Part shown: piece after piece, positions 1 through 12,482 of the stretch
Layout of the letters: every line of letters starts with the position of its first letter
Position numbering within the stretch: position 1 is the stretch's first letter
Source: Acidobacteriota bacterium
Lineage (GTDB): Bacteria; Acidobacteriota; UBA4820; DSQY01
Reading direction: 5' to 3'
Length of the DNA stretch: 12,482 bases
Assembly: GCA_049967655.1 (NCBI GenBank)
Contig: JBMFSH010000062.1
Coordinates: 1-12,482, forward strand
Notes under the pieces: generated by a model
Database searches by the model: none
Seen by the model: the letters and a program-made list of their open reading frames with translations, nothing else
What the model was told of the DNA's origin: nothing
Made by a program: the position numbers and the translations under genes

Positions 1-943
1 AGATCCCGCTTACCAAAAAGAGGGGCACGAGCATCACGAGGCTCCCGCTGAGAAACGCCAGCCCCAGGTTGAAAGCCACGCCCATCCCGTAGCCGAGCAG
101 GAGGGTTCGCCCATAGGACCAGCGGTCCGTGAGCATGCCCGCCGGGAAGGTGGCCAGCCCGCTGACGGCGTTGTGAAAGACGTAGAGCAGGACGGGGACG
201 GAGAGGAGCATGGCCCCGCCGCCCGAAGGAAGCCGCCTCGCGGCCTCCAGGATGAGGAAGGTCCGCGAGAAGTCGCCCATGCCGAAGAGCAGGACCGCCG
301 CCAGAAAGGCCCAATAGGCACTGGGCATCGCGGGGCGGCTCGGCCGCTCGGCGCGCCCTTCCGGGCGGCCCTCTTCGTGAACGAGGAAGACCACCGCGAG
401 AACCGCCCCCAGGCCCGGAATGAGCGTGATCAGAAAAATCCAGTGCAGGCGCAGGGACAGCCCCACGAACAGTGCCGCCAGGAGTGGCCCGACCACGGCG
501 CCGGCCATGTCGCCCGCCCGCTCCAGGCCGTAGGCTTTCCCGTACTGGGAGGGCTCCACGGCTTCGGCCATGAGGGCGTCCCTCAGCGGCCCCCTGAACC
601 CGCGCGCCATCCAGGCCACGGTTCTCAGGAGCACGAAGGGGATGGCCGATGCGGCGAAGGCGAAGGCCCCCACGCAGAGGGTGGTCACGAGGTAGGCGAA
701 GGCCACCGGGCCCTTCTTGCGGGCGATCCGCTGACCCACGAGGCCCGACCAGTACTTGGCACCCGAGGAGAAGACGTCCGCGATGCCTTCGATCCATCCA
801 AGGACCGTAGCCCCCAGCCCCAGGTGCTGGAGGTAGAGCGGCAGCACCGCCGTGGCCATCTCGTGGCTCGCGTCCGAGAGCAGGCTGGCCAGGGAGAAGC
901 CGAAGACCGTCGGGCTTTTCCAGGAACGGGCGGCGTCGGCCAT
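1..943 (-). CDS. MFS transporter (MJ1317-like type), 3' end runs off the window
   Basis: Not in the ORF track because no stop lies in the window. Hand translation from ATG at 943 (SD GGGAGG just upstream) gives 314 open codons: MADAARSWKSPTVFGFSLASLLSDASHEMATAVLPLYL...GWIEGIAD...RGFRGPLRDALMAEAVEPSQYGKAYGLERAGDMAGAVVGPLLA...FPAGMLTDRWSY. It has repeated hydrophobic helices and a motif-A-like GxLxDR in the C-terminal half. Confidence 0.9.
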   Translation of the reverse strand, partial: MADAARSWKSPTVFGFSLASLLSDASHEMATAVLPLYLQHLGLGATVLGWIEGIADVFSSGAKYWSGLVGQRIARKKGPVAFAYLVTTLCVGAFAFAASAIPFVLLRTVAWMARGFRGPLRDALMAEAVEPSQYGKAYGLERAGDMAGAVVGPLLAALFVGLSLRLHWIFLITLIPGLGAVLAVVFLVHEEGRPEGRAERPSRPAMPSAYWAFLAAVLLFGMGDFSRTFLILEAARRLPSGGGAMLLSVPVLLYVFHNAVSGLATFPAGMLTDRWSYGRTLLLGYGMGVAFNLGLAFLSGSLVMLVPLFLVSGI

Positions 944-989
944 CAAGTCCTCCCACGCGGCTCCGGCCATCCGGAGCCCGCAACATCCC

Positions 990-1036
990 TAGGAGTTATC
1001 AGCCATTCCGGCGCTTGACGGCGAACTCCATCGCCC
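990..1036 (-). promoter_or_regulatory. Fluoride riboswitch (crcB RNA motif) upstream of the MFS gene
   Basis: Minus strand reads GGCGATGGAGTTCGCC-GTC-AAGC-GCCGGAATGGC-TGATAACTCCTA. P1 is GGCGA/UCGCC, the pseudoknot is GGAGUU/AACUCC, and there is a small hairpin GCCG-GAA-UGGC. This matches the fluoride aptamer consensus GGCGAUGGAGUUCGCC...AAxCGCC...GCURAUGACUCCUA. Confidence 0.92.
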
Positions 1037-1041
1037 ACCCG

Positions 1042-1070
1042 ATCGTACCCAAAAAGTCGAACCCGGTCAA
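1042..1070 (-). promoter_or_regulatory. sigma70-type promoter for the riboswitch-MFS transcript
   Basis: TTGACC (1070-1065), 17-nt spacer, TACGAT (1047-1042). The predicted +1 falls at the first Gs of the aptamer. Confidence 0.8.
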
Positions 1071-1107
1071 CAGCTTACGAGGCTTCCCCCGCTTCCCTTC
1101 TCAAGTT

Positions 1108-1578
1108 CTAGCCCCGCAGCGTCGCCACCAGCCTCAGCGGTTCGGTCAACAGCTCCAGCGCCTCCACGATGCTGCGGCACACCACCTGGGCCGCCATCAG
1201 GCTCTCCGCCGCCGCCCCCTCCCTCTGCACCACGGCCACGCCCAGGGCGGCTTTGGCCAGCATGAGCCGGTCGTTCCGCCCGTTGCCGATGCACGCCGTG
1301 CGGTCGGGGTTCAGCCTCTCCACGTATTGGGCCTTGGCGTGAGCCTGGCCCGCCGATTCGAGGATGACCAGCTCGCAGGGAATCCCGTCGAGCTCGCGCT
1401 TGGCCTGGCCGAAGGTGTCCCCCGTGACCACGTGGATCTTCAGCCGGCGGGAGAGGCCGATCAACGCCTCCCGCACACCGGGCAGGAGGATCCCATCCTC
1501 CGCCAAGGTGCCGTTGAAATCGAGGACCAGGTGCTCCAACGCCCAGGAGCCCAAATCAGGTACGGTAATCTCGATCAT
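1108..1578 (-). CDS. HAD-superfamily hydrolase, soluble P-type ATPase-like (COG4087-type), copy 1
   Basis: 156 aa with motif I DFNGT, motif II TGDT, motif III Lys (AKA) and motif IV GNGRND, and no membrane segments. SD GGAGG is present and the start overlaps the enolase stop (ATGA). Confidence 0.9.
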   Translation of the reverse strand: MIEITVPDLGSWALEHLVLDFNGTLAEDGILLPGVREALIGLSRRLKIHVVTGDTFGQAKRELDGIPCELVILESAGQAHAKAQYVERLNPDRTACIGNGRNDRLMLAKAALGVAVVQREGAAAESLMAAQVVCRSIVEALELLTEPLRLVATLRG

Positions 1579-2873
1579 GGATGCCTCCGATGCCGTCTGG
1601 GGTTCGCGGCAGTCGGGCCAAACTCCGCCGTCGCTCCCAGCTCGGCCTCGATTTCCAAAAGGCGGTTGTATTTGCTGGTCCGCTCGCTCCGGCAGGCAGA
1701 CCCCGTCTTGATCTGGCCGCCGTCCATCGCCACCGCGAAATCGGCGAGGAAAGTGTCTTCCGTTTCGCCGGATCGGTGCGAGACCACGAAGGACCAGCCG
1801 GCCTCGCGGCAGAGTTCGATGGCCTGGATCGTCTCCGTGACGGTGCCGATCTGGTTCAGCTTGATGAGCGCCGCGTTGGTGGTCTTCTGAGAGATGCCCT
1901 TTTCGATGAGCACCGGATCGGTGCAGTAGATGTCGTCCCCGACGATCTGGATCCGGTCTCCGAGGAGCTCCGTCTGCGCCCGAAAACCCTCCCAGTCGTC
2001 CTCGGCCAGCCCATCCTCCAAGGAGACGATGGGGTAACTCTCCAGCCAGGACCGGTACAGAGCCGTCAGCTCCGCGCTGCTCTTGCGCCCCTGGCGCGAG
2101 CGCGACAAATGGTAACTTCCCCCTTCCCAGAAAGAGCTGGCCGCCGGGTCCAGGGCGATGGCGATCTCTCTACCGGCCGCGTACCCGGCCTTTTCGATGG
2201 CCTGCACGATGAATTCCACGGCCTCCTCGTTGCTGCGGAGGTCCGGCGCGAAGCCCCCCTCGTCCCCCACCGCCGTGGAGTACCCCCGCTCCTTCAACAA
2301 GGCCTTCAAAGCGTGAAAGGTCTCCACGCCGAAGCGTAGCGCCTCACCGAAGCTCGGGGCGCCCACCGGCACGATCATGAACTCCTGGAAGTCTACGCTG
2401 TTATCGGCGTGCCTGCCGCCGTTGAGGATGTTCATCATCGGCATGGGGAGGCGCCGGGCGCTTTCTCCCCCCAAGTGAGCGTAAAGAGGAAGTCCGGCGC
2501 TGGCCGCCCCTGCCCGCGCGACCGCCATAGAGAGGGCCAGCAGGGCATTGGCCCCCAGCCGCTCCTTGTTCGGCGTCCCGTCGAGATCGATCAGGAGCTG
2601 GTCCACGGCAGCCTGGTTCCCGACGGGCAATCCGGTCATGCGCGGCGCCAAGTAGTCGTTGATCTCCTCCACCACCGTCCGAACCCCTTTGCCTTCGTAC
2701 CGTTCCGGATCGCGGTCCCTTTTCTCGAAGGCCTCTCGGCTTCCGGTGGATGCCCCCGACGGCACGGAGGCGGAGACCCGCGTGCCGTCCTTCAGCTCCA
2801 GGAAGGCGCGGAGCGTGGGGTTGCCCCTGGAATCCAAGATTTCCAGCGCTCGAACGGTCCGGATTTCGCTCAT
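1575..2873 (-). CDS. eno: Enolase (phosphopyruvate hydratase)
   Basis: 432 aa with EILDSRGNPT, VPSGASTG, NGGRHADN, FQEFMI, VGDEGG, EDGLAEDDW, VGDD, IKLNQIGT, SHRSGETED and GQIKTG. SD GAGGAGG is present. Confidence 0.97.
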   Translation of the reverse strand: MSEIRTVRALEILDSRGNPTLRAFLELKDGTRVSASVPSGASTGSREAFEKRDRDPERYEGKGVRTVVEEINDYLAPRMTGLPVGNQAAVDQLLIDLDGTPNKERLGANALLALSMAVARAGAASAGLPLYAHLGGESARRLPMPMMNILNGGRHADNSVDFQEFMIVPVGAPSFGEALRFGVETFHALKALLKERGYSTAVGDEGGFAPDLRSNEEAVEFIVQAIEKAGYAAGREIAIALDPAASSFWEGGSYHLSRSRQGRKSSAELTALYRSWLESYPIVSLEDGLAEDDWEGFRAQTELLGDRIQIVGDDIYCTDPVLIEKGISQKTTNAALIKLNQIGTVTETIQAIELCREAGWSFVVSHRSGETEDTFLADFAVAMDGGQIKTGSACRSERTSKYNRLLEIEAELGATAEFGPTAANPRRHRRHP

Positions 2874-2897
2874 ATGGGCCTCCTCTTCCCACCTTCG

Positions 2898-3635
2898 TCA
2901 CCGCATGGTGAAGCTCTCGCCCAGGAAGACTCTCCTCGCTCCGGCATCGGCGGCCAGTTGCGCCGGCGTGCCCTCTGCGAGTATCCGCCCGTCGTGTATG
3001 ATGTAGGCTTCATCCGTGATCTTGAGGGTTTCCCGAACGTTGTGGTCGGTGATTACGACGCCGATGCCCTTTTCGCGGAGGGTGAGAATCAACGCCTGAA
3101 TGTCTTCCACCGCCATGGGGTCAATGCCGGCGAAGGGTTCGTCCAGGAGGAAGAACCTCGGTGAGAGAACCAGCGCCCTCGCCACCTCCACGCGGCGCCG
3201 CTCCCCGCCCGACAGCGAGAAGGCGGGGGACTTGGCTATGGCTCGAATATTCAGCTCCGTGAGGGCCGCTTCCATCCGATCCTCTTGCTCCCCTCGGCTC
3301 ATCTTGGTGTACTGCAGAACCGTCTTCAGGTTTTCCTCCACGGTCATTCTTCGGAAAATGGAGGGTTCCTGGGGAAGATAGGCAATGCCGGCGCGCGCCC
3401 TCTCGTGCATGGGCAGCGCGACGATGGATCGTCCATCCAGCAGGACGTCCCCCGAGGTGGGCGCTACCAGCCCCACGAGCATGTAGAAGGTCGTCGTCTT
3501 GCCGGCGCCGTTGGGGCCGAGAAGGCCCACCACGCGGCCGGAAGGGAAAGCCAGGTCCACCCCTCGAACCACCGTCCGGTGGCCGTACGCCTTCACCAGA
3601 CTCTTCGCGATGAGTTCATGGCGCGGGTGATCCAT
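2898..3635 (-). CDS. lptB: LptB-family (LPS export) ABC ATPase, orphan
   Basis: Probable start is ATG 3635 (MDHPRH..., 245 aa) rather than 3716, which overlaps usp. Motifs: Walker A GPNGAGKTTTFYM, Q-loop YLPQEPSIFRR, signature LSGGERRRVE, Walker B LLDEPFAGIDP, H-loop ITDHNVRETL, C-terminal VFLGESF. These are LptB hallmarks. Confidence 0.88.
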   Translation of the reverse strand: MDHPRHELIAKSLVKAYGHRTVVRGVDLAFPSGRVVGLLGPNGAGKTTTFYMLVGLVAPTSGDVLLDGRSIVALPMHERARAGIAYLPQEPSIFRRMTVEENLKTVLQYTKMSRGEQEDRMEAALTELNIRAIAKSPAFSLSGGERRRVEVARALVLSPRFFLLDEPFAGIDPMAVEDIQALILTLREKGIGVVITDHNVRETLKITDEAYIIHDGRILAEGTPAQLAADAGARRVFLGESFTMR

Positions 3636-3691
3636 GGCTTGCCTTCTCTTCTTGGTCCGTCCTCGCGGGCCAGCCCCCCGGCCCGTATCCT

Positions 3692-4117
3692 TCAGGGCAC
3701 CGCCAAGAAAGCGCACGGCGCTCTCAGCATCAGCATCGTGGCGGTGGAGCCCGCCTGATCTGGGAAGACATTGGAGTGTCCCGTCCGGCCTATCACGAGC
3801 AAGTCGAATCGGCCACGCTTCACGAGGCCGAGAATGGTGCGCACCTCGTGCCCATCCGCCGAGGTAACGATGACGTCCACGCCCGCGGCCATACCCCGCT
3901 GGCGGGCCTCCATGAGCAGGGAGCCGCTGAGCGCCATCTCGGCCGCGGAGGTCTCCGCCTCACTTTCCCCATCCCCCTCCGCACGCCTCGGTGAGGTCTC
4001 CTCCACCGTCACCGCGTGCAGCTCAGCCTCCAACGCCCGCGCCAATTCCAGGGCCACTGCGAAGGCGCGCCATGACGACTCGGAGCCATCCAACCCGACC
4101 AGAATCTTGCGGTACAT
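3692..4117 (-). CDS. Universal stress protein (UspA family)
   Basis: 141 aa with MYRKILVGLDGSESS at the N-terminus and DLLVIGRTGHS...GST...APC at the C-terminus. Strong SD AAGGAGGT. Confidence 0.92.
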   Translation of the reverse strand: MYRKILVGLDGSESSWRAFAVALELARALEAELHAVTVEETSPRRAEGDGESEAETSAAEMALSGSLLMEARQRGMAAGVDVIVTSADGHEVRTILGLVKRGRFDLLVIGRTGHSNVFPDQAGSTATMLMLRAPCAFLAVP

Positions 4118-4167
4118 TGCGACCTCCTTTGGGAACGCCAGTGCGCCTCAAACACGCATTGCATCGC

Positions 4168-6324
4168 TCATGGGCGAACCCAGTTAACCAGGAGCACCAC
4201 CAGCAGCGTGACCAGGACCGTCGCCGTGTAGAGGTTGACCCGGCCGGAGTGGTGGGGCCTCGCGATCAGTCCTGCGGCGCCGCGCACCAGGCGCGTGAGG
4301 GGGAGGAGAAAGAGCCTGTCCATGATGAAGGGCTCCCGCTGACTTCGCGTGAGGGCGGTGCGATAGTGCCCCTGCACGCTCTCGCGCGTGTCCTCCTGCG
4401 TGGTGGGGCGGAAGATCGCCTGGAACACCACGCGGACGGGATTGGAGAAGCCCGTCGCGCTGTAGGTCATGTCGGGAAAGAGGTGGCGCACGCCGCCGTC
4501 CCAGACCAGTCCCCGGCGCACGGTCCGCCCCCGCGTGGCCCAGCGAACGACGAGGGCGAGACCCGCCAAAAGCAGGACGAGCACCACGGCCGTGTAGGCC
4601 GTGGACATGGCGAAGACCACCGGGTTCTTCTCCCCGCCGGGATGGAGCACCACGAGGCCACGCCCCGGCAAGAGGCCGCGGCCCACCTGGGCCCCGATGG
4701 CGTGGAAGCCCTTCACGAAGCCGACTCCGTAGCGCGCGTCACCGGAGGGCCCCACGACGAAGAAGGGCGGAACCAGCTCCTCGGTGATGGACCCGTGGGC
4801 CAGGGGCGCCACGATCGTGTCCAGGGCCGGGATCACGTAGGTCGGCGCCAGGCCCAGGGCCAGGCAGAGAGCGGCCAGCAGCCCCATGGGCCAGAGCATG
4901 CTCCGGGGCAGTTCCTTCGCCTGCTCCGCCGGCCTGGAGCGGGCCATTCCCAGGAAGCTCATGCCGAAGGCCTTCACGAAGCAGGTCACGGCGAGGGCGG
5001 CCGTGAGAGCCAGGGCGGCCGCGCAGAGGGCGAAAACGACCTTGACGCCCGTGGCGCCGAACTGGGCGCTCTGCAGGAGCGTCTGGAGGGTGAGCCACTC
5101 GCTGACGAAGCCGTTGAAGGGCGGCAGCGCGGCGATGGAGAGCGCCCCCGCCAGGAAGAAGAGCCCCGTGTAGGGCATGGCGCGAAGCAGGCCCCCCATC
5201 CGGTTCATGTCCCGCGTCCCCGTCCGCAGGTCCACTCCTCCCGCCCCCAGGAAGAGGAGCGACTTGTAGAGCGAGTGGTTCATCATGTGGTAGAAGCCAA
5301 CGACAAAGCCCATGGCCGCCAGGACGGGCAGGTGAGAGGCGAGAAAGACCATGCCCGCTCCGAGGCCCACGGTCACGAGGCCCATGTTCTCGATGGAACT
5401 GTGGGCCAGCATGCGCTTCATGTCCGGGTCGATGGTGGCGTAGAGGATGCCGATGAGGGCGGTGAGGCTCCCCACGATGAGGACCACGAGCCCCTCCCCC
5501 ACGTGCCGCACGGGCAGGAGGTCCAGGTTGACCCGCACGATGCCGTAGATGCCGAGGTTCAGGATGCACCCGGACAGGAGCGCCGAGACGGGCGCAGGGG
5601 CCACGGGATGGGCCTTGGGCAGCCAGGAGCTTCCTGGAATGAGGCCCGCCTTCACGCTGAAGCCGAAAAAGGTGAGGAGAAAAACCGCCCAGGCGGCCCC
5701 CGGCCCGAGGCCCGGGCCGACCGTGCGCAGGGCGGTGAAATCCAGCCCCGAGGCGCCGAGACCTCCGATGAAGAGCACCCCCAGCGTGGCCGCCAGCACC
5801 CCCGCCTCGGTCATGGCGAGGAGCAGGTAGCCCGCGCGCACGTTCTCCTGCTTGCGGTTTTCGAAGCCCACCAGGAGCATGCAGAAGACCGCCATGAGGC
5901 GCCAGTCGAGCAGGAAGGTCACCAGGTCCGATCCCGCCAGGGTCAGGGCCGTGGCCAGCAGGAGCAGATGGTAGAGCACGCCATAGAGCCTGAGGCTGTA
6001 GCGGCCCTCGTAGCGCGCCAGATAGCCGGCCGAGTATATCGAAGCCGGGAGAAAGACCACGGCGGTCACGAGGAGGAAGAGCGCCGAGAGGCGGTCCATT
6101 CCGAAACCGAGCGTGCCCAGGACCGGCAGGCGCAGGAGGGGGAAGGCGAAGCCCGCGCCGCTCCCCAGCGTGGCTCCGGAGGCCGCCATCAGCGCCCCCG
6201 AGGCGAGGGAGGCGGTCCAGGCGAGCCCCGTCGGTACGCGCCGGTCGGGCAGGAGCGCGCTGAGAAGGGCGCCCGCTCCCGCCAAGAGGACGAAGAGGAG
6301 AAAGAATCCGGCGGCGGGGCTCAC
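4168..6324 (-). CDS. hyfB: HyfB/HycC-like antiporter-type membrane subunit (NuoL/M/N-MrpA/D family) of an Ehr complex
   Basis: True start is most likely GTG 6324, which overlaps the small-subunit stop (GTGA) and has SD GGGGAGG; 718 aa. Motifs: GFSVKAGLIP..WLPKAHPVAPAPVSALLSG, KRMLAHSSIENMG, NHSLYKSLLFLGAG, LPPFNGFVSEW, CFVKAFG, WDGG...MTYSATGFSNP. Confidence 0.9.
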   Translation of the reverse strand: MSPAAGFFLLFVLLAGAGALLSALLPDRRVPTGLAWTASLASGALMAASGATLGSGAGFAFPLLRLPVLGTLGFGMDRLSALFLLVTAVVFLPASIYSAGYLARYEGRYSLRLYGVLYHLLLLATALTLAGSDLVTFLLDWRLMAVFCMLLVGFENRKQENVRAGYLLLAMTEAGVLAATLGVLFIGGLGASGLDFTALRTVGPGLGPGAAWAVFLLTFFGFSVKAGLIPGSSWLPKAHPVAPAPVSALLSGCILNLGIYGIVRVNLDLLPVRHVGEGLVVLIVGSLTALIGILYATIDPDMKRMLAHSSIENMGLVTVGLGAGMVFLASHLPVLAAMGFVVGFYHMMNHSLYKSLLFLGAGGVDLRTGTRDMNRMGGLLRAMPYTGLFFLAGALSIAALPPFNGFVSEWLTLQTLLQSAQFGATGVKVVFALCAAALALTAALAVTCFVKAFGMSFLGMARSRPAEQAKELPRSMLWPMGLLAALCLALGLAPTYVIPALDTIVAPLAHGSITEELVPPFFVVGPSGDARYGVGFVKGFHAIGAQVGRGLLPGRGLVVLHPGGEKNPVVFAMSTAYTAVVLVLLLAGLALVVRWATRGRTVRRGLVWDGGVRHLFPDMTYSATGFSNPVRVVFQAIFRPTTQEDTRESVQGHYRTALTRSQREPFIMDRLFLLPLTRLVRGAAGLIARPHHSGRVNLYTATVLVTLLVVLLVNWVRP

Positions 6325-7079
6325 GGCGCGGCCTCCCCCAGCGTCTCCCGGGCGCCATCGGACGTCTTCGCCCGGCCCGAGAGGAGCAGCAAGCCATGCA
6401 GGATGGCTAGAGGCGGCGGCGGGCAGCCGGGCACCTCCACGTCCACGGGCAACACGCTGCCCACGCCGCCCGCGCTGGCGAAGCTCGGCCCGAACAGGCA
6501 GCCGGTCAGGGCGCAGGTACCCACCGCCATCACGCGGCGCGGGGTGGGCATGGCCTCGTAGGCCTTGAGCAGCGGCATGCGCATGGCCTGCGTCACGGGG
6601 CCCGCCACGAGGAGCACGTCGGCGTGGCGCGGCGTTGGAGTGAGGAAGAGCCCCAGCCGGTGCATGTTGTAATAGGGTTTGTTGAGCTGCTTGATTTCGC
6701 TCAGGCAGGCATCGCAGGCGCCGGCGTCCACGACGCGGATGTGGAGCGAGTGGTCGAAGCCGCGGCCGAAGAGGGGGGCGTCGCCCGGCCCCGTCTGCCG
6801 CGCCCACTCGTACCCGCCCTCCCAGGGCACCGGATTGGGACCCGATGCGCATCGGAGGCAATGGATGCAGCGGCGCGGGTCGGCCGTGAGGCGTGTCCCG
6901 CTCGTTTCGAGCGCCCCGGCGGGGCAGGAAAGGGCCGCCCCCTCGGCGTCGGACGGGGAGGGCCAGCGGCTCTCGGCCGCCGGGAGACCCGGCGTCACGC
7001 CCGCAGCCTCTTCGGGACGCCGGGGATAGCGCGTGCTCTTCACCCCCGTCCTCAGCCCCTGGATGATCCATTTGCTCAT
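6321..7079 (-). CDS. hyfI: NuoB/HycG/HyfI-like Fe-S small subunit with N-terminal ferredoxin-like (HycF/HyfH-like) segment
   Basis: C-terminal domain has GACDAC, DVLLVAGPVT, VGTCA and PGCPP (four cluster cysteines). N-terminal segment has TRYP, CPAGAL and CIHCLRC. Confidence 0.88.
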   Translation of the reverse strand: MSKWIIQGLRTGVKSTRYPRRPEEAAGVTPGLPAAESRWPSPSDAEGAALSCPAGALETSGTRLTADPRRCIHCLRCASGPNPVPWEGGYEWARQTGPGDAPLFGRGFDHSLHIRVVDAGACDACLSEIKQLNKPYYNMHRLGLFLTPTPRHADVLLVAGPVTQAMRMPLLKAYEAMPTPRRVMAVGTCALTGCLFGPSFASAGGVGSVLPVDVEVPGCPPPPLAILHGLLLLSGRAKTSDGARETLGEAAP

Positions 7080-7088
7080 GGTGGGCTC

Positions 7089-8687
7089 CTAGCGGTCCCC
7101 TTCGGCCGTGGAGAGGCCGAAGGTGGCCATGATGATCGGGAAATCCTGGAAGGCGAAGCGCTCCGCCGCCAGGTGGAAGCCGTGCCAGTTGGTGAAGGAG
7201 GGGGTGGTCAGGCGGAAGCGCGCCACGCGGCCCCCCTCGTCCAGCCGAACCCAGTGGAAGGCCGCGCCGCGAGGCGCCTCAGCCCAGCCGAGCGCTTCGC
7301 CGGAGCGCAGGGGCACCTCCACGCGCACGGGACCGCCGGGCAGCCGTTCGGCCCCCTCCCGGATCAGGCGCGCCGAGGCGAGGGCCTCGGCGATGAGCAC
7401 CCTCAGGCGTGCGTAGCCGTCCCCCTCCTCCTCCACCGCGATCTCGGGTTTCAGAAGGGAGCCGTAGGGGCCGTAGGGCAAGTCCATCCGCGAATCCTCG
7501 GCCACGCCGGAAGCCCGGGCGATGGGCCCCACCAGGCCGAAGTGCCGGGCCTGCCGTTCGCTCACCAGCCCCACCTGCTCCAGACGGTCGAGGAAGCTTC
7601 CGGAGAAGCGGAGCCTCCGGGAGAGCCCGCCGAGCCCCCCGGCGAGGCGCTCCACGCCGCCCGCCAGCACTTGCACCTCCTCGTTCGTCCAGTCCCGGGC
7701 CATGCCGCCCGGCACCACCTGGCCATAGAGGTAGCGGTGGCCCGCCCATGCTCCCGCCAGACGCAGGGCCTCCTCCTCCAGGATGTCCGCCTGGCTTGAG
7801 GCCACCGTCATGCCCGTGGAGTGGATGATGTCGGAGAGGGCGGCCAAGTGGTGGCGGAAGCGTTCGAACTCCGCGAGGAGAGCCCTCAAGAGCTGCGCCC
7901 TCGGAGGGATGTCCGCTCCGGCGATGCGCTCCACGGCCTGACAGAAGGCCCACGCGTGGGCGATGGCCGAGGTGCCGGTGAAGCGTTCGGCCATGAGCAG
8001 GACCTTCGCGGGCTCCTCCCCCTCGGCCAGCTTCTCGACGCCGCGGTACTTGTAGAAGAGGCGCGGGATGGTTCGCGCCACGTCCTCTCCCACCGTCTCC
8101 AGGAGGAAGTGCGAGGCCTGGGCCGTGTCCGAGAAGATGGGCCCCACGGGCATGGCGAAGGCGCCAGGGGCCTGAACGATGCGCACGGGCCGCCACTGCG
8201 GGTCCACCTCCCGGGCGGTGTAGGGCACGCGGGCGTTGAAGCTCCATCGCATGGGGTTGACGCCCTCGGGCCACTCCTCGTGCAGGATGAACTCGCCCAG
8301 GCGGGGGTGGCCCGTGAAGGTCAGGCCGAAAAGATCCTCCGTCTCCCGTTCGTGCCAGTCCGCGCCGTGCACCGCATCGCTGATGCTGGGAAGGCTCGTG
8401 TGCTGAAGCGGCATTTCGACCAACACGTGCACCCACAGGGGCTCCCGTCCCCAGAATAGGGTGCGCAGCCGCCAGCCCTCTTCCCGCTCCTCCGTCACCA
8501 GCGTGGCGAAGCGATAGTGCCTTTCGCCCGCGAGCCAGGCGCAGAGATCGGGGAGGAGGGCGGGATCGCACGCCAGGAGCAAACCGTCGGGAGGAAGCGG
8601 GGAGACCCGCAGGGCATCGCCCCACCGGGCCGCCGCTTCGGCATCGAGGGAGAGGGCGGAGGGAATTTTCTGGGCGGGCGTCATCAT
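7089..8687 (-). CDS. hyfG: HycE/HyfG-like large subunit (fused NuoC/NuoD-like) lacking NiFe ligands, i.e. Ehr large subunit
   Basis: 532 aa. NuoC-like part: WHERETEDLFGLTFTGHP. NuoD-like part: VGPI, RLFYKYRGVEKLAEG, EFERFRHH, GPIARASG, GDGYARL, EAPRG, PSFTNW. The L1 site reads ERFTGTS and the C-terminus reads DFPIIMATFGLSTAEGDR, so neither CxxC is present. Confidence 0.9.
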   Translation of the reverse strand: MMTPAQKIPSALSLDAEAAARWGDALRVSPLPPDGLLLACDPALLPDLCAWLAGERHYRFATLVTEEREEGWRLRTLFWGREPLWVHVLVEMPLQHTSLPSISDAVHGADWHERETEDLFGLTFTGHPRLGEFILHEEWPEGVNPMRWSFNARVPYTAREVDPQWRPVRIVQAPGAFAMPVGPIFSDTAQASHFLLETVGEDVARTIPRLFYKYRGVEKLAEGEEPAKVLLMAERFTGTSAIAHAWAFCQAVERIAGADIPPRAQLLRALLAEFERFRHHLAALSDIIHSTGMTVASSQADILEEEALRLAGAWAGHRYLYGQVVPGGMARDWTNEEVQVLAGGVERLAGGLGGLSRRLRFSGSFLDRLEQVGLVSERQARHFGLVGPIARASGVAEDSRMDLPYGPYGSLLKPEIAVEEEGDGYARLRVLIAEALASARLIREGAERLPGGPVRVEVPLRSGEALGWAEAPRGAAFHWVRLDEGGRVARFRLTTPSFTNWHGFHLAAERFAFQDFPIIMATFGLSTAEGDR

Positions 8688-8691
8688 GGCA

Positions 8692-10137
8692 TCACCTCGC
8701 CAGCGCCGTCGCGGCCAGGCGCAGAAGGTGTTCGACGGAGGCGGGCAGACTCACGCCCAGCAGCACCACCGGCACGAAGGCCACGACAAGCGCCAGGGCG
8801 TAACTCCTGGGAAAGGCCGGCACGGGCCCCGTGGCGGTGGCCTTGCCGAACACCATGCGGGTCACGTGGTAGAGGACCGCGCAGAAGGCGCCCACCATGC
8901 AGAGCGTGAGCAGGGCCACGGGGAGAAAGCGGCGGTCCACGGCGCCGCCCTGGAGGATGGACAGCTCGCTCAGGAAGAGGGCGAAGGGAGGGGCGCCGGT
9001 CACCGCCAAGGCTCCCGCGAGGAGCGCCGCTCCCGCCAGGGGCGAGCGGCGGCCGAGCCCCTGCACCGCGGCGATCTCCGTCGTGCCGGCGAAGAGCAGG
9101 GCCGCGCCGGCGGCGAAGAAGCCGAAGGGCTTGGCGAGCGCGTGGTTCATGAGCTGGTAGACAGAGCCATATCCGGCCGCGCCGCCCAGCCCGGCCGCCG
9201 TGAGGATGATCCCCGCGTTCTCGATCGTGGAGTAGGCGAAGAGGCGTTTGAGGTCCTTCACCTGGACGAGCAGGAGCGCCGCGCCCACCGCGGAGAGCAG
9301 GCCGAAGGCGAGGAGCCACCGGCCGGCCCCGTCGCCCGCCTTGCCTGGAAAGAGCGGCAGAAGGCGCACGATCACGTAGGGGAGCGTCGTGGTCTCCACC
9401 ACCGACAGGAGGGCGCAGATGGGCACGGGGGCTTGGCTGTAAACGTCCGGCAGCCAGGAGTGAAAGGGGACGAGGGCGGCCTTGGTGCCGTAGCCCACGA
9501 GCATGAAGAGAAAGGCCGTCTTCACGAGCAACGGGGGCATGGCGCCCTCCGCCGCGGCGAGGCCGGACCAGGTGAAGTCCTCCGCGCCCCCCAGGCGCAT
9601 GGCCCAGTAGAGCACCAGCACGCCGAAGAGAGCCAGCGCCGCCCCCATGGAAGTGAGGATGGCGTATTTCCAAGCCGCCTCCAGGGCCGCCGTGCTCCGG
9701 TCGAAGCTGACGAGGAAGATGGAGAGCAGGGTCGTGAGCGCCACGGCGATCCACACCAGCGCGACGTTGGAGAGCAGCGGCACCGCCAACACGGGGGCCA
9801 GGAAGAGATTGAAACGGACGAAGTAGCGCCTGACCCGGCCCGCCTCCATGGGCTGAGTGGCCCTCCGCGTAAAACCGATGGAGAAGAGGGCCGCGGTGAA
9901 CCCCGCGAAGGCGCACAAGACCAGCACCAGCGCGCCGAATGCGTCGCACGAGACCCAGCCCGGCAGGGCCGCGACCGTGGCCCCCGTGGCGCAGCGGCCC
10001 GCCACGGCGAGGGCCAAGAGGAGTTGCAGAGCCGTCGCGAGCGCCGTTACGCCGCCCGGGATGGTGCGATGGGGGGAGGGCCAGAGCGCCAGGGCCGCGG
10101 CGATGAGCGGAATAATCAGAATGAACCAGAGCACCAT
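8692..10137 (-). CDS. hyfF: HyfF-like antiporter-type membrane subunit
   Basis: 481 aa polytopic membrane protein with ALEAAWKY, GYGTKAALVPFHSWLPD, DLKRLFAYSTIEN, NHALAK and GAPPFALFLSE. SD GAGGAG is present. Confidence 0.9.
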   Translation of the reverse strand: MVLWFILIIPLIAAALALWPSPHRTIPGGVTALATALQLLLALAVAGRCATGATVAALPGWVSCDAFGALVLVLCAFAGFTAALFSIGFTRRATQPMEAGRVRRYFVRFNLFLAPVLAVPLLSNVALVWIAVALTTLLSIFLVSFDRSTAALEAAWKYAILTSMGAALALFGVLVLYWAMRLGGAEDFTWSGLAAAEGAMPPLLVKTAFLFMLVGYGTKAALVPFHSWLPDVYSQAPVPICALLSVVETTTLPYVIVRLLPLFPGKAGDGAGRWLLAFGLLSAVGAALLLVQVKDLKRLFAYSTIENAGIILTAAGLGGAAGYGSVYQLMNHALAKPFGFFAAGAALLFAGTTEIAAVQGLGRRSPLAGAALLAGALAVTGAPPFALFLSELSILQGGAVDRRFLPVALLTLCMVGAFCAVLYHVTRMVFGKATATGPVPAFPRSYALALVVAFVPVVLLGVSLPASVEHLLRLAATALAR

Positions 10138-10141
10138 CGCC

Positions 10142-10825
10142 TCACTCCTCTCTGAGATCGGTCAGGTCGGCCACGGAGGTCGAGCCGGCCCGCTCGTGGA
10201 GCTTCCTCGTCAGAAGCCCCATGACCAGGGCGATGACGAGCACGTCAAAGGCCGCGGCCAGTTCGGCGAAGAGCGGCAGGTCGGGGGCGATGGCCACCCC
10301 CGCGAAAAAGGCACCGTTCTCCATGGAAAGAAGCCCGAGCACCTGTGGCAGGGCCTCCCGGCGGACGGTCACGGTGAAGGCCCCGATGAGCAGGGCTGCC
10401 AGTCCGATCGGCAGGTTGACCCCCACCTGCCCCAAGGGCGCGGCCGCCCGCAGCGGCGCGGCCAGGAAATAGGCGAGGATGGCGAGTCCCAGCGCGATGA
10501 GCAGGGAGGTCGGGATGTTCAGCACCTGCGAGATTTCTCGGCGGGCCACCACGGCCTCGCTGGCCGTCCGCCTGAGCAGCCAGGGAATGAGGAGTGCCTT
10601 GGCAACGATCGTGATGGCCGCCACGGCATAGAGGTGGTCCGAGGCCGCCTCGTGGCCCAGCAGCGCGGCCGAGGCGGCGAGCAGCACGGACTGCCCCGCG
10701 AAGAGGGCCACGCAGTCCAGGACCTGCCGCGTGGCCACCAGGCCGAAGGTGGCCAGGAGGAACAGGCCGGCGGCCAGCAGGTTGAGCTCGTTGACCAGGG
10801 TCACGCTGATGTGGGGATCGGGCAC
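10142..10825 (-). CDS. hyfE: HyfE-like membrane subunit (NuoK-like C-terminus)
   Basis: 227 aa with KALLIPWLL and QVLGLLSMENG...ELAAAFDV...LTDLRE. GTG start with SD GGAGG. Confidence 0.88.
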   Translation of the reverse strand: MPDPHISVTLVNELNLLAAGLFLLATFGLVATRQVLDCVALFAGQSVLLAASAALLGHEAASDHLYAVAAITIVAKALLIPWLLRRTASEAVVARREISQVLNIPTSLLIALGLAILAYFLAAPLRAAAPLGQVGVNLPIGLAALLIGAFTVTVRREALPQVLGLLSMENGAFFAGVAIAPDLPLFAELAAAFDVLVIALVMGLLTRKLHERAGSTSVADLTDLREE

Positions 10826-10835
10826 GACCAGCCTC

Positions 10836-11786
10836 CTACAGTTCCATGAGCCGAATCAGCAGGGCCGCCACGCAGACCACGAAGGCCGCCCCGAGAAATT
10901 CGGTGATCCGAAAGAGCCGCAGCTTGGCGAAGGAGGACTCAACCCCCACGAGAGCCAGGATGCACAGCACCATCTTGAGGAGCACCAGGGGGATGGCGGC
11001 GAGCACGGCCGTAACGCTCTGGCTGGAGGCCAGGCCCCAGGGTGCCACGAGGACGTTAAGGAAGATGCAGAGCAGGACGAAGAACTTCATGGCCCCGCCC
11101 CACTTCATGAGGGCCGCCCCGCGCCCCGAGTACTCCAGCCCCTTGGACTCGTCGATCATGGCCAGCTCGAAATGGCCCGACGGGTTGTCCACCGGCAGCC
11201 GTCCAGTCTCCGCCAGGATCAGCATGAAGAAGGCGATCAGGAGCAGGACGTGGGCAGGGTCGAAGAAGTTGGCCGGAGGATGGACCCAGCGCTGCTGGAC
11301 GATGTAGGGGATCGTGGAGCCCGCCACGACGGAGACCGTGAAAAAAACGATCATGAACACCGGCTCGGCCAGGAAGCCCACCATCCGCGTCCGGCTCGCC
11401 CCCATGGGGCCGTACGGGTTGGCCGTATCGATCGCCGCGAGGGTGGCGAAGAAGCCGCCGAGGGCCAGGATGAAGCCGCCCCCCAGCATGTCACCCATGA
11501 AGGCGAAGAAGAGCGGGTAGTCGGTGAGCACGGGGATGAGCAGCGCCACGAAGAGCGGCGCTACGAAGACCACATAGGGCGTGACGCGGAAGATCCATGT
11601 GCTCTCGCGGGAGACCACTTCGTCCTTGTGGAAGAGCTTCCAGAGGTCGTAGTAGGGCTGAAAGACGCTTGGCCCCCGGTGGGATTGGAGGCGCTCCTTC
11701 AGCTTGGCGCTAATCCCCGCCATGAGAGGGGCGAAGAGGAGCACCACCAGCGCCTGGAGGACGTTGTAGAGAAGGTGCGCGATCAC
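10836..11786 (-). CDS. hyfC: HyfC/HycD-like membrane subunit (NuoH/ND1 family)
   Basis: Probable start is GTG 11786 after SD GAGGGGG (316 aa); the upstream in-frame extension lies in the riboswitch leader. Motifs: LQSHRGPSVFQPYYDLWKLFHK, GASR...AEP, AETGRLPVD...EL...LEYSG, ESSFAKLRLFRI. Confidence 0.9.
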   Translation of the reverse strand: MIAHLLYNVLQALVVLLFAPLMAGISAKLKERLQSHRGPSVFQPYYDLWKLFHKDEVVSRESTWIFRVTPYVVFVAPLFVALLIPVLTDYPLFFAFMGDMLGGGFILALGGFFATLAAIDTANPYGPMGASRTRMVGFLAEPVFMIVFFTVSVVAGSTIPYIVQQRWVHPPANFFDPAHVLLLIAFFMLILAETGRLPVDNPSGHFELAMIDESKGLEYSGRGAALMKWGGAMKFFVLLCIFLNVLVAPWGLASSQSVTAVLAAIPLVLLKMVLCILALVGVESSFAKLRLFRITEFLGAAFVVCVAALLIRLMEL

Positions 11787-11913
11787 GGCGCACCCCCCTC
11801 TTTCGCCAGCAGGGGAATCCCCGATGCTCTTGGTGCGGTTTTTTCGATCAGTCCGGCTGCAGGCCACATACAAAGCTCCCATCGGCGGCCCGGCGGGAGC
11901 TTTAAGGAGGCAC

Positions 11914-11951
11914 AAAAAACTCCCGACGGGGCCACTTCACCTGTCAGGAGT
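11914..11951 (-). terminator. Intrinsic terminator forming the riboswitch expression platform
   Basis: RNA ACUCCUGACAGG-UGAAGUGGC-CCCGUCGGGAGU followed by a U tract (six U at 11919-11914). The 5' arm is the aptamer's pseudoknot strand, so terminator and ligand-bound fold are mutually exclusive (ON switch). Confidence 0.85.
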
Positions 11952-11993
11952 CATTAGCCTCGGCGAGGCGTTTCGCGGGGGGACTCCATCCCC
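11945..11993 (-). promoter_or_regulatory. Fluoride riboswitch (crcB RNA motif) upstream of the Ehr operon
   Basis: Minus strand reads GGGGATGGAGTCCCC-CCGCG-AAAC-GCCTCGCCGAGGC-TAATGACTCCTG. P1 is GGGGA/UCCCC, which covaries with the other copy (GGCGA/UCGCC). The pseudoknot is GGAGU/ACUCC and the canonical GCUAAUGACUCC is present. Confidence 0.94.
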
Positions 11994-12001
11994 TCGACGG
12001 C

Positions 12002-12030
12002 ATCTTAGGATCTTTGGCCGCTCAAGTCAA
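12002..12030 (-). promoter_or_regulatory. sigma70-type promoter for the riboswitch-Ehr operon
   Basis: TTGACT (12030-12025), 17-nt spacer, TAAGAT (12007-12002), 8 nt upstream of the aptamer. Confidence 0.8.
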
Positions 12031-12066
12031 GAGGAGTGCGGCCCGCAGCCTCCCGGCTTCGGGCCC

Positions 12067-12482
12067 TTACCCTCGGAGGGTGGCCACGAGGCGCAGGGGT
12101 TCGACGAGCAGCTCCAGGGCCTCGACGATGGTCCGGCAGACCACGTCGGCGGCCGCCAGGCACTCCGCCGAGGCCCCCTCCTTCTGGAGGACCGCCACTC
12201 CGAGGGCGGCGCTGGCCAACATCAGGCGGTCGTTCCGCCCGTTGCCGATGCAGGCCGTGCGCCGCGGCCCCAGGCGCTCGACGGTGCGGGCCTTCGCCTC
12301 GGCCTGGCCGGCGGCGTCGAGGATGACCAGCTCGCACGGAATCCCCGCGAGCTCCTGCCTCGCCCTGCCGAAGGTGTCCCCCGTCACCACGTGGAGCTGG
12401 AGTCGCTGGGACAGCGCGCCCAGGGCCTCCCGCACCCCCGGCAGGAGGGCGCCGTCCTCGGCGAGGGTCCCGTTGAAGTCGA
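12067..12482 (-). CDS. HAD-superfamily hydrolase, soluble P-type ATPase-like, copy 2 (5' end outside window)
   Basis: The frame is open to the window edge: DFNGTLAEDGALLPGVREAL...TGDT...GNGRND...LVATLRG*. The ORF-track start at 12435 is an internal GTG. Confidence 0.9.
   Translation of the reverse strand, partial: DFNGTLAEDGALLPGVREALGALSQRLQLHVVTGDTFGRARQELAGIPCELVILDAAGQAEAKARTVERLGPRRTACIGNGRNDRLMLASAALGVAVLQKEGASAECLAAADVVCRTIVEALELLVEPLRLVATLRG

Follow-up and report, generated by a model that had tools for sequence, protein, structure and literature searches.

In the available portions of the literature, 'formate hydrogen lyase', mutS and ion transporter genes are listed in fluoride (crcB) riboswitch regulons (Weinberg 2010, PMC2864571; review PMC11139923), and published work already connects the riboswitch with enolase, HAD and usp genes as well as with 'formate hydrogen lyase'. 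A published riboswitch-led island combines usp, a spare enolase and crcB, and its enzymes add resistance beyond that provided by crcB. Ehr complexes, whose function was stated as unknown in 2023, comprise six Hyf-like subunits, two of them Mrp-like, and lack Ni ligands.

Here, we analyzed a stretch of 12,482 nucleotides (the window), which is one whole contig (C62), broken inside an MFS transporter gene, of an Acidobacteriota genome that is 99% complete. The RNA family is the same as in the published regulons, and hydrogenlyase-like, enolase, HAD, Na+/H+ antiporter and MutS-like labels recur among the related loci examined here. The original prediction had described two promoter and fluoride-riboswitch units, one heading a block of ten genes and the other the MFS gene. 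Both elements were recovered with the Rfam covariance model (gathering cut-off, 34 bits), each with a sigma70-like promoter directly before it, and the MFS gene indeed sits behind the switch that does not serve the Ehr genes:

12002..12030, minus strand: sigma70-like promoter before riboswitch 2 (TTGACT-17-TAAGAT, consensus match only)
11938..12002, minus strand: fluoride riboswitch aptamer 2, heading the Ehr block (RF01734, 44.3 bits, E 1e-9)
11914..11952, minus strand: predicted intrinsic terminator taking the 3' pseudoknot strand of aptamer 2 (the fold of lowest energy has a 10-bp stem with U6; z -2.78)
1042..1070, minus strand: sigma70-like promoter before riboswitch 1 (TTGACC-17-TACGAT, consensus match only)
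983..1044, minus strand: fluoride riboswitch aptamer 1, heading the MFS gene and, across the contig break, crcB (RF01734, 45.6 bits, E 4e-10)

No further RF01734 match was found genome-wide, and these two promoters were the only sigma70-like promoters in the window, where 0.6 would be expected by chance. Across 23 riboswitch copies, including both from the window, P1 was paired in 100% and the pseudoknot in 99.3% of cells, with covariation in both. Aptamer 1 is predicted to pair with, and thereby sequester, a ribosome-binding site, and switch 2 is predicted to be a transcriptional ON switch acting through its terminator. In a crude test, such a terminator was present at 10 of 59 operon heads; terminator-like matches across the window were at chance level (6 versus 6.6 expected).

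The block behind riboswitch 2 consists of ten co-oriented genes (hyfC-E-F-G-I-B, usp, lptB, eno and HAD) that cover 10,679 bp, neighboring genes being separated by -4 to 56 bp, in agreement with the overlapping or near-abutting genes first described for a block of about 10.7 kb. The genes of the window are as follows:

12067..12482, minus strand: soluble P-type-ATPase-like phosphatase of the HAD fold (copy 2), flanking the block on the left, 5' end off the contig (weak PF00702, DFNGT motif, 81% amino acid identity to copy 1)
10836..11786, minus strand: HyfC/NuoH-like membrane subunit, first gene of the block (PF00146)
10142..10825, minus strand: HyfE-like small membrane subunit (NF008556, E 3e-21, below cut-off)
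8692..10137, minus strand: HyfF-like subunit related to Mrp antiporters, with Ala133 in place of the TM5 Glu (PF00361; alignment)
7089..8687, minus strand: HyfG-like large subunit (EhrL) without the four Ni-binding Cys (PF00346 and PF00329)
6321..7079, minus strand: HyfI/NuoB-like Fe-S subunit carrying a ferredoxin-like set of cysteines at the N terminus (PF01058; Cys 52/71/74/77 and 122/125/189/219)
4168..6324, minus strand: HyfB-like subunit related to Mrp antiporters, with Arg142 in place of the TM5 Glu (PF00361, NF005086 543 bits; alignment)
3692..4117, minus strand: universal stress protein, usp (PF00582)
2898..3635, minus strand: orphan second LptB, LPS-export ABC ATPase (TIGR04406, 344.5 bits, cut-off 240)
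1575..2873, minus strand: second enolase, catalytic motifs intact (TIGR01060, 609 bits)
1108..1578, minus strand: phosphatase of the HAD fold (copy 1), flanking the block on the right (weak PF00702; DFNGT, TGDT and GNGRND motifs)
1..943, minus strand: MFS transporter cut by the contig end (PF07690; likely start 943 after GGAGG, alternative 970)

HAD copy 2, which was absent from the first list of genes, is 95-96% identical at the nucleotide level to the single HAD gene of same-genus genomes without the Ehr block. The enolase and LptB are second copies, as had been proposed, with housekeeping copies on contigs C16 and C15, respectively. The island enolase is 55% identical to its housekeeping copy and 55-73% identical to full-length enolases of other fluoride loci. 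The island LptB, which scores as an equivalog, is 69% identical to the C15 copy, and it is the latter to which the lptC/A-lptB-rpoN context belongs.

The proposed gathering of Ehr, usp, spare enolase, HAD and MFS genes in one island is supported by the switches, the gene spacing and related loci; the exact gene mix did not hold up as a unit, since it varies among 80 related loci, in which the conserved unit is the riboswitch plus six Ehr genes. Enolase was found in 16 of these loci, crcB in 12, usp in 8, and HAD and true lptB in 2 each, counts that rule out a fixed association of the Ehr complex with lptB, HAD, usp or eno; one putative lptB was a 36% identical ABC ATPase and was dropped. The extra lptB is a minor, recurrent passenger. 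Other neighbors were Na+/H+ antiporters (6 loci), cyclopropane synthase (5) and formate-tetrahydrofolate ligase (5). The layout is shared with the published usp/enolase/crcB island, which has no Ehr genes, whereas here Ehr, lptB, HAD, MFS, DUF190-CBS and dynamin-like genes occur and no ppaC or gpmA was seen. No tRNA gene was found at the island edges in 5 loci, and no RNA run carrying the island was listed among public sequencing runs.

The window itself contains neither crcB nor CLC-F, and the original prediction had described an island without a canonical exporter. This absence is an assembly artefact: MFS residues 1-323 are encoded on C62 and residues 326-414 at the end of contig C4, where the split gene is followed by two hypothetical genes, a HEAT/zinc-ribbon gene, crcB, a DUF190-CBS gene and a dynamin-like gene. 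The crcB gene (C4:140250-140708; TIGR00494, 94.2 bits versus a cut-off of 80.45) lies about 1.5 kb beyond the end of the MFS gene, which rules out an exporter-free island. The join of C62 and C4 is inferred from a related contig, L005, which is the sole bridge across the break because C4 and C62 have no direct overlap (98 bases at the C4 end align with nothing) and the hot-spring run is likewise broken near the junction. The search of genome and flanks for crcB/eriC thus yielded crcB on C4; the genome's one CLC carries GLEGP and GLFFP, in disagreement with the CLC-F signatures (GNNLI/GMGLI, GREGT/V, GEVTP), and was ruled out as a CLC-F on these motifs.

The six hyf-like genes have the subunit composition of an Ehr complex: a large subunit without Ni ligands, an Fe-S small subunit, two Mrp antiporter-like subunits, and NuoH-like and HyfE-like membrane subunits. 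By sequence, their folds are homologous to those of complex I and of hydrogenases 3 and 4 from E. coli (Hyc/Hyf; PDB 7Z0S), and the antiporter-like axis residues are largely kept; in contrast to these enzymes, there is no Ni site, HycB/HyfA, maturation protease in the locus, or NADH or formate input module. The two CxxC Ni-binding motifs of group 4 [NiFe] hydrogenases are absent from the large subunit, which has T, S, S and E where E. coli HycE has its Ni cysteines and lacks the C-terminal extension. None of the four cysteines was present in any of the 75 large subunits examined, whereas the E. coli HycE and HyfG controls showed 4/4. No formate dehydrogenase was found in the genome, whose sole PF00384 match is NuoG in the nuo operon. 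Judged from their sequences, the six 'formate hydrogenlyase' genes do not encode a hydrogenlyase; such a reading was not found in print, the supplementary gene lists of Baker 2012 lying outside the material covered. What the published regulons label 'hydrogenlyase' is here a Ni-free Ehr belonging to a single clade and lacking formate dehydrogenase, and a role in fermentation does not fit.

This clade, which was set by protein identity independently of the riboswitch, differs from known Ehr complexes in several respects. A fluoride riboswitch was found less than 500 bp from hyfC in 59 of the 67 loci with upstream sequence and one or two genes further up in 6 more; re-scanning of seven loci gave Rfam gathering matches in six. 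In contrast, no match was found in 81 control loci of the genome's other Ehr type or at any of 56 control Ehr operons with a visible head, and a further 34 loci gave one clear match (the one clade member) and one weak match that failed Rfam. Fisher tests on such counts overstate, since kin are not independent. In quick IQ-TREE searches, the clade had an SH-aLRT support of 99, within a branch of support 100 that also held other Ehr and one Cys-bearing row. Gene order was C-E-F-G-I-B in 54 of 56 complete clade loci, the window included, whereas 53 of 61 controls had the common hyfB-first order (B-C-E-F-first). The former Ni sites read ERF[SAT]G..A.AH and FGLS.AE.DR in the clade, which lacks the control-set motifs GD[TS] and NKSFN. 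Both this gene order and the switch recur in a sister lineage (36-38% identity), in 4/4 loci with a visible head. Carriers span deltaproteobacterial to alphaproteobacterial lineages. Among plasmids (66 records), the best listed match had 34% identity and none of the 40 listed belonged to the clade.

HyfC is the most invariant subunit of the clade, with an invariance of at least 95% at 145 of 316 alignment columns across 68 homologs and 75% identity across phyla, versus 52-54% for the other four subunits compared; residues 82-170 form a near-invariant Gly/Phe-rich stretch. A search of the Atlas returned PF00146 clusters only. Acidic residues common to other Ehr HyfC proteins are kept. The TM7 Lys is invariant and the TM12 Glu nearly so; in complex I, it is from these classes of residue that the axis of proton pumping is built (PMC10212512). 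In the window and its subclade, neither antiporter-like subunit retains the TM5 Glu. In HyfB, Arg stands in 12/75 clade rows, versus Glu kept in 67/68 control rows; in HyfF, Thr, Ser or Ala stands in 17/79 clade rows, versus Glu kept in 67/70 control rows.

The sequence itself establishes both switches, the gene content, the complete absence of Ni ligands and an Ehr clade headed by a fluoride riboswitch. As the six genes lack every Ni ligand and their lineage occurs almost only behind fluoride riboswitches, they likely encode a dedicated ion pump against fluoride stress. We give about even chances to the full reading, in which the window belongs to a fluoride-defence island comprising the two riboswitches, a Fluc gene past the contig break, spare Mg-dependent enzymes and a six-subunit Ni-free Ehr complex that would be a fluoride-induced, redox-driven ion pump offsetting the HF proton load. 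Fluoride would stabilize aptamer 2 against the terminator, allowing the ten genes to be read, and would free the ribosome-binding site behind aptamer 1. Entering as HF and leaving as F- via Fluc, it would import protons and drain the proton-motive force; a link between fluoride and pH homeostasis is reviewed in PMC11139923. The Ehr complex would receive electrons from a soluble carrier (ferredoxin is a guess, as no donor module is encoded) by way of two Fe-S sites, and its pair of Mrp-like subunits would expel cations, while extra enolase, HAD and LptB would titrate metal-fluoride inhibition. The kept TM7, TM12 and HyfC residues speak for ion pumping, the occurrence of crcB right after hyfB in 5 loci fits cooperation of Ehr with Fluc, and the Na+/H+ antiporters and cyclopropane synthase in the same regulons also count for a proton load. 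However, replacement of the TM5 Glu in both antiporter-like subunits of the window and its subclade is difficult to reconcile with ordinary proton pumping. A pump that assists Fluc would also be expected to co-occur with it, yet neither Fluc nor CLC-F was found in 27 of the 50 carrier genomes, which counts against the pump.

These carriers raise the possibility that fluoride is exported by the Ehr complex itself, in a redox-driven or cation-coupled manner, and that the complex stands in for Fluc/CLC-F as a third bacterial exporter class, which we regard as doubtful. Equally tentative is its extended form, an energy-driven, fluoride-switched exporter with an anion path in the near-invariant NuoH-like subunit that replaces Fluc/CLC-F in many soil, sediment and hot-spring bacteria. 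In its favor, crcB was found in 23 of the 50 carriers, versus 47 for the single-copy control SmpB, which was present in every one of the 27 genomes lacking crcB; GREGT/V and GEVTP were absent from each CLC match in these genomes (50 loci fetched), and 13 of the 27 also lacked the island-type MFS. The MFS was rejected as a substitute exporter, with no clear pattern between crcB-less (14/27) and crcB-bearing (9/23) genomes when searched with another locus's MFS, 29% identical to that of the window. Alphaproteobacterial carriers were poor in crcB (6/20, versus 53/60 in a family sample and 15/20 relatives of one carrier). Among G205 and its first 15 listed relatives, the fluoride-type Ehr occurred in 5/5 genomes without crcB versus 2/11 with it, and G192, a single 7.2-Mb contig, has four riboswitches, all in the island, and neither exporter. 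The invariance of HyfC with its Gly/Phe-rich stretch and the Arg in place of the TM5 Glu in the window's HyfB would also suit an exporter. On the other hand, crcB is still present in 46% of carriers, frequently within the same operon, in contrast with the co-occurrence of Fluc and CLC-F in only about 3% of strains given in the available part of PMC11139923. The crcB-bearing fraction of carriers over all phyla (23/50) equals the Acidobacteriota background (74/151), and the clade was absent from 4/4 crcB-less close relatives of G192 that were tested, indicating that genomes manage without both. The genomes compared are mostly incomplete and kin are not independent; family-wide, only 2 of 401 genomes matched (3 candidates scored per genome), too few for co-occurrence. 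We know of no anion transport by Mrp-like subunits, which also counts against an exporter.

Still less probable is a redox valve (for example, ferredoxin:quinone) that would reroute electrons when fluoride blocks glycolysis, with ion transport secondary or lost in the subclade. Intact Fe-S ligands alongside replacement of both TM5 Glu residues would fit it, as would the enolase and formate-tetrahydrofolate ligase neighbors, whereas the retention of all four membrane subunits and the TM7/TM12 charges, the phylogenetic spread of carriers and the lack of a recurring partner oxidoreductase among families present in at least 4 loci argue against it. A true formate hydrogenlyase aiding a fermentation shift under fluoride, as suggested by database homologs named 'formate hydrogenlyase subunit 5', by E. 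coli HycE as the nearest solved structure and by the fermentation reading in the 2024 review (PMC11139923), is scarcely credible, being already contradicted by the Ni-Cys loss and the missing formate dehydrogenase.

A fluoride-induced Ehr pump would join two questions, the fluoride riboswitch control of 'formate hydrogen lyase' genes noted in 2010 and the role of Ehr complexes. One Ehr clade gains a specific candidate inducer and a simple testable phenotype (fluoride MIC, internal pH and F- efflux). If Ehr restores the proton gradient, fluoride tolerance would gain a new layer, which would be useful in defluorinating strains; if it exports F-, no earlier example of an anion pump within the complex I/Mrp superfamily is known to us.

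Both riboswitches of the original prediction scored above the gathering threshold of the Rfam fluoride riboswitch model, and the only two sigma70-like promoters in the window each lay directly ahead of one of them, as the proposed promoter-plus-riboswitch units had implied. The elements were as follows:

983-1044, minus strand: fluoride riboswitch 1, heading the MFS gene (Rfam, 45.6 bits; gathering threshold 34)
11938-12002, minus strand: fluoride riboswitch 2, heading the ten-gene block (Rfam, 44.3 bits; gathering threshold 34)
11952-11914, minus strand: terminator predicted by folding, which takes up the pseudoknot strand of switch 2

No further fluoride riboswitch was found in a genome-wide search. 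When 23 copies drawn from this genome and related ones were compared, P1 was paired in 100% and the pseudoknot in 99.3% of cells. Folding also predicted a pairing between switch 1 and the MFS ribosome-binding site, and both switches are predicted to be ON switches. The overlapping or near-abutting block described earlier was borne out: hyfC, E, F, G, I, B, usp, lptB, eno and HAD share one orientation and are spaced -4 to 56 bp apart. A second HAD copy lies at the start of the window as read along the minus strand. In two same-genus genomes, a HAD gene 95-96% identical to this copy precedes a switch that resembles switch 1 and then the crcB gene group, and the Ehr block is absent from that locus. 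On the basis of the two flanking HAD copies and these Ehr-less relatives, we infer that the Ehr-usp-lptB-eno block was either gained by insertion or lost as one unit. Long contigs of one hot-spring run covered most of the island, and three mine-drainage runs covered parts of it. A related contig (L005:1107-4134) carries, upstream of the island, a pair of AAA_14/DUF4143 ATPase genes and part of a third HAD copy, which were not found in the present assembly.

The original prediction saw no canonical exporter, a claim that did not survive a search of the flanks and genome. The genome is 3.14 Mb in size and 99% complete, and the window is an entire contig (C62); the nearest related records are Acidobacteria. 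The MFS gene is split, with residues 1-323 on C62 and 326-414 at the end of another contig, C4. In L005, whose HyfG is 95% identical to that of the window, the MFS gene is followed by two hypothetical genes, a HEAT gene, crcB and DUF190-CBS; C4 carries the same genes after its MFS piece, together with a dynamin-like gene. The C62-C4 join is inferred, as there is no overlap between the two contigs and the terminal 98 bases of C4 gave no alignment. Since the MFS gene continues on C4 with crcB downstream, the missing exporter is an assembly artefact and the island contains a fluoride exporter. The single CLC of the genome was rejected as a CLC-F, as it lacks the signatures given in PMC11139923.

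The large subunit is named 'formate hydrogenlyase subunit 5' in databases. NuoG was the only molybdopterin-family match in the genome. Ehr was reportedly defined by a 2013 paper. Alignment against HycE and HyfG of E. coli showed 75/75 homologues (at least 45% identity, length filter passed) to be without any of the four Ni cysteines and without the C-terminal extension. Under the definition of PMC6349859 and PMC10284858, the six genes are assigned to an Ehr complex. The fluoride-type clade differed from other sampled Ehr in its motifs and gene order, which was CEFGIB in 54/56 complete loci, whereas B came first in 53/61 controls. It formed one branch (SH-aLRT 99) in quick trees, which held 29 of the 75 rows in one and 12 in the other. 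A large subunit from G033 (L254:8734-10395), which branches off basally in the Ehr group, carries the full set of four Ni cysteines together with an Ehr-like NKSF motif and lacks the C-terminal extension. The genome of the window also possesses a second, ordinary Ehr operon on C14 (L129:3317-10523), which begins with a helix-turn-helix/PTS-EIIA gene and has no riboswitch.

The tie between this clade and the riboswitch was examined in 80 loci, the best of 101 in a genome collection, spanning Acidobacteriota, deltaproteobacterial lineages, Nitrospirota, Planctomycetota, Pseudomonadota and Bacillota. A model made from 23 Rfam matches identified 129 switches in 66 of these loci. In 67 loci, hyfC is preceded by at least 400 bp of sequence; a same-strand switch lay within 500 bp of hyfC in 59 of these and one or two genes further upstream in six; of the remaining two, one contig stops too soon and one (Bacillota) has no switch. 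An Rfam re-scan of seven loci confirmed 17 matches, in six of them. No switch match occurred in 755 kb from 81 loci of the second Ehr type, and none at the 56 control operons with their head in view. The 34 further control loci yielded one clear match, in their sole member of the clade, and one weak match that failed Rfam. A sister lineage (36-38% identity) shared the gene order and the switch, had crcB directly after hyfB in 3/5 loci and formed one branch with the clade (support 99). Sister Ehr lineages (L376, L379-L382; L069:1067-6017) also showed the C-E-F-G-I order; in L069, two divergent Ehr operons flank one riboswitch region. In G638, the crcB behind a sister-type Ehr (L380:6055-6393) has an internal TAG stop, and an intact crcB is present elsewhere. 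Within Acidobacteriota, the clade was present in 4/151 genomes.

Exporters were surveyed in 50 carrier genomes, covering 50 of the 80 loci. crcB was detected in 23/50 and SmpB in 47/50, and no CLC-F signature occurred in the CLC loci of the 27 crcB-less carriers. The crcB fraction equals the Acidobacteriota background (74/151, in which alone the unpublished G045 is counted). In Alphaproteobacteria, 6/20 carriers had crcB, which is low against 53/60 in a sample of the family and 15/20 among the relatives of a single carrier. Around G205, fluoride-type Ehr occurred in 5/5 crcB-less genomes (three of them small, 1.8-2.1 Mb, and possibly incomplete) vs 2/11 crcB-bearing ones; around G192, it was found in 0/4 crcB-less relatives examined. 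G205 itself (2.7 Mb; L326, L330, L334, L337, L340-L343) has eight riboswitch matches, five over the cut-off, and neither crcB nor CLC-F; genes downstream of its riboswitches include cyclopropane synthase, DUF211, NUDIX hydrolase and a PQQ-domain protein.

Other neighbours varied. Among the 80 loci, MutS-domain-V genes occurred in 23, DUF190-CBS in 18, dynamin-like and MFS genes in 17 each, enolase in 16, crcB in 12, usp in eight, Na+/H+ antiporter in six, and formate-tetrahydrofolate ligase (for example, L028:655-2436) and cyclopropane fatty-acid synthase (L045:96-980) in five each. The MutS-like ATPase genes (L024:19344-20882, L076:750-2306 and 21 other loci), tagged 'DNA repair' in 2010, contain domain V only according to Pfam; they are mostly tandem pairs of ~515 aa each, often right behind their own riboswitch. 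Some bacterial dynamin-like GTPases (L128:9182-10882 on C4, L025:1648-3585) immediately follow a riboswitch, and we would guess at membrane repair under fluoride stress. As predicted, the enolase of the window is a spare copy and resembles the enolases of other islands more than the housekeeping enolase, as in E. cloacae GI3 (PMC5533749). Extra lptB is recurrent but not core, being found in 2/19 family genomes, as a frameshifted sister copy behind its own switch in another genus (L111:1-1208, G010) and as a distant orphan in a Nitrospirota locus (L034:9275-11479), where a switch lies two genes upstream.

Several residue classes through which complex I pumps protons (PMC10212512) are retained: TM7 Lys in 75/75 HyfB and 79/79 HyfF rows and TM12 Glu in 75/75 and 76/79, a few rows from short contigs being the other paralogue. 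The HyfC acidic residues and both HyfI Cys sets are also kept. TM5 Glu is replaced in the window by Arg142 in HyfB and Ala133 in HyfF, as in an acidobacterial-planctomycete subclade. In HyfC, the first gene product, 145/316 columns were near-invariant vs 7-25% in four other compared subunits; controls had 41/316.

HF entry followed by F- exit would leak protons into the cell. On the likeliest reading, at about even odds, the complex would counter this leak as a redox-driven pump for cations, induced by fluoride; this reading is drawn from homology, co-operonic crcB and the fluoride-pH link reviewed in PMC11139923. Direct F- export by the complex would better explain why crcB is scarce, why HyfC is so invariant and why the Arg is present, but it does not explain how often crcB is a neighbour, and it seems rather unlikely. 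A redox valve is a weaker, quite improbable reading, and a true hydrogenlyase is hardly credible.

PMC2864571 already places mutS, K+/Cl- transport and formate hydrogen lyase genes in the regulon, and PMC11139923 interprets the last as fermentation. Title and abstract searches of a largely open-access literature found no paper naming a fluoride-controlled Ehr clade; the supplements of Baker 2012, the 2021 exporter review and the 2013 Ehr paper may bear on novelty. The island itself is of a known kind, and what is new is the identity of the clade and its control: judged from sequence, a nickel-free, complex-I-related clade is under near-exclusive fluoride-riboswitch control, often in genomes without a known exporter.

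Follow-up and report, generated by a model that had tools for sequence, protein, structure and literature searches.

Complexes of the energy-converting hydrogenase-related (Ehr) type possess a large subunit that resembles those of group 4 but is devoid of CxxC motifs and, in the available text of the papers describing them, their function is undemonstrated (PMC6349859, PMC10284858, PMC10432482), although a coupling of cytoplasmic redox reactions to translocation has been proposed (PMC6349859). Genes called 'formate hydrogen lyase' have been reported under the crcB motif, i.e., the fluoride riboswitch, since 2010 (PMC2864571), and the same label was used later in reviews up to 2024 (PMC11139923) and in PMC8004769; in the accessible parts of these sources they are treated as a true formate hydrogenlyase. 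According to the available part of PMC11139923, the cytoplasm becomes acidic and the proton motive force (PMF) falls when HF enters, the Fluc channel depends on the membrane potential, and Na+/H+ antiporters come next in frequency among the genes under the riboswitch.

The genes published as 'formate hydrogen lyase' are very probably the same as those of the Ehr-type operon described here, because the two share neighbours (mutS-like, enolase, Na+/H+ antiporter) and 'formate hydrogenlyase subunit 5' is the source name of one member of our clade. A term search of the supplementary files of PMC2864571 gave no hit that would identify the genes behind the 2010 label. Thus, the novelty claimed in the initial annotation stands in part: the pairing with the riboswitch had been published under the other name, while the Ehr reading is unreported in the literature found. 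Likewise, no report linking Ehr to fluoride was found in the literature searched, whose coverage mostly excluded subscription journals.

The six-gene operon and its fluoride riboswitch

The window, by which we mean the whole 12,482-nucleotide stretch of acidobacterial DNA analysed, contains six genes on the minus strand in the order hyfC-E-F-G-I-B, with intergenic gaps of 10, 4, 4, 9 and -4 bases. These encode a HyfC/NuoH-like membrane subunit of 315 aa (10836..11783, PF00146, likely start at 11783), a HyfE-like membrane subunit of 227 aa (10142..10825), a HyfF-like antiporter-like subunit of 481 aa (8692..10137, PF00361), a NuoC+D/HyfG-like large subunit of 532 aa without NiFe cysteines, as judged from family match and alignment (7089..8687), a small subunit of 252 aa in which a ferredoxin-type 4Fe-4S motif is fused to a NuoB-like N2 site (6321..7079, PF01058), and a HyfB-like antiporter-like subunit of 718 aa (4168..6324, PF00361), whose gene starts at 6324 and not at the open reading frame start at 7071. 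All six families (NuoH/HyfC, HyfE, HyfF, NuoC+D/HyfG, NuoB/HyfI and HyfB) were matched, and the aptamer (11938..12002, minus strand) scored 44.3 bits against RF01734 (gathering cut-off 34, E 1e-9), which bears out the initial description of a complete complex-I/hydrogenase-4-like module behind a fluoride riboswitch.

The aptamer lies in the 5' leader, approximately 155 bases upstream of the likely hyfC start, and is preceded by a sigma-70-like promoter (12002..12030, minus strand, 9/12 consensus matches). Two such sites are present in the window against 0.6 expected, and each directly precedes one riboswitch. A predicted terminator-like hairpin with a U run (11913..11952, minus strand) shares the 3' strand of the aptamer; its outer stem has 10 pairs (-18.6 kcal/mol, z -2.2) and is followed by six U, and it was not among the calls of a strict terminator scan. 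We infer from the predicted fold an ON-switch expression platform that overlaps with the aptamer. The idea that all members share a transcriptional terminator was rejected, since only 11/60 passed a crude test, so most may act otherwise.

All remaining features are also on the minus strand, the genes being assigned by family match. A universal stress protein (3692..4117, after a 50-base gap) and an LptB-like ABC ATPase (2898..3632, after a 59-base gap, TIGR04406 above cut-off) are probably part of the same transcript. They are followed by a second enolase copy (1575..2873, 55% to the copy on C16) and a HAD-like hydrolase similar to the soluble domain of P-type ATPases (1108..1578). A second fluoride riboswitch (983..1044, RF01734, 45.6 bits) precedes an MFS transporter (2..970), and another HAD-like copy, which matches the first at 81%, lies at 12067..12482; both the MFS gene and this copy are truncated by the contig ends.

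The soluble subunits and the redox question

At the positions of the four NiFe cysteines that E. coli HyfG shares with a group-4f NiFe enzyme, the window protein has T237, S240, S526 and E529, and cysteine is absent from all four ligand columns in each of the 72 aligned large subunits. The absence of these ligands, together with the presence of two Mrp antiporter-like subunits, a NuoH-like and a NuoB-like subunit, is shared with Ehr and agrees with the initial assignment to the Ehr type rather than to hydrogenases. Formate dehydrogenase, an NADH module and hyp genes had also been described as missing; this holds for the window, but not for hyp genome-wide, as hypD and two NiFe hydrogenase large subunits are encoded elsewhere in the genome. 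The case for nickel loss therefore rests on the missing cysteines.

A fluoride-resistant formate hydrogenlyase, as the published label implies, could be argued from E. coli formate hydrogenlyase (7Z0S), to which both soluble subunits come closest among solved structures, from the member so named and from hypD in the genome. The complex is homologous to the E. coli Hyc and Hyf complexes in subunits C, E, F, G, I and B, but it is devoid of NiFe ligands, HyfA, HyfD, a separate HyfH and formate dehydrogenase. The genome, 99.3% complete, yielded no molybdopterin formate dehydrogenase; its sole PF00384 match belongs to the nuo cluster on C53. Since these proteins cannot bind NiFe and the genome has no formate dehydrogenase that we could find, this reading fails, as initially argued, and we regard it as practically untenable. 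In comparison to complex I, the NADH module, NuoA and quinone-site residues are absent; NuoD H220, H224 and Y273 have no counterpart in the fluoride-linked subfamily.

The small subunit of the window has the ferredoxin-type motif at C52, C71, C74 and C77, and the N2 site at C122, C125, C189 and C219. The former is kept in 77/78 small subunits, and the four N2 ligands in 78, 69, 77 and 71 of 78, respectively. One of three Fe-S clusters is absent throughout the subfamily, the distal-cluster cysteines being present in 0-1/78 sequences versus 65/68 in canonical Ehr. N2 ligands are eroding in some branches; in the sister operon of Mycobacterium branderi all four cysteines are gone and the riboswitch is retained. 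A 'redox-dead' clade was nevertheless rejected as stated, since most members keep two cluster motifs.

Alternatively, the complex might be a ferredoxin-linked oxidoreductase whose main task is to rebalance electrons or conserve energy while enolase and phosphoryl transfer are blocked by fluoride, with ion movement being secondary. The two retained motifs, the presence of enolase, pyruvate phosphate dikinase (PPDK) and pyrophosphatase in the same regulon, and the redox-translocation coupling proposed for Ehr would fit such a bypass. However, neither a donor nor an acceptor of electrons is encoded or can be recognised, the window and the recurrent flanking families contain no donor module, the NiFe site and the NuoD residues are missing, the M. 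branderi operon is still switched, and conservation is highest in membrane subunit HyfC and not in the soluble arm. We thus consider a bypass improbable. The complex had initially been proposed to be redox-driven; this is not established, given the cluster lost subfamily-wide, the absent quinone-site residues and the N2 erosion.

Riboswitch linkage and the membrane arm

The fluoride riboswitch is present at 66/67 related loci versus 0/28 loci of one ordinary Ehr clade, the sampled canonical comparison, which consists of relatives of the paralogous canonical Ehr operon of the same genome (C14); that operon has no riboswitch either. The association is thus clade-wide and not sporadic, as the initial annotation required of a riboswitch-linked clade, and the control counts rule out chance co-location. 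The gene order C-E-F-G-I-B was found in 62/62 members versus B-C-E-F-G-I in the sampled canonical clade, to which the fluoride subfamily shows 24-34% identity, with one ferredoxin cluster fewer and remodelled charges. The two lineages form separate supported branches, with tree support stopping short of the deep order. No clade member was found on plasmids (best plasmid match 44.7%), and the patchy spread (3/25 genomes of one family, 2/201 of another) suggests transfer.

Conservation within the subfamily is highest for HyfC (mean identity 76%), in which acidic residues were lost and basic ones gained; equivalents of NuoH E157, D213, E220 and E228 are kept. As in the complex I membrane arm and Mrp, TM7 Lys, TM11 His/Lys and TM12 Glu are kept (for residue roles in complex I we follow the available text of PMC13324432): TM7 Lys is invariant in HyfF (69/69) and HyfB (71/71), TM12 Glu nearly so, and the TM11-12 charges are kept in both antiporter-like subunits. 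Other proton-axis residues differ from both complex I and canonical Ehr. TM8 Lys of HyfB is Asn in 71/71 sequences (N256 in the window, at NuoM K265), and members of the window's subclade have no TM5 Glu in HyfF (retained in 0/11; A133 of the window aligns with NuoN E133) and an Arg in its place in HyfB (11/11; R142 at NuoL/M E144), while E173 of the window HyfB stands at NuoL R175. The loss of TM5 Glu marks only this subclade and was rejected as family-defining. NuoK E36/E72 have no alignment match in the fluoride subfamily, nor in canonical Ehr.

We tentatively favour, at a little short of an even chance, an Ehr-type H+/cation translocator, induced by fluoride, that would restore pH and membrane potential after HF influx. 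Cytoplasmic F- would stabilise the aptamer, so that the terminator is blocked and the operon turned on; the complex would then move H+ (or Na+/K+ against H+), restoring the pH of the cytoplasm and a negative-inside potential; the latter may also drive Fluc channels where present. Given translocation, the energy would with slightly better than even probability come from a ferredoxin-like donor through a short two-cluster wire; the somewhat weaker prospect would be a secondary antiport of the Mrp type, in which the soluble arm serves as a scaffold or senses the redox state. We favour translocation because of the linkage counts and the unswitched C14 paralogue, because Na+/H+ exchangers, among others, share the fluoride switches of these islands and HF causes acidification and PMF loss, and because of the conserved TM7 Lys and TM12 Glu. 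The remodelled proton axis counts against it, as do the missing donor, acceptor and quinone-site residues, and there is no need for a general pH pump to be linked almost exclusively to fluoride. The scarcity of crcB in alphaproteobacterial carriers fits export better.

Possible fluoride export, island partners and significance

A direct exporter would be a third bacterial route beside Fluc (CrcB) and CLC-F, whose fold is unrelated to this complex although they share its regulator and often its island. Built on the membrane arm of complex I, it would pump F- at the cost of energy or act as an F-/H+ antiporter, and would be of use under high HF influx or when a channel cannot be driven by the potential. 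Its riboswitch control is far more constant (66/67) than that of Fluc (~15%) or CLC-F (~30%; available part of PMC11139923), and the acidic-to-basic shift and unusual conservation of HyfC would suit such a role. Furthermore, crcB was found in 34/77 carrier genomes, and in 7/27 carriers titled as alphaproteobacterial versus backgrounds of 187/201 and 75/83 in two families (90-93%), the carriers being kin, mostly MAGs of unstated completeness, with family centres chosen as crcB-negative. In one alphaproteobacterial family crcB occurs in 1/4 carriers versus 74/79 others (Fisher p 0.002; 73/78 others without the unpublished genome G383). No CLC with the CLC-F signature was found in the 24 crcB-negative carriers scanned, 19 more being left out, and G077 (7.23 Mb, single contig) has neither exporter.

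However, the other carrier of the G077 family has crcB, and so does the window's own genome; the background is low in some groups (22/41 relatives), and Syntrophobacteraceae show no depletion (6/9 intact carriers versus 35/64 others, p 0.72). Strict mutual exclusion was rejected on these Syntrophobacteraceae and on the 34 crcB-positive carriers. A riboswitch-linked MFS, present in 11/21 crcB-negative alphaproteobacterial carriers, could itself export fluoride, and no F- pathway is readable from the sequence. Since crcB lies within 14/80 loci and the island of this window probably continues into it, the complex often stands beside an exporter and not in place of one. We therefore hold direct export to be unlikely, though a serious candidate. 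The same low standing applies to the broader proposal that a complex-I-derived machine was rebuilt as an exporter, with new charges along its proton axis and a decaying electron wire, and may replace Fluc/CLC-F in many soil Alphaproteobacteria.

Na+/H+ exchangers, cyclopropane synthase, pyrophosphatase, enolase and crcB occur in the same islands behind further fluoride switches, and PPDK belongs to the regulon as well. The complex could also answer a secondary fluoride effect (Mg2+, Ca2+ or metal-fluoride imbalance) or be a membrane scaffold for island partners, namely pairs of MutS-domain-V-only proteins (22/80 loci) or a dynamin-like GTPase (15/80 loci). Divalent-cation transporters are found among fluoride operons (available part of PMC11139923), but the partners are absent from the window and most loci and such a role has no citable precedent, which makes it quite improbable.

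For Ehr, which has no demonstrated function, a subfamily that is nearly always ligand-switched supplies an inducer and a candidate phenotype, i.e., fluoride survival at acid pH. The label 'formate hydrogen lyase', present in reviews up to 2024, is corrected. Should export be true, the complex would be a new class of fluoride exporter and, to our knowledge, the first complex-I-type arm that moves a halide. Should our preferred reading of proton handling be true, it would be a pump dedicated to fluoride-acid stress. Either reading would be relevant to engineering fluoride tolerance in organofluorine degradation.

The fluoride island of the window

All genes of the window lie on the minus strand, including the six (hyfC-E-F-G-I-B, 4168-11783) that encode the Ehr-type complex (energy-converting hydrogenase-related). 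The window is a complete contig (C62) of a 3.14 Mb genome of 99.3% completeness. In minus-strand order it carries a HAD-like fragment, a promoter-like site, a fluoride riboswitch, the hyfC-E-F-G-I-B-like genes, usp, an lptB-like gene, enolase, a HAD-like gene, a second promoter with riboswitch, and an MFS gene. Only two matches to the Rfam fluoride riboswitch (RF01734) were found in the whole genome, both within the window. A hairpin of 10 pairs plus six U is predicted to form from the aptamer 3' strand; PMC2864571 describes this kind of overlap between hairpin and aptamer for ON switches.

The closest named relative, locus L007 from a MAG titled Acidobacteria (95% identity), is colinear first with C62 and next with the end of contig C4, where the single crcB of the window's genome sits. 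Therefore, although C62 and C4 do not overlap, the island probably runs on beyond C62 as MFS - crcB - DUF190/CBS. HAD-like genes stand at both operon ends (1108-1578 and 12067-12482; copies 81% identical). HAD-like copies also occur in L007 (2736-2837, 4534-5004), where a third, partial one flanks two ATPase-like ORFs, which suggests insertion by repeats. An odd cargo, shared by the window and L007, is the LptB-equivalog gene between usp and enolase (2898-3632).

Linkage of the riboswitch to an Ehr subfamily

We sampled 80 loci from 77 genomes, the best among 101 relatives and 47-95% identical, with titles including Acidobacteria, Alpha-, Gamma- and Deltaproteobacteria, Planctomycetota, Nitrospirota and Bacillota. 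The order C-E-F-G-I-B was kept in 62/62 loci having six genes. The hyfC start is present in 67 loci, the 13 others being cut by contig ends; a same-strand riboswitch lies within 500 bases of hyfC in 60 of these and within 2.5 kb, with one or two genes between, in 6, with the caveat for counts based on our model R1 that it was built from 46 RNAs of these same loci. In the remaining locus the contig stops 1.3 kb upstream. When 8 clade loci were scanned with Rfam's own model, it recovered the upstream element at five of them (L012, L025, L043, L052, L063) but not at the other three (L008, L021, L024), where R1 gives 26-38 bits.

No riboswitch was found at the genome's second Ehr operon (C14, canonical order), at six additional loci of Ehr or NiFe type in relatives, or among 80 loci related to the C14 operon, of which 28 include the full upstream region; this last control set is one clade, drawn from another collection than the subfamily loci. 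The first gene of the C14 operon (L006:6317-6991) encodes a helix-turn-helix protein with a fused domain that, by its sequence, looks like PTS IIA. In a FastTree phylogeny of 148 rows that include all full-length matches of an unbiased profile search, the subfamily (support 1.0) forms a long branch nested in a wider NiFe-less lineage separate from canonical Ehr. The riboswitch-linked clade for which the initial annotation had proposed this check is thus borne out (66/67 loci vs 0/28 controls). The window's subclade (support 0.989) holds 4 Acidobacteria-titled and several Planctomycetota-titled loci.

Three plasmid operons of the wider lineage likewise begin with the C gene and are preceded by switches that score at Rfam level; one canonical-order operon has none. 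Therefore, the fluoride link probably predates the subfamily, judging from four loci, one with only a weak riboswitch match (19.8 bits). At L071 two divergent Ehr operons stand back to back (642-6124, minus; 6551-14404, plus). One belongs to the subfamily; the other, from the sister lineage, carries this 19.8-bit match.

Altered soluble and membrane subunits

The four columns in which E. coli HyfG and a NiFe enzyme of group 4f both have Cys align with T237, S240, S526 and E529 of the window protein. None of them holds Cys in the window or in the 71 related loci that remain once 9 of the 80 are set aside as fragments or frameshifted copies, and S526 and E529 are invariant across this set, so the absence of NiFe cysteines noted initially holds throughout. 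The window's genome does encode hypD, two NiFe large subunits and three NuoF-like domains; no molybdopterin formate dehydrogenase was found in it with the query used. On these two grounds formate hydrogenlyase is rejected, as the initial annotation had argued. Complex I is likewise rejected as a class; in the large subunit, NuoD H220, H224 and Y273 have no counterparts in the alignment. By the published definition the complex is an Ehr, as a distinct subfamily.

The small subunit has lost one ferredoxin-type cluster (cysteines in 0-1/78 vs 65/68 controls). The kept cluster matches NuoI C70/C99/C102/C105 in 77/78, which we take to be the N6b ligands. The N2 ligands are mostly kept, the second being Val in 9/14 of the window's subclade. 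The cluster order in PMC10068793 places N6b next to N2. In a Mycobacterium branderi sister operon (L248:13652-14446) all four N2 Cys are lost, and the ferredoxin motif and switch are kept.

In the membrane arm, HyfC shows the highest conservation of any subunit (76% vs 55-57%). Alignments to the distant Nuo subunits may slip by 1-2 residues; on them HyfC keeps the equivalents of NuoH E157, D213, E220 and E228, and HyfB has Asn at NuoM K265 (71/71) and Glu at NuoL R175 (70/71). Compared with controls, HyfC has lost one Arg and two Glu and gained Arg/Lys. HyfF has gained a TM8 Glu, and the TM7 Lys is invariant throughout. The window's subclade lacks the TM5 Glu of HyfF (0/11) and has Arg at the corresponding HyfB site (11/11), so that its HyfB charges reverse the NuoL E144-R175 pair of complex I described in PMC13324432. 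We read these sequences as a membrane arm under strong, altered selection while the electron wire erodes. A second HyfB-like gene lies 3' of the first in several loci (L052, L056, L067, L075), and one crcB-bearing genome has a decayed subfamily hyfC with 7 stops (G441:C207:10187-11107).

Fluoride exporters, the wider regulon and the role of the complex

crcB was found in 34/77 carrier genomes (26/50 and 8/27 further), whose completeness is not given. CLC matches occur in 18 of the first 24 crcB-negative carriers; the CLC-F signature, as given in PMC11139923, was seen in none of 45 CLC stretches (all but two short fragments), three being too partial to show it. That the complex stands in for known exporters is suggested, not decisively, by the scarcity of crcB in Alphaproteobacteria-titled carriers (7/27) compared with completeness-filtered family samples (187/201 and 75/83). 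However, carriers are kin and their counts are not independent, Syntrophobacteraceae show no depletion (6/9 carriers vs 35/64 others), and the window's own genome has crcB. Of 21 alphaproteobacterial carriers without crcB, moreover, 11 have an island MFS, 9 lack it and 1 has it in part. Such a transporter lies immediately 3' of a fluoride riboswitch in the window (2-970), L070 (81-1328) and altogether 19/80 loci, the window's family by clustering included; where a genome has no crcB, it is a candidate for exporting fluoride or for proton-linked export.

We also scanned the genes that come first after the remaining switches of these loci (54/77). They include MutS-domain-V-only proteins, dynamin-like GTPases, crcB, DUF190, Na+/H+ exchangers, enolase, pyrophosphatase, PPDK, cyclopropane synthase, MFS and a FlK-type thioesterase; 22/54 matched no Pfam family, and in some cases the wrong ORF may have been chosen. 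Tandem MutS-domain-V-only pairs under their own switch (L011:12301-15509, L017:15753-18919 and 20 more loci) are probably what the 2010 list calls 'mutS'. Dynamin-like GTPases follow a switch at L027:1648-3462, L043:4868-6706 and 13 more loci; at L043 the gene sits between switch and hyfC. A FlK-family fluoroacetyl-CoA thioesterase gene lies behind a riboswitch at L035:1082-1504.

The novelty first claimed for a fluoride-defence machine stands in part: the pairing of genes and riboswitch is already published, under a wrong name, while its reinterpretation as Ehr was not found in the literature searched. Judged from its genes, the complex would work like a putative Ehr/Mrp-type ion translocator serving fluoride defence.

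Follow-up and report, generated by a model that had tools for sequence, protein, structure and literature searches.

We found that the HyfB-like antiporter-like subunit of a riboswitch-led operon carries an arginine (Arg142) at the position of the TM5 glutamate, and that this arginine marks a single clade which has removed the TM5 Glu from both of its antiporter-like subunits, HyfB and HyfF, and has rebuilt the HyfF channel helices. The window, meaning the whole stretch of 12,482 nucleotides that was analyzed, is contig C62 of host genome G000, an Acidobacteriota bacterium. The gene for HyfB is the last of a six-gene minus-strand operon (hyfC, hyfE, hyfF, large, small, hyfB), which was located with its surroundings as follows.

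12002..12030, minus strand: sigma-70-like promoter site directly before the riboswitch, a consensus match only (9/12 matches)
11938..12002, minus strand: fluoride riboswitch RF01734, 5′ of the operon (covariance model, 44.3 bits against a gathering score of 34)
11913..11952, minus strand: terminator-like hairpin with U run, overlapping the 3′ end of the aptamer (−24.1 kcal/mol, z −4.1, 0/200 shuffles as stable)
10836..11786, minus strand: hyfC-like (NuoH/HycD) anchor subunit, PF00146, acidic residues kept
10142..10825, minus strand: hyfE-like (NuoK-like) subunit, 0 differences across 56 conserved columns
8692..10137, minus strand: hyfF-like antiporter-like subunit, PF00361, remodelled in the Arg clade
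7089..8687, minus strand: large subunit, HycE-like, a 30+49 kDa fusion without the NiFe cysteine pairs
6321..7079, minus strand: small subunit, PF01058, with an N-terminal four-Cys ferredoxin part and a four-Cys NuoB/HycG part
4168..6324, minus strand: hyfB-like antiporter-like subunit, PF00361, 718 aa, GTG start, no internal stop
3692..4117, minus strand: universal stress protein (Usp), PF00582, downstream on the same strand
1575..2873, minus strand: second enolase copy of the genome, TIGR01060, the other copy being on C16
983..1044, minus strand: second fluoride riboswitch, before an MFS transporter gene (45.6 bits)

Two sigma-70-like sites were found in the window against 0.6 expected, each directly before a riboswitch, and the hairpin over the aptamer probably serves as the expression platform of an ON switch. 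The large subunit has cysteines at 40, 49 and 249 only, so both NiFe cysteine pairs are gone and the complex belongs with the Ehr complexes, a class of unknown function in which the large subunit lacks the NiFe CxxC pairs (PMC6349859, PMC10432482; here and below, PMC numbers refer to the accessible portions of the papers). The two CxxC pairs of a group 4 NiFe hydrogenase or formate hydrogenlyase (FHL) are accordingly absent. As in other Ehr complexes there are six subunits, with HyfB-, HyfC-, HyfE- and HyfF-like membrane genes beside the large and small subunit genes in one operon, and the FeS-ligand cysteines of the small subunit are present (52, 71, 74 and 77, and 122, 125, 189 and 219), where they are predicted to bind clusters. 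The operon is predicted to encode a complex-I-like Ehr complex without a NiFe site that would be switched on by fluoride. Downstream of it follow Usp, lptB, the second enolase, a HAD gene, the second riboswitch and the MFS gene; enolase is a gene typical of a fluoride regulon. Elsewhere the host genome encodes all of Nuo, a Fluc channel (on C4) and, on C14, another Hyf/Ehr operon of the canonical type, which retains the TM5 Glu and TM8 Lys. A crcB motif before ‘formate hydrogen lyase’ genes was reported in 2010 (PMC2864571) and again in 2024 (PMC11139923), and our operon resembles those regulon genes in having a riboswitch at its head and enolase, HAD, Usp, MFS and Fluc genes as company. Contrary to the published label, this complex cannot bind NiFe, and residue types are not mentioned in the accessible portions of those reports.

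The residues of HyfB that bear on Arg142 are listed below.

5899..5901, minus strand: Arg142 (codon CGC), replacing the TM5 Glu
5905..5907, minus strand: Asp140, in 5/21 Arg proteins and not conserved
5806..5808, minus strand: Glu173 (TM6), subfamily-wide, in 120/120 best homologues; His in 41/45 lower-identity loci listed
5650..5652, minus strand: Lys225 (TM7), kept in 120/120 best homologues and 21/21 Arg proteins
5557..5559, minus strand: Asn256, replacing the TM8 Lys, subfamily-wide, in 120/120 best homologues; Lys in 43/45 lower-identity loci listed

Pairwise alignments placed Arg142 on the TM5 Glu of HycC (7z0s_C), MbhH (6cfw_H), two MrpA chains and NdhF, and Trp141 directly before it is kept in 119/120 best homologues, which fixes the alignment register. 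Asn256, 31 residues after Lys225, was aligned with the TM8 Lys in HycC, MbhH and the two MrpA chains, with Ala there in NdhF. Ser232 lies at the TM7-loop His position, and Glu173, which falls on the TM6 Asp found in NuoL-type subunits (NdhF, 6hum_F), is a candidate partner of Lys225 or Arg142. An AlphaFold model of HyfB (pLDDT 77, pTM 0.80) has both residues mid-helix, 142 in helix 134–152 and 256 in helix 244–269, and its best Foldseek match was HycC 7z0s_C, with 3rko_C at an rmsd of 2.7. PF00361 matched HyfB at 161.9 bits (cut-off 21.5), and the Hydrogenase-4 subunit B equivalog NF005086 scored 543 bits, below its cut-off of 667. Turning a Glu codon into CGN takes two base changes and relatives carry CGC, CGG, CGT and CGA, so this is not a sequencing error, and Arg142 is confirmed as real and located at the TM5 Glu position. 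In this respect, and in placing Asn256 at the TM8 Lys, the preliminary description was correct. It had also raised the possibility that Asp140 stands in for the lost carboxylate, which we reject given its presence in so few Arg proteins: position 140 takes seven different residues and Arg142 is invariant over 47–95% identity.

Among the marks of antiporter-like subunits, the TM7 Lys and TM12 Glu/Lys are present in both HyfB (K225, E409) and HyfF (K219, E391), the TM5 Glu is missing from both (Arg142, Ala133), and neither has a TM8 Lys/His (HyfB Asn256; HyfF Thr250 beside Glu248). The HyfB axis residues E173, K225, K303, E312, H350, K354 and E409 are kept in 21/21 Arg proteins, and H346 in 19/21. 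The best sequence and fold match of this HyfB is HycC of E. coli FHL (7Z0S) or HyfB of Hyf, with the TM11 His/His/Lys and TM12 Glu kept, though unlike E. coli FHL/Hyf the present complex has no NiFe site. HycC has TM5 Glu135, called strictly conserved (PMC9474812), and TM8 Lys239 without a TM7 Lys, and our HyfB is its mirror, with TM7 Lys, TM5 Arg and TM8 Asn; HycC E135 and K239 are the equivalents of NuoM E144 and K265 (PMC5061711). With NuoL/M/N, Mrp A/D and MbhH it shares the PF00361 fold, TM7 Lys, TM12 Glu and a NuoL-like TM6 carboxylate, but it lacks their TM5 Glu/TM7 Lys ion pair and has no Lys or His in TM8.

Asn256 and the riboswitch mark a whole subfamily, and only Arg142 marks something narrower. 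The TM7-loop His is absent from the same 120/120 best homologues that have Asn256 and Glu173, whereas Arg142 is found in 8 of them (75–95% identity) and Glu in 112 (48–61% identity). Among the best 152 related loci listed, none has Arg142; the 107 at 46% identity or above have Asn256 in 105 and Glu142 in 104/104 covered, and all 45 at lower identity have Glu142. HyfF Glu248 occurs among those 45 only in L067, a subfamily member by gene order and residues. Using a search model built from 26 local riboswitches on the 1 kb before hyfC, we found a match in 51/55 evaluable Glu-type operons (in 33 of them with at least 30 bits) and no match in the 45 lower-identity loci listed. A recheck with Rfam confirmed 7/9 upstream matches, added L144 and found no riboswitch at L067, bringing the total to 52/55 evaluable Glu-keeping operons. 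The subfamily therefore differs from other Ehr complexes in its gene order (C-E-F-large-small-B), its fluoride riboswitch, HyfB Glu173 and Asn256, and HyfF Glu248, and the Arg clade differs further in that neither antiporter-like subunit has the TM5 Glu.

The preliminary description had proposed checking whether the motif DWR and the Asn are conserved together with the riboswitch. Asn256 does go with the riboswitch across the subfamily, but Arg142 does not track it, given the Glu-keeping operons that have it, and Asp140 is not conserved at all. Asn256 and the lost TM7-loop His, both subfamily-wide, are rejected as parts of one event with the Arg; Ser232 is a weak Arg signature, being found in 48/112 near Glu-type proteins as well. 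On the question of whether the Arg is equally common in Ehr complexes without a fluoride link, none was seen among the 45 lower-identity loci listed.

The substitution is not a singleton, as had been considered, and is carried by 21 homologue clusters (47–95% identity) with records named Acidobacteriota and Phycisphaerae. The near Arg members are G006 and G008, of the same family as the host, and G161, of another family of the phylum; the near records include one named Acidobacteriota and one HyfF fragment named Deltaproteobacteria. Of 149 distant representatives, the 140 in which this site is covered have 138 Glu, 1 Gly and 1 Arg, the last being P0253 (51% identity). P0253 led to 11 further proteins, four named Phycisphaerae; all 12 have Arg, and the other 68 new matches have Glu. 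Searches of the phylum and of small classes with a protein of this second group recovered no Arg operon, and a subsequent class-wide search found the subfamily in 17/401 genomes, where the 17 regions read comprised 12 Arg operons (11 genomes) and 5 Glu operons. Both Arg groups formed one clade, with a support of 100, in a six-subunit tree of 48 rows built without the 37 signature columns. HyfB-only trees were divided, IQ-TREE joining the groups at 88 and FastTree separating them with weak support, and we prefer one origin over two independent ones, with the Arg type probably representing one old lineage. Presence of the operon is patchy, at 3/29 genomes of the host’s order. In two hot-spring metagenome studies, contigs of about 93–95% identity span most of the operon, and pieces of it are present in a mine-drainage run; fluoride and low pH are common in such settings.

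The loss of the TM5 Glu from HyfF runs parallel to that in HyfB and was missed by the preliminary description. The residues concerned, with one of the large subunit, are the following.

9739..9741, minus strand: HyfF Ala133, replacing the TM5 Glu; Ala in 10/10 near members, Glu in 111/111 others
9394..9396, minus strand: HyfF Glu248 (TM8), an extra carboxylate, subfamily-wide (120/120)
9217..9219, minus strand: HyfF Asn307, replacing His, a clade signature in 9/9 near members against 1/111 others, and in 10/10 of the second group
8118..8120, minus strand: large-subunit Gln190, replacing the beta1-beta2 loop Glu (HycE E193), in G000, G006 and G161

In the second Arg group the HyfF TM5 position is Thr in 10/10 covered operons, and Glu is retained there in 2/2 covered Glu-type operons from that class. 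Both groups share HyfF H233Y, G246V/I, L253P, H307N and S337P together with small-subunit G123D, although some of these signatures also occur in near Glu-type HyfF (Tyr233 in 16/111, Pro253 in 11/111, Asn307 in 1/111). The clade has 37 signature columns, of which 19 lie in HyfF (binomial p 1e-5 by length), and HyfF and HyfC have raised relative rates (ratios of 1.36 and 1.27, respectively). The HyfF axis residues K219, H226, E306, H332, K336 and E391 are kept in 10/10. HycE E193 is a proton-transfer residue (PMC9474812), and the corresponding Glu of the large subunit is lost in G000, G006 and G161, where only 3/48 conserved Glu are lost. The second Arg group keeps Glu190, with Gln193 instead of His, so E190Q was dropped as a third clade-wide loss. 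In L037 and L038 the HyfF TM5 Glu is missing with Glu retained in HyfB, and 3 loci have E190Q by itself, which shows that the losses need not be coupled; the HyfB and HyfF losses of the Arg clade fall on one branch and so count as one event, not repeated co-evolution.

Purifying selection was assessed with dN/dS (Nei-Gojobori). Comparing G000 with G006, G008 and G161 gave 0.12–0.16 for hyfB and 0.18 for hyfF, and four second-group pairs, two of them near saturation, gave 0.07–0.15 and 0.09–0.11, respectively. All six genes lie between 0.02 and 0.27, no internal stops were found in 12/12 second-group operons, and the Arg codon drifts synonymously. With hyfB and hyfF at 0.07–0.18 this is not decay, and the view of an intact gene given in the preliminary description held up.

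A sense-strand riboswitch precedes 3/3 evaluable near Arg operons and 7/9 second-group operons, where the gap between riboswitch and operon often holds a phosphoesterase and an enolase gene. Fluc was found in 14/16 Arg genomes compared with 16/36 Glu-type subfamily genomes (Fisher p 0.006, a value overstated by kinship and incomplete genomes). CLC-F proteins bear a Thr/Val mark (PMC4113899), and no CLC with this mark was seen in the 20 Glu-type genomes without Fluc, where 36/39 CLC loci were readable. In G161, which is 99% complete and has the Arg operon, neither Fluc nor a CLC-F-type CLC was found. The Arg type does not go with absence of a known fluoride exporter. As a separate matter, the idea that the Ehr complex substitutes for Fluc was not borne out, with Fluc in 16/31 subfamily versus 13/19 canonical genomes (p 0.38) and, in the larger sample, 16/36 versus 13/19 (p 0.15).

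Our favoured reading, held tentatively and at somewhat under an even chance, is that the inter-subunit Glu/Lys gates are gone, which would cut redox-coupled pumping by relay and leave the arm conducting ions down their gradient during fluoride stress. By analogy the subunits would be ordered HyfC, HyfB, HyfF, HyfE, with Arg142 facing HyfF Glu391 and Ala133 facing HyfE, an order proposed in part from the MBS structure. In FHL, HycC has TM12 facing the anchor and TM5 pointing outward (PMC9474812), and in complex I, where the TM5 Glu is paired with the TM7 Lys, the subunits are connected by proton hops from TM5 to TM12 (PMC10212512). The TM5 Glu would normally pass the protonation signal on to the neighbouring subunit's TM12 residue, and without it the signal by the standard route would be blocked from HyfB to HyfF and from HyfF to HyfE. 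The non-titratable Arg142 is probably locked in a salt bridge, either to HyfB Glu173 or to HyfF Glu391, and Lys225 would have Glu173 as its partner or none at all. Instead of acting as a stoichiometric redox pump, the membrane arm would let ions, most likely protons, run down their gradient with weak gating or none, and under fluoride stress it may adjust the pH gradient or membrane potential and so support the Fluc channel.

What favours this uncoupled arm is that both junctions lose a titratable residue while the other axis residues stay, under low dN/dS, in one well-supported clade. Arg in every clade protein is set against Glu in nearly all best homologues, distant representatives and loci listed, and Ala or Thr in HyfF against Glu in all 111 others. 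Changing the TM5 Glu to Gln raised passive proton conduction in isolated Nqo12/Nqo13 modules and blocked pumping in the intact complex (PMC11496545). The TM5-TM12 hops of complex I speak for it too. The frequency of Fluc in Arg genomes, and a host that also has full Nuo and a canonical Hyf/Ehr operon, are consistent with it as well. However, an open proton path is a leak, which is costly while HF already acidifies the cell, and retention of the eight small-subunit Cys ligands and of the HyfC/HyfE acids suggests that redox coupling still matters. The liposome result concerns Gln, not Arg, and transfers only in part; the lone losses of the HyfF Glu and of large-subunit Glu190, and the counting of the HyfB and HyfF losses as one event, also weigh against it. 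Lastly, the TM5 site can be dispensable, as E. coli HycC E135A and K239A left FHL activity unchanged (PMC5061711).

The retained FeS ligands and HyfC/HyfE acids could instead belong to a rewired redox-coupled proton pump, in which HyfB Glu173 and HyfF Glu248 serve as counter-ions to the TM7 Lys in place of the TM5 Glu and Arg142 takes the role of the modulating Arg of NuoL-type subunits. The alignment of Glu173 with the NdhF TM6 Asp, the Glu/Arg-Asp/Lys double ion pair described for Nqo12 (PMC11496545), and the invariance of E173 and E248 across the subfamily agree with such a pump. We nonetheless consider it unlikely, if with a real chance: Glu-type members equally have E173/E248 yet keep the TM5 Glu (112/112 in HyfB, 111/111 in HyfF), so these carboxylates do not make the TM5 Glu redundant there, HyfB lacks both the TM8 Lys and the TM7-loop His that would serve proton uptake, and HyfF is missing two further His (233, 307).

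The preliminary description had suggested altered specificity such as anion handling, for which we found no direct support. In this proposal the Arg, Ala/Thr, Tyr, Asn and added prolines would turn the proton relay at the HyfB/HyfF interface into a fluoride (anion) path that the redox arm may drive or gate. Fluc fluoride paths are lined by Arg and Asn, the loss of two Glu and gain of one Arg move the net membrane charge by about +3, the signature changes cluster in HyfF, riboswitches precede most evaluable Arg operons, and G161 has the Arg operon with no Fluc or CLC-F-type CLC found. It is important to note that the riboswitch leads Glu-type operons as often, that Fluc is commoner, not rarer, in Arg genomes, that neither exporter family, PF02537 (Fluc) or PF00654 (CLC), matched HyfB or HyfF, and that our searches found no anion-moving member of this fold. 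We regard fluoride conduction as distinctly unlikely, and the fuller claim, that the clade converted its antiporter modules to a fluoride pathway at that interface driven or gated by the FeS arm, as slightly less probable again. If true, this would add a third class to the known fluoride exporters and make the complex the first of its fold to move anions.

It is also possible, though we think it improbable, that the arm is a passive anchor that moves no ions, as argued for E. coli HycC, and that the substitutions were once neutral and are now kept for folding or packing. The raised relative rates of HyfF and HyfC and the scattered single losses at other loci fit such entrenched drift, but a buried Arg that is invariant while position 140 varies freely does not. 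Retention of the other axis residues also counts against it, although this is weak proof, since 169/197 and 74/87 near-invariant columns are retained in any case. Decay of a redundant operon, despite an in-frame deletion in G004 that fuses hyfC to the hyfB tail with the operon middle lost, the patchy presence in the order and a second Ehr operon in the host, is largely refuted and very improbable, with dN/dS well below 1 in all six genes, second-group operons without internal stops and an Arg codon that drifts synonymously.

In the literature, of mostly open-access scope, we found no natural TM5 Arg and no residue types of fluoride-linked Ehr complexes, and the accessible portion of PMC13645896 does not treat a natural TM5 Arg. 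The Arg clade is an undescribed variant of a known orphan complex, the riboswitch link itself being already published. Both current coupling models of complex I give a central place to the TM5 Glu/TM7 Lys pair, and the pair is difficult to study there because its mutation abolishes turnover. The Arg clade is a natural, conserved lineage in two phyla that is without the TM5 Glu in both antiporter-like subunits, and with Glu-keeping sister operons under the same inducer it offers a ready comparison of ion gating between Arg-type and Glu-type complexes, and a handle on the role of the orphan fluoride-induced Ehr complexes.

The fluoride-switched Ehr operon in the window lies between two similar HAD-like genes, and the neighbouring genes of interest are as follows:

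12480-12067, HAD-like gene, first of a pair
3716-2898, lptB-like ABC ATPase gene, between usp and enolase
1578-1108, HAD-like gene, second of the pair
970-2, MFS transporter gene, downstream of the second fluoride riboswitch (compare locus L182)

The HAD-like genes are 81% identical to each other and each stops just short of a promoter-riboswitch unit; this has the look of a module duplicated on either side of the operon. No lptA, lptC, lptF or lptG was adjacent to the lptB-like gene. The Arg-type genome G006 carries an MFS transporter followed by a Fluc gene on one contig. Across the subfamily, enolase is a recurrent neighbour (27 loci), as are Fluc (18) and DUF190 (16), along with dynamin-like GTPase, MutS-V-domain proteins, metallophosphoesterase, cyclopropane synthase and DUF6062; a dynamin-like gene is led by the second riboswitch of G161, another Arg-type genome (L238).

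The Arg-type operons seen, in which Arg142 replaces the TM5 glutamate of HyfB, have a single hyfB. Many Glu-type operons have two in tandem (L032, L034, L035, L107, L110 and approximately 35 more loci; also L290), each copy being ~50% identical to the window HyfB and retaining both Glu142 and Asn256. Two HyfB copies are fused in the 1242-residue homologue P0010. In the relative G004, an in-frame fusion flanked by two riboswitches joins hyfC, up to about residue 281, to the last part of hyfB, starting near residue 566 (C151 443-1669, L025). Either an internal deletion removed hyfE, hyfF, the large and small subunit genes and the greater part of hyfB, or the contig was misassembled.

All Arg-type operons retain Cys as the fourth cluster ligand of the small subunit (residue 219), whereas of 52 Glu-type operons only 16 have Cys there, 19 having Asn and 8 Asp. 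Outside the Arg clade, two Pseudomonadota operons (L037, L038) have Ser or Ala for the TM5 Glu of HyfF while keeping that of HyfB, which is a separate loss. In P0336, a distant HyfB-like protein whose cluster carries the name Thermaerobacter, Gly occupies the TM5 Glu position and Ala the TM8 position.

Of 36 genomes with a Glu-type fluoride-switched Ehr (G401-G431, G922, G931, G955, G1057 and G1147), 20 yielded no Fluc and no CLC of the CLC-F type, though these genomes may be incomplete. If the absence is real, the Glu-type Ehr or a neighbouring gene may be a fluoride exporter of an unrecognised kind.
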